Shown here: positions 1-64,000 of the stretch, piece after piece | Numbering within the stretch: position 1 is the stretch's first letter | Layout: the number at the start of each line of letters is the position of its first letter | DNA from: Escherichia coli | GTDB lineage: Bacteria > Pseudomonadota > Gammaproteobacteria > Enterobacterales > Enterobacteriaceae | Length of the DNA: 64,000 nt | Assembly (NCBI RefSeq): GCF_003334405.1 | Contig: NZ_QOWM01000002.1 | Strand: one strand, 5' to 3' | Notes under the pieces: model-generated | Told to the model about the DNA's origin: nothing | The model's input: the letters and a program-made list of their open reading frames with translations, nothing else | The model's database searches: none | Translations under genes and position numbers: made by a program

Positions 1-3000
1 AACCAACCGGAGGACGAATGGCGATTAAGCCGCCCGCCATGCCTTTACCGACATAGTCGTTGGCATCACCGGTCAGGTACAGTTCCACGCCGCCCGCGTT
101 CCACACGCCGAAGCTCTGGCCTGCGGTGCCGTTGAAGTACGCTTTGATAGGATCGGCTGCCAGCCCCTGATCGCCGTGCGTCTGGGCGATATAGCCTGAA
201 AGCGACGCGCCGACAGAACGGTCGGTGTTGCGAATATCGAACCAGAAGGTTTTGCTCTGGCGCTCATCGACAAACGGTTTCGCCTGTTGCAGCAACTGCG
301 CGTTCAGCAGGCCGTTATCAAACGGCGGGTTGTTTTCGGTGCAGTAGAGTGCCTTACCTGGATGCGGTTCGGCAGTCTCCAGCAGCTTCGACAGCGCCAG
401 CTTCTGCTGTTTGGCGGTGAAACCGTCCAGCTCTTTCAGCAGGTCGGTGCGACCAATCAGATCCACCAGACGTGTTACGCCAAGCTGTGCCATCAGCTCG
501 CGGGTTTCACGGGCGATAAACTCAAAGTAATTCGTCACCTTGAATGGCAGGCCGTGATAGTGGTTCTTACGCAGTTTGTCATCCTGAGTTGCTACACCCG
601 TTGCGCAGTTGTTCAGATGGCAAATACGTAGATATTTACAGCCGAGCGCCACCATCGGGCCAGTGCCGAAGCCGAAGCTTTCTGCGCCGAGAATCGCCGC
701 CTTGATGATATCGACACCCGTTTTCAGGCCGCCATCGACCTGCAAACGGATCTTGTGACGCAAGCCGTTAGCAACCAGCGCCTGCTGGGTTTCAACAAGC
801 CCCAGCTCCCACGGACAGCCTGCGTATTTCACCGATGAAAGCGGACTTGCGCCGGTGCCGCCGTCATAGCCTGCGATGGTGATCAAGTCCGCATAAGCTT
901 TTGCCACGCCAGTCGCGATGGTGCCTACTCCCGGTTCGGAAACCAGCTTCACGGAGATCATCGCTTTCGGGTTAACCTGCTTGAGGTCGAAAATGAGCTG
1001 CGCTAAGTCCTCGATAGAGTAGATATCGTGGTGCGGCGGCGGGGAGATCAGCGTCACTCCGGGCACCGAATAGCGCAGTTTGGCGATGTAAGGCGTGACT
1101 TTATCACCCGGCAACTGACCGCCTTCGCCTGGCTTCGCGCCCTGGGCGACTTTAATCTGAATGACGTCGGCATTGACCAGATACGCCGGAGTAACCCCAA
1201 AGCGACCGGAAGCCACCTGCTTGATGCGCGACACTTTGTTGGTGCCGTAGCGCGCCGGGTCTTCGCCGCCTTCACCGGAGTTCGAATTACCGCCGATGCT
1301 GTTCATCGCTTCCGCCAGCGCCTCGTGGGCTTCCGGGCTTAACGCGCCGATAGACATCGCGGCGGTATCAAAGCGTTTAAACAGTTCGCTTGCCGGTTCA
1401 ACATCAGCAATGTTGACCGCGTTTTCACCCGGCGTAATTGCCAGCAGATCGCGCAGCGTGGTTGCCGGACGCTCATTAACCAGCTTCGCGTATTCCTGAT
1501 AGTCGCTGTACTCGCCGCTTTGTACCGCTTGTTGCAGCGTGCGCACCACGTCCGGGTTGTAGGCGTGGTATTCGCCGCCGTGGACGTATTTCAGCAGACC
1601 GCCCTGGCTGATGGGCTTACGCGCCAGCCAGGCACGTTTCGACAGATTCAGCAGATCCTGCTGGAAGTCTTCAAAGCTTGCTCCACCAATGCGGCTGACC
1701 GCCCCCTGGAAGCACAGGCCCACTACATCATCGTGTAGACCGACCGCTTCAAACAGTTTCGAGCAGCGGTAAGAGGCGATGGTGGAGATGCCCATTTTGG
1801 ACATGATTTTGTACAAGCCTTTGTTGATGCCGTTACGGTAGTTGAGCATCACGGTACGATAATCTTTGGCAATCGCATGGGTGTCTACCAGGCGGCCCAG
1901 CGTTTCATAGGCAAGGTATGGATAAATAGCCGTCGCGCCGAAGCCCAGCAACACGGCGAAGTGGTGCGGATCGCGGGCGCTGGCGGTTTCGACGATGATG
2001 TTGGCATCGCAACGCAGGCTTTGATCGACCAGACGGGTCTGGATCGCGCCAACCGCCATCGGGGCTGGAACCGGCAGGCGATCTTTAGCGATATTCCGGT
2101 CGGAGAGCACCAGCAGCACGGTGCCGCTACGTACCATTTTTTCGGCTTTGTCGCACAGCTCTTTGACTGTCGCTTCGAGCGTGGTTTTAGTGACGTCAAA
2201 GGTGATATCCAGCGTATCTGCGCGGTAGTGCTCCTCTTTCATCGTCGTGAGCTGTTTGAAATCGGAGTAGAGCAGAATCGGCGATTTAAAGCTTAAACGG
2301 TGCGCCTGGCCCTCTGCTTCGCAAAAGACGTTCATTTCACGACCGATACTGGTGGCGAGCGACATAACATGCGCTTCACGCAGCGGGTCGATTGGCGGGT
2401 TAGTCACCTGGGCAAACTGCTGGCGGAAGTAGTCGTAAATAATGCGCGGCTGACTGGAGAGCACGGCGAATGGGGTATCATCGCCCATCGAACCGACCGC
2501 TTCCTGACCGTTTTCGCCCAGTACGCGAATTACGGAGTCCAGCTCTTCCGCGCTGTAGTTAAACTGTTTCTGGTAGCTGGCAAGCGTGTCGTCGTCCAGT
2601 TCGCGGCTACCCACTTCTTCATCGGGCAGATCTTCAAACGGTACCAGTCGGCGGACGTTTTTCTCCATCCACTCTTTATATGGATGGCGGCTTTTCAGAT
2701 CGTCATCGGTTTCTGCCGAGTGCAGAATACGCCCACTGCGGGTGTCGATAACCATCAGTTCGCCTGGCCCGACGCGGCCTTTTTCGACCACTTCGTCAGG
2801 CTGGTAATCCCAGATACCGACTTCAGAGGCGCAGGTGATGAGCTTATCTTTGGTGATGACGTAGCGCGCCGGACGCAGACCGTTACGGTCGAGGTTACAG
2901 GCGGCAAAACGACCGTCGGACATCACGATGCCCGCCGGGCCATCCCACGGCTCCATATGCATGGAGTTAAAGTCAAAGAAGGCACGCAGTTCCGGGTCCA

Positions 3001-3943
3001 TATCCGGGTTGTTCTGCCAGGCGGGTGGTACTAATAGACGCATGGCGCGGATGATATCCATCCCGCCTGCCAGCAGCAGTTCCAGCATGTTATCCATCGA
3101 ACTGGAGTCAGAGCCGGTTTCGTTGACGAACGGTGCGGCGTCGTGCAGGTCAGGGATAAGCGGTGTCTGGAATTTATAAGTACGCGCACGCGCCCATTGG
3201 CGGTTACCGGTGATGGTGTTGATTTCACCGTTATGCGCCAGATAGCGGAACGGTTGCGCCAGCGGCCAGCGCGGTACGGTGTTAGTGGAGAAGCGCTGGT
3301 GGAACAGGCAAATGGCCGATTCCAGACGCAGGTCCGCAAGATCCAGATAAAAGCGCGGCAGATCCGTCGGCATACACAGACCTTTATAGATGTTCACCAG
3401 ATTCGACAGGCTACAGACGTAGAAGTCTTTGTCGGCTTCGAGACGCTTTTCAATGCGGCGGCGGGCGATAAACAGACGGCGCTCCATATCGCGTGGACGC
3501 CAGCCTGCCGGGGCGTTCACAAAAATTTGCTCAATGCGTGGCAGAGAGGAGAGGGCGATTTCACCCAGCACGCCTTCGTTAGTGGGGACATCACGCCAGC
3601 CCACAATCGACAAGGTTTCGCGTTGCAGTTCTTCTTCAACGATGCGGCGTGCGGCAGCGGCGAGTTCAGGATCTTTATTCAGGAAGAGCATCCCGACAGC
3701 GTAGTTTTTTGCTAAACGCCAGCCGCGCTCCTGCGCAACGATGCGAAAAAAGCGATCCGGTTTTTGTAACAGCAAGCCGCAACCGTCGCCGGTTTTACCA
3801 TCGGCGAGAATCGCGCCACGGTGCTGCATGCGGGCCAGTGCGTGTATTGCAGTACGCACTACCTTGTGGCTAGGTTCGCCTTCTATGTGGGCGATCAGGC
3901 CGAAACCACAGTTATCCCTCTCAAGGGATTTATCGTACAACAT
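1..3943 (-). CDS. gltB: glutamate synthase large subunit, N-terminal part (3' end lies beyond window start)
   Basis: Reverse complement at 3943 gives ATG then MLYDKSLERDNCGFG; frame stays open to position 1; no track ORF occupies this frame, consistent with a run-off ORF. Confidence 0.9.
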   Translation of the reverse strand, partial: MLYDKSLERDNCGFGLIAHIEGEPSHKVVRTAIHALARMQHRGAILADGKTGDGCGLLLQKPDRFFRIVAQERGWRLAKNYAVGMLFLNKDPELAAAARRIVEEELQRETLSIVGWRDVPTNEGVLGEIALSSLPRIEQIFVNAPAGWRPRDMERRLFIARRRIEKRLEADKDFYVCSLSNLVNIYKGLCMPTDLPRFYLDLADLRLESAICLFHQRFSTNTVPRWPLAQPFRYLAHNGEINTITGNRQWARARTYKFQTPLIPDLHDAAPFVNETGSDSSSMDNMLELLLAGGMDIIRAMRLLVPPAWQNNPDMDPELRAFFDFNSMHMEPWDGPAGIVMSDGRFAACNLDRNGLRPARYVITKDKLITCASEVGIWDYQPDEVVEKGRVGPGELMVIDTRSGRILHSAETDDDLKSRHPYKEWMEKNVRRLVPFEDLPDEEVGSRELDDDTLASYQKQFNYSAEELDSVIRVLGENGQEAVGSMGDDTPFAVLSSQPRIIYDYFRQQFAQVTNPPIDPLREAHVMSLATSIGREMNVFCEAEGQAHRLSFKSPILLYSDFKQLTTMKEEHYRADTLDITFDVTKTTLEATVKELCDKAEKMVRSGTVLLVLSDRNIAKDRLPVPAPMAVGAIQTRLVDQSLRCDANIIVETASARDPHHFAVLLGFGATAIYPYLAYETLGRLVDTHAIAKDYRTVMLNYRNGINKGLYKIMSKMGISTIASYRCSKLFEAVGLHDDVVGLCFQGAVSRIGGASFEDFQQDLLNLSKRAWLARKPISQGGLLKYVHGGEYHAYNPDVVRTLQQAVQSGEYSDYQEYAKLVNERPATTLRDLLAITPGENAVNIADVEPASELFKRFDTAAMSIGALSPEAHEALAEAMNSIGGNSNSGEGGEDPARYGTNKVSRIKQVASGRFGVTPAYLVNADVIQIKVAQGAKPGEGGQLPGDKVTPYIAKLRYSVPGVTLISPPPHHDIYSIEDLAQLIFDLKQVNPKAMISVKLVSEPGVGTIATGVAKAYADLITIAGYDGGTGASPLSSVKYAGCPWELGLVETQQALVANGLRHKIRLQVDGGLKTGVDIIKAAILGAESFGFGTGPMVALGCKYLRICHLNNCATGVATQDDKLRKNHYHGLPFKVTNYFEFIARETRELMAQLGVTRLVDLIGRTDLLKELDGFTAKQQKLALSKLLETAEPHPGKALYCTENNPPFDNGLLNAQLLQQAKPFVDERQSKTFWFDIRNTDRSVGASLSGYIAQTHGDQGLAADPIKAYFNGTAGQSFGVWNAGGVELYLTGDANDYVGKGMAGGLIAIRPPVG

Positions 3944-4617
3944 ATCGTGAACCTCCCCCAGGCTCTGCGGGAACCCCACTTCCGAACCGCTGCGCACGGG
4001 CACAGAAAGAGCGTGGCGACGGGGTTTGCGTGTCATACGCGCGCCTCGCATTCGCCCCCTTGTTGTCCTTTTCGCATCGGTTAATACGGTGAAGAGGGGA
4101 TCTCAATTACTGCATAAATATGATGAGCAGGCTGCTCATCCAGAAAGCTTCCAGCGGATTTCCAACTTATCGGGAAAGCTGATACAGGTCAAATGGCAAG
4201 CTTATTGGTACAGAAATGTGCTTTAGCGCAAAATTCTTTATTAAATGACTGAAATTAAAATGGATTTTATCTTTAAGGCTAAAAGGGAAGTCGTTAGAGA
4301 AACAGTCAATTCCTGACTGTCATAAAGGTGTGTTAACCCTTATCCTGCCTTGAACTGACGACAAAACCAGCATTTTATACTGCCTTAATTGGTAATGACG
4401 TTTCATGCTACTGTTTTTGCCTAAAATCCATCAGGAGATAAAAAAATCTGACACAAGATAAGCAAAAGTGATTTATGTGATTATGCATGAAATTTCGGTA
4501 ATTTTGATTGATTATGCAGTTGATAAAAGCAGGCCGGGACGATTGATCCAGGTCATCGCCGAATTGAGCTAAAAATGGCAGGCTTTGGCCTCTTTTCAAG
4601 GCGCGGTCTATCAGATT
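3944..4617. promoter_or_regulatory. divergent gltB / yhcC control region, long AT-rich leader
   Basis: 674 bp non-coding, AT-rich, between divergent starts; gltBDF is known to have a long upstream region bound by Lrp/IHF/CRP/ArgR. Individual sites not resolved here. Confidence 0.4.
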
Positions 4618-5547
4618 ATGCAGTTACAGAAATTAGTCAATATGTTTGGTGGTGATCTCACCCGTCGTTATGGGCAAAAGGTGCATAAGCTGACGCTGCA
4701 CGGCGGTTTTAGCTGCCCTAACCGTGACGGTACCATCGGGCGTGGTGGCTGCACATTCTGTAATGTTGCCTCGTTTGCCGATGAAGCGCAGCAGCATCGT
4801 TCCATTGCCGAGCAACTGGCGCACCAGGCGAATTTAGTTAACCGCGCTAAACGCTATCTGGCCTACTTTCAGGCGTATACCAGCACCTTTGCGGAAGTTC
4901 AGGTGCTGCGTTCTATGTATCAGCAGGCGGTGAGCCAGGCCAATATTGTCGGTTTGTGTGTGGGTACCCGCCCGGACTGCGTGCCGGATGCGGTGCTGGA
5001 TCTGCTTTGCGAATATAAGGACCAGGGTTACGAAGTGTGGCTGGAGCTGGGGCTACAAACCGCCCACGACAAAACACTGCATCGCATCAACCGCGGCCAT
5101 GATTTTGCCTGTTATCAGCGTACAACCCAGCTGGCACGTCAGCGCGGGCTGAAGGTGTGTTCCCACTTAATTGTCGGCCTGCCTGGCGAAGGGCAGGCTG
5201 AATGTTTGCAAACGCTGGAGCGAGTGGTTGAAACCGGCGTGGACGGCATAAAGCTGCATCCGCTGCATATTGTGAAAGGCAGCATTATGGCGAAAGCCTG
5301 GGAAGCGGGGCGTTTGAACGGTATTGAACTGGAGGATTACACGCTCACTGCCGGAGAAATGATTCGCCATACGCCACCGGAAGTGATCTACCACCGCATT
5401 TCCGCCAGCGCCCGTCGCCCGACGCTGCTTGCTCCGCTGTGGTGCGAAAATCGATGGACGGGAATGGTCGAGCTGGATCGCTATCTGAATGAACATGGCG
5501 TACAGGGATCGGCGCTGGGACGTCCGTGGCTACCTCCAACGGAGTAG
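4618..5547 (+). CDS. yhcC: radical SAM protein YhcC
   Basis: Track ORF 4585..5547; internal ATG at 4618 gives the 309 aa protein MQLQKLVNMFGG...; CxxxCxxC-type motif (CPNRDGTIGRGGCTFC). Confidence 0.9.
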   Translation: MQLQKLVNMFGGDLTRRYGQKVHKLTLHGGFSCPNRDGTIGRGGCTFCNVASFADEAQQHRSIAEQLAHQANLVNRAKRYLAYFQAYTSTFAEVQVLRSMYQQAVSQANIVGLCVGTRPDCVPDAVLDLLCEYKDQGYEVWLELGLQTAHDKTLHRINRGHDFACYQRTTQLARQRGLKVCSHLIVGLPGEGQAECLQTLERVVETGVDGIKLHPLHIVKGSIMAKAWEAGRLNGIELEDYTLTAGEMIRHTPPEVIYHRISASARRPTLLAPLWCENRWTGMVELDRYLNEHGVQGSALGRPWLPPTE

Positions 5548-5642
5548 GTCGTTGAGGGGAATTCCGCATTTCTCACACAATTTATAACGTAACTGTCAGA
5601 ATTGGGTATTATTGGGGCAGGTTGTCGTGAAGGAATTCCCTA

Positions 5643-7979
5643 ATGAAGCAAATTCGTCTGCTGGCGCAGTATTATGTTGACCTGATGATGAAGTTAGGTC
5701 TGGTGCGCTTCTCAATGTTGCTGGCGCTGGCCCTCGTCGTTCTTGCCATTGTGGTACAAATGGCGGTAACCATGGTGCTGCATGGTCAGGTCGAAAGCAT
5801 TGATGTTATTCGTTCTATCTTCTTTGGTTTGCTGATTACGCCGTGGGCGGTCTACTTTCTATCGGTGGTCGTCGAGCAACTGGAGGAGTCACGACAACGT
5901 CTGTCACGGCTGGTGCAAAAACTGGAGGAGATGCGCGAGCGCGATTTGAGCCTCAACGTTCAGTTAAAAGATAATATTGCCCAGCTAAATCAGGAAATTG
6001 CCGTTCGTGAAAAAGCGGAAGCAGAACTGCAGGAAACCTTCGGCCAACTGAAAATTGAAATCAAAGAGCGCGAAGAGACACAAATTCAGCTCGAGCAGCA
6101 ATCCTCATTCTTACGTTCCTTCCTTGATGCTTCACCCGACCTGGTTTTTTATCGTAACGAAGATAAAGAGTTTTCCGGCTGTAACCGCGCGATGGAGCTG
6201 CTGACCGGAAAAAGCGAAAAACAACTGGTTCACCTGAAACCTGCTGATGTTTACTCACCGGAAGCCGCCGCAAAAGTCATTGAAACCGATGAAAAAGTGT
6301 TCCGTCATAATGTGTCACTGACCTATGAACAGTGGCTGGATTACCCGGACGGGCGCAAAGCCTGCTTTGAAATCCGTAAAGTGCCGTACTACGACCGCGT
6401 GGGTAAACGTCACGGTTTGATGGGCTTTGGTCGCGACATTACCGAGCGTAAGCGGTATCAGGATGCGCTTGAACGGGCCAGCCGCGACAAAACGACGTTT
6501 ATCTCCACCATCAGTCACGAATTGCGTACACCGCTGAACGGTATCGTCGGTCTGAGCCGCATTCTGCTGGATACCGAACTCACCGCCGAGCAGGAAAAAT
6601 ATCTCAAGACCATCCATGTTTCGGCCGTCACGCTGGGGAATATCTTTAACGATATTATCGACATGGATAAGATGGAACGGCGCAAGGTCCAGCTTGATAA
6701 TCAACCGGTTGATTTCACCAGCTTCCTTGCCGATCTGGAAAATCTCTCCGCATTGCAGGCGCAACAAAAAGGATTGCGCTTTAACCTGGAGCCGACGCTG
6801 CCATTACCGCATCAGGTCATTACCGACGGGACGCGTTTACGGCAGATCCTGTGGAACCTCATCAGTAACGCCGTCAAATTCACCCAGCAAGGCCAGGTTA
6901 CCGTGCGCGTGCGCTACGATGAAGGCGATATGCTGCATTTTGAAGTGGAAGACTCTGGTATCGGCATTCCGCAGGATGAGCTGGATAAAATTTTCGCCAT
7001 GTATTACCAGGTGAAAGACAGTCATGGCGGTAAACCTGCCACCGGCACCGGTATTGGTCTGGCCGTTTCTCGTCGTCTGGCGAAAAATATGGGCGGCGAT
7101 ATTACGGTTACCAGCGAACAGGGCAAAGGTTCAACCTTTACGTTGACGATCCACGCACCGTCGGTAGCAGAAGAGGTCGATGATGCGTTTGATGAAGACG
7201 ATATGCCTTTACCGGCGCTGAATGTGCTGCTGGTGGAAGACATTGAACTGAACGTGATTGTTGCGCGTTCTGTGCTGGAAAAATTAGGTAACAGCGTTGA
7301 TGTCGCCATGACCGGCAAGGCGGCGCTGGAGATGTTTAAACCGGGCGAATACGACCTGGTGTTGCTGGATATTCAGTTGCCAGATATGACCGGGCTGGAT
7401 ATCTCTCGTGAACTGACGAAACGTTATCCGCGCGAGGATTTACCGCCGCTGGTGGCCTTAACCGCTAACGTGCTGAAAGACAAACAAGAGTACCTCAATG
7501 CTGGAATGGATGATGTGCTGAGTAAGCCGCTTTCTGTTCCGGCGCTAACCGCGATGATCAAGAAATTCTGGGATACCCAGGATGATGAGGAGAGTACGGT
7601 GACGACAGAAGAGAACAGTAAATCAGAAGCATTGCTCGATATTCCCATGCTGGAACAGTATCTCGAACTTGTAGGACCGAAGCTGATCACCGACGGGTTA
7701 GCGGTGTTTGAGAAGATGATGCCGGGCTATGTCAGCGTGCTGGAGTCGAATCTGACGGCGCAGGATAAAAAAGGCATTGTTGAGGAAGGACATAAAATTA
7801 AAGGTGCGGCGGGGTCAGTGGGGTTACGCCATCTGCAACAGCTGGGTCAGCAAATTCAGTCTCCTGACCTTCCGGCCTGGGAAGATAACGTCGGTGAATG
7901 GATTGAAGAGATGAAAGAAGAGTGGCGTCACGACGTAGAAGTGCTGAAAGCGTGGGTGGCAAAAGCCACTAAAAAATGA
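5643..7979 (+). CDS. arcB: aerobic respiration control sensor histidine kinase ArcB
   Basis: 778 aa ORF with N-terminal TM segments, PAS, HisKA (SHELRTPLN), HATPase, receiver and Hpt domains. Confidence 0.97.
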   Translation: MKQIRLLAQYYVDLMMKLGLVRFSMLLALALVVLAIVVQMAVTMVLHGQVESIDVIRSIFFGLLITPWAVYFLSVVVEQLEESRQRLSRLVQKLEEMRERDLSLNVQLKDNIAQLNQEIAVREKAEAELQETFGQLKIEIKEREETQIQLEQQSSFLRSFLDASPDLVFYRNEDKEFSGCNRAMELLTGKSEKQLVHLKPADVYSPEAAAKVIETDEKVFRHNVSLTYEQWLDYPDGRKACFEIRKVPYYDRVGKRHGLMGFGRDITERKRYQDALERASRDKTTFISTISHELRTPLNGIVGLSRILLDTELTAEQEKYLKTIHVSAVTLGNIFNDIIDMDKMERRKVQLDNQPVDFTSFLADLENLSALQAQQKGLRFNLEPTLPLPHQVITDGTRLRQILWNLISNAVKFTQQGQVTVRVRYDEGDMLHFEVEDSGIGIPQDELDKIFAMYYQVKDSHGGKPATGTGIGLAVSRRLAKNMGGDITVTSEQGKGSTFTLTIHAPSVAEEVDDAFDEDDMPLPALNVLLVEDIELNVIVARSVLEKLGNSVDVAMTGKAALEMFKPGEYDLVLLDIQLPDMTGLDISRELTKRYPREDLPPLVALTANVLKDKQEYLNAGMDDVLSKPLSVPALTAMIKKFWDTQDDEESTVTTEENSKSEALLDIPMLEQYLELVGPKLITDGLAVFEKMMPGYVSVLESNLTAQDKKGIVEEGHKIKGAAGSVGLRHLQQLGQQIQSPDLPAWEDNVGEWIEEMKEEWRHDVEVLKAWVAKATKK

Positions 7980-8091
7980 CCCCGGCTAGACCGGGGTGCG
8001 CGAATACTGCGCCAACACCAGGGAAATCTTGGCTGCGCCGTAAATTATTATGATGAGTTACAAGGGCACAGCACTGTTTTTCAGGCCGCAC
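7971..8091 (-). ncRNA. arcZ: ArcZ small RNA (RyhA/SraH), antisense overlap with arcB 3' end
   Basis: Reverse complement of 7971..8091 reads GTGCGGCCTGAAAAACAGTGCTGTGCCC...CACCCCGGTCTAGCCGGGGTCATTTTTT, matching ArcZ as I recall it, with terminal hairpin and U-tract. Confidence 0.85.
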
Positions 8092-8208
8092 GCAGTTAAG
8101 ATAGCAAAACTTAAATGATTTGTTACATGAATCAGTTAAATGTGTGATGCGTACCATTTTTATTAAAAAAATTAATGTGTTTCAGTCAATTGCGAAAGGA
8201 TGATCACA

Positions 8209-8862
8209 ATGAAGAAAATTGGCGTAATTCTGAGCGGATGCGGCGTCTATGACGGTTCTGAAATTCATGAAGCGGTGTTGACGTTGTTAGCTATTTCACG
8301 CAGCGGTGCGCAGGCGGTCTGCTTTGCACCGGATAAGCAGCAGGTTGATGTTATCAACCATTTAACTGGCGAAGCGATGACGGAAACGCGCAATGTGCTG
8401 ATTGAAGCGGCACGAATAACGCGCGGTGAAATCCGTCCTCTGGCCCAGGCCGATGCCGCTGAACTGGATGCGTTGATTGTGCCGGGGGGGTTTGGCGCGG
8501 CGAAGAATTTAAGCAATTTTGCCAGTCTTGGTAGCGAATGCACCGTTGACCGTGAATTAAAGGCGCTGGCACAAGCGATGCATCAGGCCGGAAAACCGCT
8601 TGGTTTTATGTGTATTGCCCCGGCGATGCTGCCGAAAATTTTCGATTTCCCGCTGCGTTTGACCATCGGTACTGATATCGATACCGCAGAAGTGCTGGAA
8701 GAGATGGGCGCGGAGCATGTGCCGTGTCCTGTCGATGATATCGTGGTTGATGAAGACAATAAGATTGTCACCACCCCAGCATATATGCTGGCGCAGAACA
8801 TTGCAGAAGCGGCGAGCGGCATTGATAAGCTGGTTTCCCGCGTGCTGGTTCTGGCTGAATGA
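8209..8862 (+). CDS. elbB: glyoxalase III-like DJ-1/PfpI family protein ElbB
   Basis: Track ORF 8200..8862; ATG at 8209 gives 217 aa [21 protein letters not shown]... Confidence 0.93.
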
Positions 8863-9587
8863 GTAAAAGCCGCTTAACGGTGTTTAGTTTCGTTCGCCGT
8901 TTTCTTTTGCGGTTAATGGTTGTCCTCGCCGTTTTCTGGGGCGGGGGCATCGCGTTGTTTAGCGTTGCGCCTGTTCCCTTCTCAGCGGTAATGGTCGAGC
9001 GACAGGTCAGCGCCTGGCTGCATGGCAATTTTCGTTACGTGGCACATTCTGACTGGGTCAGTATGGATCAAATCTCGCCGTGGATGGGACTGGCGGTGAT
9101 TGCCGCAGAAGATCAGAAATTTCCTGAGCACTGGGGCTTTGATGTCGCTTCCATTGAGAAAGCCCTGGCGCACAACGAGCGCAATGAAAACCGTATTCGC
9201 GGTGCTTCAACGATTTCTCAACAGACAGCCAAAAATCTCTTTTTATGGGATGGGCGTAGCTGGGTTCGAAAAGGGCTGGAAGCCGGATTAACGCTGGGGA
9301 TAGAAACGGTCTGGAGCAAAAAGCGTATCCTGACGGTTTACCTGAATATCGCCGAATTTGGCGACGGTGTGTTTGGCGTCGAAGCTGCGGCACAACGTTA
9401 TTTCCACAAACCCGCGAGCAAACTTACCCGGTCGGAAGCTGCATTACTGGCAGCTGTATTACCTAATCCACTTCGTTTCAAAGTCTCCTCGCCATCGGGC
9501 TACGTGCGTAGCCGTCAGGCGTGGATTTTACGGCAGATGTATCAGTTAGGCGGTGAGCCGTTTATGCAACAACACCAGCTGGATTAA
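8859..9587 (+). CDS. mtgA: monofunctional biosynthetic peptidoglycan transglycosylase
   Basis: 242 aa ORF; start ATG overlaps elbB stop (ATGA); GT51 motifs ([19 protein letters not shown]). Confidence 0.95.
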
Positions 9588-10216
9588 GCTTCGCGCGAAG
9601 TGAGGGCCAGCGTTTTGCTCTCACGAGGTTGCAGATCTTTCTGCAGGGCAATAGCCAGCGCCGGTTGGGCGATAAATCGTTTCCATAACCGCTCTTGCTT
9701 ACGCAGACAACACCACTTCGACCAGGTCGCCAGTGGAATCAATGTGCTTTCACCAATGTTGTCGCAGACGACCGGGATAACCTCTGACTCACTGATGCGG
9801 TGACAGAGGATATTCTGCGGCTTCAGCGACATCGTCACGATACGGTTATCCTGCAAATAACGCTTCAGCTGTTTCAGTAGCTGGCGCAGTTGTGCAATGT
9901 CTTCTTCGTAACGGCATTGTTCAGCAAATTCGGTCAGCGTAATGGAAGGCTTGCCGTCAAAATCTGCAATCACATCGTAGACATAACCGGTTCCGCAATC
10001 CGTCTCAACGGTACCGTGATAGCGCGGTATTCCACTCCAGTCTTTTAACCGGCGACCAAGATGCGCGTAGTACTTTAACTCACGGCGGATCTCTTTATCG
10101 CCACCATCGCCACGATGGTAGACAATCTTGATACAGCGTTGGGCATCTTCCGGATGCGCATAACATTTCCGATGTCTTCCGGTGCCCAGGGGACTTTGTT
10201 CAGATAAGCGAATCAT
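9584..10216 (-). CDS. yrbL: PhoP-regulon protein YrbL
   Basis: Track ORF 9584..10273; start at [11 protein letters not shown] gives 210 aa; PhoP box lies upstream. Confidence 0.9.
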
Positions 10217-10265
10217 GCCATCTCCTGGAAATATTTTCTGACGATCTCCAGTATGGTCGATTAAC

Positions 10266-10283
10266 TTAAACAAAACCTAAACA
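10266..10283 (-). promoter_or_regulatory. PhoP box (direct repeat TGTTTA-N5-TGTTTA) in yrbL promoter
   Basis: Reverse complement reads TGTTTAGGTTTTGTTTAA about 50 bp upstream of the yrbL ATG. Confidence 0.7.
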
Positions 10284-10429
10284 ATGCCTCTTAAGGTTTT
10301 CTTAAGGTTCTTCTGAAAGTGAAAAGCGCACAAAATGTACAAATGACGTTGATTGAGAACGATTTCAGTACGTGATTTTCTTATTGTCGGGGGGAGTTTG
10401 AAGGGAGTTGTATGTCAAAGTGATGAAGA

Positions 10430-10702
10430 TTAATCTTCATCAAAACCAGAATTAAAGAGGGCGATAACGGCGGCCAGTGCTTCCTCTTCCTGTGGACCGG
10501 TCGCTTCAACTTCAATCTGCCGTCCTTTGGCAGAATCCAACATCAGCAGCGCAATAACGCTGTTGGCTTCAGCCTCGGTGCCTTCGTCATTACGTAAGAG
10601 CACTTCAGCGTCAAAACCCTGCATTAATTCAAACAGCTTCATTGCAGGCCGGGCATGCATGCCCAGCTTGTTTGTGATTTCAACAGTTTGCTTGACGGTC
10701 AT
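10430..10702 (-). CDS. npr: nitrogen-related phosphocarrier protein NPr
   Basis: 90 aa HPr-like [23 protein letters not shown]...; overlaps rapZ stop. Confidence 0.95.
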
Positions 10703-11553
10703 GGTTTACGTTTTTCCAGCGTACGATGGCGTGACTGGACGTTTTTACCGCGCGAGCGGAAGTAGTCTGCCAGTTGCTCTGCAATATACACCGAACGGTG
10801 CTTCCCGCCGGTACAACCAATGGCGACCGTCAAGTAGCTACGGTTGTTGGTTTCCAGCATAGGTAACCATAGCTCAAGATAGCTTCGCGTCTGGTAGATA
10901 AAATTGTGTACTTCTGTGTGGCGGTCGAGGAACGCGGCGACAGGTTTATCAAGACCTGTCATTGGACGCAGTTTCGGATCCCAGTGCGGGTTCGGCAAGA
11001 AGCGCACGTCAAAGACGTAATCTGCATCGATAGGGATACCGTGTTTGAAGCCGAAAGACTCAAAGACCATGGTCAGTTCGCGTTCACGTTTACCCAGCAG
11101 ACGGGTACGCAGCATTTCAGCCAGCTCGTGAACGGACATTTCTGAGGTATCGACAATCAGATCCGCTCGCGAACGCAGAGGCTCCAGCAAATCGCTTTCT
11201 TTGTCGATAGCACTTTCCAGCGACAGGTTTTTGCTGGAAAGCGGATGCAGTCGGCGCGTGTCACTGTAACGACGAATTAAGGTATTACGGTCGGCATCCA
11301 GGAACAGGAGTTGCGGTGAGAAAGCGTCAGGCAGGTTACTCATCGCCTGTTCGAATATTTCTGGTGACTCCGGCATATTACGAACATCAATGCTGACGGC
11401 GGCAGAAATCTCGCGATCGGCCAGGGTTCGAGCCAGATCGGGTAACAACACTACGGGAAGGTTATCCACGCAGTAAAAACCCATATCTTCCAGCGCACGC
11501 AGGGCGACAGATTTACCTGAACCTGAACGTCCGCTGACGATCATCAGTACCAT
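10699..11553 (-). CDS. rapZ: RNase adaptor protein RapZ
   Basis: 284 aa ORF with N-terminal Walker A (GRSGSGKS). Confidence 0.95.
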
Positions 11554-11598
11554 GTACTGTTTCTCCTCACAACGTCTAAAAGAGACATTACCGAATAA

Positions 11599-12090
11599 CT
11601 ACGCTTCATCCGGAGTACCTTCGGTATCCGTAATGATTTGATACAGCTCTTCATCGCTCTGGGCTGCGCGTAAACGGCGGCAGATGGTTTTGTCCGCCAG
11701 ACGTTTCGCCACCAGCGACAGAGTATGCAGGTGCGTTTTAGTTTGGTCTGCCGGCACCAGCAGGGCAAAAAGTAAGTCCACCGGTTGGTTGTCGATGGCA
11801 TCGAAAGCTATAGGCGTTTCGAGCTGAACGAAAACGCCAACGGCGCGCAGAGTATCTTCTTCCAGTTTGCCATGCGGAATGGCAATACCATTGCCGATAC
11901 CGGTACTGCCCATTTTTTCCCGCGTCAGGATAGCTTCAAAAACCACCTGAGGCGGCAGGCTAAGTTGTTTCGCCGCCAGCTCGCTGATGATTTCCAGGGC
12001 GCGTTTTTTGCTCTGACAGTGGACGCGGCTTCGCGTACATTCCCTGTTAAGAACACTGCTAAGCTGTAGAGTTGTATCATTATTTGTCAT
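11599..12090 (-). CDS. ptsN: nitrogen PTS enzyme IIA (EIIA-Ntr)
   Basis: Track ORF 11599..12114; start at MTNNDTTLQL gives 163 aa. Confidence 0.93.
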   Translation of the reverse strand: MTNNDTTLQLSSVLNRECTRSRVHCQSKKRALEIISELAAKQLSLPPQVVFEAILTREKMGSTGIGNGIAIPHGKLEEDTLRAVGVFVQLETPIAFDAIDNQPVDLLFALLVPADQTKTHLHTLSLVAKRLADKTICRRLRAAQSDEELYQIITDTEGTPDEA

Positions 12091-12207
12091 AATTTCACCT
12101 AAGAACCTGCCCACTCAAACAGTGGAACAGGCTCGGAGCATTAACCGTACAAATGGCCCGTTGTGCCGCACAACAGACCGCCATGCACATGCTAATTGCC
12201 CGGACAA

Positions 12208-12495
12208 TTAGTGTTGTTTCAGTTTATCTTTATGTTTGGTCAACTGGCGTGCCAGCTTATCAATTAAGCCATCAATGGCAGCGTACATGTCCTGACCTTC
12301 CGCGCTGGCATGAATTTCACCACCGTTTACATGCAGTGTTGCATCTGAGGTGTGGGTGACTTTCTCCACTTTCAGAACAACATAGACCTGGTTGATTCGG
12401 TCAAAATATTGCTCAAGTTTGGCAAATTTGGCTGTAACAAATTCGCGCAGTGCCTCGGTGATCTCGACGTTATTTCCGGTAATGTTGAGCTGCAT
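12208..12495 (-). CDS. hpf: ribosome hibernation promoting factor
   Basis: Track ORF 12208..12579; start at MQLNITGNNVEIT gives 95 aa. Confidence 0.93.
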   Translation of the reverse strand: MQLNITGNNVEITEALREFVTAKFAKLEQYFDRINQVYVVLKVEKVTHTSDATLHVNGGEIHASAEGQDMYAAIDGLIDKLARQLTKHKDKLKQH

Positions 12496-12517
12496 AGTGT
12501 CTTCCTTATCGGTTGGG

Positions 12518-13951
12518 TCAAACGAGTTGTTTACGCTGGTTTGACGGCGGAATGGATAAAGACTCTCGGTACTTCGCAACAGTGCGGCGTGCCACCATGA
12601 TACCTTGTTCCGACAGCAAAGAGGTTAACTTGCTGTCGCTCAACGGTTTCGCTGGGTTTTCCGCCGCGATTAATTTCTTCACCAGCGCACGAATCGCCGT
12701 GGAGGAAGCTTCGCCGCCGCCCTCGGTATTGACGTGACTGGAAAAGAAATACTTCAGTTCAAAAATGCCTCGTGGACTATGCAGGTATTTTTGCGTGGTC
12801 ACGCGAGATATCGTCGATTCATGCATTTCGACAGCCTGGGCGATATCGGCCAGTACCATCGGTTTCATATATTCTTCACCTTGCTCAAAGAAGGCTTGCT
12901 GCTGTTCAACGATACAGCGACTCACGCGCAGTAGCGTATCGTTACGGCTTTCCAGACTCTTGATCAACCATTTGGCATCCTGCAGATTGCTGCGGATAAA
13001 CTGGCTGTCACCATCGTTGCGCGCGTTATTGCACATCGAGGCGTAGTGCTGGTTGATTTGCAGACGCGGAATGCTGTCACTGTTGAGTTCTACCGTCCAG
13101 TGACCGTTATGCTTACGCACCAGCACATCTGGAATGACATACTCAGGTTCGCCAGTCTGGATCGACTGCCCGGGGCGCGGATCGAGCGACTGGATCAGAT
13201 TGACGGCTTCTTTCAGCACATCTTCTTTCAGACGCGTGACGCGCATTAAAGTGCGGAAGTCGTGATTGGCTAACAGATCGAGATGATCGCTAATGATCAG
13301 TCTGGCCTCTTCCAGCCACGGCGTGGTCTTATCGAATTGGGAGAGTTGGATCAGCAGACAGTCACGCAGATCTTTTGCCGCCACACCGACCGGATCAAAC
13401 CGTTGGATCCGCTTAAGGACGGCTTCAACTTCGTCGATGTCGATCTCTTCATCGCCTATACTTTCGAGAATATCTTCCAGCGGGACAGTCAGATAACCGG
13501 TTTCATCAACGGCATCGACGATAGAGGTAGCAATAGCGCGGTCAGTGTCGGAAAACGGTGTCAGCTCAACCTGCCACATCAGGTAATCCTGCAAGGTCTG
13601 CGTCGTTTCGCCCTGGTAGACCGGCAGCTCGTCGTCAATGTAGTCACCGCTGGTGCCGGATGGTGTACCAGCGGTGTAAATGGTGTCCCAACTGGCATCG
13701 AGCGGCAGCTCTTCCGGCATCTCTTTTTGTTCGAGCGCGTCGGCGGTGTCCAGCGTTTCACTGTCTTGCGTTTCGCGGGTGTCGATTTCTTCATGAGTGT
13801 CGATTTGCTCAAGCAGCGGATTACTCTCCAGCGCCTGCTGTAGCTCCTGCTGAAGTTCCAGCGTCGACAACTGCAACAGACGAATTGCCTGTTGGAGCTG
13901 TGGCGTCATCGCCAGTTGTTGGCTAAGCCTGAGTTGCAAACCTTGCTTCAT
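12518..13951 (-). CDS. rpoN: RNA polymerase sigma-54 factor
   Basis: 477 aa ORF; Gln-rich N-terminus, acidic region, C-terminal RpoN box ([10 protein letters not shown]). Confidence 0.97.
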
Positions 13952-13998
13952 GTTCAGAATCGTACTCTCCTGCTAAAACGTCGCAAACTTCTACCCTA

Positions 13999-14724
13999 TC
14001 AGAGTCTGAAGTCTTCCCCAAGGTATACACGCTTAACGTGTTCGTCTTGTAAGATTTCTGTAGGCGTGCCGTGGGCGATCAAATGCCCCTGACTGACGAT
14101 ATAAGCGCGTTCACAAACCGCCAGTGTTTCACGCACGTTGTGGTCAGTGATCAGCACGCCCAGGCCGCTGTCGCGCAGGTGCTCAATGATGCGTTTAATG
14201 TCGATAACCGAGATCGGGTCAACCCCGGCAAACGGTTCGTCGAGCAGAATAAATTTCGGATTCGCAGCCAGTGCGCGGGCAATTTCTACACGGCGACGTT
14301 CACCCCCGGAGAGTGACTGCCCCATGCTGTCACGCAGGTGCTCAATGTGAAACTCTTCCATCAGCTCGTTCGCGCGGTCTTCACGTTGTTCAGCAGACAA
14401 GTCGTCACGAATTTGCAGTACCGCCATCAGGTTATCGTAAACGCTGAGGCGACGGAAAATGGAGGCTTCCTGTGGCAGATAGCCGATACCGCGGCGCGCG
14501 CGTGCATGCAGAGGCAGCAGACTGATATCGTCATCATCAATAATGATGTTGCCCGCATCGCGCGGCACAATGCCTACAACCATGTAGAAAGTGGTGGTCT
14601 TACCGGCACCGTTTGGCCCCAGCAGACCGACAATTTCCCCGGAGTTGACGGTCAGGCTGACGTCTTCTACCACGCGACGGCCTTTATAGGCTTTTGCAAG
14701 GTTCTTTGCAGTTAATGTTGCCAT
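13999..14724 (-). CDS. lptB: LPS export ABC transporter ATP-binding protein LptB
   Basis: 241 aa ORF; Walker [13 protein letters not shown] signature LSGGERRR. Confidence 0.97.
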
Positions 14725-14730
14725 AACGAA

Positions 14731-15288
14731 TTAATTACCCTTCTTCTGTGCCGGGGTCTGGCCTTTGTTGTTTTTGTCCTGCAGCTGCGACGGCACCAGA
14801 ACGGTTGTTACGCGCTTGCCTTTGTCGCTGAAAGCCTGCATTTTCTGCTCTTTCACCAGGTAAGTGATCTTATCGCCCTTAATGTTGCTATCGACCTGCT
14901 GCAGATAAGCATTACCCGTCAGAACGACAAAATCTTTTGCCAGTTCGTAGTGCATCTGGGAAGCGTGACCTTCAACGGGTTTACCGTTGTCCTGCATCTG
15001 GTAGAACGTTGCCGGTTTACCGTAGCCGTCAATCACTTCTTTACCTTGTTCGCCGCCCGGACGGGTAACGACCACTTTGTCGGCATTAATTTTGATGGTG
15101 CCCTGGGTGACGATGACATTACCGGTAAAGGTAACCACGTTGCCTTGCATATCAAGAGATTGCTGGTCCGATTCAATGTGGATCGGCTGATCAGTGTCTC
15201 CGGTTACGGCAAATGCCGGAATGCTGGCGGCCAGAAGTGAGCTGGCAAGCACAAGATTAAGGCTGAGTTTGTTTGTTTTGAATTTCAT
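14731..15288 (-). CDS. lptA: periplasmic LPS transport protein LptA
   Basis: Track ORF 14731..15309; start at MKFKTNKLSLNLV (signal peptide) gives 185 aa. Confidence 0.93.
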   Translation of the reverse strand: MKFKTNKLSLNLVLASSLLAASIPAFAVTGDTDQPIHIESDQQSLDMQGNVVTFTGNVIVTQGTIKINADKVVVTRPGGEQGKEVIDGYGKPATFYQMQDNGKPVEGHASQMHYELAKDFVVLTGNAYLQQVDSNIKGDKITYLVKEQKMQAFSDKGKRVTTVLVPSQLQDKNNKGQTPAQKKGN

Positions 15289-15832
15289 AGGATGTTCTAA
15301 CCTTTTCAATCAGCTCGGCGTTCTTGCTGCGTAAGTTGCCGCGCATTTTCAGACCGCTGGAGTTAAATGTTGTTCCGTATAACGTGACGAGGTCTTCAGA
15401 GGTAACATCCTGCGTCACCAGATTGATCTGCGCGTTATCCGTCGTGATTCTGCGAAGTTGAGAGTCTGGCACAAGTGCGTTGACTTCAACGTGTCCATAT
15501 AAATAGAGCATCCGGTCATTGGTCAGCTTGGCTTTATCTGCTTTTACGGACCATGTCGGGATTTTATCCTTATCAAACGTGGTAAGTACCGGCTGCGTAA
15601 ACCACGAAACGGCCTGATCGGAATAATATTCAACGTGTTGAGCAATCAATCGATAGCTTAGTGCCCCTTCTGGGTTATAGACGAGCGTGTCCGTATGCTC
15701 GCTTTTATAGGTGGGATCATTGTTGTTGACGACCACCTGGGCGGTATCGTCTTTTTCGGCCATATTAATGCCGATCATCACCAGAACCGCCAGTGATAAC
15801 ACAATGATAACCCAACGTCTGGCTTTACTCAT
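15257..15832 (-). CDS. lptC: inner-membrane LPS transport protein LptC
   Basis: 191 aa ORF with N-terminal TM anchor; 3' end overlaps lptA start by 32 nt. Confidence 0.95.
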   Translation of the reverse strand: MSKARRWVIIVLSLAVLVMIGINMAEKDDTAQVVVNNNDPTYKSEHTDTLVYNPEGALSYRLIAQHVEYYSDQAVSWFTQPVLTTFDKDKIPTWSVKADKAKLTNDRMLYLYGHVEVNALVPDSQLRRITTDNAQINLVTQDVTSEDLVTLYGTTFNSSGLKMRGNLRSKNAELIEKVRTSYEIQNKQTQP

Positions 15833-16395
15833 ATCGATTGCCCTTTGGCTTCATCCAGTTTGCCCTGCGCCAGGAGTAATAAGTCGCAAACTTCGCGCAC
15901 TGCGCCACGACCGCCAGCAATGCGCGTCACGTAATCGGCGCGCGGGATCAACAGTGGATGCGCATCGGCCACGGCGACGCTTAAACCCACTTTTTCCATT
16001 ACCGGCCAGTCGATGAGATCATCGCCGACATAAGCCACATTTTCCGGGGCAATCGCCAGTTTTTCCAGCAGATCGCTAAAGGCGATCAGTTTGTTTGACT
16101 GCCCCTGATACAAGTGAGTGATCCCCAATGTGGCACAACGATCTTCTACCAGTTTAGCCTTTCGCCCGGTAATGATAGCGACTTCAATATCAGAGGTGAG
16201 CGCACAACGAATGCCATAACCGTCACGAACATTGAACGCTTTCAGCTCTTCGCCATTATTGCCCATATAAATCAGGCCATCTGACAGTACGCCATCGACA
16301 TCGAGGATCAGCAGACGAATGTTCTCTGCTTTTGCTATAACGTCGGCGCTGACAGGGCCGTAACAGGTCGCAAGCGACGCACCTGCTTTGCTCAT
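15829..16395 (-). CDS. kdsC: 3-deoxy-D-manno-octulosonate 8-phosphate phosphatase
   Basis: 188 aa HAD-family ORF (LLILDVDGVLSDG); overlaps lptC start. Confidence 0.95.
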   Translation of the reverse strand: MSKAGASLATCYGPVSADVIAKAENIRLLILDVDGVLSDGLIYMGNNGEELKAFNVRDGYGIRCALTSDIEVAIITGRKAKLVEDRCATLGITHLYQGQSNKLIAFSDLLEKLAIAPENVAYVGDDLIDWPVMEKVGLSVAVADAHPLLIPRADYVTRIAGGRGAVREVCDLLLLAQGKLDEAKGQSI

Positions 16396-16415
16396 TGTTG
16401 TTTATCCTTGAATCT

Positions 16416-17402
16416 TTACACTACGCCTGCACGCAGTAAATCATGCATATGTAACACACCGAGTAAATGGTCGCCATCGGCAACCATCACGGAGGTGATA
16501 TGGCGGGACTGCATTAAGTTCAGTGCCTCAACGGCCAGAATGCCAGGGCGCACACGTATTCCCCCCGGCGTCATCACATCGGCAATACTTAACTGACGAA
16601 CATCCACGCCCATATCGAAGACACGGCGTAAATCACCGTCGGTAAAGATGCCTTCAATCATCATATTGTCATCGCAAATGACAGTCATACCAAGATTTTT
16701 GCGGGTAACTTCCAGCAACGCGTCACGCAGACTGGCCGTTTTCTTAACATGCGGGATCTCATCGCCCGTATGCATAATATCGTTTACGCGCAGCAGAAGT
16801 TTACGACCCAGTGCGCCGCCTGGGTGTGAGAGCGCAAAATCTTCAGCAGTAAAGCCGCGTGCTTTTAACAGCGCGACAGCGAGGGCATCGCCCATAACCA
16901 GCGTGGCGGTGGTGCTGCTGGTCGGTGCCAGCCCTAACGGACAGGCTTCTTTCGCTACTTTAACACACAGATGCACATCTGCGGCGCGCGCCATGCTGCT
17001 CTCCGGGCGACCGGTGATGCAGATTAACGGTACGTGAAGACGCTTAAGCACTGGAATTAAGGCCGTGATTTCGCTGGATTCACCAGAGTTAGAGATAGCA
17101 ATCACCACATCCTGTGGGGTAACCATGCCTAAATCACCATGCGCGGCTTCACCAGGATGGACGAAAAATGAAGGTGTACCGGTGCTGGCAAACGTTGCCG
17201 CCATTTTTCGCCCAATATGCCCCGATTTTCCCATCCCCATGACGACAACTTTCCCTTTACACCAGAACATCTTTTCACAGGCAAGCGTGAAATTCTGATT
17301 GATGTATTGATCAAGCTCCGCCAGGCATTCACGTTCAATCGCCAGGACTTCTTTACCTGCTTGCTGAAAGTCAAAACCCGGTTGTAACTCTACGTGCGAC
17401 AT
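16416..17402 (-). CDS. kdsD: D-arabinose 5-phosphate isomerase
   Basis: Track ORF 16416..17423; start at MSHVELQPGFD gives 328 aa; SIS plus tandem CBS domains. Confidence 0.93.
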   Translation of the reverse strand: MSHVELQPGFDFQQAGKEVLAIERECLAELDQYINQNFTLACEKMFWCKGKVVVMGMGKSGHIGRKMAATFASTGTPSFFVHPGEAAHGDLGMVTPQDVVIAISNSGESSEITALIPVLKRLHVPLICITGRPESSMARAADVHLCVKVAKEACPLGLAPTSSTTATLVMGDALAVALLKARGFTAEDFALSHPGGALGRKLLLRVNDIMHTGDEIPHVKKTASLRDALLEVTRKNLGMTVICDDNMMIEGIFTDGDLRRVFDMGVDVRQLSIADVMTPGGIRVRPGILAVEALNLMQSRHITSVMVADGDHLLGVLHMHDLLRAGVV

Positions 17403-17415
17403 AATGCGTTTCCAG

Positions 17416-18393
17416 TTATTCAACGAGTATTGGCGATAACCAGTACAACATCGCCAGCCATACGATAAATCCGCCAGTTAATAATACCCCTACACCACGG
17501 CCCGGTTGCGGGGAGCGCCGCCAGCACAGCAACGCAAAAATAATGCTCACCAGCAACATCACGCTGTAGTCACGACTGTACGCCAGTGGATCAATCTCTC
17601 CTGGCGTTATCAGCGCGGGTAAACCCAACACGATGACAATATTAAAAATGTTTGCGCCAATGATATTTCCGACAGCAATGTCGTTTTCACCTTTGCGAAC
17701 CCCCGCTATTGCGGTTGCCAGTTCCGGCAGGCTGGTTCCGATAGCAATTGCCGTCAGACCCATCGTCAACTCGCTGATGGCAAAGTAATTCGCCAGCACC
17801 GTGGCGTTATCAACCACCATCCGCGTGGCCACTGGCATGATGATAAGCGCAATGCCGAGCCATAAAAACGCGACGGGCAATCCGCCGTCACGCGGCAGCT
17901 CTGCAAGCTGCTCTCTGGTCAGGCTGTCAGTCCCCTGACGTTCAGCCTGACGTGCAAGTTTAACAATGAACAGCAGCCATAGCACAGCCAGAAAGAGGAG
18001 AAAGATACCATCGCTGCGACTAAGTTGTCCGTCATAGAGTACGGAACCGGCCACCACGCTGACCAACAACATTAAGGGTAATTCACGGCGTAGAACATCA
18101 GAATGGACGGTAAAAGGACGAACCAGCGCAGCCAGACCGAGGATCAGCAATATATTGATAATGTTTGAGCCGAGGGCTGTACCAACGGCTAAATCGCGTT
18201 GTTCGTGCAGAGACGCGGCAAGCGAGACGATGACTTCTGGTAACGATGTACCAATACTGACCACCGTCATGCCGATGATCAGCGGCGGGATGCCAAAGGT
18301 TCGGCAAAGAATAGACGCGGCAAAAACCAGGCGGTCGGCACTGTAAACGACCAAAAGTAAACCAACAATTAACAGTGCCGTAGCTAAAAGCAT
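17416..18393 (-). CDS. yrbG: Na+/Ca2+ exchanger family inner membrane protein YrbG
   Basis: 325 aa polytopic membrane ORF with duplicated GTSLPE motif. Confidence 0.93.
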   Translation of the reverse strand: MLLATALLIVGLLLVVYSADRLVFAASILCRTFGIPPLIIGMTVVSIGTSLPEVIVSLAASLHEQRDLAVGTALGSNIINILLILGLAALVRPFTVHSDVLRRELPLMLLVSVVAGSVLYDGQLSRSDGIFLLFLAVLWLLFIVKLARQAERQGTDSLTREQLAELPRDGGLPVAFLWLGIALIIMPVATRMVVDNATVLANYFAISELTMGLTAIAIGTSLPELATAIAGVRKGENDIAVGNIIGANIFNIVIVLGLPALITPGEIDPLAYSRDYSVMLLVSIIFALLCWRRSPQPGRGVGVLLTGGFIVWLAMLYWLSPILVE

Positions 18394-18602
18394 CTAACGT
18401 CCTTTCTTCAGGTATACTCGCCGGTCCGCTGAAGATTTTCAGAAAGCCGTAACGGATGCTTAATTTTGACTTTATGCGGCTAAAAAGTAAAACAAATGCC
18501 AGCTTTCGCTAACCACGGCGGGTAATATTCTGTAAATATGTTGGGTTCAAGGTTAAATTGAGCGCCATGCTTAGAAAATCAACGCAAGACGAAGGGTGAA
18601 TT

Positions 18603-20202
<1,600 letters not shown>

Positions 20203-20206
20203 GTTC

Positions 20207-20758
20207 ATGCAAACGAAAAAAAATGAAATTTGGGTGGGTATCTTTTTATTAGCAGCACTGCTGGCGGCGCTGTTTGTTTGCCTGAAGGCGGCGAACGTGA
20301 CGTCCATACGTACTGAACCGACCTACACGCTTTATGCGACGTTCGATAACATTGGCGGCCTGAAAGCGCGCTCTCCGGTCAGTATTGGTGGCGTTGTTGT
20401 GGGTCGGGTGGCGGATATTACGCTGGACCCGAAAACCTATCTGCCGCGCGTAACGCTGGAAATTGAACAACGTTATAACCACATTCCAGATACCAGTTCG
20501 CTGAGCATTCGTACTTCCGGCCTGCTGGGGGAACAATATCTGGCATTAAACGTCGGTTTTGAAGACCCGGAACTGGGGACTGCTATCCTGAAGGATGGCG
20601 ATACAATTCAGGACACTAAGTCTGCGATGGTGCTGGAAGATCTCATTGGTCAGTTCCTTTACGGTAGTAAAGGCGATGACAATAAGAATAGTGGCGATGC
20701 GCCAGCTGCTGCGCCAGGTAATAATGAAACCACTGAACCTGTGGGTACAACGAAATAA
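20207..20758 (+). CDS. mlaD: MCE-domain phospholipid-binding protein MlaD
   Basis: Track ORF 20192..20758; ATG at 20207 gives 183 aa MQTKKNEIWVG... Confidence 0.93.
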   Translation: MQTKKNEIWVGIFLLAALLAALFVCLKAANVTSIRTEPTYTLYATFDNIGGLKARSPVSIGGVVVGRVADITLDPKTYLPRVTLEIEQRYNHIPDTSSLSIRTSGLLGEQYLALNVGFEDPELGTAILKDGDTIQDTKSAMVLEDLIGQFLYGSKGDDNKNSGDAPAAAPGNNETTEPVGTTK

Positions 20759-21411
<653 letters not shown>

Positions 21412-21412
<1 letters not shown>

Positions 21413-21705
21413 TGAGCGAGTCACTGAGCTGGATGCAGACGGGTGACACGCTGGCGTTATCCGGAGAGCTGGATCAGGACGTTTTGCTACCGCTTTGGGA
21501 AATGCGTGAGGAAGCGGTGAAGGGGATTACCTGCATCGATCTTAGCCGTGTCTCCCGCGTGGATACGGGGGGACTGGCACTGCTGCTCCATCTTATCGAT
21601 CTGGCGAAAAAGCAGGGCAACAATGTGACGCTTCAGGGGGTAAACGACAAAGTGTATACCCTGGCGAAATTGTATAATTTGCCTGCTGATGTTCTGCCTC
21701 GTTAA
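21412..21705 (+). CDS. mlaB: STAS-domain protein MlaB
   Basis: Track ORF 21316..21705; ATG at 21412 gives 97 aa MSESLSWMQTGD...; 1-nt overlap with mlaC stop. Confidence 0.9.
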
Positions 21706-21864
21706 ATTTTTTCAGGCCGGATATGGCGTTAACCGCCTGTCCGGCAAACCTGCCTGCAAGTCGAGCCTTGTCTGATTTATCAGCGAGGCTTTTTGCTTAT
21801 TTATGCCAGCGCAACTTTGCTCTAAGATGTTTCGCTGGTTTATTAACTGATGATTGAAGATCCC

Positions 21865-22119
21865 ATGGAAAATAATGAAATTCAGAGCGTGTTGATGAAC
21901 GCTCTCTCCCTCCAGGAAGTCCACGTTTCCGGCGATGGCAGCCACTTTCAGGTTATTGCCGTGGGTGAGTTGTTTGACGGCATGAGTCGGGTTAAAAAAC
22001 AGCAGACGGTCTATGGTCCGCTGATGGAATATATTGCGGATAACCGCATTCATGCTGTGTCGATCAAAGCGTATACCCCTGCGGAGTGGGCGCGCGATCG
22101 CAAACTGAACGGCTTTTGA
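21865..22119 (+). CDS. ibaG: BolA-family acid stress protein IbaG
   Basis: Track ORF 21850..22119; ATG at 21865 gives 84 aa [15 protein letters not shown]... Confidence 0.9.
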
Positions 22120-22173
22120 GCTATGGGCGATTCGCCGGTAGCGGATATGAATTGTTAACTGAGAACAAACTAA

Positions 22174-23433
<1,260 letters not shown>

Positions 23434-23449
23434 TCGTCTGAGAGCTGGC

Positions 23450-23467
23450 AGCCCCGTTCGCGGGGCT
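23450..23467. terminator. GC-rich hairpin between convergent murA and sfsB (candidate bidirectional terminator)
   Basis: AGCCCCG-TTCG-CGGGGCT perfect 7-bp stem; no adjacent U-tract on either strand, so function uncertain. Confidence 0.35.
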
Positions 23468-23480
23468 ACCGCCAGACCAC

Positions 23481-23759
23481 TCATTTTTTCGGTTTAGTGT
23501 AGCTACGCATCAACTGCGTTCTGTCGATAAACTCATGGGTCTGCGGATCATGGTAGCGTGATGGCCAGATAACCCAGGGGTCAGTTCCCAGGGCTTTCGC
23601 AATAATCATCTCTCCTTTCGGCCATGGGCGCGATAATGCATTCGCCAGCGTTGAGGAACTCAAACCATTTCTGCGAGATTCCGCCGCCATTGACGTTCCC
23701 TTCTTGCGCAAACCCGCAATGATGTCAGCGGGATGCCAGTCAATGAAATTACTTTCCAT
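23481..23759 (-). CDS. sfsB: Ner-like DNA-binding protein SfsB (Nlp)
   Basis: 92 aa ORF MESNFIDWHPADIIAGLRKKGTSMAAESRRNGLSSSTL... Confidence 0.93.
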   Translation of the reverse strand: MESNFIDWHPADIIAGLRKKGTSMAAESRRNGLSSSTLANALSRPWPKGEMIIAKALGTDPWVIWPSRYHDPQTHEFIDRTQLMRSYTKPKK

Positions 23760-23956
23760 TTTTCCTCACTCCTTAAGTTAGTCGCTTTCATTCAGAACAC
23801 TTCTTCTGTCGAGCATCACTATACTCCTGATGGCCTATTGCTCTAAAAAGTTCCTGTAAAGAGTGTGAATATTCAGAATATATAAAGATGCACATCCCTA
23901 TTTTTCAGGTGTTATAGAGCTGAATAAGTGTTTTTATGGAACTTACTGGAACCATC

Positions 23957-23979
23957 CCGCGCGCTGCGCGGGATGAGGG
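23957..23979 (-). terminator. palindromic GC hairpin just downstream of ispB stop
   Basis: ATCCCGCGCGCTGCGCGGGAT-like inverted repeat immediately 3' of ispB; no clean U-tract. Confidence 0.3.
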
Positions 23980-23986
23980 GAGGGGA

Positions 23987-24958
23987 TTAACGATCGCGTT
24001 GAACAGCGATGTGCGCGAGGCCGATGAGTGCTTCTCGCCAAGGGGTGTCCGGGAGCACCTGTAACGCTGCGATGGCTTTGTCTGCTTCTTCCTCGGCACG
24101 CTGACGCGTCCATTCAAGAGATCCACAAGCGTTCATTGCTTCCAGAACCGGTTCCAGAAGATGGCGACCGTTACCCTGTTCGATGGCGGTACGGATCATC
24201 TGTGCCTGTTCTGGTGTGCCATGATGCATCGCATGCAGCAGCGGCAGCGTCGGTTTACCTTCGTTCAGATCGTCGCCGACATTTTTACCTAACTGTTCGC
24301 CATCGGCATTGTAATCGAGTAAATCGTCGATCAACTGGAAAGCAGTGCCGAGATAGCGCCCATAATCCTGCAGGCCTTTCTCCTCCTCCGGCGTACAGCC
24401 AGCCAGAATCCCGGAACACTGCGCGGCAGCCTCAAACAGACGCGCGGTTTTGCTATAGATAACGCGCATGTAGTTTTCTTCAGTGATGTCCGGATCGTTA
24501 ACGTTCATCAGTTGCAGAACTTCACCTTCTGCGATGACGTTTACGGCTTCTGACATGACTTCCAGCACTTTGAGCGAACCGAGGCTGGTCATCATCTGGA
24601 AAGCGCGGGTATAAATAAAATCGCCTACCAGCACGCTGGCGGCATTGCCAAATGCGGCGTTGGCGGTAGCTTTACCCCTGCGCATATCTGATTCATCCAC
24701 AACGTCGTCGTGTAGCAGAGTCGCCGTGTGGATAAACTCGATCAGGGCAGCAATGGTGACATGCGCATTTCCCTCATAGCCAACAGCTCGTGCAGCCAGT
24801 ACAGCAATCATCGGACGAATACGTTTACCGCCGCCGCTGACGATGTAATAGCCTAACTGATTGATCAGTTGGACGTCGGAATTAAGCTGCTCAAGGATTG
24901 CCGCATTAACACCCGCCATATCTTGCGCGGTTAACTCATTGATTTTTTCTAAATTCAT
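23987..24958 (-). CDS. ispB: octaprenyl diphosphate synthase
   Basis: 323 aa ORF with polyprenyl synthase DDxxD motifs (LLHDDVVDESD, QLIDDLLDY). Confidence 0.96.
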   Translation of the reverse strand: MNLEKINELTAQDMAGVNAAILEQLNSDVQLINQLGYYIVSGGGKRIRPMIAVLAARAVGYEGNAHVTIAALIEFIHTATLLHDDVVDESDMRRGKATANAAFGNAASVLVGDFIYTRAFQMMTSLGSLKVLEVMSEAVNVIAEGEVLQLMNVNDPDITEENYMRVIYSKTARLFEAAAQCSGILAGCTPEEEKGLQDYGRYLGTAFQLIDDLLDYNADGEQLGKNVGDDLNEGKPTLPLLHAMHHGTPEQAQMIRTAIEQGNGRHLLEPVLEAMNACGSLEWTRQRAEEEADKAIAALQVLPDTPWREALIGLAHIAVQRDR

Positions 24959-25115
24959 CGCAAAAGCCGGGCTTTTCGCCCCGATTACCTTACTGTGAAC
25001 AAAGGCAACTTAGGGTTTATGGTTAGGAATATAGGGTGATTGTACTGAAAAAATGGCACAGATAAACGTTACCGTACAAGTTGTGTTTTTTTTCTTCGTG
25101 TATTGACTGTAGCAC

Positions 25116-25144
25116 TTGTCAAAGGCGTGCGTTTTGCGTAATAT
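25116..25144 (+). promoter_or_regulatory. sigma-70-like promoter upstream of rplU
   Basis: TTGTCA, 17-nt spacer, TAATAT, about 70 bp upstream of the rplU ATG. Motif match only. Confidence 0.4.
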
Positions 25145-25180
25145 TCGCGCCCTATTGTGAATATTTATAGCGCACTCTGA

Positions 25181-25806
<626 letters not shown>

Positions 25807-25932
25807 GTTTTTCGCGTCCCGGTAACGGATGAAAGCCCCGCAACACGTTGCGGGGCTTTTTACATTCGATAACCGGTAAAAATGCGCATGGTGCGACGTT
25901 AATCCGCAAATGCGCTTTGCAGGGAATACGGT

Positions 25933-26898
25933 ATGAAGCAGCAGGCAGGCATTGGCATTCTTTTGGCGCTCACCACAGCAATTTGCTGGGGGGCGTTGCC
26001 AATCGCAATGAAGCAGGTGCTGGAGGTGATGGAACCTCCGACAATCGTGTTTTACCGTTTCTTGATGGCGAGTATTGGCCTGGGTGCCATTCTTGCGGTG
26101 AAGAAGAGGTTGCCGCCATTACGCGTGTTTCGTAAGCCACGCTGGTTGATTTTGTTGGCAGTGGCGACCGCCGGGCTGTTTGGGAACTTCATCCTGTTCA
26201 GCTCATCCTTGCAATACCTGAGTCCGACCGCTTCGCAGGTGATTGGGCAACTCTCGCCAGTTGGCATGATGGTTGCCAGCGTATTTATCCTCAAAGAGAA
26301 AATGCGCAGCACTCAGGTTGTAGGGGCATTGATGCTCCTGAGCGGCCTGGTGATGTTTTTTAACACCAGTCTGGTCGAGATATTTACAAAGCTCACCGAT
26401 TACACCTGGGGAGTTATCTTTGGGGTCGGTGCGGCGACGGTTTGGGTGAGTTATGGCGTGGCGCAAAAGGTTTTATTGCGTCGGCTGGCCTCACCGCAGA
26501 TCCTGTTTTTACTGTACACTTTATGTACAATTGCGCTCTTCCCTCTGGCAAAGCCTGGAGTGATAGCGCAGCTTAGCCACTGGCAGCTCGCATGTTTAAT
26601 TTTTTGCGGACTGAATACCTTGGTAGGATATGGCGCCCTGGCGGAAGCGATGGCTCGCTGGCAGGCAGCGCAGGTGAGCGCGATCATCACGCTCACCCCA
26701 CTGTTTACGCTGTTTTTTTCAGATCTTTTATCACTGGCCTGGCCCGATTTCTTCGCCAGACCGATGTTAAACCTTTTAGGTTATCTCGGTGCGTTTGTCG
26801 TGGTTGCGGGCGCGATGTATTCCGCCATTGGTCATCGTATTTGGGGCGGATTACGTAAGCATACAACGGTGGTATCGCAACCCCGCGCAGGCGAATGA
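25933..26898 (+). CDS. yhbE: EamA/DMT-family inner membrane transporter YhbE
   Basis: 321 aa polytopic membrane ORF. Confidence 0.92.
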   Translation: MKQQAGIGILLALTTAICWGALPIAMKQVLEVMEPPTIVFYRFLMASIGLGAILAVKKRLPPLRVFRKPRWLILLAVATAGLFGNFILFSSSLQYLSPTASQVIGQLSPVGMMVASVFILKEKMRSTQVVGALMLLSGLVMFFNTSLVEIFTKLTDYTWGVIFGVGAATVWVSYGVAQKVLLRRLASPQILFLLYTLCTIALFPLAKPGVIAQLSHWQLACLIFCGLNTLVGYGALAEAMARWQAAQVSAIITLTPLFTLFFSDLLSLAWPDFFARPMLNLLGYLGAFVVVAGAMYSAIGHRIWGGLRKHTTVVSQPRAGE

Positions 26899-28086
<1,188 letters not shown>

Positions 28087-28110
28087 TCACTGATGATAAA
28101 CGCCAAATCA

Positions 28111-28209
<99 letters not shown>

Positions 28210-28241
28210 TAAACAAAGCGCACTTTGTCAATAATCTGAAG

Positions 28242-28269
28242 CCCCGGCCATGTGCCGGGGTTTCTTTTT
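28242..28269 (+). terminator. intrinsic terminator downstream of obgE
   Basis: CCCCGGC-CATGT-GCCGGGG hairpin followed by TTTCTTTTT. Confidence 0.7.
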
Positions 28270-28271
28270 GA

Positions 28272-29705
28272 CTAATTGTTCTGATAAATATCTTTATACA
28301 AACGGCTTTCAAAACGCACTAACGGAATACGGCGATTACGCTGATCCGCAGGTTCTACTGCATAGCCAGAAAGATATTGCACAAACGCCATTCGTTGCCC
28401 GCTCGCTGTGGTAATGAATCCCGCCAGGTTATATACCCCCTGCAACGAACCGGTTTTCGCTGAGACTTTTCCATCCACGCCCGCCTGATGCAGACCTGCA
28501 CGGTACTGCAAAGAGCCGTCATAGCCCGCCAGCGGCAGCATGGAGATAAAGTTAAGTTCATTGTCGTGTTGGGCAATGTATTGCAGCACCTGCATCATGG
28601 TGGCGGGGGCAATCAGGTTATGCCGCGAAAGCCCTGAACCATCGGCAATAATGGTGTTTCCAATATCGACACCGGCTTGCTGGCGCAGGATCTGACGCAC
28701 GGCGTCCGACCCGGCCCGCCATGTTCCAGGCACATTGAAGCGCGCATGGCCTATCATGCGGAAAACCGTATCGGCGATCATGTTGTCCGACTTTTTCAGC
28801 ATAATCTTAAGCAGATCGTGCAGCGGGGCCGACTGTTTACTGGCAACTACCGTTCCAGGTTCGTTAACCTGAGTCTGGCGCAGCAGTGTTCCGCTCCAGG
28901 TGATACCCGCCTGTTTTAACTCATCTTTCAGAATTGCACCGGCATAGCTGGCTCCATCCTGCACGGCAAAAGCCAACGGGAGCGGCTCAGAACGTTGTGG
29001 CAGGCATCCCGTCAGCGTAAAGCGGTTCAGGTCGCCTGGCACCACATCCAGTTCGCAGTATTGCGCTTCGGCAGAACCACGGGGGAGGGTGCGTACCTGG
29101 CTGAACATCGTAACGGGGTAATAAGATGCCACGCGTATAAAAGCCATATCACCAGGCTTTGGGGCACTGTAGAGCGAGACGGAGAAACAGTTGCGGTCAA
29201 CTATGGCGGCGGCAGGCGGAGCGCTAAAGCATTGTGTCATGTCATTCCATGGCCAGCCGGGGGCTTTATCGTGGCTGGCGAAAATGGAGGTATCTATCAA
29301 CACATTGCCATCGATTTGGTTGACGCCAGATTTTTTCAAAGTCGCGACCATATTGCGAATATCCTGACGTTTTAACGTCGGATCGGCACCAAATCGCGCC
29401 ACTAAGTCACCCTTAAGTACGCCGTTTTCCACATTGCCTTTGGTTTCAAGCGTCGTGGTAAAACGAAAATCGGGGCCGAGTTGAATCAACGCCGCCAGCG
29501 CAGTAATCACTTTCTGGGTACTGGCAGGCAGCGCCATCTGCTGACTGTGGTAATCAATAGCGGGGGCCGACGCGCCGACTTTTTGCACCATCAGGGCAAG
29601 GTTGGCACCAGCGGGGAGTTGAGTAATGTACTCATCAACATTTGCGGCCTGAACACTGAACGCTATACAGCTGGTCAATCCGATGATAAATCTGGAAAAT
29701 CGCAT
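28272..29705 (-). CDS. dacB: D-alanyl-D-alanine carboxypeptidase/endopeptidase PBP4
   Basis: 477 aa ORF with signal peptide and SxxK motif (STQK). Confidence 0.96.
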   Translation of the reverse strand: MRFSRFIIGLTSCIAFSVQAANVDEYITQLPAGANLALMVQKVGASAPAIDYHSQQMALPASTQKVITALAALIQLGPDFRFTTTLETKGNVENGVLKGDLVARFGADPTLKRQDIRNMVATLKKSGVNQIDGNVLIDTSIFASHDKAPGWPWNDMTQCFSAPPAAAIVDRNCFSVSLYSAPKPGDMAFIRVASYYPVTMFSQVRTLPRGSAEAQYCELDVVPGDLNRFTLTGCLPQRSEPLPLAFAVQDGASYAGAILKDELKQAGITWSGTLLRQTQVNEPGTVVASKQSAPLHDLLKIMLKKSDNMIADTVFRMIGHARFNVPGTWRAGSDAVRQILRQQAGVDIGNTIIADGSGLSRHNLIAPATMMQVLQYIAQHDNELNFISMLPLAGYDGSLQYRAGLHQAGVDGKVSAKTGSLQGVYNLAGFITTASGQRMAFVQYLSGYAVEPADQRNRRIPLVRFESRLYKDIYQNN

Positions 29706-29824
29706 AATCTCGCGCTAACAACCTGGAATCGAGCCGTCATACTACGGCGCAACGCCCTATAAAGTAAACGATGACCCTTCGGGAACTTCAGGGTAAAATG
29801 ACTATCAAAATGTGAATTGTAGCT

Positions 29825-29858
29825 GACCTGGGACTTGTACCCGGGTCGGTATTTTTTT
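29825..29858 (+). terminator. greA leader hairpin plus U-tract (attenuator; region of the reported GraL leader RNA)
   Basis: GACCTGGG-ACTTGTA-CCCGGGTC hairpin followed by TTTTTTT about 95 bp upstream of the greA ATG. Confidence 0.5.
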
Positions 29859-29952
29859 GCTTCTGGTCCCGGTAAGGAGTTATGCCGGGCAGGCCGAACA
29901 GCCGGGGTGGGTGAAGACTTGCCCTATCAGGAATATTCAAGAGGTATAACAA

Positions 29953-30429
<477 letters not shown>

Positions 30430-30584
30430 GAATTACCCAATACTCAAGATGTTGATGTATTGTAAAGAAAGGAAAAAGGCCGCTATGCGGCCTTTTATCA
30501 ACGAACAGAGCGTGGCATTTTGCTCTCCTGCCTGCGGAAAACCCCTCGTTTTACACAGCAAATGTGTGTAACTTTAGGATAATC

Positions 30585-30878
30585 TTAGCGTGGCAGCGAG
30601 ATTTTACGTTCTTTAGTTGGGCGATAAAGCACCAGCGTTTTACCGATGACCTGTACATTACAGGCGCCGGTTTCGCGCACGATAGCTTCCACGATCAAGG
30701 TTTTAGTTTCGCGATCTTCGGTGGCGATTTTCACCTTGATGAGTTCATGGTGCTCTAACGCTTGTTCAATCTCGGCCAGCACCCCTTCGGTCAAACCATT
30801 ACTGCCAAGCAGAACAACTGGCTTGAGCGGATGTGCCAGACCTTTCAGGTGCTGTTTTTGTTTAGTACTCAGATTCAT
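30585..30878 (-). CDS. yhbY: ribosome assembly RNA-binding protein YhbY (CRS1/YhbY domain)
   Basis: 97 aa ORF MNLSTKQKQHLKGLAHPLKPVVLLG... Confidence 0.95.
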   Translation of the reverse strand: MNLSTKQKQHLKGLAHPLKPVVLLGSNGLTEGVLAEIEQALEHHELIKVKIATEDRETKTLIVEAIVRETGACNVQVIGKTLVLYRPTKERKISLPR

Positions 30879-31003
30879 CGTATTTTTTGCTTACGTTGGG
30901 ATTGAAAACGGGTCATTCTACCGCCATCTCCCATATATCACCAAATAGGCGCGTAAAAATTTACGCAATTGGTTACGATGAGTTATCCCCATGGGAAAGT
31001 TAA

Positions 31004-31633
31004 ATGACAGGTAAGAAGCGTTCTGCCAGCTCCAGCCGCTGGCTTCAGGAACACTTTAGCGATAAATATGTTCAACAGGCACAGAAAAAGGGGTTACGTT
31101 CCCGTGCCTGGTTTAAACTTGATGAAATACAGCAAAGTGACAAACTCTTTAAACCGGGAATGACGGTTGTCGACCTTGGTGCTGCTCCGGGTGGTTGGTC
31201 ACAATATGTGGTCACCCAAATTGGCGGCAAAGGCCGCATCATCGCTTGCGATCTTTTACCTATGGATCCTATCGTTGGTGTGGACTTTCTTCAGGGCGAT
31301 TTTCGTGATGAACTGGTGATGAAAGCACTGCTGGAGCGCGTTGGCGACAGCAAAGTCCAGGTTGTCATGTCCGATATGGCACCAAACATGAGCGGAACAC
31401 CGGCGGTGGATATCCCCCGTGCCATGTATCTGGTGGAACTGGCGCTAGAAATGTGTCGTGATGTATTAGCGCCAGGTGGCAGTTTTGTAGTGAAGGTGTT
31501 CCAGGGCGAAGGTTTCGATGAGTATCTAAGGGAAATTCGCTCCCTGTTTACGAAGGTCAAAGTTCGTAAGCCGGACTCTTCTCGTGCACGTTCGCGGGAA
31601 GTGTATATTGTAGCGACCGGGCGTAAACCCTAA
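31004..31633 (+). CDS. rlmE: 23S rRNA 2'-O-ribose U2552 methyltransferase RlmE (FtsJ/RrmJ)
   Basis: 209 aa ORF with SAM-binding motif [13 protein letters not shown]. Confidence 0.97.
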
Positions 31634-31732
31634 CCGGGAGATTTCAGACGAAAGTTTGAAAGATGCTGGATATAGAGTATCCTGACGCTGTTTTTAACAC
31701 AGTTGTAATAAGAGGTTAATCCCTTGAGTGAC

Positions 31733-33667
31733 ATGGCGAAAAACCTAATACTCTGGCTGGTCATTGCCGTTGTGCTGATGTCAGTATTCCAGAGCTTTGG
31801 GCCCAGCGAGTCTAATGGCCGTAAGGTGGATTACTCTACCTTCCTACAAGAGGTCAATAACGACCAGGTTCGTGAAGCGCGTATCAACGGACGTGAAATC
31901 AACGTTACCAAGAAAGATAGTAACCGTTATACCACTTACATTCCGGTTCAGGATCCGAAATTACTGGATAACCTGTTGACCAAGAACGTCAAGGTTGTCG
32001 GTGAACCGCCTGAAGAACCAAGCCTGCTGGCTTCTATCTTCATCTCCTGGTTCCCGATGCTGTTGCTGATTGGTGTCTGGATCTTCTTCATGCGTCAAAT
32101 GCAGGGCGGCGGTGGCAAAGGTGCCATGTCGTTTGGTAAGAGCAAAGCGCGCATGCTGACGGAAGATCAGATCAAAACGACCTTTGCTGACGTTGCGGGC
32201 TGCGACGAAGCAAAAGAAGAAGTTGCTGAACTGGTTGAGTATCTGCGCGAGCCGAGCCGCTTCCAGAAACTCGGCGGTAAGATCCCGAAAGGCGTCTTGA
32301 TGGTCGGTCCTCCGGGTACCGGTAAAACGCTGCTGGCGAAAGCGATTGCAGGCGAAGCGAAAGTTCCGTTCTTTACTATCTCCGGTTCTGACTTCGTAGA
32401 AATGTTCGTCGGTGTGGGTGCATCCCGTGTTCGTGACATGTTCGAACAGGCGAAGAAAGCGGCACCGTGCATCATCTTTATCGATGAAATCGACGCCGTA
32501 GGCCGCCAGCGTGGCGCTGGTCTGGGCGGTGGTCACGATGAACGTGAACAGACTCTGAACCAGATGCTGGTTGAGATGGATGGCTTCGAAGGTAACGAAG
32601 GTATCATCGTTATCGCCGCGACTAACCGTCCGGACGTTCTCGACCCGGCCCTGCTGCGTCCTGGCCGTTTCGACCGTCAGGTTGTGGTCGGCTTGCCAGA
32701 TGTTCGCGGTCGTGAGCAGATCCTGAAAGTTCACATGCGTCGCGTACCATTGGCACCCGATATCGACGCGGCAATCATTGCCCGTGGTACTCCTGGTTTC
32801 TCCGGTGCTGACCTGGCGAACCTGGTGAACGAAGCGGCACTGTTCGCTGCTCGTGGCAACAAACGCGTTGTGTCGATGGTTGAGTTCGAGAAAGCGAAAG
32901 ACAAAATCATGATGGGTGCGGAACGTCGCTCCATGGTGATGACGGAAGCGCAGAAAGAATCGACGGCTTACCACGAAGCGGGTCATGCGATTATCGGTCG
33001 CCTGGTGCCGGAACACGATCCGGTGCACAAAGTGACGATTATCCCACGCGGTCGTGCGCTGGGTGTGACTTTCTTCTTGCCTGAGGGCGACGCAATCAGC
33101 GCCAGCCGTCAGAAACTGGAAAGCCAGATTTCTACGCTGTACGGTGGTCGTCTGGCAGAAGAGATCATCTACGGGCCGGAACATGTATCTACCGGTGCGT
33201 CCAACGATATTAAAGTTGCGACCAACCTGGCACGTAACATGGTGACTCAGTGGGGCTTCTCTGAGAAATTGGGTCCACTGCTGTACGCGGAAGAAGAAGG
33301 TGAAGTGTTCCTCGGCCGTAGCGTAGCGAAAGCGAAACATATGTCCGATGAAACTGCACGTATCATCGACCAGGAAGTGAAAGCACTGATTGAGCGTAAC
33401 TATAATCGTGCGCGTCAGCTTCTGACCGACAATATGGATATTCTGCATGCGATGAAAGATGCTCTCATGAAATATGAGACTATCGACGCACCGCAGATTG
33501 ATGACCTGATGGCACGTCGCGATGTACGTCCGCCAGCGGGCTGGGAAGAACCAGGCGCTTCTAACAATTCTGGCGACAATGGTAGTCCAAAGGCTCCTCG
33601 TCCGGTTGATGAACCGCGTACGCCGAACCCGGGTAACACCATGTCAGAGCAGTTAGGCGACAAGTAA
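31733..33667 (+). CDS. ftsH: ATP-dependent zinc metalloprotease FtsH
   Basis: Track ORF 31724..33667 (TTG); ATG at 31733 gives 644 aa [10 protein letters not shown]...; Walker [14 protein letters not shown] zinc motif. Confidence 0.96.
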
Positions 33668-33756
33668 GTTCCCGCATCAGATGACTGTATTTGTACCGAA
33701 AACCCCGGGGCGTGCTCCGGGGTTTTTTCTTATCAATTCATACCAGGGATAACATC

Positions 33757-34605
33757 ATGAAACTCTTTGCCCAGGGTACTTCACTGGACCTTAGCCATCC
33801 TCACGTAATGGGGATCCTCAACGTCACGCCTGATTCCTTTTCGGATGGTGGCACGCATAACTCGCTGATAGATGCGGTGAAACATGCGAATCTGATGATC
33901 AACGCTGGCGCGACGATCATTGACGTTGGTGGCGAGTCCACGCGCCCAGGGGCGGCGGAAGTTAGCGTTGAAGAAGAGTTGCAACGTGTTATTCCTGTGG
34001 TTGAGGCAATTGCTCAACGCTTCGAAGTCTGGATCTCAGTCGATACATCCAAACCAGAAGTCATCCGTGAGTCAGCGAAAGTTGGCGCTCACATTATTAA
34101 TGATATCCGCTCCCTTTCCGAACCTGGCGCTCTGGAGGCGGCTGCAGAAACCGGTTTACCGGTTTGTCTGATGCATATGCAGGGAAATCCAAAAACCATG
34201 CAGGAAGCTCCGAAGTATGACGATGTCTTTGCAGAAGTGAATCGCTACTTTATTGAGCAAATAGCACGTTGCGAGCAGGCGGGTATCGCAAAAGAGAAAT
34301 TGTTGCTCGACCCCGGATTCGGTTTCGGTAAAAATCTCTCCCATAACTATTCATTACTGGCGCGCCTGGCTGAATTTCACCATTTCAACCTGCCGCTGTT
34401 GGTGGGTATGTCACGAAAATCGATGATTGGGCAGCTGCTGAACGTGGGGCCGTCCGAGCGCCTGAGCGGTAGTCTGGCCTGTGCGGTCATTGCCGCAATG
34501 CAAGGCGCGCACATCATTCGTGTTCATGACGTCAAAGAAACCGTAGAAGCGATGCGGGTGGTGGAAGCCACTCTGTCTGCAAAGGAAAACAAACGCTATG
34601 AGTAA
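33757..34605 (+). CDS. folP: dihydropteroate synthase
   Basis: Track ORF 33691..34605; ATG at 33757 gives 282 aa [12 protein letters not shown]... Confidence 0.94.
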
Positions 34606-35935
34606 TCGTAAATATTTCGGTACCGATGGGATTCGTGGTCGTGTAGGGGATGCGCCGATCACACCTGATTTTGTGCTTAAGCTGGGTTGGGCCGCGGGTA
34701 AAGTGCTGGCGCGCCACGGCTCCCGTAAGATTATTATTGGTAAAGACACGCGTATTTCTGGCTATATGCTGGAGTCAGCACTGGAAGCGGGTCTGGCGGC
34801 AGCGGGCCTTTCCGCACTCTTCACTGGCCCGATGCCAACACCGGCCGTGGCTTATCTGACGCGTACCTTCCGCGCAGAGGCCGGAATTGTGATATCTGCA
34901 TCGCATAACCCGTTCTACGATAATGGCATTAAATTCTTCTCTATCGACGGCACCAAACTGCCGGATGCGGTAGAAGAGGCCATCGAAGCGGAAATGGAAA
35001 AGGAGATCAGCTGCGTTGATTCGGCAGAACTGGGTAAAGCCAGCCGTATCGTTGATGCCGCGGGTCGCTATATCGAGTTTTGCAAAGCCACGTTCCCGAA
35101 CGAACTTAGCCTCAGTGAACTGAAGATTGTGGTGGATTGTGCAAACGGTGCGACTTATCACATCGCGCCGAACGTGCTGCGCGAACTGGGGGCGAACGTT
35201 ATCGCTATCGGTTGTGAGCCAAACGGTGTAAACATCAATGCCGAAGTGGGGGCTACCGACGTTCGCGCGCTCCAGGCTCGTGTGCTGGCTGAAAAAGCGG
35301 ATCTCGGTATTGCCTTCGACGGCGATGGCGATCGCGTGATTATGGTTGACCATGAAGGCAATAAAGTCGATGGCGATCAGATCATGTATATCATCGCGCG
35401 TGAAGGTCTTCGTCAGGGCCAGCTGCGTGGTGGCGCTGTGGGTACATTGATGAGCAACATGGGGCTTGAACTGGCGCTGAAACAGTTAGGAATTCCATTT
35501 GCGCGCGCGAAAGTGGGTGACCGCTACGTACTGGAAAAAATGCAGGAGAAAGGCTGGCGTATCGGTGCAGAGAATTCCGGTCATGTGATCCTGCTGGATA
35601 AAACTACTACCGGTGACGGCATCGTTGCTGGCTTGCAGGTGCTGGCGGCGATGGCACGTAACCATATGAGCCTGCACGACCTTTGCAGCGGCATGAAAAT
35701 GTTCCCGCAGATTCTGGTTAACGTACGTTACACCGCAGGTAGCGGCGATCCACTTGAGCATGAGTCAGTTAAAGCCGTGACCGCAGAGGTTGAAGCTGCG
35801 CTGGGCAACCGTGGACGCGTGTTGCTGCGTAAATCCGGCACCGAACCGTTAATTCGCGTGATGGTGGAAGGCGAAGACGAAGCGCAGGTGACTGAATTTG
35901 CACACCGCATCGCCGATGCAGTAAAAGCCGTTTAA
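34598..35935 (+). CDS. glmM: phosphoglucosamine mutase
   Basis: 445 aa ORF; active-site region [10 protein letters not shown]; 8-nt overlap with folP. Confidence 0.97.
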
Positions 35936-36162
35936 AGCGTTAGATAACTGGCTAAAAAGGCGGCGATTGTCGCCTTTTTTCTCAGCGAACACATCGGTTT
36001 TGCTGTTTTTTTCCGCAGTTGATACAATGCGATAAAATTGCCCTTGCGAAGGTCATTCGCTTTGGTTAGTATTCACACCCGCTTCAGTGGGAAAGATTAA
36101 AAACTCCCGCTTTATTGGTTGAAGCATTGGTACGCGGCAACTCCGCAAGGAACAGGTTGATT

Positions 36163-36495
36163 ATGTATGAAGCTCTTTTAGTAGTTTTCCTTATTGTGGC
36201 AATTGGCCTTGTTGGTCTGATCATGCTGCAGCAAGGTAAAGGCGCTGATATGGGAGCCTCCTTCGGAGCAGGCGCTTCCGCTACGCTGTTTGGTTCAAGT
36301 GGTTCTGGTAACTTCATGACCCGCATGACGGCGCTGCTGGCAACGTTATTCTTCATCATCAGTCTGGTGCTGGGTAACATCAATAGCAACAAAACCAATA
36401 AAGGTAGCGAATGGGAAAATCTGAGTGCACCGGCGAAAACCGAACAAACTCAGCCAGCTGCTCCGGCTAAGCCGACCAGCGATATCCCGAACTAA
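36163..36495 (+). CDS. secG: protein translocase subunit SecG
   Basis: Track ORF 36115..36495; ATG at 36163 gives 110 aa MYEALLVVFLIVAIG... Confidence 0.94.
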   Translation: MYEALLVVFLIVAIGLVGLIMLQQGKGADMGASFGAGASATLFGSSGSGNFMTRMTALLATLFFIISLVLGNINSNKTNKGSEWENLSAPAKTEQTQPAAPAKPTSDIPN

Positions 36496-36509
36496 AAAGT
36501 AGTATCCGT

Positions 36510-36596
36510 GCCGAGGTGGTGGAATTGGTAGACACGCTACCTTGAGGTGGTAGTGCCCAATAGGGCTTACGGGTTCAAGTCCCGTCCTCGGTACCA
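36510..36596 (+). tRNA. leuU: tRNA-Leu (anticodon GAG)
   Basis: GCCGAGGTGGTGGAATTGGTAGACACGCTACCTTGAGGTGGTAGTGCCC...GGTACCA: long variable arm, GAG anticodon, encoded CCA. Confidence 0.95.
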
Positions 36597-36604
36597 AATT
36601 CCAG

Positions 36605-36638
36605 AAAAGAGACGCTGAAAAGCGTCTTTTTTCGTTTT
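36605..36638 (+). terminator. intrinsic terminator downstream of secG-leuU
   Basis: AGACGCT-GAAA-AGCGTCT hairpin followed by TTTTTTCGTTTT. Confidence 0.75.
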
Positions 36639-37054
36639 GGTCCTGGTCTGAGGAATGGTTGTCAGGTATCTGTATCTCGTCCAGTTGCTTTACTCGTAGC
36701 TGGTACCTTGAAACGATGGTGCCGGTACGCCTTAGTTATAAATTTTTCCCTTCTACTGACATAATTGGCACTTTATTGTGTCAACTCCAGTTCCGGTACG
36801 AATACGGATATGTTTACTTCTCGATAAACCATCCTGCTCCTGTCAGTATAACGACTGATGGCTACGTTCTGCGTAATGTTTAGAGACGCATTGATAATGT
36901 TATTTAATTACTGAGAACGCAATGGCCGCATCATTTAAAAAGAAAAAACTAACAGTGTTTCGTTCTGATATGGATCAGAGTTGAAAAACATGTCTGATAT
37001 AAAATTAAACATTGTTGATAATTGTTTATATTGGTTGTGAACTTGGATTTCTGG

Positions 37055-38680
37055 ATGACAGTATTCAACAAATTTGCTAGAACTTTTAAATCTCATTGGT
37101 TGTTGTATCTTTGTGTTATTGTTTTTGGTATTACGAACTTAGTCGCTTCTTCCGGAGCGCATATGGTTCAGCGCTTGCTGTTCTTCGTTCTGACCATCCT
37201 GGTTGTAAAACGTATATCATCCCTTCCGCTTCGCCTGCTTGTTGCCGCACCATTTGTGTTACTGACTGCGGCAGACATGAGTATTAGCCTCTATTCATGG
37301 TGTACCTTTGGTACAACTTTCAATGATGGATTTGCGATTAGTGTGCTCCAGAGTGATCCGGATGAAGTTGTCAAAATGCTGGGGATGTATATCCCTTATC
37401 TATGTGCCTTTGCTTTTTTATCCCTTCTTTTTTTGGCAGTAATAATAAAATATGATGTTTCCTTGCCGACAAAAAAAGTGACAGGAATATTATTGCTGAT
37501 TGTCATTTCGGGCAGTTTATTTTCCGCTTGTCAATTTGCTTATAAAGATGCAAAAAATAAAAAAGCGTTCAGTCCATATATACTAGCGTCGCGATTTGCT
37601 ACCTATACGCCGTTTTTCAATCTCAACTATTTTGCTTTAGCAGCGAAAGAGCATCAAAGATTACTCTCAATTGCAAACACGGTGCCGTATTTTCAATTAT
37701 CAGTCAGGGATACAGGTATTGATACCTACGTGTTGATTGTGGGGGAGTCTGTACGTGTCGACAATATGTCTTTGTATGGATATACACGCTCTACGACACC
37801 GCAAGTTGAAGCACAAAGAAAACAGATCAAACTGTTTAATCAAGCAATAAGCGGCGCACCTTACACTGCGCTGTCGGTTCCCCTTTCTTTAACTGCTGAT
37901 TCTGTTTTGAGTCATGACATTCATAATTACCCCGACAACATTATTAATATGGCTAATCAAGCAGGATTTCAGACTTTCTGGCTAAGCTCGCAATCCGCTT
38001 TTCGGCAGAATGGTACAGCAGTTACCAGTATCGCCATGCGCGCCATGGAAACAGTTTATGTCAGAGGATTTGATGAATTGTTGTTGCCGCATTTATCGCA
38101 AGCATTACAGCAAAATACGCAGCAAAAGAAACTGATTGTTCTTCATTTAAATGGAAGCCATGAACCGGCTTGTAGCGCCTATCCGCAATCCAGCGCCGTG
38201 TTTCAACCGCAGGACGATCAGGATGCCTGCTATGACAACTCCATTCATTACACAGATAGTTTGCTAGGTCAGGTTTTTGAATTATTAAAAGATCGCCGCG
38301 CCTCGGTCATGTATTTTGCCGACCACGGCCTGGAACGTGACCCTACGAAGAAGAACGTCTATTTTCATGGAGGCAGGGAGGCTAGCCAGCAGGCATATCA
38401 TGTCCCGATGTTTATCTGGTATAGCCCCGTTCTTGGGGATGGCGTGGATCGCACAACGGAAAACAACATCTTTTCGACAGCTTACAATAATTACCTTATT
38501 AATGCGTGGATGGGGGTAACAAAGCCGGAACAGCCGCAAACGCTTGAGGAAGTGATTGCACACTATAAAGGAGACTCACGGGTTGTGGATGCAAACCATG
38601 ATGTTTTCGATTATGTGATGCTCAGAAAGGAGTTTACAGAGGATAAGCAAGGTAACCCCACCCCTGAAGGGCAGGGTTGA
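37055..38680 (+). CDS. yhbX: EptA/EptB-family (sulfatase-like) putative phosphoethanolamine transferase YhbX
   Basis: Track ORF 37022..38680; ATG at 37055 gives 541 aa MTVFNKFARTFKS...; N-terminal TM helices plus sulfatase-type domain; markedly AT-rich. Confidence 0.9.
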   Translation: MTVFNKFARTFKSHWLLYLCVIVFGITNLVASSGAHMVQRLLFFVLTILVVKRISSLPLRLLVAAPFVLLTAADMSISLYSWCTFGTTFNDGFAISVLQSDPDEVVKMLGMYIPYLCAFAFLSLLFLAVIIKYDVSLPTKKVTGILLLIVISGSLFSACQFAYKDAKNKKAFSPYILASRFATYTPFFNLNYFALAAKEHQRLLSIANTVPYFQLSVRDTGIDTYVLIVGESVRVDNMSLYGYTRSTTPQVEAQRKQIKLFNQAISGAPYTALSVPLSLTADSVLSHDIHNYPDNIINMANQAGFQTFWLSSQSAFRQNGTAVTSIAMRAMETVYVRGFDELLLPHLSQALQQNTQQKKLIVLHLNGSHEPACSAYPQSSAVFQPQDDQDACYDNSIHYTDSLLGQVFELLKDRRASVMYFADHGLERDPTKKNVYFHGGREASQQAYHVPMFIWYSPVLGDGVDRTTENNIFSTAYNNYLINAWMGVTKPEQPQTLEEVIAHYKGDSRVVDANHDVFDYVMLRKEFTEDKQGNPTPEGQG

Positions 38681-38687
38681 TGTCGAA

Positions 38688-40046
<1,359 letters not shown>

Positions 40047-40082
40047 TTAATTAACTGATGATGAGCCTGGATTTCCGCTCTC

Positions 40083-64000: not shown

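Follow-up and report, generated by a model that had tools for sequence, protein, structure and literature searches.

A largely known two-way control region between gltB and yhcC in Escherichia coli, with a conserved and structured gltB leader

The 674 bp that separate gltB (minus strand) from yhcC (plus strand), at positions 3944–4617 of the window (the whole stretch of 64,000 bases of E. coli DNA analysed here), very probably contain the whole of the control DNA that serves the gltBDF operon on one side and yhcC on the other. Ammonia is assimilated along two routes, one of them through glutamate synthase, whose promoter is a classic example of long-distance activation by Lrp and IHF. The region would be built of four modules: a structured, non-coding leader of 216 nt (4159 to 3944), the gltBDF promoter with ca. 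360 bp of AT-rich upstream DNA, a class II-type FNR-activated yhcC promoter, and G0-10702, a short RNA candidate that would run from the first yhcC codons back through the yhcC promoter toward gltB. Published work on promoters, regulator sites and short transcripts already accounts for nearly all of the gap; since known elements occupy it fully, the finding can be closed as an ordinary one. Published experiments have shown where the regulators act and with what effect, that FNR binds and that yhcC expression depends on it, where the RNAs end, and the chimera with GcvB. The present analysis provides the coordinates and shows that the leader is non-coding, that its hairpins covary, that the spacing is constant and that synonymous sites are frozen at the start of both genes. 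New here are the conserved gap length, the fixed distance from the gltB -35 element to the FNR box, the conservation of the leader with two covarying hairpins, and the frozen codons 1–30 of gltB and 1–10 of yhcC.

The gltB ATG lies at 3943–3941 (minus strand) and the yhcC ATG at 4618–4620 (plus strand), so that the coordinates and orientations given for the divergent region in the initial annotation were exact. Its ranking there among the longest non-coding intervals of the window was too cautious, this being the longest of 54 annotated gaps (runner-up 458 bp, median 97 bp). The label AT-rich is correct for the central ca. 360 bp (4160–4520, 34.3% GC) and wrong for the gltB-proximal part that forms the leader (3944–4159, 56.9% GC; 61.8% at 3944–4100), the whole gap having 43.8% GC versus 52.0% for the window. 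Only 8 of the 64,000 bases differ from E. coli K-12 MG1655 (3294668–3358667, reverse strand), and the stretch 3900–4660 is 100% identical to that strain between b3211 and b3212. The gap corresponds to MG1655 3354051–3354724, flanked there by yhcC and gltB as well, where the RefSeq annotation holds no feature inside it.

The sigma-70 core promoter of gltBDF, numbered as in PMC1784095, was located at 4164–4192 on the minus strand, with TTGACC (4192–4187) as -35 and TAAGTT (4169–4164) as -10 element, separated by a 17-bp spacer; the blocks TTGCCATTTGACC (-35) and CCCGATAAGTTGG (-10) hardly vary across the species aligned. We back-calculated the gltB start site, A4159, from the Crp site centred at -65.5 (PMC1784095), and as a cross-check the best Lrp consensus match then falls at -216 versus the published -215. 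The placement of the yhcC FNR box (see below) at -399.5 from gltB in PMC1802558 implies a gltB start 9 bp further downstream. The published Crp, Lrp and ArgR sites sit at their published distances from one start site, 4159, and the primers gltP1, gltP2 and gltcrp1 of PMC1784095 also map onto the window. Several global regulators had been expected at gltB, and the sites described in that work do map onto 4214–4520, all of them on the minus strand. Closest to the start is the repressing Crp-cAMP site AATTTTGCGCTAAAGCACATTT (4214–4235, -76 to -55), known from a footprint, a predicted site and the mutagenic primer gltcrp1, whose conservation across genera is limited to the half-site TAGCACATTT. 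It is followed by the IHF binding region (4234–4272, -75 to -113, coordinates converted from the start site at 4159), IHF binding being required for the activation of gltBDF by Lrp, and by the Lrp binding region (4300–4415) with three sites centred near 4311, 4374 and 4405 (-152, -215 and -246). The most distant is the region protected by ArgR from DNase I (4477–4520, -361 to -318) with its two ARG boxes, which includes an ARG-box-like sequence (TGATTGATTATGCA, 4505–4518) and the direct repeat family D1. An unconfirmed Fnr-like site, CTGATACAGGTCAA at 4179–4192, appears as a dashed box in Fig. 2 of PMC1784095.

Motif scans had been proposed as a check on these regulators, and they succeeded for Lrp, for which the consensus with one mismatch gave a single match in the whole 64-kb window (CAGCATTTTATACTG, 4368–4382). 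The scans for CRP, IHF, ArgR and FNR motifs showed no enrichment and missed or barely detected the known sites; no exact match to the IHF consensus was found within 4234–4272, and the Salmonella MarA motif was absent from two Salmonella loci. A scan of 3800–4800 for sigma-70-like consensus promoters gave zero sites, and the real promoters in the gap are weak and activator-dependent. In the model built on the published sites, IHF bends the DNA and allows Lrp at -152, -215 and -246 to activate RNA polymerase from a distance, and Crp (-65.5) and ArgR (-318 to -361) repress. The gltB leader with its internal 3' end, G0-10702 and the FNR box of yhcC are missing from the RefSeq annotation but all described in the literature, so the interpretation of the initial annotation is supported as right rather than new, its content being largely already known.

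The comparison included about 80 species of Enterobacteriaceae (77–81), with subsets of 68–72 used for the alignments. The length of the gap is conserved (656–688 bp in 77–81 species), and the distance from the gltB -35 element to the FNR box is 352–356 bp in 78 species, with all the length variation falling in the leader. Within this segment the Lrp region (4300–4415) has zero indels in 72 species, with an identity to E. coli of only 0.13–0.68. A spacing of 355 bp that stays fixed across genera despite sequence drift fits a phase-dependent nucleoprotein complex, which may extend to the yhcC promoter. For relatives beyond the Enterobacteriaceae, one genome scan and one protein search gave only relatives whose YhcC is at least 84% identical.

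The gltB 5' untranslated leader (3944–4159, minus strand), counted as 216 nt from A4159, is GC-rich and the most conserved part of the gap. Of 5417 E. coli genomes, 5413 carry it at 99% identity or more, in single copy and unannotated (no paralogous leader copies were found in E. coli), and the stretch 4104–4173 retains 0.85–1.00 identity to E. coli in species outside Escherichia. At its end, 8 nt upstream of the modern gltB ATG, the Shine-Dalgarno sequence GGAGG can be read at 3952–3956 (minus strand), within the block AGAGCCUGGGGAGGUUCACUGAUAUG that is invariant in the alignment. Such conservation could come from protein coding, be it a 31-codon extension as in the old 1517-residue GltB (ATG 4036), a longer one starting at ATG 4051, or a leader peptide. 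From both ATGs the frame indeed runs open into gltB in E. coli, GAGG-like sequences lie upstream of both, and the GC content is like that of coding DNA. However, ATG 4036 sits in an apical hairpin that has been deleted in Klebsiella, Raoultella, Kosakonia and others, while the frame of the conserved ATG 4051 relative to gltB varies (frame 0 in 21 species, frame 1 in 27 and frame 2 in 18) and often runs into stops. Different species read identical conserved nucleotides in different frames, the lengths of the indels are not divisible by three, and it is the modern start that has the invariant GGAGG and ATG. Given the split frames, the stops and the frame-switching we rejected both the old extension and the leader peptide, and consider a coding role extremely improbable; the stretch that begins at the old gltB start clearly does not code for protein, a result in favour of the current annotation.

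Instead, the leader shows a conserved arrangement of two hairpins around a single-stranded block, all on the minus strand. The first hairpin, P1 (4122–4140, +20 to +38; GAUGAGC-loop-GCUCAUC), has five of its eight pairs changed on both sides with pairing kept (e.g., GAUGGGC/GCCCAUC, GAUAAGC/GCUUAUC or GACGG/CCGUC) and was also detected as a hairpin by the terminator scan. It is followed by a near-invariant single-stranded block (4091–4121, +39 to +69) that reads AUAUUUAUGCAGUAAUUGAGAU(U/C)CCCUCUU in the alignments of 68–72 species, and that includes the mini-ORF AUG-CAG-UAA (4115–4107). The RNAalifold consensus then gives a long imperfect hairpin, P3 (4006–4062, +98 to +154), with the old gltB ATG at 4036 in its variable apical part. 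This is a G+C-rich stem-loop with a folding energy of -19.4 kcal/mol in E. coli; its apical helix has compensatory changes (one pair is UA in 44, CG in 13 and UG in 4 sequences of the RNAalifold alignment) and the apical hairpin is missing in Klebsiella, Raoultella and Kosakonia, while at the base AAGAG/CUCUU is replaced by GAGAG/CUCUC in Shimwellia. Over the leader, 11 pairs are changed on both sides versus 2.5 ± 1.1 in shuffles (0 of 500) and 1–6 in slid controls. The fold of the 149-nt leader RNA (see below) is no better than that of dinucleotide shuffles (z = +0.4), and Rfam 15 gave no match, at E values up to 1, in window positions 3000–9000 or in the Klebsiella, Enterobacter, Shimwellia and Cronobacter loci.

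The conservation downstream of the gltB start site might also reflect a function at the DNA level, i.e., further regulator sites (e.g., for Nac or Fnr) or an antisense promoter. The regulators proposed for gltBDF, Fnr and others included, outnumber the mapped sites (PMC1784095), the invariant stretches carry no covariation signal that would favour RNA or DNA, and a candidate RNA antisense to gltBDF, ECS0018, has been reported without coordinates. But the pairing of P1 and apical P3 is kept by compensatory changes, which argues for an RNA and not a DNA-level function, and a promoter-like site was found on neither strand; we regard a DNA-level explanation as quite unlikely. The nucleotide-level constraint also continues into the gene. 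The synonymous sites of gltB codons 1–30 (3854–3943, minus strand) are near-invariant across genera, in a stretch that contains the rare codons AGG and ATA. At conserved residues, the share of identical codons is 0.97–1.00 in codons 1–30 versus 0.42–0.74 in codons 31–150 (69 non-Escherichia species). Such a constraint on the leader and the first 30 codons points to a possible post-transcriptional layer.

An RNA 3' end has been mapped within this leader by Term-seq, at MG1655 3354657 (window 4011, +149; PMC7815308), 4 nt past the P3 core stem. A U-tract directly after the stem is absent, with ACGC lying between the core stem and UCUUUCUGUG, and P3 was not called by the terminator scan; in the Term-seq data set, the growth condition that gave this end came with neither a Rho nor a terminator score (PMC7815308). 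In the main reading, P1 would stabilise the gltB mRNA, and P3 may mark a point of premature termination or processing that would yield a leader RNA of ca. 149 nt and less full-length gltB mRNA, perhaps with the help of Hfq and GcvB; the 3' end could also simply be that of a decay intermediate halted by a stable hairpin. The involvement of GcvB is suggested by Hfq-CLASH chimeras that join it to a leader fragment at 4049–4078 (+82 to +111, minus strand; PMC7213987). The gcvB-gltB chimera was represented by five hybrids (-17.8 kcal/mol) in the transition phase and is absent from RIL-seq (PMC7213987 Supplementary file 3), and in our calculations the energy of the GcvB-leader duplex was not above that of shuffles.

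These features could be taken as a dedicated sensor, a riboswitch or attenuator in which the leader and the first 30 codons respond to nitrogen status (glutamine, glutamate, 2-oxoglutarate or charged tRNA) by switching between a terminator or sequestered form and an open one. The extreme conservation at the nucleotide rather than the peptide level, the two covarying hairpins P1 and P3 and a 3' end right after P3 would all suit it, as would the invariant mini-ORF with its single Gln codon (AUG-CAG-UAA) in the leader of a glutamine-consuming enzyme. There are also complementary changes specific to Escherichia, from UUCCCU to UCCCCU in the block and from GGGGAGG to GGGGGAGG in the Shine-Dalgarno region. 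Against this, Rfam provides no match and the candidate alternative pairings lack clear support: the duplex energy between the invariant block and the Shine-Dalgarno/start region equals that of shuffled controls (p 0.3–0.6), and the pairing of CCCUCUU (+62 to +68) with AAGAGGG at the P3 base, possible in most species, is not kept in Shimwellia. The mini-ORF AUG, moreover, has no upstream Shine-Dalgarno sequence, and its UAA is gone in three genera (Kosakonia, Phytobacter and Trabulsiella). A nitrogen sensor of this kind thus seems improbable to us. More generally, the first ca. 300 nt of the gltB mRNA, with P1, the invariant block, P3 and the start region with its 30 frozen codons, might form an undescribed cis-regulatory RNA domain of Enterobacteriaceae that sets glutamate synthase output after transcription start, whether by regulated premature termination or processing near +149, by controlling how ribosomes gain access or in both ways, perhaps together with Hfq and GcvB. 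We put this broader cis-regulatory reading forward tentatively, as a possibility that falls well short of an even chance. If true, it would put RNA-level control on top of a promoter whose known regulators have so far all been proteins, and the conserved structured leader, less described than the rest of the gap, is a modest lead.

At the other end of the gap, yhcC encodes a radical-SAM tRNA-modification enzyme used in anaerobiosis. Its FNR box TTGATCCAGGTCAT (4543–4556, plus strand, centre 4549.5) coincides with an FNR ChIP-chip site (PMC1802558), and yhcC is among the FNR-activated operons in FNR ChIP-seq (PMC3688515). The box has two mismatches to TTGAT-N4-ATCAA and is 0.99 conserved in 72 species; with two mismatches allowed there are 39 matches to the FNR consensus in the window versus 30.7 expected, which is not above chance, so the motif alone proves nothing. 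The yhcC start site, MG1655 3354077, comes from a single secondary analysis (PMC7967276 Table S1) and was listed as 'not known' by Myers 2013. The location of the box at -41.5 is arithmetic from its centre and that start, window position 4591. The FNR box serves yhcC rather than gltB. In the promoter-proximal part (4579–4617, plus strand), a weak CAGGCT (4579–4584) preceded by TG presumably acts as the -10 element, followed by the start and a 5' UTR of 27 nt, and the block AATGGCAGGC in this part is 0.98 conserved. The synonymous sites are frozen here too, in yhcC codons 1–10 (4618–4647, plus strand), with an identical-codon fraction of 0.96 versus ca. 0.55 downstream. A small hairpin (4588–4602, GCCU-CUUUUCA-AGGC in E. 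coli) lies across the yhcC start or, on the other strand, at +3 to +17 of G0-10702; its changes are compensatory, with 19 distinct stems in 38 distinct sequences and 179 Watson-Crick pairs, and a wobble asymmetry of 13 versus 8 fits either strand.

G0-10702 itself is a published short RNA candidate of the minus strand (4499–4604, MG1655 3354064–3354169; PMC7967276 text and Table S1) with a reported start at 4604; this start site, like that of yhcC, stems from the one secondary analysis, where it is backed by two 5'-end data sets (PMC7967276). A Term-seq 3' end at MG1655 3354141 (window 4527) would shorten it to 78 nt (PMC7815308). The presumed promoter, on the strand opposite yhcC, is formed by TTGACT (4640–4635) and TGCATAAT (4622–4615), which would place it within the first yhcC codons, with the -10 lying 10 nt from the reported start. 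G0-10702 might be a genuine trans-acting, Hfq-dependent sRNA with targets of its own. The RNA-seq report of Raghavan 2011, to the extent that it is cited in PMC4070566, has its abundance as Hfq-dependent, with lower levels in an hfq mutant, and describes it as lacking a terminator. The doubly supported start, the defined 3' end and the covarying hairpin at +3 to +17 also favour such a role. However, that hairpin may belong to either strand, the terminator scan found no Rho-independent terminator at the G0-10702 3' ends, and the folds of the 78- and 106-nt forms are no better than those of dinucleotide shuffles (z = +0.8 and +0.2). The conserved stretches all coincide with yhcC promoter elements, the FNR box and the -10 region, the rest being variable outside Escherichia; there is no Rfam family, and the entry was withdrawn from EcoCyc in 2019 for lack of evidence (PMC7967276). 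The Cappable-seq and Kim 2012 supplements have no entries at the gap coordinates. A trans-acting role is unlikely in our judgement, and G0-10702 would mainly arise as a by-product of the yhcC promoter or modulate it locally. The idea that the gap left room for leader elements or small transcripts was nonetheless borne out, by the 216-nt leader with its internal 3' end, by G0-10702 and by the FNR box serving yhcC.

Several known systems resemble parts of this region. Stem-loops at the 5' terminus, of the type found in the ompA 5' UTR, stabilise mRNAs. P1 is similar in that it is conserved, covaries and lies close to the 5' end, ahead of an A/U-rich single strand; it differs in starting at +20 and not at the very 5' end, and its stabilising effect is putative. 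The yhcC promoter resembles class II FNR-activated promoters in its TTGAT-N4-ATCAA-like box near -41.5, its ChIP occupancy and its listing as FNR-activated, although the box has two mismatches, the -10 is weak and the -41.5 comes from a later secondary analysis. For gltBDF, the closest system is the promoter region studied in E. coli K-12 by Paul, Blumenthal, Matthews and co-workers (PMC1784095), which is the same locus, with a sequence identical to MG1655; their model ends at the promoter, whereas the region described here also takes in the 216-nt leader, the yhcC promoter, the divergent RNA and the constancy of spacing across genera. The leader is comparable to the 5' UTR-derived fragments found by Term-seq (e.g., ChiZ and IspZ; Adams et al. 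2021, PMC7815308) in that its 3' end is defined and falls within a long 5' UTR, by a stable hairpin and ca. 38 nt downstream of an Hfq/sRNA contact. The gltB end was filed as 'internal' to the gene because the old start codon was used (PMC7815308), and its regulatory role is putative. Finally, G0-10702 is among the listed cases of divergent promoter-associated short RNAs (PMC7967276) and overlaps the 5' end of the yhcC mRNA by ca. 14 nt; its particulars are a presumed promoter inside the yhcC coding sequence and a transcript that crosses the yhcC FNR box.

The intergenic stretch between gltB and yhcC (3944–4617, 674 bp) is the longest among the 54 annotated gaps of the window, the second measuring 458 bp and the median being 97 bp, and carries no feature in the RefSeq annotation. 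The initial annotation had described it as an AT-rich divergent region; coordinates and length were exact, and the two genes indeed diverge, gltB lying on the minus strand (ATG of the current start at 3943) and yhcC on the plus strand from 4618 (entry 4618–5547). The AT-richness holds for the centre (4160–4520, 34.3% GC) but not for the gltB-proximal part (3944–4159, 56.9% GC), with 43.8% for the gap overall versus 52.0% for the window. The DNA is that of E. coli K-12, with eight base differences in the whole window from MG1655 (3294668–3358667, reverse strand) and 100% identity at 3900–4660; coordinates were converted as MG1655 = 3358668 − w, w being the window position. Further along, the arcB 3′ end (7984–8091, minus strand) carries the known small RNA ArcZ (Rfam RF00081, 120.8 bits), matching the MG1655 annotation.

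The architecture of the gltBDF promoter was described by Paul et al. (2007; PMC1784095), with Crp at −76 to −55 (centred at −65.5), IHF at −75 to −113, Lrp at −152, −215, and −246, and ArgR at −361 to −318. Using a mutagenic primer from that work we located the Crp 22-mer at 4235–4214 (minus strand), which therefore places the gltB start site at A4159; numbered from it, the sequence has a −35 (TTGACC, 4192–4187) and a −10 (TAAGTT, 4169–4164) on the minus strand. The window holds a single sequence that departs from the Lrp consensus at just one position; it lies at 4368–4382 (−216) and gives an independent check on this start site. Among the motif scans that had been proposed, that for Lrp was thus distinctive, but those for CRP, IHF, and ArgR were otherwise no better than chance, as was likewise an FNR consensus scan of the window. 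An ARG-box-like site (4505–4518) falls within the ArgR footprint. The sigma-70 promoter scan gave zero matches in the gap, as expected because these promoters are weak and activator-dependent. The sequence GATTATGCA appears three times on the plus strand (4609–4622, 4505–4518, and 4474–4487); two copies are the ArgR boxes, and the remaining one overlaps both the start codon of yhcC and the −10 presumed for G0-10702, a published short RNA candidate.

A YhcC genome scan provided 80 loci from different Enterobacteriaceae species, to which four further genera were added. The gltB-yhcC order is kept in every locus reaching gltB, with gaps of 656–688 bp that outside Escherichia are 66–76% identical to that of E. 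coli. The gltB leader (the 216-nt 5′ untranslated part of the mRNA, 4159 to 3944) and the core promoter are best conserved (0.85–1.00 at 4104–4173), the IHF/Lrp region is poorly conserved (0.13–0.68) yet free of indels, and hardly any variation occurs in the blocks next to yhcC (FNR box, −10 region, and 4604–4643). At the Lrp site nearest the promoter (about −152, 4304–4313), species outside Escherichia have in common a sequence that is 95% conserved but just 20% identical to that of E. coli, a lineage-specific change within an otherwise conserved site. By an alignment-free measurement, the gltB −35 and the yhcC FNR box (4187–4556) are 352–356 bp apart in 78 species, and gap length varies solely in the leader (228–258 bp from ATG to −35). 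This constant distance, kept although much of the DNA in between is only 13–68% identical to E. coli, fits a nucleoprotein complex dependent on helical phase, and suggests that the constraint on spacing extends to the yhcC promoter. Two resemblances inside the gap may be due to chance, one between an invariant leader block UUAUGCAGUAAUUGAGAU (4100–4117) and the yhcC start UUAUGCAGUUACAGAAAU (4616–4633), the other between the gltB −35 region, Fnr-like CTGATACAGGTCAA followed by AAATGGCAAGCTT (4171–4203), and the yhcC FNR box with AAATGGCAGGCTT (4535–4585).

On the yhcC side, FNR ChIP-chip assigned the site CGGCGATGACCTGGATCAATCGTC to "yhcC/gltB" (PMC1802558); it maps to 4538–4561, with the core box TTGATCCAGGTCAT at 4543–4556 (centre 4549.5). 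Myers et al. (2013; PMC3688515) listed yhcC among FNR-bound and FNR-activated operons with "TSS not known," and a later re-analysis of 5′-end data put its start at MG1655 3354077 (PMC7967276), here 4591. By simple arithmetic, the FNR box is centred at −41.5 from that start, the classical class II position. Both the box and the AATGGCAGGC block, the putative seat of the yhcC −10, are 0.98–0.99 conserved across genera. A small hairpin (4588–4602) between the −10 region and the start codon, straddling the reported start and corresponding to +3 to +17 of G0-10702, is preserved through compensatory changes in 19 distinct stems; it may belong to either the yhcC mRNA or the divergent G0-10702, the wobble asymmetry between the strands being 13 vs 8. 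In S. Typhimurium, MarA ChIP-seq reportedly gave a peak in the yhcC<>gltB gap, containing the motif GCAAACGCTGAAAAA (PMC10268841); this motif was found neither in the E. coli sequence nor in the two Salmonella loci examined. According to a 2026 preprint, YhcC substitutes in anaerobiosis for the oxygen-dependent MnmC step of tRNA modification; in more recent PGAP annotation the gene appears as mnmL. Public protein entries of YhcC relatives have 279–451 residues (324 for the E. coli cluster representative, 309 in K-12 RefSeq), a spread that may stem partly from differing start-site calls.

The extra leader elements and small transcripts anticipated by the initial annotation are present, but all had been published. 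Raghavan et al. (2011), as cited in PMC4070566, reported an Hfq-dependent RNA without a terminator in this gap, which became EcoCyc G0-10702 (MG1655 3354064–3354169 plus, here 4604 to 4499, minus strand). It was removed from EcoCyc in 2019; a 2021 paper with two 5′-end data sets considered it real and overlapping the yhcC 5′ UTR (PMC7967276). The identical-codon fraction (counted among conserved residues) is 0.96 in yhcC codons 1–10 vs about 0.55 further on, and the opposite strand of these codons carries TTGACT and TGCATAAT, likely the G0-10702 promoter, although it matches the reported start imperfectly, with 10 nt between the end of the −10 and that start. Two Term-seq 3′ ends are listed for the strand of gltB (PMC7815308), one within G0-10702 (MG1655 3354141, here 4527), with which this RNA would be 78 nt long, and one at MG1655 3354657 (4011). 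Each occurs once, close to the end of Supplementary file 1 and with no Rho or terminator scores, a placement that suggests the minimal-glucose sheet. Because it was placed relative to the old start codon, the 4011 end is classed as "internal, 25 nt into gltB" in that data set (PMC7815308); counted with the current start it is leader +149. Folding of G0-10702 and of the 149-nt leader RNA was no better than that of shuffled sequences. A 90-nt cis-antisense candidate of the gltBDF operon, ECS0018, was not detected by northern blot (PMC3175480).

Could the leader be coding? The old gltB start (ATG 4036) was rejected, as it is part of an apical hairpin that Klebsiella, Raoultella, Kosakonia, and others lack, and so was coding from the conserved ATG 4051, which is in frame 0, 1, or 2 relative to gltB in 21, 27, and 18 species, with frequent stops; identical conserved nucleotides fall into differing reading frames from one species to another. 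A mini-ORF (AUG-CAG-UAA) was likewise discarded, lacking a Shine-Dalgarno and, in three genera, the stop. At the current start, GGAGG and ATG are invariant. Comparative sequence evidence thus indicates that the leader is RNA, not protein. Its consensus fold has a 5′ hairpin P1 (+20 to +38, 4140–4122), a single-stranded invariant block (+39 to +69), a lineage-variable hairpin absent in E. coli and Salmonella, and a long hairpin P3 (+98 to +154, 4062–4006), all on the minus strand. Eleven pairs changed on both sides among 68 sequences, vs 2.5 ± 1.1 in column shuffles (0/500) and 1–6 in slid controls. With the added genera, five of the eight P1 pairs covary (e.g., Shimwellia GACGG/CCGUC) and the P3 base goes from AAGAG/CUCUU to GAGAG/CUCUC. 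Of 5417 E. coli genomes, 5413 carry one copy of the leader with at least 99% identity; the surrounding 1-kb region attains that level in only 3289.

With four bases between its stem and a broken U-tract, P3 does not conform to the canonical intrinsic terminator; the +149 end may have arisen by termination, either inefficient or Rho-dependent with subsequent trimming, or by decay that came to a halt at the hairpin. The invariant block did not pair more strongly with the Shine-Dalgarno/start region than shuffled controls did, although the block and the Shine-Dalgarno region show, in Escherichia alone, one suggestive pair of complementary changes. Hfq-CLASH recovered a statistically filtered GcvB-gltB chimera (five hybrids, transition phase) absent from RIL-seq (PMC7213987); its mRNA part is leader +82 to +111, and the duplex energy was not above shuffles. 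Constraint is also seen in gltB codons 1–30 (3854–3943, minus strand), with an identical-codon fraction of 0.97–1.00 vs 0.42–0.74 downstream in 69 non-Escherichia species; they include the rare codons AGG and ATA, which are conserved, and, at codons 5–10, a local hairpin (AUCCCU-UGAG-AGGGAU) with one compensatory synonymous double change, mismatched in about half of the species.

That the leader is a real post-transcriptional control element is, in our opinion, a tentative and rather doubtful proposal. No Rfam family matched it, either in E. coli or in four further genera, and the papers searched contained no description of a conserved structured gltB leader. As a conserved, structured, and non-coding element it is a modest but testable lead, within a gap wholly taken up by the two-way control region of gltBDF and yhcC, the parts of which are known from the literature.

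Follow-up and report, generated by a model that had tools for sequence, protein, structure and literature searches.

The question raised by this locus is how the gene for the sensor kinase ArcB and a small RNA encoded on the opposite strand come to share their 3′ ends, and whether the few bases held in common matter to the circuit in which both take part. The window, i.e. the whole 64,000-nucleotide stretch of Escherichia coli DNA that was analysed, contains arcB at 5643..7979 on the plus strand. The open reading frame list, annotation as arcB (b3210) and a match to the NCBIfam equivalog NF008302 (1483.1 bits against a cut-off of 838, with residues 1-778 aligned to profile positions 1-779) all identify its product as the 778-residue hybrid sensor histidine kinase ArcB. 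The final codons are AAA AAA TGA (Lys-Lys-stop) at 7971-7979, and both the open reading frame list and the translation put the stop TGA at 7977-7979, in agreement with the original prediction.

That prediction further assigned 7971..8091 on the minus strand to the small RNA ArcZ (also known as SraH or RyhA), an assignment that proves correct to the base. Comparison of the whole window with Rfam 15 gave a match to RF00081 (ArcZ) at 8091..7984 on the minus strand, scoring 120.8 bits against a gathering score of 66 (E = 4.1e-27) and spanning the full model (1-106 of 106). The segment 7850-8250 shares 100% identity with E. coli K-12 MG1655 (NC_000913.3), in which arcZ (b4450, 3350577..3350697) and arcB (b3210, 3350689..3353025) are annotated on opposite strands, and the comparison with the known ArcZ sequence that had been called for shows the arcZ sequence of the window to be 100% identical to annotated b4450. 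The full-length RNA of 121 nt runs from a G at 8091 to the end of its 3′ U-tail at 7971 and is sited between arcB, with which it is convergent, and elbB, whose open reading frame begins at 8200 on the plus strand. The coordinates are right to the base and the resemblance is not due to chance; sequence, strand, length, neighbours (arcB and elbB) and a 9-nt overlap are all those of E. coli ArcZ (RF00081, b4450), from which the window locus does not differ, being the type example itself. On the basis of identity, strand and coordinates computed here, and of the published regulation discussed below, we are highly confident that this is the canonical convergent arcB-arcZ pair of E. coli K-12, with its mutual-inhibition loop. 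Whilst arcZ is annotated in NC_000913.3, it is absent from most RefSeq records; the PGAP-annotated E. coli records inspected (e.g. NZ_CP032667.1, L002) list only arcB and elbB and omit arcZ.

Of 5426 complete E. coli genomes, 5417 carry the 201-bp arcB-arcZ junction used as a query, each covering at least 80% of it, and 5395 match it with an identity of 99% or higher. The longer, 401-bp query (7850-8250) was less than 80% covered in 54 of these 5417 genomes; as the shorter query is well covered and the longer is not, the variation does not lie at the junction, and probably sits toward elbB, in the spacer between it and arcZ or at its beginning. One E. coli genome has a second copy, and one of the places is on a plasmid. 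Elsewhere in the window, five other RNA features exceed their Rfam gathering scores, namely the small RNA SraG (47270-47441, minus strand) and, on the plus strand, the S15 (rpsO) leader (46926-47040), naRNA4 (45343-45413), the rimP leader (40544-40644) and the greA leader (29736-29857), all of which are expected in this region of the E. coli K-12 chromosome; genes for tRNA-Leu(GAG) (36510-36596) and tRNA-Met(CAT) (40379-40455) are also present on the plus strand.

Where the two genes meet, their transcribed features overlap on opposite strands by 9 nt according to the NC_000913.3 annotation, corresponding to 7971..7979 of the window. This A/U-rich stretch reads AAAAAATGA on the plus strand, where it forms the Lys-Lys-stop of arcB, and UCAUUUUUU on the minus strand, where it provides the last stem base and the U-tail of ArcZ. 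The opposite-strand annotation and the 9 shared nucleotides thus bear out the convergent sense/antisense pair that had been proposed, but the further claim that the ArcZ terminator overlaps the last arcB codons stands only in part: it holds for the U-tail and for one base of the stem, and fails for the hairpin, which lies almost wholly outside arcB. The Rho-independent terminator hairpin, ACCCCGG-UCUAG-CCGGGGU, occupies 7979..7997 on the minus strand and was recovered by a terminator scan, by the minimum free energy fold of the 121-nt ArcZ RNA and by the fold of a 40-species alignment, in which the two inner pairs show compensatory change, G-C being replaced by A-U on both sides in 8 and 9 sequences. 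It is the sole terminator-like site that the scan reported in 7600-8400, with stem ACCCCGGU/GCCGGGGU (7997..7979) and tail CAUUUUUUAG, the sequence after the stem being read by the scan as CATTTTTTAG. Only the last base of the stem-loop, opposite the A of TGA, falls within arcB, the rest being intergenic, and the tail CAUUUUUU alone covers the stop and the two final lysine codons of arcB, being the complement of AAA AAA TGA.

The same end of the RNA carries the processed form of ArcZ. Hfq and RNase E yield an active 56-nt 3′ form (PMC11331407), and from this length its 5′ end may be placed such that the form extends over approximately 7971..8026 on the minus strand, with the invariant seed UUCCCUGGUGUUGGCGCAGUAUUCGCGCACCCC and a small GCGC/GCGC stem. 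In the alignment of 40 species drawn from the matches listed, the seed TTCCCTGGTGTTGGCGCAGTATTCGCGCACCCC is invariant in all 40, and a run of 33 columns, beginning with TTCCC and ending with CACCCC, shows no variation, 22 of them being the search pattern itself.

On the plus strand, the sequence across the arcB end is ...GCC ACT AAA AAA TGA CCCCGGCTAGACCGGGG TGCGCG..., such that the hairpin is followed by UGCGCGAAUACUG, without a U-run, and the scan found no plus-strand terminator-like site in 7600-8400. As the arcB strand of the hairpin has no T-run, arcB transcripts probably pass beyond it, where they would be complementary to the ArcZ body and, in full, to the ArcZ seed; from the absent plus-strand terminator we infer that the overlap of the two RNAs is likely to exceed 9 nt. 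The 9-nt A/U-rich overlap alone is too weak for stable pairing. Further along the plus strand there is an antisense copy of ArcZ stem-loop 1 (8032-8083) and then CUGUUUUUCAGG, whose T-run at 8077-8081 could be a stop for arcB read-through in E. coli; the A-run in the ArcZ 5′ part that matches this T-run is conserved only in Escherichia, Citrobacter and Salmonella. The plus-strand (arcB-sense) RNA folds no better than shuffled sequences (z -1.25), and we claim no structured arcB 3′ element.

The alternative to such read-through is that the hairpin at 7979..7997 acts as a bidirectional terminator shared by arcZ and arcB, in which case only some 28 complementary nucleotides (hairpin and tail) would be common to the two transcripts. 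In favour of this, the hairpin is close to a palindrome, can also form in the plus-strand RNA and lies directly 3′ of the arcB stop; moreover, bidirectional terminators are said, in work attributed to Ju et al. in 2019, to be common between convergent E. coli genes. However, neither the sequence that follows the hairpin on the plus strand, which lacks a U-run, nor the outcome of the scan on that strand is what such a terminator would lead one to expect, and the bases that flank the hairpin belong to the ArcZ seed found unchanged in every aligned species. An A-run is therefore impossible at this position, which prevents a U-run on the arcB strand and means that arcB can have no intrinsic terminator of its own there. 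A shared bidirectional terminator is accordingly disfavoured, and we regard it as unlikely.

The extent to which the overlap is maintained was examined in GTDB species-representative genomes, which were scanned with the 22-nt ArcZ core (exact match in the seed) to give at least 120 loci, from species that are phylogenetically related and by a retrieval that requires the seed 22-mer. The genera among the matches listed include Escherichia, Salmonella, Citrobacter, Enterobacter, Erwinia, Pantoea, Yersinia and Rahnella, together with Photorhabdus, Xenorhabdus, Proteus, Providencia and Morganella. When the arcB stop was located by tblastn and in-frame extension, 108 loci (the window included) offered enough arcB sequence, and in 91 of these 108 among the matches listed the stop, TGA or TAA, abuts the ArcZ hairpin with an overlap of 9 nt (16 loci), 10 nt (33 loci) or 11 nt (42 loci). 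ArcB ends in Lys-Lys in 92 of the 108 listed loci; in the 91 abutting loci among the matches listed the last two lysine codons are AAA without exception (182/182), as against an AAA share of 65.6% for the other lysine codons within the C-terminal 250 codons of these genes.

The canonical overlap is missing from 17 of the 108 loci among the matches listed, mostly in Pantoea and Mixta, where the arcB stop is displaced past the ArcZ T-run by as much as 10 nt, leaving no overlap; a Pluralibacter-like group has an overlap of about 2 nt. At a set of loci with a shifted arcB end (L018, L030, L034, L038, L039, L055, L065, L074, L082 and L105, for the most part Pantoea and Mixta), the gene either overlaps the last 0-2 bases of the T-run or stops as much as 10 nt past it, and the hairpin is still followed by TCA and then T7-9, as if a former Lys-Lys-stop had been kept for the sRNA tail. 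One further locus (L100:126-255) has eight A's, as against seven, before the stop, and its arcB frame runs through the hairpin to a C-terminus of ...RKKMTPA-stop with an overlap of 22 nt; the extra A may have arisen as a homopolymer error in sequencing, or the extension may be real. A T-run of 5-9 follows the ArcZ hairpin in 121 of 121 loci among the matches listed, and in 120 of the 121 it is preceded by TCA or TTA. The retention of these bases suggests that the primary constraint is the tail of ArcZ and not the C-terminus of ArcB.

The claim that arcB and ArcZ belong to one regulatory circuit is upheld by published work. A convergent arcB-ArcZ pair within a single circuit is credited to Argaman 2001 and Mandin & Gottesman 2010 in the passages of PMC11331407, PMC4152358, PMC3937726 and PMC4281340 that deal with this locus. 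According to the 2024 ArcZ review (PMC11331407), arcZ is found after arcB and in reverse orientation, overlap is usual, phosphorylated ArcA represses arcZ and ArcZ represses arcB; following Mandin & Gottesman 2010, the relevant passage of the same review speculates that arcB mRNA is an antisense RNA that destabilises ArcZ. Conversely, the passages of PMC4152358, PMC3937726 and PMC4281340 that treat ArcZ credit Mandin & Gottesman with showing that ArcZ destabilises the antisense arcB mRNA. In PMC4281340, ArcZ is described as binding the arcB 3′ UTR together with the 6 nt of coding sequence that precede the stop; added to the 3-nt stop, these 6 nt equal the 9-nt overlap in the window. The ArcA ChIP study PMC3798270 found no ArcA site upstream of arcZ, which counts against the ArcA-arcZ link in the loop. 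In Erwinia, an arcB translational fusion without the 3′ end was unresponsive to ArcZ (PMC6895013), a result that fits action of ArcZ at the arcB 3′ end, without proving it. In the RIL-seq study PMC5145812, arcB goes unmentioned in the main text.

A sequence of events can be proposed in which expression and dependence on Hfq and RNase E (PMC11331407, PMC4152358), repression by ArcA and the effect of ArcZ on arcB mRNA are taken from the literature, whereas the terminator structure and the conservation of the overlap come from the computations described here. ArcZ would be transcribed from 8091 to 7971 on the minus strand and end at the intrinsic terminator, its U-tail complementing the last two lysine codons and the stop of arcB. 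The Hfq-dependent RNA would be trimmed by RNase E, as reported in the literature, to the 3′ fragment of about 56 nt, which would base-pair in trans with targets such as rpoS, flhDC, sdaC and tpx. At low oxygen, ArcA phosphorylated by way of ArcB would repress arcZ transcription, and pairing of ArcZ with the 3′ end of arcB mRNA would lower the level of this mRNA and so close the mutual-inhibition loop. As to the pairing mechanism and the extent of arcB read-through, we infer that read-through RNA may pair with ArcZ over a length far greater than the 9 annotated bases.

Conversely, the overlap might reflect mere genome compaction without cis-antisense function, with ArcZ acting in trans only and its effect on arcB being indirect (e.g. 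through RpoS or ArcA). Such a view would accommodate an annotated overlap of just 9 nt, the statement in PMC4281340 that how ArcZ lowers arcB mRNA "remains to be determined", and the existence of lineages without overlap (Pantoea, Mixta and, according to PMC11331407, Pectobacterium) in which ArcZ and its T-run are nevertheless kept. It is less readily reconciled with the destabilisation of antisense arcB mRNA by ArcZ, as related in the ArcZ passages of PMC4152358, PMC3937726 and PMC4281340, with retention of the arrangement in 91 of 108 loci among the matches listed, or with the absence of a plus-strand terminator, by which arcB transcripts should reach anti-ArcZ sequence. Pure compaction is hence also disfavoured, and we consider it quite improbable.

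The remainder of ArcZ is less constrained. Its 5′ stem-loop (8032..8072, minus strand) follows the Rfam consensus structure line, with GCUGUGCC at 8072-8065 paired to GGCGCAGC at 8039-8032; these paired segments vary between genera (as judged by eye, not counted), and the 5′ half as a whole is highly variable in sequence and length across genera. A candidate arcZ promoter, read by hand at 8098..8126 on the minus strand, comprises a -35 element GTAACA (8126-8121), a 17-nt spacer and an extended -10 element TGcTATCTT (8106-8098). It is weak, agreeing with the consensus at 8 of 12 positions, and its end lies 7 nt before the first base of ArcZ; a consensus promoter scan returned no sigma-70 site. 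In PMC3937726, arcZ was inactivated by a -10 mutation, chosen so that the overlapped arcB stays undisturbed. A mechanical 62-residue open reading frame (7969..8157, minus strand) in the six-frame list overlaps both ArcZ and this promoter. The notion that it encodes a small protein, instead of or besides the sRNA, has that listing in its favour, but is rejected as having virtually no chance of being correct, since its start codon, ATG at 8157, precedes the ArcZ 5′ end (8091) by 66 nt and is thus outside the transcript, the region includes the variable 5′ half of ArcZ and shows no conservation as coding sequence, and no CDS is annotated over it in the records inspected.

The convergent pair also invites a more speculative reading, in which the 9-11 bp overlap is a dual-use element under joint selection and arcB mRNA a built-in sponge for ArcZ. 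We put this forward tentatively, as a possibility with the balance somewhat against it. It draws on the uniform use of AAA for the terminal lysine codons, on the T-run and TCA/TTA being kept even at loci with a shifted arcB stop, and on the invariant seed beside the hairpin, which denies arcB an intrinsic terminator there. Were it true, the Lys-Lys-stop of ArcB would be a passenger of the ArcZ terminator and of its Hfq-binding U-tail, and every arcB mRNA would bear a perfect anti-ArcZ seed, such that mutual repression would be stoichiometric and not only transcriptional; even so, this would represent a modest refinement and not a novel type of system. The small RNA, the overlap and the feedback loop linking ArcZ to ArcAB are already known, with descriptions dating from 2001-2010 and annotation in the reference genome. 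To the review's statement that overlap is usual, the present counts (91 of 108 loci among the matches listed, with an absolute preference for AAA) add a quantitative measure. Because a known sRNA was placed to the base from sequence, the locus is also useful as a positive control for a sequence-only scan.

Two other pairs provide the closest comparison. GadY and gadX (PMC4152358) resemble ArcZ and arcB in that an Hfq-associated sRNA is convergent to the 3′ end of a regulator gene and acts on its mRNA through perfect complementarity. However, GadY stabilises gadX mRNA after RNase III processing, whereas the reported effect of ArcZ on arcB mRNA is a decrease, and ArcZ has many targets in trans. 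McaS and abgR (PMC4281340) likewise combine a trans-acting sRNA with overlap of the 3′ UTR of a convergent gene; in contrast to ArcZ, which is reported to repress arcB, McaS is reported to leave its antisense abgR mRNA unaffected.

Follow-up and report, generated by a model that had tools for sequence, protein, structure and literature searches.

The window, the whole stretch of 64,000 nucleotides (64 kb) that we analyzed, is E. coli chromosome and covers the elbB-mtgA / yrbL-npr-rapZ-ptsN-hpf region. According to the RefSeq annotation of an identical strain, elbB and mtgA lie on the plus strand, and yrbL, npr, rapZ, ptsN, and hpf lie on the minus strand. The segment of interest is the intergenic region between npr and yrbL, which carries a PhoP box. 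The 1.25 kb around this box show 100% identity to many E. coli chromosomes and are present in 5,426/5,426 complete genomes.

RefSeq gives the product of yrbL the name "PhoP regulatory network protein YrbL." The protein matches the Pfam model PF10707 (YrbL-PhoP_reg) with E = 2.3e-67, residues 2-185 aligning with positions 1-184 of the 185 in the model. This full-length profile match places YrbL in PF10707, a member of the protein-kinase-like clan, making YrbL kinase-like. Both the RefSeq name and the Pfam match bear out the earlier note on this DNA, which had named yrbL as the gene downstream of the repeat. The features of the region are as follows.

9584..10216, minus strand: yrbL coding sequence, 210 aa, with its ATG at 10216 (RefSeq annotation)
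10217..10429: yrbL-npr intergenic region
10222..10226, minus strand: Shine-Dalgarno sequence AGGAG, 5 nt ahead of the yrbL ATG; kept in the 12-sequence alignment A2 described below
10247 (about), minus strand: predicted yrbL transcription start, transferred from the homologous Salmonella start (S1 mapping); 2 nt past the -10 hexamer
10250..10255, minus strand: -10 hexamer CATACT, 11 nt (AGTTAATCGAC) 3' of the PhoP box
10267..10283, minus strand (the yrbL sense strand): PhoP box TGTTTA-GGTTT-TGTTTA, 17 nt, overlapping the -35 region
10283..10278, minus strand: distal half-site of the PhoP box
10277..10273, minus strand: spacer of the PhoP box
10272..10267, minus strand: proximal half-site of the PhoP box
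10279..10274, minus strand: poor -35 hexamer TAGGTT inside the PhoP box, with an 18-nt spacer and 4 mismatches
10290..10306, minus strand: PmrA/BasR box CTTAAG-AAAAC-CTTAAG, 6 nt 5' of the PhoP box; a published repressor site
10343..10323, minus strand: conserved block TTGTACATTT-N-GTGCKCTTT (TGTAC-N5-GTGCKCTTT), 19-21 bp
10702..10430, minus strand: npr (RefSeq annotation)

On the plus strand, positions 10266..10283 read TTAAACAAAACCTAAACA, the reverse complement of which contains TGTTTA-GGTTT-TGTTTA. The earlier note had placed this direct repeat at 10266-10283, about 50 bp upstream of the yrbL start. Re-reading the sequence, we found the repeat at 10283..10267 on the minus strand; the original coordinates were thus correct to one base, position 10266 adding a single flanking A, and the distance measured from the box to the ATG at 10216 was 50 nt. 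The description of the site as a near-perfect PhoP box held for the type of repeat but understated the match, as the two hexamers form a direct repeat with zero mismatches to the consensus (T/G)GTTTA-N5-(T/G)GTTTA. A PhoP box qualifies as direct when it reads on the sense strand of its gene, and the yrbL box does so.

The exact consensus has this site as its sole match in the 64 kb on both strands, compared with an expectation of 0.00 and with 0/100 dinucleotide shuffles. To score the site independently of the consensus string, we used a PhoP weight matrix (PWM) derived from 37 footprinted boxes in 22 other Salmonella promoters (PMC3335776, Table 1), with yrbL excluded. The scan, which the earlier note had suggested as a check, ranked the yrbL box first of 127,964 positions with a score of 22.4 bits, compared with 16.4 for the runner-up, 19.25 for the best of 200 dinucleotide-shuffled windows, and 18.8 bits for the highest-scoring training site. 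With up to two mismatches allowed, the consensus was found at 17 sites in the window, against 12.9 expected. Such relaxed sites therefore occur at background frequency, and only the exact yrbL site stands out. That background frequency is the one observation in favor of reading the repeat as a chance, low-complexity T-rich stretch in AT-rich intergenic DNA with no regulatory role. The zero expectation for the exact consensus and a PWM score above all 200 shuffles argue against it, as do the retention of the box and its fixed -10 spacing across genera and the published binding (EMSA) and PhoP dependence (S1) (PMC3335776; PMC5775216). A chance origin is, in our judgment, extremely improbable, and we treat the repeat as a PhoP box in what follows.

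The position of the box relative to the promoter elements corresponds to architecture I: a single box in gene orientation lies over the -35 region, 11 nt from the -10 hexamer. The yrbL promoter lacks a usable -35 hexamer of its own, which marks it as activator-dependent. A generic sigma-70 consensus scan of 10100..10500 detected no promoter, as is expected where a promoter depends on an activator. From homology with Salmonella, the E. coli yrbL transcript is predicted to start ~31 nt before the ATG, near 10247. The published start lies 2 nt from the -10 hexamer, an unusually short distance, and the assignment of either the start or the hexamer could be off by a few bases.

We also considered that the repeat might be coding. 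The yrbL open reading frame runs up to a TTG at 10273 inside the box, and initiation there would yield a protein of 229 aa with the N terminus MFKLIDHTGDRQ... In opposition to this extended YrbL, the RefSeq start is the ATG at 10216, with a strong AGGAG 5 nt before it, and the match to the Pfam model covers the 210-aa protein from residue 2 onward. Moreover, Citrobacter and Salmonella have 1-nt indels in the box-to-ATG segment that would break the frame, and the mapped Salmonella start is 3' of the box (PMC3335776). The longer protein is hardly credible in the face of these data, and we retain the repeat as a noncoding promoter element.

One clinical E. coli strain, Ecol_AZ161 (NZ_CP019012.1), carries the IS66-family element ISEc23 inside the -10 hexamer, directly after CATAC at the equivalent of ~10250. 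The insertion splits yrbL from its PhoP and PmrA boxes.

Shigella falls inside the E. coli species. The PhoP binding, the dependence on PhoP and low Mg2+, the mapped start, and the PmrA repression that enter our reading are all taken from published papers. In Salmonella, yrbL was assigned to architecture I, in which a single PhoP box in direct orientation lies roughly a helical turn 5' of the -10 hexamer and class II activation is predicted; the values given are a box-to-(-10) distance of 11, a CATACT -10 hexamer, a TAGGTT -35 hexamer, a spacer of 18, and a leader of 32 nt (PMC3335776). S1 mapping revealed a single start, which the wild type used at 10 uM Mg2+ and which a phoP mutant lacked (PMC3335776). 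The Salmonella yrbL box is part of the footprint data set of the same study (PMC3335776), and PhoP was found to occupy the promoter (PMC4196223). A Shigella flexneri yrbL promoter fragment displayed a concentration-dependent gel shift with PhoP-P (PMC5775216). Deletion of phoPQ in Shigella left yrbL at 0.02 of the wild-type level, a 50-fold drop, and the PhoP dependence was measured by microarray, qRT-PCR, and lacZ fusion (PMC5775216). In E. coli, induction of PhoP elicits a response from a yrbL reporter that saturates at a low point and has a low dynamic range, and in single cells yrbL output and PhoP level are poorly correlated (PMC13215669).

The closest characterized system is the Salmonella enterica yrbL promoter (Zwir et al. 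2012, PMC3335776), which belongs to an orthologous gene in the same npr-yrbL-mtgA context. It shares with the window the single direct box, the 11-nt gap, CATACT, TAGGTT with its 18-nt spacer, and the adjoining PmrA box. The published Salmonella box, TCGTTTAGGTTTTGTTTAA, has CGTTTA as its distal half-site, and the Salmonella strains that we fetched for comparison carry ATTTA in the proximal half, whereas both halves read TGTTTA in the window; the box-to-ATG distance is 51 nt in Salmonella compared with 50 nt in the window. The Shigella flexneri 2a yrbL box (Lin et al. 2018, PMC5775216) is the identical 19-mer tTGTTTAggtttTGTTTAa, with no differences at the level of the site. Among the other architecture I promoters, mgtA, phoP, and slyB likewise have one direct (T/G)GTTTA-N5-(T/G)GTTTA box over the -35 region, situated 12 nt from the -10 hexamer, whereas the yrbL box is at 11 nt. 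Both yrbL and pmrD additionally bear a PmrA repressor box, unlike mgtA, phoP, and slyB. Class II activation is predicted for the architecture I group and has been demonstrated for mgtA (PMC3335776).

Together, the sequence, orientation, and position of the box and the published Salmonella and Shigella data support the earlier proposal that yrbL is a PhoPQ target. We are nearly certain that the repeat is the functional PhoP activation site of the yrbL promoter, with binding and dependence provided by the papers cited above. The yrbL PhoP box is an already known, experimentally characterized feature, and its presence is an ordinary finding. This strain has an intact, canonical yrbL promoter, and the value of the result lies mostly in annotation; it also illustrates that a genuine regulator site can be picked up by simply reading for the consensus.

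The following sequence of events would account for activation. At low external Mg2+ (and also upon exposure to antimicrobial peptides, acid pH, or osmotic upshift), PhoQ would phosphorylate PhoP, and a PhoP-P dimer would bind head-to-tail on the two TGTTTA hexamers, which are one helical turn apart. The PhoP box would stand in for a usable -35 hexamer, and the bound PhoP would recruit sigma-70 RNA polymerase directly, presumably in the class II manner.

The second element of the promoter is the PmrA/BasR box at 10290..10306, CTTAAG-AAAAC-CTTAAG, which fits the definition of CTTAAG and xTTAA(T/G) half-sites 5 bp apart. The published PmrA consensus is CTTAAG plus xTTAAT with a 5-bp separation (PMC3973317), and the repeat at 10290..10306 agrees with it in its half-sites and 5-nt spacing. 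A search for CTTAAK-N5-CTTAAK returned 10290..10306 as the only match in the window, with 0.02 expected. Because the CTTAAG hexamer is palindromic, the orientation of the PmrA box cannot be read from its core. The distance from the center of the PmrA box to the center of the PhoP box is 23 bp, which agrees with the ~24 bp described for Salmonella (PMC2681069).

Passages in PMC3335776 that cite Zwir 2005 describe PmrA as a repressor that binds to the yrbL promoter of E. coli, and passages in PMC2681069 and PMC4196223 that cite the same source likewise describe PmrA regulation of yrbL. The PmrA boxes of pbgP/arn and pmrC/eptA activate, whereas that of yrbL is reported to repress. The genes yrbL and pmrD have been described as a PhoP/PmrA "bi-fan" (PMC2681069). 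yrbL is the first PhoP target to be transcribed, yet the lowest expressed, and this low level was ascribed to PmrA repression (PMC4196223). In iron-adapted E. coli B populations, yrbL goes down whenever basR, eptA, and arn go up (PMC13405929), a direction of change that is consistent with repression by PmrA. Phosphorylated PmrA/BasR on the CTTAAG-N5-CTTAAG box would lower yrbL output, probably by interfering with activation when bound beside PhoP. With such repression next to PhoP activation, yrbL would integrate the Mg2+ signal with the Fe3+/PmrD signal.

Another member of the OmpR/PhoB family might be the main user of the repeat, or PhoP might act indirectly by displacing PmrA or H-NS. Such readings could draw on the PmrA box and the TGTAC-N5-GTGC block as two further conserved elements beside the repeat, and on the poor correlation between yrbL output and PhoP level in single cells (PMC13215669). 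They are difficult to reconcile with the absence of a usable -35 hexamer without an activator and with the abolition of expression upon phoPQ deletion (PMC5775216). A different response regulator is also unlikely because the hexamers are of the PhoP type, not CTTAAG (PmrA) or TACA (RstA). We consider this family of explanations very unlikely, if somewhat less remote than a chance origin, and favor direct activation by PhoP.

To follow the PhoP box between species, we collected yrbL loci from species-representative genomes (Escherichia spp., E. albertii, four Citrobacter, and S. arizonae) and added contigs with more distant YrbL proteins from S. enterica, Siccibacter, Pluralibacter, an Erwinia sp., Cedecea, Superficieibacter, an Enterobacter hormaechei copy, and metagenomic relatives. 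Alignment A2 comprises 12 sequences, and conservation is expressed as majority identity per intergenic segment. The entire intergenic region has an identity of 0.72, with 0.55 from the npr stop codon to the upstream block and 0.61-0.69 in the segments beside the boxes. The PhoP box reaches 0.89, the PmrA box 0.95, and the 20-nt upstream block 0.94, and the -10 hexamer is invariant in 12/12 sequences (1.00). The PhoP box is thus conserved in the orthologous promoters. In a sliding 17-nt test on A2, 13% of the intergenic windows were as conserved as the PhoP box or more so, largely because of the adjoining PmrA box and the upstream block.

The best PWM match within 200 nt 5' of yrbL is followed by 11 nt and then CATACT in 13/16 lineages, which include Escherichia, Citrobacter, Salmonella, Siccibacter, Superficieibacter, and an Erwinia sp. 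In Cedecea, the box is weak (7.2 bits) and TAGACT comes after it, and Pluralibacter has only a degenerate PhoP box. The preservation of the box and its spacing to CATACT across lineages indicates that the promoter architecture predates the genus Escherichia.

A divergent yrbL copy with 60% identity, encoding 192 aa, is found in Enterobacter hormaechei (GCA_030868155.1; positions 548-1479 of our locus L022) outside the npr-mtgA context, with a tRNA-like sequence (ARAGORN anticodon tta) and the remnant of a transposase as its neighbors. This yrbL copy is preceded by a PhoP-like TGTTTA-ATGTC-CATTTA with an 11-nt gap to CATAAT, plus the upstream TGTAC-N5-GTGC block. The regulatory module appears to have moved together with the gene.

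Within E. coli, strains differ by up to 7% in the yrbL intergenic region. An alignment of the window with four divergent strains showed no change in either GTTTA core, in the 11-nt gap, or in CATACT. We then counted box alleles by 30-nt exact-word searches over the 5,426 complete E. coli genomes. The window allele, TGTTTAGGTTTTGTTTA, was present in 3,343 genomes, TGTTTAGATTTCGTTTA (variant part GATTTCGTTTA) in 1,195, and TGTTTAGGTTTCGTTTA (variant part GGTTTCGTTTA) in 848. The three alleles together account for 5,386/5,426 genomes (99.3%), and all of them retain both GTTTA cores, the polymorphic positions being 10272 (and 10276) of the window. The proximal half-site reads CGTTTA in ~38% of the complete E. 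coli genomes, a T/C split of ~62:38. Half-sites of the form (C/T/G)GTTTA were accepted within the canonical PhoP subclass by Zwir et al. (PMC3335776). The earlier note had left out this CGTTTA variant, as well as the strand of the box and the neighboring PmrA/BasR box. The ~62:38 half-site polymorphism and the fixed spacing of the upstream block are possibly useful for work on the evolution of the PhoP network.

The only lead with novelty at this locus is the upstream block at 10343..10323. It is invariant but for one position in the 12 sequences of A2 and exceeds the PhoP box in conservation. Nearly invariant in Escherichia, Citrobacter, and Salmonella, it is still recognizable in Siccibacter, Pluralibacter, Superficieibacter, and the island copy of Enterobacter. 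The distance from the first T of TGTAC to the first base of the PhoP box is 58 bp in 10/16 lineages and 57 bp in S. enterica, the P0046 locus, and Pluralibacter; in Siccibacter, the core is retained with a CTACA variant, ~57 bp from the PhoP box.

Three cases indicate that the block belongs with yrbL and not with npr. In Superficieibacter and one metagenomic relative, the block is present and the PmrA box is absent; in the E. hormaechei copy, the block is present though npr is not adjacent; and in Siccibacter and Pluralibacter, it sits after a strong npr terminator. A third regulator of yrbL, as yet undescribed, may conceivably bind to this block, a candidate assignment drawn from sequence comparison that we put forward only tentatively. 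If it were correct, the small yrbL promoter would be a three-input integrator.

Several established elements were compared with the block, visually or with software, and rejected. As a sigma-54 promoter, it has acceptable spacing, but the -24 GG reads TG. As a MarA/SoxS/Rob marbox, it contains GCAC and CAAA with the spacing off by 1, and it agrees with the RstA box TACATnTnGTTACA over the first 10 nt but lacks the second TACA. The half-site periodicities do not match those of EvgA, CpxR, or OmpR sites. Read as a plus-strand -10 hexamer, TACAAT varies in its final base, and a potential 21-codon open reading frame is interrupted by an in-frame TAG in Citrobacter. An RNA structure or npr terminator did not fit either, with z = -0.87 and a position 3' of the true terminator in Siccibacter and Pluralibacter. 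An Rfam search gave nothing credible for the block, no copies beyond chance expectation were found elsewhere in the 64-kb window, and a literature search for links between yrbL and RstA, OmpR, sigma54, ChIP-exo, or SELEX data returned nothing relevant.

At the npr end of the intergenic region, a perfect 9-bp inverted repeat, GATGAAGAT/ATCTTCATC, spans 10424-10443 on the minus strand around the npr stop codon (TAA, 10432..10430). No T-run follows this repeat, and in E. coli the npr-yrbL interval yielded no canonical terminator. At the same place, Siccibacter and Pluralibacter carry a T9 terminator with a strong GC hairpin.

Finally, our searches recovered YrbL-family proteins in other settings. 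Two gut metagenome contigs (L024 and L025) encode distant members with ~50% identity just 3' of dnaE, and no PhoP box was detected upstream of these genes. Their neighbors are a second YrbL paralogue, a gene for a Kdo/WaaP-family lipopolysaccharide kinase, or a gene for a glycosyltransferase, a hint that the kinase-like YrbL family may have a role related to the envelope or LPS. In addition, a 420-bp contig labeled Tannerella forsythia ATCC 43037 (NZ_JUET01000135.1) codes for 129 residues with 99% identity to E. coli YrbL; this contig is almost certainly E. coli contamination in the Tannerella forsythia assembly.

Follow-up and report, generated by a model that had tools for sequence, protein, structure and literature searches.

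Does a gene that begins inside its neighbor depend on the translation of that neighbor? The question arises for lptC and lptA of Escherichia coli, which encode two envelope proteins of LPS export and share 32 nt in different reading frames. An initial annotation of the DNA analyzed here had reported this overlap, listed six further tight junctions, and taken all of them as signs of translational coupling. The window, that is, the whole stretch of DNA that was analyzed, comprises 64,000 nt of contig NZ_QOWM01000002.1 (RefSeq assembly GCF_003334405.1), and all positions given below refer to it. We have examined the coordinates of the overlap, the start of lptA, conservation of the arrangement in relatives, and the properties of the surrounding RNA and DNA, and we have weighed coupling against other accounts of how lptA is translated.

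Anatomy of the overlap

Coordinates, reading frames, and RefSeq annotation all bear out the 32-nt out-of-frame overlap (Table 1). All CDSs annotated in the window run from a start codon to a terminal stop without an internal one. The gene order on the minus strand is yrbG-kdsD-kdsC-lptC-lptA-lptB-rpoN-hpf-ptsN-rapZ-npr, and the first six of these are the cistrons of the yrbG operon, in which lptC-lptA-lptB is the distal part (PMC4986956). Positions 14000 to 16500 match E. coli K-12 MG1655 at 100% identity, and this stretch was found in 5426/5426 complete E. coli genomes. The K-12 RefSeq coordinates can be transferred 1:1 to the window. One of 5427 matches to the lptB-kdsD stretch belongs to a record designated as a plasmid, which gives that genome two copies; this could reflect a misassigned replicon or a duplication.

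Within the overlap, lptC codons from Y182 (in part) to P191 and the stop lie over lptA codons M1 to N11 (in part). The frames differ, since 32 modulo 3 is 2, and codon position 1 of lptA coincides with codon position 2 of lptC. By our own arithmetic, the chance that ten codons in a shifted frame are free of stops is ∼0.6, i.e., (61/64)^10, and an overlap of 32 nt in one genome is statistically unremarkable. The figure of 32 nt is already stated in the Lpt literature (PMC4986956): the published E. coli overlap of lptC and lptA (yrbK and yhbN) in the yrbG operon is the same locus as in the window. The yrbK-yhbN overlap and the internal promoters lptAp1 and lptAp2 go back to work of Sperandeo, Martorana, Polissi, Dehò, and colleagues, which that paper summarizes. 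The overlap is confirmed as real, conserved, and published before. Possibly unpublished are the nesting of the lptA ATG in Tyr182-Glu183, the survey of 80 species and of more distant relatives, and the block of constrained synonymous sites, all described below.

Table 1. Positions of the features discussed in the text (window coordinates)
Feature	Position	Strand	Basis
lptC CDS, LPS export ABC transporter periplasmic protein, 191 aa	15257..15832	-	RefSeq
lptA CDS, periplasmic LPS bridge protein, 185 aa	14731..15288	-	RefSeq
lptC/lptA out-of-frame overlap, 32 nt	15257..15288	-	Sequence and RefSeq annotation
lptA start ATG, nested in lptC codons TAT-GAA (Tyr182-Glu183)	15286..15288	-	
lptC stop TAA, inside lptA codons Leu10-Asn11 (CTT AAT)	15257..15259	-	
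LptA signal peptide, 27 codons	15208..15288	-	Translation, TIGR03002 start, n-region K/R variation
Weak Shine-Dalgarno-like AAGG, 12 nt upstream of lptA ATG	15301..15304	-	Duplex energy
Sole possible upstream lptA start, TTG	15307..15309	-	
In-frame TGA bounding the lptA ORF at its 5' end, 24 nt before the ATG	15310..15312	-	
Block of suppressed synonymous variation, about -75 to +31 from lptA ATG	15257..15363	-	78-locus alignment
Sigma-E-like promoter candidate 1, GGAACAA-N16-TCTGA	15349..15376	-	Pattern scan
Conserved segment GGCAACTT...GAGCTGA, sigma-E-like promoter candidate 2 or part of a 5' leader	15310..15340	-	
kdsC/lptC overlap, ATGA, 4 nt	15829..15832	-	
rapZ/npr overlap, ATGA, 4 nt	10699..10702	-	
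elbB/mtgA overlap, ATGA, 4 nt	8859..8862	+	
mlaC/mlaB overlap, TAATG, 1 nt	21412	+	
folP/glmM overlap, 8 nt	34598..34605	+	
rbfA/truB overlap, TAATG, 1 nt	45891	+	

Proteins encoded in the overlap

The identities of both products are secure. LptA scores 368.4 bits against the NCBIfam equivalog NF008143 (cutoff, 234), with residues 1 to 185 aligned, and 172.9 bits against TIGR03002 (cutoff, 71.7), whose match to residues 28 to 166 corresponds to the mature protein. LptC scores 364.1 bits against the equivalog NF008142 (cutoff, 230) and 176.7 bits against the broad family model TIGR04409 (cutoff, 38); the latter match covers residues 6 to 182, and the model ends at Tyr182. This residue lies at the LptC-LptA interface, where the C-terminal strand of LptC pairs with the N-terminal strand of LptA (PMC5575297). 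Beyond Tyr182, LptC carries a poorly conserved C-terminal tail of nine residues, and this tail is the only part of the protein that overlaps lptA.

On the other side, the overlap encodes only the basic n-region of the LptA signal peptide. By inspection, LptA has a Sec-type signal, with a basic n-region (MKFKTNK), a hydrophobic core (LSLNLVLASSLLAASIP), and an AFA cleavage motif followed by VTGD, and the mature-protein model begins at residue 28. Among 80 species, codons 2 to 11 of lptA vary by K/R swaps that preserve the basic character of the n-region (e.g., MKFKTNK, MKSRINK, and MKFRTNK). The overlapped ends of LptC and LptA both tolerate change, and the arrangement is therefore cheap to keep.

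Start of lptA

The initial annotation was right that lptA initiates inside the last codons of lptC: an ATG is found at this position in all 80 species surveyed. Because an in-frame TGA closes the reading frame upstream, the start is limited to the TTG at 15307..15309, the annotated ATG, or a codon farther downstream. The longest lptA ORF accordingly spans 14731..15309, and the TGA-TTG upstream of lptA is kept in 78/80 species.

The overlap would vanish if the annotation were an artifact and lptA truly started downstream, e.g., at codon 13 (15250..15252), which is GTG in E. coli and lies directly beyond the lptC stop. This codon is of a start type in only 31/80 species, however, and in 20/80 species there is no in-frame start-type codon within 30 codons beyond the lptC stop. 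Initiation at codon 13 would also delete the basic n-region, which is itself conserved through K/R swaps. Further, Met1 of LptA is an invariant column in a MAFFT alignment of 11 sequences that includes ten cluster representatives (42 to 84% identity), and the NF008143 equivalog alignment begins at LptA residue 1. A downstream start that would remove the overlap, the finding that would have overturned the claim, was looked for, and no conserved one was found; we regard an annotation artifact as extremely improbable.

Conservation of the overlap

Conservation was surveyed in the Enterobacteriaceae with one genome per species (80 species), in which LptA is 80 to 100% identical and LptC is down to 70% identical. 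The set of loci came from a single-protein LptA query whose reach was confined to this family, and overlap lengths were counted by walking the reading frame to the stop. The sequence TATGAA, with the ATG nested in Tyr182-Glu183, is present in 80/80 species. Of these species, 75 have an overlap of 32 nt, three one of 20 nt, and two one of 17 nt; in the last five, the lptC TAA comes 12 or 15 nt earlier (...YEIQK* or ...YEIQNK*). Because it is conserved across species, the overlap is no annotation accident.

A small sample of more distant loci, consisting of nine cluster representatives with LptA identities of 34 to 52% and automatic gene calls, extends this picture; one distant locus (L084) lacks upstream DNA. 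Overlaps of 20, 20, 20, 29, 23, 14, and 29 nt occur in 7/9 of these relatives, whose LptA identities are 35 to 52%; another has a 14-nt gap between lptC and lptA instead, and the ninth has a changed gene order. All observed overlaps equal 2 modulo 3, i.e., the ATG always sits as NAT-GNN, and the length drifts between lineages in three-base steps from 14 to 32 nt. A change to a 1- or 4-nt overlap was seen in none of the sampled lineages. The ATGA overlap of kdsC and lptC also occurs in four distant relatives (L085, L086, L088, and L090). We conclude that the lptC/lptA arrangement is old and widespread but not fixed in length.

Two loci deserve separate mention. In a genome of 650 kb (L094; GCA_900016775.1, LN890288.1), presumably that of an endosymbiont, the order is lptC-lptB-lptA, with lptA isolated behind a gap of 190 nt, and the linkage of lptC and lptA is thus broken. 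Contig CACSKA010000008.1 (L074), labeled Chryseobacterium sp. 18061, carries an enterobacterial lptC-lptA with a 17-nt overlap and an LptA 81% identical to that of E. coli; the contig is nearly the same as one labeled Citrobacter sp. 18056 from the same project, and the assembly is probably mislabeled or contaminated.

Shine-Dalgarno sequence and RNA structure at the lptA start

The predicted Shine-Dalgarno duplex of lptA is weak, at -3.4 kcal/mol (rank 51 of the 63 genes in the window). The predicted cost of opening the start region (-20 to +15) is 4.8 kcal/mol, against a median of 10.0 kcal/mol for the 63 genes, among which lptA has rank 4. When 105 or 221 nt spanning the start are folded, the predicted stability does not exceed that of shuffled sequences (z = -1.18 and -0.91, respectively). 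Neither folding nor opening energy thus predicts an occluding RNA structure around the lptA start.

Synonymous constraint and candidate promoters within lptC

In an alignment of 78 Enterobacteriaceae loci, third codon positions of lptC have an entropy of ∼1.3 bits over most of the gene, and variation is suppressed toward its 3' end. In five successive 15-nt bins leading up to the lptA ATG, entropy is 0.79, 0.76, 0.54, 0.19, and 0.58 bits. Third positions from -90 to -1 average 0.65 bits versus 1.28 bits for the rest of lptC (Mann-Whitney p = 2e-7, a value whose significance is overstated, as species were treated as independent). In the overlap itself, 16/32 columns are invariant among the 78 aligned loci, and third positions of lptA have 0.08 bits versus 1.12 bits in the rest of that gene. 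Such low variation is expected within the overlap, because no base there falls in the third codon position of both frames; coding does not explain the constraint upstream of the ATG. At the kdsC/lptC and lptA/lptB junctions, entropy dips only in the bin nearest the downstream start, about 15 to 25 nt from it. Among the conserved codons in the last ∼75 nt of lptC are a TTA for Leu that never varies and an AGA for Arg, a rare codon, that hardly does.

The extended constraint of ∼75 nt fits the presence of embedded promoters and a transcript leader. Two minor promoters upstream of lptA and within lptC have been published, lptAp1, which is sigma-E dependent, and lptAp2 (PMC4986956). Taking a reference consensus of the type GGAACTT-N16-TCNAA for sigma-E, we found two candidates. 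Candidate 1 matches well in E. coli but is not conserved beyond a few close relatives, both of its elements being intact in only 5/79 loci examined. Candidate 2 shows high conservation, with GGAACTT as the -35-like element in some genera, but combines this with an 18-nt spacer and a poorer -10 match. Judged from sequence, candidate 2 may correspond to lptAp1 or lptAp2. A scan of 14650..15900 for the sigma-70 consensus returned no promoter-like site, and a search of 14600..16000 against Rfam returned no family. A leaderless mini-ORF from the Met162 codon of lptC was considered and dropped: the expected transcription start site lies just after that ATG, and the adjoining promoter candidate 1 is not conserved.

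Other junctions in the window

Coordinates of the six further overlaps agree with the sequence in every case, with lengths of 1, 4, or 8 nt (Table 1). All six pairs are codirectional operon neighbors and lie within the range of -8 to +6 nt. Termination-reinitiation has been demonstrated for overlaps of 1, 4, and 8 nt in other gene pairs of E. coli, and 707/2987 codirectional pairs in E. coli fall within -8 to +6 nt (PMC10666635). The six junctions share the exact layouts of canonical short-overlap coupling (ATGA at -4, TAATG or TGATG at -1, and -8; Huber et al. 2019, 2023). Coupling at these junctions may reasonably be assumed by analogy, as a generic reading of their layout.

Overlaps are common in the window, where 10/48 codirectional neighbor pairs overlap. 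Three of these had not been listed before: yrbN/deaD (8 nt, 50808..50815, plus strand), ubiT/yhbS (7 nt, 57910..57916, plus strand), and lpoA/yraN (43 nt, 63232..63274, minus strand), the last of which is longer than that of lptC/lptA. The yraN gene has a Shine-Dalgarno-like ACAGGAA motif 7 nt before its ATG. Convergent 3'-end overlaps occur at mtgA/yrbL (4 nt, 9584..9587), yhbS/yhbQ (14 nt, 58400..58413), and yhbP/yhbO (21 nt, 59176..59196).

Coupling or independent initiation

The claim of translational coupling is thus only partly supported. It is reasonable for the short overlaps, given their canonical layouts, but not for lptC/lptA, where an overlap of 32 nt is not itself indicative of coupling and is too long to serve as good evidence for it; as the main mechanism at this junction, coupling is probably wrong. 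We favor, with moderate confidence, the reading that this is a known operon overlap in which most translation of lptA begins independently and de novo. Beside the anatomy of the overlap, which is a matter of observation, we infer the following mechanism. Ribosomes would initiate de novo at the A-rich, unstructured lptA start, which has a weak and distant Shine-Dalgarno sequence, and they would do so on either kind of transcript, the long operon mRNA or the shorter lptAp1/lptAp2 mRNAs, which carry no lptC start. Termination-reinitiation coupled to lptC would be a minor contributor at most, and ribosomes on lptC would give at most modest help or hindrance to lptA.

Published genetics is consistent with this mechanism. 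When lptC is not transcribed, lptAB is still expressed from a promoter inside lptC (PMC8727689), and the dependence of lptA on lptC translation is therefore not absolute. Ectopic lptC complements an LptC-depletion strain in which lptAB is transcribed only from lptAp1/p2 (PMC4986956), so that LptA made without translation of lptC in cis appears to suffice for growth. Other points weigh against it. These promoters are described as minor or ancillary, and LptA and LptB are lower when only they are active (PMC4986956, PMC8727689); most LptA therefore comes from the polycistronic mRNA, where the lptA start is traversed by ribosomes translating lptC. A gene reliant on coupling might equally show a poor Shine-Dalgarno match at such a distance, and persistence of the overlap in most sampled gammaproteobacterial lineages could reflect selection for some linkage.

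In the alternative closest to the original claim, ribosomes would end at the lptC TAA, stay on the mRNA, slide back ∼30 nt, and begin again at the lptA ATG, so that LptA output would follow that of LptC. The two genes are cotranscribed from yrbGp and their products are in direct contact within one complex, the Shine-Dalgarno sequence of lptA is poor, and the overlap is retained in the whole Enterobacteriaceae set and most distant relatives, all of which would suit reinitiation. At -32 nt, however, lptC/lptA lies outside the range of -8 to +6 nt in which efficient reinitiation has been measured or inferred on other pairs. In reporter studies, coupling falls faster with a longer overlap than with equivalent positive spacing, according to the review of Brown and Wade (2025; PMC12548453), which also cites Tian and Salis for coupling that is lost with distance beyond -4 nt and is absent at -25 nt. 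Nor does evolution treat the spacing as one would expect of reinitiation: it ranges over overlaps of 14 to 32 nt with one lineage at a gap of +14, and the five Enterobacteriaceae species that shortened the overlap did so by nonsense changes, none of which produced the efficient -1 or -4 layout. Production of LptA from transcripts that lack the lptC start also argues against it, and we consider reinitiation unlikely.

Long overlaps may instead act through RNA unfolding, in which ribosomes at the end of lptC would melt a structure that hides the lptA start and a fresh 30S subunit would bind. With 32 nt of overlap, a ribosome on lptC traverses the entire lptA start region, as happens in the coat/lysis overlap of phage MS2 (-50 nt), which is likewise long and out of frame; the same review gives MS2 as its example and deems unfolding likelier for large overlaps (PMC12548453). 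The predicted minimum-energy fold indeed pairs -55 to -35 with +33 to +50 around the lptA start. MS2 requires an inhibitory structure, whereas at lptA none is predicted or conserved: the folds are no stabler than shuffled ones, the cost of opening the start is among the lowest in the window, and the 3' arm of the stem (+33 to +50) varies between genera, with no compensating changes seen by eye. A stable structure sequestering the start is thus absent from the predictions, and unfolding seems to us highly unlikely. The opposite effect has about as little to recommend it, namely, that ribosomes elongating or terminating on lptC transiently block access to the lptA start of the operon mRNA and so damp LptA synthesis or set a ratio. 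Judged from coordinates, a footprint of ∼30 nt at the lptC stop would cover the lptA ATG and early codons, and the stress-responsive promoters of lptA give it a separate route of expression that avoids lptC. LptC is scarce in the cell, though, and too few ribosomes probably travel along lptC for occlusion to count. The supplements of INRI-seq and TRAINSPOTTER do not mention lptA or lptC, and that of one modeling preprint gives no Lpt copy numbers.

A broader proposal, which we find unlikely, is that an ancient gammaproteobacterial lptA start at the end of the LptC fold, together with the constrained block, would form a conserved regulatory module within lptC. Such a module would unite the lptA start region with a leader and internal promoters that respond to stress, would let the output of LptA and LptB vary independently of LptC, and might also hold a control element in addition to the known promoters, such as a protein or small-RNA site.

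Implications

The overlap has little significance beyond bookkeeping. It does carry a general lesson, that a long overlap is not evidence of coupling, unlike overlaps of 1 or 4 nt. In practice, the overlap constrains separate deletion or mutation of lptC and lptA, and the Lpt field uses plasmid-shuffling designs for this reason (PMC4986956). The 3' end of lptC is multipurpose DNA, in which coding sequence is combined with promoters and the region where lptA starts, and changes there that appear "silent" may therefore not be silent.

Follow-up and report, generated by a model that had tools for sequence, protein, structure and literature searches.

Work by Dar and Sorek (2018) describes a class of Rho-dependent transcripts with sharp 3' ends right after stable stem-loops that carry no U-tail. 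As outlined there, termination in this class is diffuse and downstream, the transcript is trimmed by PNPase and RNase II back to the stem-loop, the mRNA is stabilised, and the sequence beyond the stem-loop contains more C than G. A second class was described by Ju et al. 2019 and the Liu laboratory (bioRxiv 10.1101/2022.10.23.513370) in an 'overlapping bidirectional terminator' model, with polymerase collisions proposed to act at E. coli stem-loops that lie between convergent genes and are unlike intrinsic terminators. The hairpin between murA and sfsB of E. coli is like the Dar and Sorek class in that a stable GC stem-loop lies just upstream of a sharp steady-state murA 3' end, with neither a U-rich tail nor an upstream A-tract, and in that C exceeds G downstream and read-through is bicyclomycin-sensitive. 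It is unlike that class in being common to two converging genes with a mapped end on one strand, and unlike the REP-derived cases in being homologous to, and putatively descended from, an intrinsic terminator. With the class of Ju et al. it shares its place between convergent genes and its lack of resemblance to an intrinsic terminator; that class is reported to be Rho-independent with paired overlapping ends, whereas here we find Rho dependence on both strands and only a murA end catalogued. We put at roughly 60% the probability that the 3' end of murA is set and protected by this hairpin, and that the hairpin itself is not the terminator.

The elements of the locus are given below in coordinates of the window, by which we mean the whole 64,000-nucleotide stretch of DNA analysed.

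22174-23433, + strand: coding sequence of murA, which lies upstream and has its mRNA 3' end at the hairpin
23481-23759, - strand: sfsB (nlp) coding sequence, the converging gene
23434-23480: murA/sfsB gap, 47 bp from stop codon to stop codon
23450-23467, both strands: core hairpin AGCCCCG-UUCG-CGGGGCU, from sequence and fold, homologous across Enterobacteriaceae

A preliminary description of this DNA had noted the core hairpin in the 47-bp convergent gap, and its coordinates, sequence, 7-bp stem and 4-nt loop were all confirmed, so that the hairpin as noted there is real. The stem (AGCCCCG and CGGGGCT around TTCG in the DNA) is perfect and contains 6 G-C pairs, and the loop reads UUCG in the murA-sense RNA and CGAA in the sfsB-sense RNA. 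Either strand of the hairpin folds with an energy of -12.8 kcal/mol, a stability that 0 of 200 dinucleotide shuffles reached. The absence of an adjacent U-run on either strand, also reported earlier, holds as well: directly beyond the core stem the + strand reads ACCGCCAGAC over 10 nt, with 0 U, and the - strand reads GCCAGCUCUC, with 3 U. There is no upstream A-tract, a scan for consensus promoters and terminators called no site at the hairpin, and the U-tail score, counted from the last G-C pair and hence from one nt before the stem end, is about 0.9 here versus 4-5.5 in the canonical orthologues. As a candidate for a canonical intrinsic terminator the element has the GC-rich stem-loop, but it has neither the U-rich tract nor the independence of Rho.

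The same arms do occur in a canonical setting elsewhere in the window. At 52740-52764 on the + strand, AGCCCCG...CGGGGCT are part of a 9-bp stem with a 7-nt loop that is followed by TTTTTTT, with an ORF ending at 52697, and this hairpin is a canonical intrinsic terminator that provides an in-window contrast to the U-less murA hairpin.

RNA 3' ends have been mapped in MG1655 by Term-seq (Adams et al. 2021, eLife, PMC7815308), and the region around the hairpin in our window is identical to that of E. coli K-12 MG1655 (NC_000913.3 position = 3358668 - window position, the window + strand being the K-12 minus strand). In Supplementary file 1 of that study (PMC7815308) 'primary' murA 3' ends are given at 3335196(-) in LB at OD 0.4, with an average count of 40640, and at 3335194(-) in M63 at OD 0.4, with an average count of 23548.

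23472 (LB OD 0.4) and 23474 (M63 OD 0.4), + strand: dominant Term-seq 3' ends of murA mRNA (Adams 2021)

These ends fall 5 and 7 nt past the core stem, and the flanking sequence printed with them includes the murA/sfsB hairpin. For LB at OD 2.0 (stationary phase) the Term-seq list of Adams 2021 (PMC7815308) contains no murA 3' end, and for sfsB it contains no dominant 3' end at the hairpin. The check by Term-seq that had been proposed with the preliminary description was borne out on the murA strand by the ends at 23472 and 23474; on the sfsB strand no end is listed.

A murA 3' end 5-7 nt past the stem is also near the expected point of release in hairpin-driven termination, and this brings in the idea that the U-less hairpin pauses or destabilises RNA polymerase directly, perhaps together with NusA/NusG or through convergent collisions (head-on plus trailing). 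We regard this as possible but unlikely. In its favour the hairpin lies between convergent genes, is symmetric and is equally stable on both strands; moreover, upstream DirectRNA-seq counts are similar for the two genes (105 and 119), which indicates that both are transcribed. A collision, however, is at odds with the Adams 2021 list (PMC7815308), in which no paired sfsB 3' end appears at the hairpin, and with the response of the locus to Rho inhibition.

Rho termination regions were derived in Supplementary file 2 of Adams 2021 (PMC7815308) from DirectRNA-seq with and without bicyclomycin, and one such region bounds a read-through zone on each strand.

23476-23852, + strand: zone of murA-sense read-through across the antisense of sfsB, bounded by the Rho region K-12 3334816(-)
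23298-23449, - strand: zone of sfsB-sense read-through across the antisense of the murA 3' end, bounded by the Rho region K-12 3335370(+)

The murA-sense Rho region corresponds to window position 23852, 380 nt downstream of the murA end, and has upstream/downstream counts of 105/25 without and 119/142 with bicyclomycin (Rho score 5.0, p = 1.8e-11; PMC7815308). That of the sfsB sense corresponds to window position 23298, antisense to murA and 183 nt beyond the sfsB stop, with counts of 119/12 without and 161/127 with bicyclomycin (Rho score 7.8, p = 9e-14; PMC7815308). With bicyclomycin the downstream/upstream ratio consequently rises from 0.24 to 1.19 in the murA sense and from 0.10 to 0.79 in the sfsB sense, the downstream counts being open to some inflation by the pervasive transcription that bicyclomycin brings about. 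When Rho is inhibited the downstream signal is thus about equal to the upstream signal on both strands, which suggests that without Rho little termination is left at the murA/sfsB site. The proposed test of bicyclomycin sensitivity is answered positively by the data of Adams 2021, read-through downstream of the hairpin being sensitive on both strands. The restoration of downstream signal on both strands also speaks against a collision, the class so explained being described as Rho-independent.

Rho seems to act about 150-380 nt downstream and not at the hairpin, a placement that is only rough given that Rho scores use 800-nt windows, and these same windows are compatible with some polymerases releasing at the hairpin. 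Base composition after the hairpin was compared with the mean C/G over the window of 0.91. In the murA sense the first 50 nt have a C/G of 1.67, and other 50-nt bins have 1.9 and 2.0; in the sfsB sense the ratio is 2.43 over the first 50 nt and reaches 3.0 at 23349-23300, a C-rich and G-poor stretch directly before the Rho region at 23298. Such an excess of C over G beyond the hairpin, present on both strands, matches the rut-like signature that was expected, and it is modest and patchy.

We propose the following course of events for a hairpin that protects the murA 3' end after Rho termination downstream of it. RNA polymerase leaving murA would cross the hairpin and produce a modestly C-rich, untranslated RNA antisense to sfsB; Rho would load on this read-through RNA and stop transcription within a few hundred nt; and the 3'-5' exonucleases PNPase and RNase II would shorten the heterogeneous tails as far as the GC hairpin, leaving a sharp and stable murA end at 23472-23474. 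Transcription of sfsB would likewise cross the hairpin, and Rho would stop the polymerase inside the antisense of murA. By analogy with the Dar and Sorek class we infer that trimming, and not release at the hairpin, would produce the murA end, and that the stem-loop would lengthen the life of the murA mRNA. The hairpin probably has the same role for the sfsB mRNA, less visibly; since the published list gives no dominant 3' end of sfsB there, we claim protection for the murA strand only.

The preliminary description had suggested a protective 3' stem-loop or a Rho-assisted stop in place of a classical intrinsic terminator. For murA this agrees with the mapped end and the Rho region, and for sfsB the agreement extends to Rho dependence only. 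Of its two options, the protective stem-loop is the better match: dependence on Rho stands on both strands, but Rho appears to act about 150-380 nt downstream, which fits a Rho-assisted stop located at the hairpin less well.

Pairing beyond the core has to be considered too, and with it a further way of ending the murA transcript.

23444-23472, + strand: 11-bp stem with interruptions, an extension of the core that is open to RNA with the mature murA 3' end, from a fold of RNA 23420-23472
23484-23489, + strand: U6 run inside the sfsB coding sequence, candidate U-tract of a weak composite terminator

In the predicted fold of an RNA ending at 23472, the pairs G44-C72, C45-G71, G47-C70 and G48-C69 add to the 7-bp core to give a stem from G23444 to C23472, and the murA end at 23472 is flush with the base of this predicted extended stem. 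In an alternative register to the G44-C72 pairing, CTGGC and GCCAG (23445-49/23471-75) lengthen the stem across an ACC bulge, with an energy of -20.5 kcal/mol. The U6 run lies 16 nt beyond the core stem and adjoins a weak outer helix UGAG/CUCA (23439-42/23480-83), and on the other strand it codes for the C-terminal Lys-Lys of sfsB.

These elements could be read as a composite intrinsic terminator, in which a helix at 23439-23483 (7 bp inner, 5 bp middle, and the outer UGAG/CUCA) is used together with the U6 run and the product is then trimmed to 23472-23474; we consider this improbable. The predicted minimum fold of -24.2 kcal/mol has its base abutting UUUUUU with a tail score of 4.5, and Escherichia relatives retain U5-U6 with an outer helix that is partly different (TAGC/GCTA in E. 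albertii and E. whittamii), all of which would be in keeping with such a terminator. The outer helix, however, contributes only about 3.7 kcal/mol, across internal loops of 2 and 4 nt, and a helix base that is split by internal loops is poor for termination. The Term-seq list has no end at 23489-23492, and the ends it does give lie 10-17 nt upstream of the U6; the sfsB Lys-Lys codons account for the U-run; and the bicyclomycin read-through speaks against efficient factor-independent termination.

We surveyed the site beyond E. coli through an SfsB scan of representative genomes, which gave 80 loci, or 81 with the K-12 locus. The convergent arrangement of murA and sfsB is retained in 74 of the 81, of which 71 could be scored, and a strong GC hairpin is present in the gap in all of these 71 Enterobacterales loci. 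An alignment of 40 gaps contains a homologous element GGCAGCCCCC...GGGGGTTGCTGTT, in which RNAalifold finds a homologous stem with compensatory double changes in 6 of 8 pairs, so that it is the structure rather than the sequence that is maintained. In several loci (Enterobacter, Leclercia, Silvania and others) the script that picks the GC core took a short internal stem, and these were judged from folds and alignment instead. The comparison shows evolutionary maintenance of the stem.

The sequence next to the stem differs between genera. Distant genera, including Kosakonia cowanii, Buttiauxella, Cedecea, Mangrovibacter, Atlantibacter, Rosenbergiella and Shimwellia, have bidirectional intrinsic terminators made of A-tract, stem and U-tract in the murA-sfsB gap, 7-9 of every 10 tail bases being U; the tails of Salmonella, Citrobacter, Klebsiella and Enterobacter are moderately rich in U, typically with 4-6 U in 10 on the murA side; and in five Escherichia species the tail is CUACCGCCAG, with almost no U, and the loop is cut to four bases. 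The Escherichia copy is therefore like canonical bidirectional intrinsic terminators in its position and in the homologous stem of the orthologous gaps, and unlike them in having neither U-tract nor A-tract and in its bicyclomycin-sensitive read-through. Two gaps in the survey are enlarged, that of Phytobacter massiliensis to 154 bp, with a REP-like palindrome GCCGGATGCGGCGCTAAAACGCCTTATCCGGGCTAC, and that of Huaxiibacter chinensis to 503 bp, starting with a canonical terminator AAAAGCTCCCGCCATGGCGGGAGCTTTTTTTT.

Changes in the flanks of the stem were also seen within Escherichia. E. albertii, E. whittamii and one divergent strain (loci L003, L004 and L057) have GATAGC...AGGCTAC in place of GAGAGC...AGACCAC, and these co-changed flanks create the TAGC/GCTA pairing and with it a longer outer helix than that of the window (23439-23483). 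Judged on the alignment, this co-change may reflect selection on the extended stem.

Within E. coli a 211-bp query over the hairpin site has matches in 5426 of 5426 complete genomes. Two haplotypes of the 47-nt gap, the UUCG form of the window (4726 genomes) and a second form (693), together make up 5419 of the 5426, and 5154 of the 5419 genomes that match either haplotype do so at an identity of at least 99%. In the one strain whose sequence we used for the second haplotype, the sole difference in the hairpin is at the second base of the loop, UACG versus UUCG (23458), accompanied by G-to-A at 23442 outside the hairpin, and the hairpin stem is identical in all eight E. coli strains aligned. 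ViennaRNA gives the two loops equal energy in the G-C-closed context of the murA hairpin. Both loops of the murA-sense hairpin are ones that we take to be of the UNCG type, and the loop polymorphism may then preserve an extra-stable UNCG loop.

How often a stem of this kind would arise without any function was estimated from the window, where perfect GC-rich stems of at least 7 bp number 11 versus 8.3 +/- 2.9 in simulated first-order Markov sequence. A chance palindrome, or a decaying relic without present function, would be in line with this near-simulated frequency and with the loss in Escherichia of the U-rich tail that is present in relatives. Against it, the probability of such a stem in a given 47-bp gap is about 0.006 (47 x 8.3/64000), the hairpin is present in 71 of 71 scored orthologous gaps with compensatory changes, the stem is constant in the E. 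coli strains examined while two haplotypes cover almost all genomes, and the dominant murA RNA 3' end maps to the hairpin. Conservation combined with the mapped RNA end rules out chance for the hairpin, and we hold a functionless palindrome or relic to be extremely improbable.

Membership in a known family of elements was considered and rejected for several candidates. As a repeat family the hairpin has one partial match elsewhere in the window, with 3 mismatches, and it occurs at a median of 1 place per E. coli genome and at 2 at most. With REP/BIME 3' stabilisers it has in common that it is an extragenic palindrome at an mRNA 3' end, but it is single-copy with no second copy in the window, lacks the REP consensus and is marked by no repeat in the K-12 annotation. 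When 21000-26000 was searched against Rfam with E up to 10, no family reached its gathering threshold, and the best overlap, F6 sRNA, scored 20.4 bits versus a gathering threshold of 46, with E = 4.1.

Other hairpins lie near the locus. At 23953-23975 there is a perfect 10-bp GC-rich hairpin, CATCCCGCGC-GCT-GCGCGGGATG, 12 nt past the stop codon of ispB (23987, - strand); the bases that follow it on the ispB strand, GUUCCAGUAAGUUCC, contain no U-tract, and it may be a second U-less 3' hairpin. The gene ispB is absent from all supplementary tables of Adams 2021 (PMC7815308). Between mlaB and ibaG a stem-loop GAGCCTTGTCTGATTTATCAGCGAGGCTTTTTGC occupies 21766-21794 on the + strand, and Adams 2021 (PMC7815308) lists an 'orphan' Term-seq end at K-12 3336874(-), which is window position 21794, 71 nt upstream of ibaG, with a Rho score of 1.25 and an intrinsic terminator score of 2.6. 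The local terminator scan made no call at this stem-loop, and a weak, sub-threshold Rfam match to naRNA4 (REP-derived) at 21715-21772 overlaps it.

In a search of the literature we found no paper that discusses the murA/sfsB terminator individually; the murA 3' end figures only in a published table, and the only paper that names both sfsB and murA does so for a delta-sfsB strain used as a cloning handle. The murA hairpin is an ordinary instance of a known and described mechanism. The locus is a possible test case for tools that predict 3' ends and otherwise has little importance beyond annotation, for which it carries the caution that the GC hairpin between murA and sfsB should not be annotated as an intrinsic terminator. 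Across the family the orthologous gaps form a series of terminator turnover at one locus, from a canonical bidirectional terminator through a weak U-tail to a U-less hairpin with Rho. We can also speculate, as a quite unlikely extension, that the Escherichia lineage started from a bidirectional intrinsic terminator whose U-tracts disappeared and whose stem-loop shrank to a hairpin with a UNCG cap, that termination of both genes passed to Rho, and that read-through is regulated and couples murA and sfsB. If this were true, murA antisense running through sfsB and sfsB antisense running into the essential murA would couple the two genes via Rho activity and transcriptional interference. Trimming back to a protective hairpin, for its part, would account for the defined and stable mRNA 3' end of the essential cell-wall gene murA without a classical terminator.

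Follow-up and report, generated by a model that had tools for sequence, protein, structure and literature searches.

The closest described system is the greA leader of Escherichia coli K-12. For the MG1655 region, two strong overlapping promoters were reported, i.e., P1 (sigma-70) and P2 (sigma-E) with starts 11 bp apart, together with an intrinsic terminator consisting of an 11 bp stem followed by AU7GCU2 (PMC2836576). The short RNAs released there were named GraL. Those started at P1 measure 49-59 nt and those started at P2 37-47 nt (PMC2836576, PMC6829880), while their 3' ends were located only to +/-2 nt, within UAU7GCU2 (PMC2836576). Termination on this sequence reaches about 60% in vitro and 66% in vivo, and northern blots were reported as well. 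With purified components, a physical release of the short RNAs from polymerase was shown, and they are not chased by Gre factors. Shortening the stem from its top end reduces the termination efficiency, and altering the bottom three stem pairs changes both the efficiency and the spread of the ends (all PMC2836576).

The dependence on GreA was studied in PMC6829880, which numbers all positions from the P1 start (greA AUG at +150, hairpin at +19 to +48, end of the U-rich tail at +59). In a greA deletion strain, a leader-lacZ fusion is derepressed about 3-fold in vivo and GraL is reduced about 4-fold, and GreA supplied from a plasmid restores GraL. Repression survives the exchange of the promoter for lacUV5 and requires GreA residue D41, i.e., the D41A mutant is inactive. 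It is largely lost when +1 to +18 is scrambled or when the stem arms are exchanged, though such templates still terminate in vitro. Not required for GreA autoregulation are the sequence beyond +59, Hfq, Nus factors and sigma-E induction (all PMC6829880). The terminator, its promoters, the termination and its role in greA autoregulation are therefore already known, having been published in 2010 and 2019 for exactly the sequence considered here.

Compared with canonical intrinsic terminators such as lambda tR2, GraL shares the G+C-rich stem directly before a U run and the factor-independent release in vitro. It differs from them in its unusually long stem (11 bp, as in 12% of the terminators surveyed; PMC2836576), in the A that interrupts the start of its tail, in a release at about 10 positions compared to 1-3 (PMC2836576), and in its location within a 5' leader with an efficiency of only about 60-66%. 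The location is shared with attenuators such as the trp leader, T-boxes and SreA, where early termination within the leader determines how strongly the gene behind it is expressed. Like SreA of Listeria, the terminated GraL RNA is also reported to act in trans (PMC6829880). Unlike in these attenuators, neither an alternative structure nor an aptamer or a leader peptide was found in GraL, and GreA increases, directly or indirectly, a termination that occurs by default rather than switching it.

The DNA analysed here, in the following called the window, is a stretch of 64,000 nucleotides from E. coli. Its positions 28150-31500 are identical to E. coli K-12 MG1655 (a 3351-nt stretch found as exact substring). 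When a 351-nt intergenic query across the site was searched against complete E. coli genomes, matches annotated dacB/greA were obtained in 5426/5426 genomes, with at least 99% identity in 5177 of them. The hairpin is located between the divergent genes dacB and greA, in the sense orientation of greA and upstream of its AUG. Respective features are listed in Table 1.

Table 1. Features of the dacB-greA region with window positions, strand and the basis of each assignment.
Feature	Position	Strand	Basis or detail
dacB	28272-29705	-	open reading frame list and MG1655 annotation; start codon at 29705
greA P1, sigma-70-type promoter-like site (ATGACC, 17-nt spacer, TAAAAT)	29771-29799	+	consensus scan, 9/12
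greA P2, sigma-E-type promoter (GGAACTT, N16, TCAAA)	29782-29809	+	exact match to the consensus of PMC2836576
GraL 5' unpaired segment, +1 to +18 from P1	29804-29821	+	numbering with greA AUG = +150
Terminator stem I, GCTGACCTGGG	29822-29832	+	sequence, fold, covariation; published +19 onward
Terminator loop, ACTTGTA, 7 nt	29833-29839	+	sequence and fold; length and sequence differ between species
Terminator stem II, CCCGGGTCGGT	29840-29850	+	sequence, fold, covariation
AU7GCU2 tail, GraL release zone	29851-29862	+	A 29851, T7 29852-29858, GC TT 29859-29862
Remainder of greA 5' leader, only in read-through mRNA	29863-29952	+	sequence and fold
greA coding sequence	29953-30429	+	open reading frame list, 158 aa; WP_001148001.1 in the identical MG1655 record
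yhbY	30585-30878	-	open reading frame list and MG1655 annotation; convergent with greA
rlmE	from 31004	+	open reading frame list and MG1655 annotation

Some further elements were observed around these genes. REP-like palindromic repeats are found at 28130-28240, between the obgE stop (28086) and the dacB stop (28272), where Rfam gives sub-threshold matches to naRNA4 (40.5 bits vs. 59.5) and ES036 (31.5 vs. 37.6). Between the convergent genes greA (ending at 30429) and yhbY (30585), a perfect hairpin AAAAGGCCGCATAGCGGCCTTTT at 30474-30496 has A and T runs on its flanks. It resembles a bidirectional terminator that greA and yhbY share, and it shows weak, symmetric sub-threshold matches to Rfam STnc540 on both strands. 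Elsewhere in the window, Rfam matches above threshold are located at 7984-8091, 36510-36593, 40379-40452, 40544-40644, 45343-45413, 46926-47040 and 47270-47441. The respective families are ArcZ (minus strand), two tRNAs, the rimP leader, a naRNA4/REP element, the S15 leader and SraG (minus strand), all of which are expected for this region of the E. coli chromosome.

On the plus strand, positions 29806-29858 read CAAAATGTGAATTGTA GCTGACCTGGG ACTTGTA CCCGGGTCGGT A TTTTTTT. When G-U is allowed, the two stem arms pair perfectly over 11 bp, 7 of which are G-C pairs, and the greA ATG begins 95 nt after the last T of the T7 run. Folded as RNA, this segment forms the terminator hairpin as its sole structure with an energy of -19.6 kcal/mol. 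As a background, 200 dinucleotide shuffles yield -9.5 +/- 2.6 kcal/mol (z = -3.94), with one shuffle as good as the native sequence. The terminator stays intact when the longer segment 29800-29955 is folded. A generic terminator pattern occurs at 8 sites within 3 kb compared to 3.7 +/- 2.0 in shuffles; the site at 29822-29858 is the strongest of them, but such a pattern alone is weak evidence. Beyond it, the hairpin is stable and G+C-rich, U7 begins one nt after the stem and the structure is conserved (see below), as is typical of an intrinsic terminator. Furthermore, a full-length match (model positions 1-124) to the Rfam family RF01769 (Enterobacteria greA leader) spans 29736-29857 with 127.5 bits, compared to a gathering score of 60 (E = 4e-24), and the 3' hairpin of this model is the GraL terminator.

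Next to the fold, the published numbering can be mapped onto the window. With the greA AUG (+150) at 29953 and hence +1 at 29804, position +19 is 29822, i.e., the first base of the stem, +48 is 29851, the A behind the stem, and +59 is 29862, the final T of GCTT. The published dacB AUG (-98) maps one base off, which we take as a counting convention. Given this numbering and the published spacing, the P1 start is the A at 29804 (followed by U in the RNA) and the P2 start the A at 29815 (followed by A). The dinucleotides AT at 29804-29805 and AA at 29815-29816 fit the ApU and ApA primers that were published for P1 and P2 transcription in vitro. The sigma-70-type site sits just upstream of the P1 start so obtained, and the sigma-E consensus GGAACTT-N16-TCNAA has a single match in the whole 64-kb window, compared to 0.02 matches expected by chance. 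At the level of sequence, an overlapping pair of a putative sigma-70 P1 and a putative sigma-E P2 with a start spacing of 11 bp is thus present. Computed from the published chain lengths, the GraL 3' ends fall at about 29852-29862.

Since the published numbering maps without conflict and the anatomy agrees letter for letter, we identify the element with the published GraL terminator. All testable features of PMC2836576 and PMC6829880 agree with it, none differs, and nothing was found against this identity. That is, we read the element as the GraL intrinsic (Rho-independent) terminator in the greA 5' leader of E. coli K-12, acting as a partial, factor-tuned attenuator, with a probability of roughly 0.93.

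An earlier note on this DNA, made from the letters alone, located and interpreted the element correctly. It had described a stable hairpin with a 7-U tract about 95 bp upstream of the greA ATG on the sense strand, which is borne out by the sequence, the fold (z = -3.94) and Rfam. Its statement that greA transcripts would be terminated prematurely agrees with the published termination of about 60-66% in vitro and in vivo on identical sequence. The proposed match to the leader RNA GraL holds, too, given the letter-for-letter 11-bp stem and AU7GCU2 in DNA identical to MG1655. Two details need adjustment. First, the interval 29806-29858 that was assigned to the hairpin does contain it, but covers nearly the whole GraL RNA rather than the hairpin only: it begins 2 nt after the P1 start and stops inside the release zone 29852-29862. 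Second, the note suggested a comparison of an RNA ending near 29858 with the published GraL 3' end. Position 29858 is indeed the middle of the release zone, but the ends are spread over about 10 nt, and thus there is no single 3' end at 29858. Within our literature search, no Term-seq report on GraL was found, and a 2014 RNA-seq operon paper merely cites the GraL paper.

To compare the element beyond E. coli, we searched one genome per species with the promoter motif AAAGTAAACGATGNCC-N4-9-GAACT. This yielded 120 loci, all from Enterobacterales except for one chance match, that span Enterobacteriaceae, Erwiniaceae, Pectobacteriaceae, Yersiniaceae and relatives; since a promoter motif was used to pick them, they sample greA upstream regions with a bias. 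A hairpin of at most -8 kcal/mol with a U-rich tail is present at the homologous position in 111 of the 115 loci with enough sequence. For 104 of these 111 hairpin loci, a greA start follows 81-154 nt (median 102) farther downstream.

An alignment of 110 distinct sequences was used for covariation analysis. The E. coli helix is paired in 91.6% of the alignment cells, compared to 55-56% when the partner is slid by one column. Compensatory double changes are observed for 9/11 stem pairs, and the observed values were reached by 0/500 shuffles for any measure, where the shuffle control ignores phylogeny and the tested structure derives from one of the aligned sequences. This helix is also what RNAalifold predicts unaided from the alignment. 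The GraL terminator is thus conserved with compensatory changes across about 110 Enterobacterales species, compared to the four species considered in PMC2836576. This wider sample is the addition of the present analysis.

The wider sample also shows which features vary. The bottom G-U pair, conserved according to PMC2836576, is G-U in 43/110 sequences, while C-G is found in 28 and U-G in 10. An uninterrupted tail of at least 7 U occurs in 21/115 loci (Escherichia, Citrobacter, Salmonella, Yersinia and few others), and 78 loci carry an interrupted U3-5-N-U3-5 tail, which is mostly TTTTCTTTT; a U4CU4G tail is common in Enterobacter, Klebsiella and Pantoea. Both the bottom G-U pair and the uninterrupted U7 are therefore features of a subset and not of the Enterobacterales as a whole.

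Individual loci deviate more strongly. Three of them (Klebsiella sp. BIGb0407, a Cedecea sp. and an uncultured Enterobacteriaceae) have a wholly different stem in the same position, GGTTTGGGG...CTCCGAACC, followed by TTTTGTT. In these loci the sigma-E -10 element is altered as well (GATAAT for ATCAAA); that is, the structure is kept while the sequence is replaced. Two further loci come from insect-associated species. In Tenebrionibacter intestinalis, the hairpin CTAACCCGG...CCGGGTTAG is kept with no T run after it, and Serratia symbiotica shows a deletion of the GraL 5' part together with a degraded stem. A loss of the attenuator is possible in both.

Combining this anatomy with the published experiments, the following course of events is best supported. 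Transcription would begin at P1 (sigma-70) or P2 (sigma-E), such that the hairpin 29822-29850 is transcribed after 18 nt (P1) or 7 nt (P2) and is followed by the AU7GCU2 tail. About two thirds of the polymerases would release their RNA at any of about 10 adjacent positions, which yields the GraL RNAs of the two length classes given above. The remaining third would read through into the greA mRNA. In vivo, higher GreA levels would result in more GraL and less read-through, an effect that would need the residue D41, which stimulates RNA cleavage, and the native GraL sequence in cis, but not the native promoter. Active GreA would thereby raise, directly or indirectly, the efficiency of a partial terminator, which closes a negative feedback loop on greA.

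Autoregulation of greA by premature termination, which the earlier note had considered consistent with the hairpin, is supported in so far as GreA autorepression needs GraL in cis. It was seen in vivo only, and the mechanism is incomplete. Purified GreA has no effect on the GraL terminator in vitro (PMC2836576, PMC6829880), so either a further partner is required or GreA acts through another gene; our search of the literature from 2020 onward found no paper resolving a GreA accessory factor. In addition, scrambled versions terminate in vitro and yet lose regulation in vivo, which implies that the regulated step involves more than the formation of the hairpin.

Among the other explanations, we weighed first that the main role of the terminator is to form the 3' end of an independent trans-acting sRNA that pairs with other mRNAs, with the control of greA being secondary. 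Overproduction of GraL results in a fitness gain and in expression changes of more than 100 genes, where scrambled GraL gives no fitness gain (PMC2836576). The most likely target is nudE, according to Dylewski et al. 2018 as cited in PMC6829880, and two strong promoters that lead into a terminator look wasteful for greA alone. On the other hand, the 2010 paper found no direct target and a yhbY translational fusion was unaffected (PMC2836576). Moreover, the conserved 5' segment of GraL overlaps elements of the P2 promoter, such that its conservation need not mean a seed sequence. A role in trans is also compatible with the role in cis and does not exclude it. We hence regard the trans function as published but weakly defined, and its being the main role as rather unlikely.

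Alternatively, the hairpin could be a constitutive partial terminator that sets the greA output to about 1/3 of promoter firing, with an indirect effect of GreA and a short RNA that is a functionless by-product. Such a reading would account for a termination efficiency that is apparently constant through growth (PMC2836576) and similar in vitro and in vivo (about 60-66%), for the missing effect of GreA in the purified system, and for the fact that neither an antiterminator nor a leader peptide is detectable. It is at odds with the about 4-fold reduction of GraL in the greA deletion and its restoration by plasmid-borne GreA, with the need for the native GraL sequence in repression while scrambled versions still terminate in vitro, and with a fitness gain that depends on the unscrambled GraL. 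We consider it unlikely and retain the partial terminator whose efficiency is raised by active GreA as the best-supported mechanism.

A classical attenuator or riboswitch would need an upstream antiterminator that competes with the terminator. RF01769 seems to offer candidates, since it draws three extra helices at 29736-29806, and the study that described the enterobacterial greA leader, Naville and Gautheret 2010 (PMC2965389), reports antiterminators for the greA and rnk leaders. In Weinberg et al. 2010, nothing relevant to the origin of RF01769 was found. Since the three helices precede or straddle the P1 start, P1 and P2 transcripts do not contain them; model positions 1-68 fall before 29804 and correspond to promoter DNA rather than GraL RNA. 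Among 109 distinct sequences, every change within these helices is pair-breaking and 0 are compensated, e.g., for 29737/29774 (TA 70, CA 35, AA 4) or 29793/29805 (GT 70, TT 29), where the search pattern fixed part of the helices' 3' sides. The conservation of 29736-29806 can be attributed to the sigma-70 and sigma-E promoter elements that lie there. From such comparison, the 5' two thirds of RF01769 seem to describe promoter DNA rather than RNA structure, and the model as a whole promoter DNA plus the terminator and not a 124-nt RNA.

Within the transcript, only 18 nt precede the hairpin and these are unpaired in the fold. Neither the folds of 29806-29858 and 29800-29955 nor the covariation analysis revealed a mutually exclusive alternative structure or a ligand-binding domain, and regulation is intact when everything beyond +59 is deleted (PMC6829880). 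With no competing helix within GraL, we reject an antiterminator or riboswitch for the P1 and P2 transcripts as very improbable.

Upstream of the greA promoters, conservation is highest in two blocks, ATACTACGG and AAAGTAAAC. Read on the minus strand, they provide TTTACT (29768 to 29763), an 18-nt spacer and TAGTAT (29744 to 29739), i.e., a sigma-70-like arrangement with 8/12 consensus positions that precedes the start codon of the divergent gene dacB (29705) by about 30 nt. This minus-strand site at 29739-29768 could be the dacB promoter and the source of the blocks' conservation.

Even less probable than an antiterminator or riboswitch is an attenuation by ribosomes that translate a short leader peptide from the AUG at 29810. 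This AUG is part of an AUG-UGA start-stop pair at 29810-29815, and about 30 other species have an NTG at this position, from which a frame of 5 codons runs to the TGA of stem I. Yet 18 of about 110 loci lack a start codon there, and the frames range from 1 to 93 codons. The AUG has no Shine-Dalgarno sequence and is preceded by only 6 nt in the P1 RNA, while the P2 RNA (start 29815) lacks it altogether, and termination was reproduced in vitro without ribosomes. As the leader ORF is not conserved among the about 110 loci, this explanation was rejected. The AUG-UGA pair itself recurs only in E. albertii, one divergent E. coli and Intestinirhabdus.

Finally, the hairpin could have arisen by chance or could terminate another gene, for which the abundance of terminator-like patterns (8 in 3 kb vs. 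3.7 expected) might speak. This is hardly conceivable given the fold z of -3.9, the Rfam match and the covariation across families of Enterobacterales. A terminator of another gene or of the minus strand was rejected, since dacB is divergent, such that no gene upstream of the hairpin runs in its direction, and the minus strand lacks a T run behind the stem.

Returning to the partial terminator tuned by GreA, a more specific version can be formulated, namely that the GraL terminator directly senses the occupancy of RNA polymerase by GreA, together with a partner in vivo. In a D41-dependent manner, GreA would cleave and re-set those complexes that pause or backtrack within the U7GCU2 zone. With the partner present in vivo, this would provide repeated chances to terminate, and the spread of the 3' ends would be its visible trace. 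We consider this version doubtful. As the uninterrupted U7 tail is confined to a minority of genera, the imprecise release, and perhaps the sensing of GreA, may be specific to some lineages.

Follow-up and report, generated by a model that had tools for sequence, protein, structure and literature searches.

The gene yhbX of Escherichia coli lies between leuU, which encodes a tRNA-Leu, and argG, and its DNA is richer in A and T than that of its neighbors. How the gene came to occupy this site, and what its product might do, are the questions that the locus raises. We examined it in a window of 64,000 nucleotides from an E. coli contig (NZ_QOWM01000002.1), about which an earlier note had proposed that yhbX is an old horizontal acquisition, probably silenced by H-NS. 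The best joint explanation, to which we assign a probability of about 0.75, is that yhbX and its 416-bp leader are a horizontally acquired, AT-rich cassette in a recombination-exchangeable slot that extends from the leuU terminator to the argG stop codon. The locus is a well-documented yet ordinary gene acquisition, and would make a clean textbook case of how cassettes can be swapped at a conserved junction without an integrase.

Layout and composition of the interval

The order of features is the one that the earlier note had described: a tRNA gene and its terminator, then yhbX, with a 7-bp gap to convergent argG (Table 1). Between leuU and argG, yhbX is the only long ORF, and no integrase gene is found there. 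Its start codon is backed by an N-terminal alignment with the “fergusonii-type” protein described below. The spacer from the tRNA gene to the yhbX ATG (36597-37054, 458 bp) holds a single sigma-70-like promoter match in a pattern scan, and promoter-like sites in the region are not in excess of those in shuffled sequences (9 versus 6.4 ± 2.4). We do not count a 74-aa ORF within the leader (36659-36883) as a gene, since the substitutions inside it run 5 nonsynonymous to 1 synonymous.

Table 1. Features of the leuU-argG slot and its anchors (positions in the window).
Feature	Position	Strand	Description	Basis
leuU, tRNA-Leu(GAG)	36510..36596	+	left anchor of slot, conserved	ARAGORN, Rfam tRNA
leuU terminator hairpin	36604..36633	+	final conserved element ahead of cassette	pattern scan
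Replaceable cassette	36639..38686	.	2,048 bp, 42.1% GC	blastn against HTH haplotype and fergusonii-type locus
Cassette leader, AT-rich, non-coding	36639..37054	+	416 bp	alignment
Sigma-70-like promoter match, weak, putative	36994..37022	+	CTGATA-17-GATAAT, 9/12	
yhbX CDS	37055..38680	+	541 aa, predicted inner-membrane enzyme, phosphoethanolamine-transferase fold	ORF, RefSeq annotation, Pfam, NCBIfam, PDB sequence search, AF2 and Foldseek
N-terminal membrane domain	37100..37540	+		Kyte-Doolittle, AF2 long helices, NmEptA transmembrane alignment
Sulfatase-type catalytic domain, predicted periplasmic	37724..38455	+	aa 224-467	Pfam PF00884, E 3e-56
Catalytic codons	E231 37745-37747; T271 37865-37867; H369 38159-38161; D423-H424 38321-38326	+		
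C-terminal extension GNPTPEGQG	38651..38680	+	nine residues and stop	sequence comparison; AF2 pLDDT <50
Spacer between convergent stop codons	38681..38687	.	7 bp	
argG	38688..40031	-	right anchor of slot, conserved	

The claim that yhbX and its upstream region form an AT-rich outlier was confirmed by tiled and sliding-window GC and by codon adaptation. The interval 36597-38687 has 42.0% GC, against 52.2 ± 1.9% in 289 tiles of the same size (lowest 47.5%), and the GC minimum of the whole window (mean 51.9%) falls within it at scales of 500 bp (36.0%, z -4.1), 1000 bp (37.5%, z -4.5) and 2000 bp (41.6%, z -4.2). Among 41 genes, yhbX ranks lowest in GC (43.1%, against 52.4 ± 2.3% in the 40 others, of which the lowest has 48.2%; z -4.07), in GC3 (42.1% against 55.4 ± 5.6%; z -2.4) and in local codon-adaptation index (0.36 against 0.57 ± 0.12), while its GC2 is unremarkable (rank 11 of 41). 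In-frame GC3 is 36.1, 40.0 and 50.6% in successive thirds of the gene, the most AT-rich third being the membrane-domain part. The 458 bp upstream have 38.2% GC, at the low end of the window's intergenic range (34-61%). As at island-type loci, atypical composition is here accompanied by variable presence among strains and species.

Occupants of the slot in E. coli and other genera

The cassette of this window was found, at 80% coverage or more, in 5,164 of 5,426 complete E. coli genomes (95%). An unrelated 1.2-kb cassette with a helix-turn-helix (HTH) gene is present instead in 237, and a 69%-identical, fergusonii-type yhbX in nine; roughly 16 genomes were left unclassified. In all, 4.5% of E. 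coli have an alternative cassette in the slot. For the locus that we used to represent the fergusonii type (L093), the species label is taken from the NCBI names of identical proteins. This type of cassette is 99.1% identical in the nine E. coli genomes, and the allele is shared between species.

All three haplotypes have the same left breakpoint, 36638, just past the leuU terminator and 42 nt beyond the tRNA gene. Homology of the window to the alternative haplotypes stops there and restarts at about the argG stop codon (blastn). To the left, leuU is 90-98% identical elsewhere in Enterobacteriaceae, and its hairpin, which is also terminator-like on the minus strand (36627->36610), is kept in the HTH haplotype, in the fergusonii-type locus and at the empty sites of Citrobacter and Enterobacter. 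The leader, about 99% conserved in six E. coli strains, has no homology to the fergusonii-type locus in 36639..37054. To the right, the last two codons of argG differ by haplotype, being Gly-Gln in this window, Val-Lys in the HTH haplotype and Ala-Lys in the fergusonii type and Citrobacter; the identity of argG to the fergusonii-type locus is 89-94% over the first 300 bp, then 97-99% further in. The C-terminal extension of YhbX is missing from the 531-aa fergusonii-type protein, and it reads through a degenerate copy of a GC-rich hairpin found 3' of the fergusonii-type gene.

The sample from other genera consisted of about 17 Enterobacteriaceae with synteny among the matches listed; Salmonella, Klebsiella, E. 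albertii and the cryptic Escherichia clades lay outside it. Among the matches listed, the argG-leuU junction is empty in Citrobacter, Enterobacter and Phytobacter, and it holds unrelated, integrase-free cargo in four sampled genera, including Kluyvera and Pluralibacter. A tblastn search at E 1e-5 found no YhbX homolog in argG-leuU-secG synteny in Citrobacter, Enterobacter, Phytobacter, Superficieibacter, Pseudocitrobacter, Kluyvera, Pluralibacter and others among these matches. The presence/absence comparison that the earlier note had proposed for this junction thus finds yhbX missing in every other genus among the matches listed. Elsewhere, Salmonella LT2 and C. rodentium have been listed without YhbX (PMC4013655). 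One assembly (L084, Logan SRR3359616), in which a 74%-identical fragment had suggested a divergent lineage, aligns to the window with 83.8% identity and zero gaps over 9.35 kb; it was taken as a noisy-read assembly artifact and left out of the comparison.

Synonymous divergence indicates that the two yhbX alleles of the slot greatly exceed their flanks in age. Comparison of the K-12-type yhbX of this window with the fergusonii type gives a saturated dS and a dN of 0.21, whereas dS between the same two loci is 0.23-0.33 in glmM, 0.17-0.21 in argG and 0.07-0.11 in secG. No allele intermediate between the two types was found among 5.8 billion proteins. Within E. coli (six strains, simple Nei-Gojobori estimates), the dS of yhbX is 0.072, inside the 0.05-0.13 of its neighbors, which supports the description of the acquisition as old. 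Its dN/dS is 0.08 and its ORF is intact in all six strains; by these estimates the gene is under purifying selection within the species.

Origin of the cassette and its effect on argG

In Enterobacteriaceae, the comparison points to an empty junction as the ancestral state. It is some 120-570 bp long and contains the leuU terminator and the argG terminator, with REP-like sequence as well in some genera. In Escherichia, the slot holds one of at least three cassettes: K-12-type yhbX, the 69%-identical fergusonii-type yhbX or the unrelated HTH gene. We take it that these pass from lineage to lineage through homologous recombination in their conserved flanks, with no integrase at work, and that the K-12-type cassette has been in E. 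coli for about as long as its neighbors have diverged, kept by purifying selection. A horizontal origin of yhbX is strongly supported, in line with the earlier note: the gene is missing from the junction in other genera among the matches listed, the slot is multi-allelic in E. coli, and the alleles are older than their flanks. The note's image of a single old insertion “wedged” behind the tRNA gene did not hold up; what we find instead is a cassette exchanged via conserved flanks, with no integrase and no att repeat. Because both yhbX cassette types share a right-end hairpin remnant, the two may go back to one insertion in the distant past, after which each would have had a long history of its own elsewhere.

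Another possibility is that yhbX is the stripped remnant of a tRNA-integrated island whose integrase and att site at leuU were later lost. The place of yhbX directly after a tRNA gene would suit such a history. Further, its closest mobile relative (65% identical) adjoins a P4-type integrase at pheV, and transferases of this kind occur in pheU, pheV and selC islands (PMC6174562). The details of the junction, however, speak against it. An island inserted at a tRNA gene would lie inside the tRNA 3' end and be marked by an att repeat, whereas the breakpoint here is outside that end and after the terminator; no second copy of the leuU 3' 23-mer was found in the window at up to three mismatches, and no convincing terminal repeats were found at the cassette. 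A single breakpoint serves three unrelated or divergent cassettes, the cargo at this junction in other genera among the matches listed is free of integrases, and yhbX is transcribed away from the tRNA gene but the island paralog toward it. We consider an island origin unlikely. It is extremely unlikely that yhbX is instead an old, vertically inherited gene that became AT-rich through low expression and a hydrophobic membrane domain. Its GC2 rank, the encoding of the transmembrane helices by the most AT-rich third and the neighbor-like dS within E. coli are all compatible with this idea. But yhbX has the lowest GC3 of the 41 genes, a measure on which amino-acid content has no bearing, and the non-coding leader is as AT-rich as the gene. 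Nor would vertical descent readily account for a syntenic site without yhbX in the other genera among the matches listed, for alternative cassettes in 4.5% of E. coli, or for a dS that is saturated between the alleles where the flanks have 0.07-0.33.

The exchange-cassette explanation has a corollary for argG. Citrobacter and the HTH haplotype have the ancestral argG terminator (AAGGCCGC-loop-GCGGCCTT, then T's), which is missing in this window. Pattern scans returned no minus-strand terminator-like site from the argG stop to 36627, and none on either strand between yhbX and argG. In the HTH haplotype, the argG terminator escaped the scan, though its hairpin and T-run can be made out by eye; flanking A/T pairs were likely absorbed into the stem. 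Comparison of the haplotypes indicates that insertion of the cassette removed argG's own terminator. Because it did so, and because it ends 7 bp away, argG read-through antisense to yhbX is expected. Transcripts of argG would run into yhbX, and together with the AT-rich leader this antisense transcription should hold yhbX expression low. The argG-yhbX pair is among the convergent excludons recorded in 50% or more of 58 RNA-seq sets from MG1655 (PMC12288877); like other such pairs, it combines overlapping transcripts with the lack of a terminator between convergent genes, here across a 7-bp spacer. Laboratories that treat the spacers argG-yhbX and leuU-yhbX as “neutral” sites for insertions should bear in mind that argG lacks its own terminator at this locus.

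The YhbX protein and its place among known systems

That YhbX is a paralog of EptA/EptB-like transferases, as the earlier note had it, is borne out by NCBIfam, Pfam, PDB sequence search and Foldseek. Five hydrophobic segments (about aa 16-34, 41-59, 61-79, 113-131 and 144-162; Kyte-Doolittle) precede the catalytic domain. The top Foldseek matches of the AF2 model (pLDDT 86.8) are NmEptA (5FGN), EcEptC (6A82) and MCR-1 (9NWW), those to 5FGN and 9NWW being full-length, and the catalytic domain matches these three proteins with TM-scores of 0.70-0.78. The PDB sequence search likewise aligns YhbX full length to 5FGN, from residue 41. Residues E231, T271, H369, D423 and H424 align with conserved motifs of NmEptA and are invariant in a 14-sequence clade alignment; we presume that their roles are those of E240, T280, H383, D452 and H453 in NmEptA. 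The best NCBIfam matches are phosphoethanolamine-transferase models, at 94-156 bits. YhbX misses the NCBIfam cut-offs for EptA (122 and 94 bits versus 561 and 660), EptB (105 versus 493) and CptA (142 versus 404, 124 versus 900), and the Pfam membrane-domain model EptA_B_N does not match it. With its five-helix domain, sulfatase fold and catalytic residues, the modeled protein would belong structurally with the phosphoethanolamine transferases of the alkaline-phosphatase superfamily (“YhbX/YhjW/YijP/YjdB family”). YhbX would be a working membrane enzyme of foreign derivation and, by analogy, is probably a phosphoethanolamine transferase. Like EptA, EptC and MCR-1, it would take phosphoethanolamine from phosphatidylethanolamine on Thr271, activated at a Zn2+ site (Glu231, Asp423, His424), and hand it to a periplasm-facing acceptor, which we infer to be other than those of EptA, EptB, EptC and OpgE.

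Could the fold serve another reaction, such as the phosphoglycerol transfer known from OpgB or LtaS, or phospho- or sulfo-ester hydrolysis? The alkaline-phosphatase/sulfatase fold and the Thr nucleophile are common to LtaS/LtaP, PbgA/YejM and sulfatases, all of which appear in the fold search (E 1e-9 to 1e-12), and every curated phosphoethanolamine-transferase cut-off is missed. We nonetheless regard a different chemistry as improbable: phosphoethanolamine transferases fill the first 22 places among the structural matches and supply the best family models, and the alignment to EptA and MCR-1 covers the whole length, five-helix membrane domain included. As to silencing by H-NS, which the earlier note held probable, the AT content over several hundred bp (1 kb at 37.5% GC) is consistent with it. 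The high-affinity H-NS motif (TCGATAAATT-like) is not enriched, with 4 of 78 window matches in the interval and about 2.6 expected, and our literature search found no H-NS occupancy or hns-mutant data for yhbX. “Silenced” cannot mean “dead” in this case, because the gene is not decaying (dN/dS 0.08). We think it very unlikely that yhbX is cryptic, a permanently silenced near-pseudogene that is tolerated as xenogeneic DNA only through H-NS. [quoted passage not shown] Against this stand the low dN/dS and the ORF intact in 6 of 6 strains, the presence of the segment at 80% coverage or more in 5,164 of 5,426 genomes, and the retention of all catalytic residues. Further, a yhbX knockout had an envelope-type phenotype in one screen (PMC4551910), and enrichment of the yhbX transcript has been reported for one kind of stress.

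Of the intact members of the K-12 phosphoethanolamine-transferase family, YhbX alone still lacks an assigned acceptor; EptA, EptB, EptC and OpgE have theirs. Relatives of the family cause polymyxin/colistin resistance (MCR) and alter cell-surface recognition, and for this reason an unassigned, selectively maintained paralog is a real though modest gap. Several handles are at hand: strains with the HTH cassette are natural yhbX nulls, two deeply diverged alleles occupy one site, there is a mobile island paralog, and the catalytic residues are pinpointed for mutation. A more speculative reading, which we doubt, makes the leuU-argG slot a diversifying surface-modification locus, in which YhbX alleles would decorate an envelope component that phages use as a receptor or that the immune system targets, and would be swapped like O-antigen modification genes, the loss of the argG terminator tying yhbX inversely to arginine biosynthesis through antisense transcription. 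The alleles meant here are the K-12, fergusonii and island/YjgX types, which have no intermediates. A search for a close phage-borne YhbX homolog gave only matches of 30% identity or less, and PADLOC did not match YhbX. The PHROG family phrog_24438 resembles the YhbX catalytic domain.

Among characterized enzymes, EptA (PmrC/LptA) and MCR-1 share with YhbX the five-helix inner-membrane domain, the periplasmic sulfatase-fold domain and the catalytic motif residues. They are, however, only about 20% identical to it, with cut-offs of 500-660 bits against its 94-156, and while they act on lipid A, the evidence does not imply the same acceptor for YhbX. EptC/CptA, which modifies heptose-I phosphate, is the second-best NCBIfam model (142 bits), and the periplasmic domain of YhbX matches EcEptC best (TM 0.74-0.78). 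OpgE/YbiP is the phosphoethanolamine transferase for periplasmic glucans (PMC3818809). EptC/CptA, OpgE/YbiP and YhbX are paralogs in one K-12 family, but EptC/CptA and OpgE are core genes with known acceptors, whereas yhbX is accessory and lies in a variable slot.

The mobile relatives of yhbX are closer in sequence. A 65%-identical paralog adjoins a P4-type integrase and tRNA-Phe (pheV) and was found in 455 E. coli genomes, and a 64.5%-identical copy is on a plasmid record; remoter relatives (41-48% identical) are at non-syntenic loci in Buttiauxella and Mixta. An apparent gap between YhbX and relatives at or below 48% identity, seen with 50%-identity cluster representatives, was misleading because relatives of 50-90% hide inside the query's own cluster; these were recovered via the plasmid match and two follow-up searches. 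All pheU, pheV and selC islands analyzed in one study carried “YjgX or YhbX” (PMC6174562). The YjgX-type transferases of these P4-integrase islands are in the same clade as YhbX, at 63-66% identity, and their genes are likewise AT-rich (44% GC) and accessory in distribution. The island copy comes with an integrase, a tRNA gene and island cargo that includes an H-NS paralog, whereas yhbX has neither integrase nor att site and is set between two housekeeping neighbors.

In its manner of exchange, the slot resembles the small integrase-free “islets” that are exchanged by flank recombination at conserved chromosomal junctions, a likeness that we draw from the general description of such loci. As in these variable islets, identity at the leuU-argG junction falls sharply exactly at the conserved flanks, several non-homologous alleles share one breakpoint, and an allele is 99% identical across species.

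Sequence and layout of the yhbX interval

The gene order in the window is E. coli K-12-like (kdsD, mla, murA, ftsH-folP-glmM-secG-leuU, yhbX, argG, metY-rimP-nusA-infB, pnp, deaD). The earlier note described yhbX as an AT-rich outlier lying directly after a tRNA and a terminator, preceded by a long spacer and followed by convergent argG. This layout proved exact in the sequence, with the yhbX and argG stop codons 7 bp apart, and the choice of the yhbX ATG is backed by an N-terminal alignment with the fergusonii-type protein described below. The composition bears out the rest of the description. The interval 36597-38687 has a GC content of 42.0%, compared with a mean of 52.2% (sd 1.9, minimum 47.5%) in 289 other tiles of equal length, and the window minima at 500, 1000 and 2000 bp all fall inside it (z about -4.1 to -4.5). 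The gene itself stands at the bottom of 41 window genes for both GC (43.1% vs 52.4 +/- 2.3% in the other 40; z -4.07) and GC3 (42.1% vs 55.4 +/- 5.6%; z -2.4), and has the lowest local codon-adaptation index. GC3 climbs along yhbX by thirds, from 36.1 to 40.0 to 50.6%. Elsewhere in the window, the sole stretch with 500-bp GC below 0.40 (minimum 37.2%) is 3989-4753; most of it falls between long ORFs, and it probably represents a long intergenic region with a regulatory role.

Features of the leuU-argG junction and of comparable loci
Feature	Coordinates	Remarks
leuU, tRNA-Leu(GAG)	36510-36596	
Terminator-like hairpin after leuU	36604-36633	
yhbX	ATG 37055 to 38680	541 aa; preceded by 458-bp spacer
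argG	from 38688	strand opposite to yhbX
HTH cassette in E. coli S40	L001:3240-4407	slot equivalent to window 36639-38686
Non-yhbX cargo at argG-leuU junctions	L007:8336-11127; L008:8345-10083; L014:8336-11920; L026:8333-11634	
Near-identity of E. coli E200086 (L100) and the E. fergusonii-labelled contig (L093)	window equivalents 31139-35889 and 41188-43900	ftsH-folP-glmM and parts of nusA-infB

Alternative cassettes in the leuU-argG slot

We find that the leuU-argG slot is variable and integrase-free, and that the yhbX cassette is one of several alternatives for it. When 5,426 complete E. coli genomes were surveyed with window positions 36400-38900, the flanks were present in all 5,426, but at least 80% of the query was covered in only 5,164. 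In 237 genomes the leuU-argG space is filled by an unrelated cassette of 1.17 kb and 37% GC. Its 317-aa product, encoded on the opposite strand, has an XRE-type helix-turn-helix (HTH) at its N-terminus, while its C-terminal ~270 aa match no Pfam, NCBIfam, PHROG or PADLOC family. This cassette adjoins secG in every contig found to carry it. Homology between the K-12-type and HTH haplotypes ends at 36638, right past the T-run of the leuU terminator, and restarts at 38687, one base before the argG stop. A third cassette, whose yhbX allele is 69% identical in protein, occupies the same place in 9 further genomes; we call it fergusonii-type, a label that rests on the NCBI name Escherichia fergusonii carried by identical protein sequences. 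One E. fergusonii-labelled contig has this allele between secG/leuU and argG. Against that contig the flanks of the window are 96-100% identical and yhbX only 55-79%; no alignable leader sequence was found between the two, and the left break is again 36638.

Insertion sequences were also observed: IS1 interrupts the HTH cassette in one genome (L002), and ISVsa5 (IS4-family) splits yhbX in the laboratory strain ET12567 (NZ_CP045457.1). In a Shigella sonnei isolate, an ISEcp1-blaCTX-M-15 unit is reported to be integrated near yhbX (PMC9973847). A Logan contig (SRR3359616) was considered as a divergent lineage and rejected: it is 83.8% identical to window 31055-40408 with zero gaps over 9.35 kb, its genes are fragmented, and it was probably assembled from error-rich reads.

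A scan of argG relatives gave, among the matches listed, at least 17 Enterobacteriaceae loci with nusA-rimP-argG-leuU-secG-glmM synteny (Salmonella, Klebsiella and E. albertii loci not included), and none of these ~17 listed loci has a YhbX homologue in the argG-leuU interval. The gap is only 114-565 bp in Citrobacter youngae, C. werkmanii, Enterobacter spp., Phytobacter, Superficieibacter and Pseudocitrobacter. Kluyvera, Pluralibacter, 'Escherichia sp. ESNIH1' and strain RIT691 hold 1.7-3.6 kb of unrelated, integrase-free cargo there, which makes this junction a hot spot for cargo outside Escherichia as well. Judged by their N-termini, these cargo ORFs include some that look like secreted or outer-membrane proteins and others more like regulators or enzymes of the cytoplasm. 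For Salmonella LT2 and C. rodentium, only YbiP, CptA, EptA and EptB are given (PMC4013655), which fits with the absence of YhbX from both.

The cassettes also differ at the end of argG. In empty sites the ancestral order is leuU, hairpin, a REP-like sequence (in some genera) and then the canonical argG terminator, AAGGCCGC-loop-GCGGCCTT followed by T's, about 15 nt past the argG stop. In the E. coli HTH haplotype this terminator persists, and ArgG has an ancestral-like ending, Lys-Val-Lys (Citrobacter has Lys-Ala-Lys). The K-12-type haplotype is without it, and its ArgG ends in Lys-Gly-Gln; a pattern scan of the window found no terminator-like site on the argG strand between the argG stop and the leuU hairpin. 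Because the last two residues of ArgG (window 38688-38696) vary with the adjoining cassette (Gly-Gln beside the K-12-type cassette, Val-Lys beside the HTH cassette, and Ala-Lys both beside the fergusonii-type cassette and in Citrobacter), the cassette junction extends into the argG reading frame.

Age and origin of the cassette

The earlier note proposed an old horizontal acquisition. Both parts of this proposal stand, and the second can be made more precise. Among six E. coli strains (Nei-Gojobori), yhbX has a mean dN of 0.0058 and a mean dS of 0.072 (ratio 0.08), with dS of 0.13, 0.10 and 0.05 in the flanking glmM, argG and secG. The cassette has thus been in the species for as long as its neighbours have been diversifying there, and is under purifying selection; yhbX is old within E. 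coli, selectively maintained and not a decaying gene. Between the K-12 and fergusonii types, yhbX dS is saturated (above 3 or undefined; dN 0.21), whereas the flanks have dS of 0.07-0.33. The divergence of the two alleles long predates the split of the flanking sequences. No intermediate alleles were found: fergusonii-type and island-type protein seeds meet their own cluster and then the K-12 type at 65-70% identity. Horizontal origin is supported by this saturation, by the alternative cassettes and by the absence of yhbX from the listed syntenic loci.

Exchange between species is suggested by the fergusonii-type cassette in E. coli, which matches the E. fergusonii-labelled one at 99.1% identity. 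In strain E200086 the near-identity (0-2 differences per 250 bp) extends into both flanks for more than 5 kb each, which suggests a large interspecies recombination tract imported by homologous recombination; alternatively, the genome is mislabelled. The wider family is mobile. The island-type relative, 63-66% identical and present in 455 of the 5,426 genomes, is found at the pheV island site, next to tRNA-Phe and yqgA/speC and directly adjoining a P4-type integrase. In one published analysis, every pheU, pheV and selC island examined is reported to bear "YjgX or YhbX" (PMC6174562), and a 62-kb plasmid record carries a copy 91% similar to the island-type relative. The window locus itself has neither an integrase nor terminal repeats, and the leuU 3' end is not repeated there; a classical tRNA-island insertion is therefore not supported for this copy.

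One such P4-like pheV island (L089:1-12306) carries, besides the YhbX paralogue and integrase, an H-NS paralogue, an outer-membrane beta-barrel protein, a WYL-domain protein, P4 beta/cII-like genes and two large ORFs without annotation; the part from cII to the integrase possibly forms a region of variable cargo. More distant relatives (41-48% identical) are patchily distributed in Buttiauxella, Mixta, Pectobacterium, Providencia and the betaproteobacterium Microvirgula, at non-syntenic loci where examined, and all enterobacterial copies but that of Mixta are AT-rich relative to their host. The catalytic domain of YhbX (aa 191-518; window 37625-38608) is matched by phrog_24438, of unknown function (E 2e-42), and the GenBank phage set holds no homologue above about 30% identity.

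Expression and function of YhbX

A single weak promoter-like match lies in the yhbX leader, which shows no obvious ribosome-binding site. As argG is without its own terminator in the K-12-type haplotype, its transcripts should run on, and such read-through would continue antisense into yhbX. ExcludonFinder places argG-yhbX among the convergent overlapping pairs in at least half of 58 MG1655 RNA-seq sets (PMC12288877). Silencing by H-NS is plausible from AT-richness only; the H-NS high-affinity motif is not enriched in the interval in a motif scan of the window, and we found no occupancy or mutant data for yhbX in the H-NS literature searched.

As previously supposed, YhbX resembles EptA and EptB without having an assigned substrate. 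Its only Pfam domain is Sulfatase (aa 224-467, E 3e-56), with no match to EptA_B_N. The top NCBIfam matches are phosphoethanolamine-transferase models, all far under their cut-offs (generic domain 156 vs 500, CptA 142 vs 404, EptA and EptB lower still). Residues 41-459 align with full-length Neisseria EptA, and five hydrophobic segments precede the catalytic domain. The AlphaFold model (pLDDT 86.8) best matches 5FGN (EptA), 6A82 (E. coli EptC) and 9NWW (MCR-1), and its first 22 structural matches are all phosphoethanolamine transferases. Glu231, Thr271, His369, Asp423 and His424 are invariant in the YhbX clade and align with the corresponding conserved motifs of NmEptA. Judged by sequence and predicted structure, YhbX is an orphan member of this family. 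The fold and catalytic residues point to the standard two-step mechanism, in which a Thr271-phosphoethanolamine intermediate would form from phosphatidylethanolamine and the phosphoethanolamine would then pass to a periplasm-facing acceptor.

EptA, EptB and EptC take lipid A, Kdo and heptose-phosphate as acceptors, and OpgE, which is YbiP, acts on periplasmic glucans (PMC3818809). The neighbourhoods of the relatives of YhbX offer no clue to its acceptor, because the gene stands alone at all loci examined. In one screen, a yhbX knockout raised a beta-galactosidase readout, which its authors read as an envelope change (PMC4551910). Neither the gene nor the locus is of a new kind, and two points are of modest interest: the substrate of the enzyme and the curious loss of the argG terminator.

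Follow-up and report, generated by a model that had tools for sequence, protein, structure and literature searches.

The 416 bp between the secG-leuU terminator and yhbX of Escherichia coli are probably (at about 0.6) the 5' non-coding flank of an Escherichia cassette, with an FNR-type promoter that is masked by H-NS/StpA. The spacer was analysed within a 64,000 nt stretch of contig NZ_QOWM01000002.1 (assembly GCF_003334405.1), here called the window, and all positions are given in its numbering. Only the last ~105 bp before the yhbX ATG would serve as the promoter. An FNR-type box would lie there ~41 bp upstream of the predicted transcription start, in the geometry of a class II activator. 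In the wild type, H-NS and StpA would cover this promoter and block FNR binding, so that yhbX would stay nearly silent; once the silencers are removed, FNR would bind and yhbX would show a modest anaerobic induction. Neither the site nor the promoter anatomy nor a start at yhbX had been described before.

Extent and composition of the leuU-yhbX gap

The features of the region are listed in Table 1. The hairpin of the secG-leuU terminator (PMC2241853) spans 36604-36633 and its T-run reaches 36638. Since leuU ends at 36596 and the yhbX ATG lies at 37055 (E. coli K-12 MG1655), the gap measures 458 bp, 416 bp of which (36639-37054) lie past the terminator. The coordinates of leuU, terminator and yhbX thus confirm the ~416 bp given in an earlier reading of the bare sequence (hereafter the sequence-only reading). 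PGAP annotates no feature within the gap. As that reading had stated, there is no convincing ORF; the sole long one (36659-36883, 74 codons) has a TTG start and no clear ribosome-binding site. The gap is also long, as claimed, without being extraordinary: of the 100 gaps between features within the 100 kb around it, it is the third longest; their median is 69.5 bp, and 5% of them reach at least 400 bp.

AT-richness, which had been claimed for the whole stretch, applies to its proximal part (36881-37054, GC 0.305), whereas the distal part (36639-36880, GC 0.44) is ordinary for intergenic DNA. The proximal value compares with 0.43 for yhbX and 0.52 for the window, and the lowest-GC 174 bp stretch of all 64 kb is 36930-37103 (GC 0.276). 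With a GC content of 0.38, the gap as a whole is the tenth lowest among 43 gaps of at least 100 bp (median 0.426). The alleged richness in A/T tracts disappeared on counting: five runs of at least four A or T compare with 5.3 ± 2.0 in shuffled sequence, and an A/T-run count equal to or above that of the spacer is seen in 29% of all 416 bp stretches.

Table 1. Features between leuU and the end of yhbX, in window coordinates
Feature	Position	Strand	Basis and remarks
leuU, tRNA-Leu(GAG)	36510-36596	+	ARAGORN; Rfam tRNA 52.8 bits; PGAP
secG-leuU Rho-independent terminator, 13-bp stem and T-run	36604-36638	+	terminator scan; fold z -6.4
Distal spacer, GC ~0.44	36639-36853		orphan sequence, most polymorphic part; contains the 74-codon ORF and CTTGAAA
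Block almost without substitutions	36854-36950 (97 nt)		~-158 to -62 from the predicted start site
FNR-type box TGATATGGATCA	36966-36977		context cTGAT-ATGG-ATCAg, 8/10 against TTGAT-N4-ATCAA
Alternative sigma-70-like promoter CTGATA-17-GATAAT	36994-37022	+	predicted start ~37029
Predicted extended -10 TGaTATAAAAT	36995-37005	+	TG 36995-36996; TATAAA 36998-37003 or TAAAAT 37000-37005
yhbX, predicted phosphoethanolamine transferase, GC 0.43	37055-38680	+	PGAP; Pfam PF00884 Sulfatase

Spacer and yhbX form one Escherichia cassette

The spacer and yhbX constitute a single cassette of ~2.05 kb, from 36639 to ~38686, which is specific to Escherichia and sits between the leuU terminator and the argG 3' end. 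Homology to the alternative E. coli locus types and to E. fergusonii breaks exactly at 36638/36639; the terminator is the last sequence common to all locus variants and leuU the left anchor of a variable slot. In two Citrobacter species leuU is followed by argG within ~130-240 bp and yhbX is missing. Among 5426 E. coli genomes, this spacer was found in 5168, an XRE/HTH gene in its place in 237 and the E. fergusonii allele in nine. The latter allele of the cassette is ~70% identical to that of E. coli, against 96% for the flanks; judged by these identities, the cassette is deeply diverged in E. fergusonii. The absence from Citrobacter, the alternative cassettes, the E. fergusonii divergence and the distance of the nearest YhbX relatives outside its own cluster (at most 48% identical) mark it as lineage-restricted, acquired DNA of the kind that H-NS silences. 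Its cargo yhbX has a piN/piS of 0.13 and is disrupted in three of nine genomes and in 7 of 31 sequences.

A leuU-anchored DNA scan for orthologues yielded four loci, none from Escherichia, a peptide scan of genome contigs for cross-species orthologues revealed no relative, and the listing of the first YhbX protein search was dominated by near-identical E. coli sequences. Several apparent relatives were discarded. A YhbX fragment with 74% identity (P0157) came from a bisulfite-converted E. coli contig, all 931 differences being C to T; the distant relatives P0121 and P0122 lie on short metagenome contigs among unrelated neighbours and are uninformative on the spacer; the divergence inside yhbX on metagenome contigs L032 and L044 reflects assembly chimeras.

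The spacer occurs once per E. coli genome. A mobile or repeated element was rejected, the "plasmid" matches being mislabelled chromosomes only and phage matches being absent. No pseudogene remnant was detected in the spacer by tblastn with the alternative HTH protein, by tblastx and blastn comparison with the remainder of the window and with every locus retrieved, or by NCBIfam and Pfam scans of stop-free stretches. A degenerate tRNA or att repeat was likewise dismissed: the best leuU-spacer alignment, at the tRNA 3' end (TCAAGTCCCGTCCTCGGTAC versus TCAACTCCAGTTC-CGGTAC), scores 18 against 16.3 ± 2.0 in shuffles (p 0.26), and no exact repeat of the leuU 3' end exceeds 8 nt in the spacer, the longest (8 nt) equalling the shuffle mean.

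A candidate FNR-type promoter in the last 105 nt

The E. coli and E. fergusonii spacers are unalignable except for the last ~105 nt before yhbX. This stretch has a local alignment score of 34, with shuffled sequence at 24.5 ± 3.7 (p 0.02), and an ungapped test gave p 0.02-0.04, so that the two-species footprint appears only marginally significant (p ~0.02-0.04). Two blocks in it are conserved, TGATATrGATCAG and TATAAAAT; they stand equally far apart in both species, and the 20 nt between them match at 5 of 20 positions. All 8 positions of TATAAAAT agree between E. coli, where it lies at -57 relative to the ATG, and E. fergusonii, where it lies at -53, and the motif is invariant in 40 of 41 sequences.

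The FNR-type box sits within a perfect inverted repeat, TCTGA-N6-TCAGA (36964-36979), and agrees, over 36965-36978, with TTGAT-N4-ATCAA at 8 of 10 positions with its core intact, a level of agreement that is common (39 FNR-like sites with at most two mismatches in 64 kb). The exact core TGAT-N4-ATCA occurs three times in 64 kb, against 1.0 expected. Upstream of E. fergusonii yhbX, the counterpart of the box reads TGATATAGATCA. Of 41 E. coli sequences, 34 keep the box intact; the other seven have ATTA instead of ATCA, mostly with an intact yhbX, and the box is therefore not strictly maintained. Because the dyad is also CRP-like, another protein of the CRP/FNR family may act at the box. Motifs resembling those of Fur, ArcA, PhoP, PmrA, IHF and NarL, sought by eye, were no better than chance in AT-rich DNA.

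The box centre (36971.5) lies 28.5 nt from TAAAAT in both E. coli and E. fergusonii. Transcription would start at ~37011-37013, as predicted from this -10, which would place the box at -39.5 to -41.5; its position near -41 thus follows from the predicted -10. The alternative sigma-70-like promoter was the sole match of a consensus scan and the top of a weight-matrix scan (99.93 percentile), and its -10 is partly kept in E. fergusonii as GATATT. In simple scans, -10 candidates at 37017-37022 and 37027-37032 outscore the extended -10; the box would then lie at ~-57 or -67.

FNR and H-NS/StpA at yhbX

In the supplementary tables of a ChIP-chip study of FNR (PMC3688515), a peak named yhbX is found only in the hns stpA mutant, its value rising significantly from 0.425 to 0.697 (Table S7), and the yhbX +O2/-O2 ratio of 0.46, a 2.2-fold anaerobic induction, is likewise confined to that mutant (Table S11). 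According to the same source, 81% of the unmasked FNR peaks lie in H-NS regions, many of them near -41.5. Our coordinate mapping agrees with the peak "within leuU" of Myers et al. 2013 (PMC3688515), and the "deaD" peak of that study has an FNR box with one mismatch (50658) at a distance of 45 bp. In vivo FNR occupancy, as at class II promoters, is thus provided by the literature (PMC3688515) at a ChIP-chip resolution too low for assignment to one box; the box described above may be the cause of the yhbX peak.

The sequence-only reading had also proposed that a nucleoid protein controls yhbX. This part stands indirectly: FNR peak and O2 response appear only without hns stpA, and the promoter DNA is the AT-richest, with an AT content (proximal spacer against window) as in H-NS-silenced DNA. 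H-NS would then occupy exactly this stretch. The H-NS motif TCGATAAATT has one two-mismatch site in the spacer, at window-wide density. The published H-NS peak tables that were searched by gene name, one of which may list coordinates only, contain no yhbX, b3173 or leuU, and a full-text search of the literature for these three names revealed nothing else relevant. Together, the footprint and the published data (PMC3688515) suggest that the spacer would be an ordinary H-NS/StpA-masked, FNR-type promoter region.

Alternative readings of the spacer

The same DNA might contain a weak constitutive promoter only, the spacer being a neutral leftover, the FNR-like box and its conservation a matter of chance and the ChIP signal a product of opened chromatin. 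The abundance of FNR-like sites with up to two mismatches, the footprint p of only 0.02-0.04, the polymorphism of the box (7/41) and the frequent decay of yhbX to a pseudogene would fit this, as would the fact that a control strain carries a cat cassette at 36744/36745 for use as a linked marker (10.1101/2023.02.03.527047) and the absence of the region from the tables in the main text of the RpoD SELEX study. We nevertheless consider it unlikely, as the spacing from box to -10 is identical in two alleles with randomised sequence in the 20 nt between, the exact core is rare, yhbX appears in both the list of unmasked FNR peaks and that of O2-dependent expression (PMC3688515), and spacer diversity is about one third of that at 4-fold sites. 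A different question is raised by the block at 36854-36950, whose deficit of substitutions the FNR/H-NS promoter model leaves unexplained. In 41 sequences its 97 nt show one singleton substitution, which corresponds to a pi of 0.0005-0.0007; the 4-fold sites of yhbX have a pi of 0.053. The remaining 319 nt of the spacer contain 25 segregating sites (Poisson p ~0.004 on the assumption of independent sites), and 5092 of 5177 genomes (98.4%) agree completely over 36858-36917. The block is single copy and contains an imperfect inverted repeat, CGTTCTGCGTAAT (36865-36877) and ATTACTGAGAACG (36907-36919), with 13-nt arms complementary at 11 of 13 positions, and an A-tract, AAAAAGAAAAAA (36937-36948). 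Across E. coli it has accumulated as few substitutions as the neighbouring tRNA gene, though yhbX is often a pseudogene, and it is unchanged in the ~23% of sequences with a disrupted yhbX. It could thus be an independent functional element, selected irrespective of yhbX integrity, and may be a leader or attenuator hairpin hiding the start of a 20-codon ORF (36922), a regulatory small RNA or a high-affinity platform for another DNA-binding regulator. This we regard as quite improbable. The polymorphism of the spacer is largely one deep two-haplotype split, so that sites are not independent and the true p would be nearer 0.01-0.05; moreover, the block was chosen after inspection of the data, and 28 of its 97 nt served as the search anchor for 31 sequences. 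Indels at 36918-36919 and in the A-tract are common (CG deletion in 6/41, T insertion in 16/41), fold z-scores are -1.55 (+) and -0.90 (-), there is no Rfam match and no promoter/terminator pair, and E. fergusonii has no counterpart. The lack of substitutions in itself makes covariation evidence impossible.

The distal spacer has a pi of 0.021-0.022 with 18 of 215 sites segregating, and nothing corresponding to it was found in E. fergusonii, on plasmids, in phages or elsewhere in the window; these ~215 bp are probably lineage-specific filler, unconstrained and without coding or RNA function. A transcript from a sigma-32-type promoter in this part, either a heat-shock sRNA or a long yhbX 5' UTR, would account for the exact -35 CTTGAAA at 36707-36713, which is followed after 14 nt by CGCCTTAG, and for a genomic-SELEX peak of the RpoH holoenzyme that was attributed to the yhbX/leuU spacer (intensity 3.2 in the published list; PMC5493296). 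It is very unlikely, given that this in vitro peak barely exceeds the lowest listed intensities (~3.0), that the -10 agrees at 4 of 7 positions only, that 36707 is polymorphic (C in 36, T in 5), that the region downstream of the motif is the most variable of the spacer (pi 0.035-0.039) and that the terminator scan found no terminator downstream. The unannotated sRNA for which the sequence-only reading had made room gained no support elsewhere in the spacer either: an Rfam search (E<=10) matched the tRNA and the terminator and nothing else, the terminator scan found no intrinsic terminator inside the spacer, fold z-scores past the leuU terminator range from -2.3 to +1.3, and the distal part is the most polymorphic. 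An own terminator, an Rfam family and a homologue outside E. coli, as of a small-RNA gene, are thus all lacking. A small protein, which had been suggested as well, might be encoded by the 74-codon ORF or by a 20-codon ATG ORF (36922-36984). The frame of the former is free of stops for 95 codons from the leuU end, its last 20 codons have synonymous changes only (3/3), and a few pipelines label parts of it "hypothetical protein". Overall, it carries 10 non-synonymous or nonsense changes against five synonymous ones (piN/piS 0.48 versus 0.13 for yhbX), including W to stop in one of ten strains, and a 6-bp deletion; it has no Pfam or NCBIfam match, and a search of 5.8 billion proteins returned five near-identical E. 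coli-type matches only, two of them named E. coli. The cat cassette of the control strain lies in the middle of this ORF, and in the part of that source considered here no phenotype is reported (10.1101/2023.02.03.527047). A one-base insertion shifts the frame of the 20-codon ORF in three of ten complete genomes and is shared by 16 of all 41 sequences. The spacer ORFs do not show the purifying selection, ribosome-binding site and homologues of a small-protein gene; a real small protein is hardly credible, and the 74-codon ORF is spurious. A 75% identical match to it (P0272) was K-12 sequence fused to unrelated sequence, without a contig on record.

Discussion

FNR sites that are kept silent by H-NS/StpA have been grouped as Category 7, with hlyE and ttdR among the examples (PMC3688515). 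The masked FNR-type promoter proposed for yhbX resembles them in that its box lies in AT-rich, horizontally acquired DNA and in that FNR ChIP signal and anaerobic induction are seen only with hns stpA deleted, yhbX itself being an entry of Tables S7 and S11. It differs from them in its weak induction (2.2-fold) and in its 8/10 box, which is polymorphic in E. coli.

In class II FNR-dependent promoters such as narG, nirB and dmsA, the box is centred at -41.5 and accompanied by a -10 but no -35 element. Similarly, the TGAT-N4-ATCA core at yhbX is located 28.5 nt upstream of TAAAAT/TATAAA without a usable -35, a spacing that is kept in E. fergusonii. In contrast to the class II examples, the yhbX box lacks the outer T and A of its half-sites and the start is a predicted one.

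The locus shares features with the tRNA-associated islets at leuX, pheV and selC: low-GC, variable cargo lies directly downstream of a tRNA gene, and the cargo between leuU and argG alternates between strains and is missing in related genera. Unlike an integrase-mediated island, the leuU cassette carries yhbX alone, with neither an integrase nor a direct repeat of the tRNA 3' end, and its junction lies past the terminator rather than in the tRNA. Cassettes are more likely to be exchanged through homologous recombination within the flanking leuU and argG sequences. Three cargos alternate in this slot, a small hot spot of replacement, and one of the three was imported from E. fergusonii.

By annotation as a phosphoethanolamine transferase with a Pfam Sulfatase domain, yhbX belongs beside EptA, EptB, EptC and OpgE. 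Regulation of that group involves PmrA/BasR, PhoP and sigma-E, whereas no convincing PmrA or PhoP box was seen by eye at yhbX, for which FNR together with H-NS/StpA is the sole experimental regulatory link found.

For genome scans the result is a negative example, in which a long AT-rich gap beside a tRNA gene is probably the silenced front of acquired DNA and conceals neither an RNA nor a peptide gene. The substitution-poor block would count as a modest new regulatory element, should it have a function of its own. Beyond the annotation of E. coli the significance is small. Within it, a candidate promoter with box, -10 and predicted start is now specified for yhbX, a poorly characterised envelope gene, and two published supplementary-table entries are linked to specific bases.

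Locus layout and composition

The window belongs to E. coli K-12 MG1655: over the interval studied here it is 100% identical to NZ_CP184745.1. The genes lie in the order glmM, secG, leuU, yhbX, followed by argG on the opposite strand. The coordinates of the sequence-only reading were exact: 416 bp separate the leuU terminator, which is the subject of the Mohanty and Kushner study (PMC2241853), from yhbX, and 458 bp separate leuU itself from yhbX. Among the 100 gaps of the surrounding 100 kb this gap ranks third in length (median 69.5 bp; 5% reach at least 400 bp), and its GC content of 0.38 is the tenth lowest among the 43 gaps of at least 100 bp (median 0.426). The composition is uneven, with a GC content of 0.44 at 36639-36880, normal for intergenic DNA, and 0.305 at 36881-37054; the 174-bp GC minimum of the entire 64 kb lies at 36930-37103 (GC 0.276). 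The description as long and AT-rich is thus confirmed for the length and for the part adjoining yhbX, whereas the GC content of 36639-36880 is ordinary. The supposed richness in A/T tracts was not found, as five runs compare with 5.3 +/- 2.0 in shuffled sequences.

Coordinates and diversity of features at the leuU-argG locus (window positions unless a contig is named)
Feature	Position	Remark
secG	36163-36495	
leuU, tRNA-Leu(GAG)	36510-36596	
leuU hairpin terminator	36604-36633, T-run to 36638	strong; fold z -6.4
distal spacer	36639-36853	pi 0.022; segregating sites 18/215
substitution-poor block	36854-36950	pi 0.0007; one singleton substitution
proximal 104 nt		pi 0.019; segregating sites 7/104
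AACAnTnTTTC	36951-36961	E. coli-E. fergusonii footprint
TGATATrGATCAG	36966-36978	conserved; FNR-type box
TATAAAAT	36998-37005	conserved; -57 and -53 from ATG in the two alleles
GTyGATA	37014-37020	conserved
GGrTTTnnGGATG		conserved; ribosome-binding/start region
yhbX	ATG 37055, end 38680	pi 0.053 (4-fold sites), 0.0071 (codon positions 1+2)
argG	38688-40031	opposite strand
E. fergusonii-type cassette in E. coli	L003 6043-7912; L023 and L026 3770-5640	contig positions

The spacer and yhbX as an exchangeable cassette

The spacer is carried by 5168 of 5426 complete E. coli genomes, and genomes without it retain just the first 42 nt, i.e. the terminator. Spacer and yhbX give way to an XRE/helix-turn-helix gene, encoded on the opposite strand, in 237 genomes; in nine, the slot is filled by a gene for a 531-aa phosphoethanolamine transferase, whose 273-bp upstream region is unrelated. 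This 531-aa variant is the yhbX normally found in Escherichia fergusonii, where the order is ftsH-folP-glmM-secG-leuU-yhbX-argG; compared with K-12, the left flank of E. fergusonii is 96% identical as far as 36638, past which the spacer is unalignable and yhbX is ~70% identical. The nine E. coli genomes apparently underwent inter-species cassette replacement. All six E. fergusonii-type spacers examined were mutually identical. In two Citrobacter species yhbX is missing, and argG comes within ~130-240 bp of leuU and its terminator. A search of 1.8 billion representatives revealed no YhbX relatives of more than 48% identity outside its own 50% cluster. From this comparison of strains and species, spacer and yhbX therefore act as a single low-GC cassette of ~2.05 kb in a slot for exchangeable cargo. 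Neither an integrase nor a repeat of the tRNA 3' end was found at the locus, and at the right border the last argG codons also vary between the variants; homologous recombination in the conserved flanks is therefore the likeliest route of exchange.

The alternative XRE/HTH gene (317 aa, GC 0.375; contig L002, 6075-7028, minus strand) occupies the locus from window position 36639 onward and has its own bidirectional terminator beside argG. Its product has a long uncharacterised C-terminal part, and one genome carries an IS1 within the gene.

At the other end, the yhbX stop codon lies 7 nt from the opposite-strand argG stop (window 38640-38700), and argG-yhbX is among the overlapping convergent pairs listed by ExcludonFinder (PMC12288877). 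The K-12 yhbX end has a hairpin, CCCTGAAGGGCAGGG, similar to the intergenic terminator of the E. fergusonii locus. A GalR operator predicted 'at yhbX' (PMC5110547), GAGGAAGTGATTGCAC, maps to 38546-38561, within the 3' yhbX coding sequence and outside the upstream spacer.

Some look-alike sequences were rejected. Contig L018 (Logan SRR3359616), which carries protein P0157, seemed to be a relative with 83% identity to the whole region but consists of bisulfite-converted E. coli DNA: across 5599 nt there are 931 differences, every one C->T, and no indels. Such contigs give rise to false 'diverged homologues' in protein collections. Two metagenome contigs with the spacer turn into unrelated, non-E. 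coli sequence inside yhbX (L032 at 37570, L044 at 37443) and are probably chimeric assemblies, not insertions.

Coding and RNA content of the spacer

The judgement that the gap holds no convincing ORF was borne out. The 74-codon ORF starts with TTG and, across 10 strains, carries a 6-bp deletion as well as 10 non-synonymous or nonsense changes (a W->stop among them) against 5 synonymous ones; its piN/piS is 0.48, compared with 0.13 for yhbX and 0.01-0.03 for glmM and secG. Among 5.8 billion proteins it has just five matches, all near-identical and E. coli-type, and it matches no Pfam or NCBIfam family. A cat cassette at 36744/36745, in the middle of this ORF, serves as linked marker in a published control strain (10.1101/2023.02.03.527047). 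A 20-codon ATG ORF (36922-36984) is frameshifted by a one-base A-run insertion in 3 of 10 complete genomes, and by the same insertion in 16 of 41 sequences overall. A small protein, one of the suggested contents, is thus not supported. The same applies to an sRNA: an Rfam search of the spacer revealed no match, a scan found no terminator inside it, its fold z-scores are unremarkable, and no relatives were detected in plasmids, phages, other loci or the rest of the window.

Conserved elements of a predicted promoter and published FNR data

The E. fergusonii allele was used as footprinting partner, as its divergence is so deep that only constrained sequence should remain. The two upstream regions are alignable only in the final ~105 nt (local alignment score 34 versus 24.5 +/- 3.7 for shuffled sequences, p 0.02; ungapped 40-nt test, p 0.02-0.04). 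The core of the FNR-type box, cTGAT-N4-ATCAg, agrees with TTGAT-N4-ATCAA at 8 of 10 positions. TG precedes TATAAAAT in K-12, so that the two make up a predicted extended -10. In both alleles 28.5 nt separate the box centre from TAAAAT, and only 5 of the 20 intervening positions match. With this spacing the box would lie near -41 relative to a start predicted at 37011-37013, the same geometry as in class II FNR promoters. The exact core TGAT-N4-ATCA occurs three times in the window (one expected), two-mismatch FNR-like sites are common there, and ATTA replaces ATCA in 7 of 41 E. coli sequences. The rival sigma-70-like hexamers GATAAT (37017-37022) and TATATT (37027-37032) score higher in simple scans.

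Control by nucleoid proteins, also proposed in the sequence-only reading, finds indirect support in published FNR data (Myers et al. 2013, PMC3688515). A 'yhbX' FNR ChIP-chip peak was present only in the hns stpA double mutant (Table S7; peak average 0.425 -> 0.697), and yhbX responded to O2 only in this mutant (Table S11; +O2/-O2 ratio 0.46). In that study, 81% of unmasked FNR peaks fall in H-NS regions, and many of their promoters have a box near -41.5. Our coordinate mapping agrees with the 'within leuU' peak. A further sequence, TTGATTGCCATCAC (50658-50671, in the gap from nlpI to yrbN/deaD), is one mismatch from the FNR consensus and sits 45 bp from the 'deaD' FNR peak (3306070, Table S5; PMC3688515), a distance that also served to check the mapping. 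PMC5493296 assigns the spacer a weak SELEX peak for RpoH holoenzyme; CTTGAAA at 36707-36713 could explain it, although the -10 paired with it is poor and the site polymorphic.

A substitution-poor block upstream of the predicted promoter

Diversity was analysed in 41 sequences (10 genomes and 31 metagenome contigs obtained via an exact 28-nt anchor). Substitutions are nearly absent from the block. A count that does not depend on the anchor finds 36858-36917 identical in 5092 of 5177 genomes, compared with 1461 of 5119 and 1032 of 5029 for two other 60-nt segments, at which K-12 has minor alleles. Indels do occur within the block (CG deletion, 6/41; T insertion, 16/41). It is single copy, lacks a counterpart in E. 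fergusonii, holds a 13-nt imperfect inverted repeat and folds only slightly better than shuffles (z -1.55). The leuU terminator hairpin has lost 3 nt (AAG, 36607-36609) from its 5' arm in 14 of 41 sequences, so that the A-rich side of the stem is shorter.

The block may be upstream promoter DNA, e.g. an alpha-CTD contact or a silencer platform, or it may be a separate element. Its low diversity may also be due to chance. The polymorphism stems largely from one deep split between two haplotypes and the boundaries were picked after seeing the data, and the real significance is therefore put near 0.01-0.05. Frameshifts or truncations affect yhbX in 3 of the 9 complete genomes sampled and in 7 of the 31 sequences of full length, which makes strong conservation directly upstream mildly puzzling. 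Three sequences, drawn from two spacer haplotypes, share an identical yhbX break with its first stop at codon 265, which suggests a recurrent slip at a homopolymer.

The spacer is an ordinary regulatory region, and the block is the sole point outside this reading. An H-NS/StpA-masked, FNR-type promoter probably lies in the last ~105 bp, and the DNA upstream of it would be unconstrained filler. The AT-rich spacer would form the silenced front end of an Escherichia-specific cassette.
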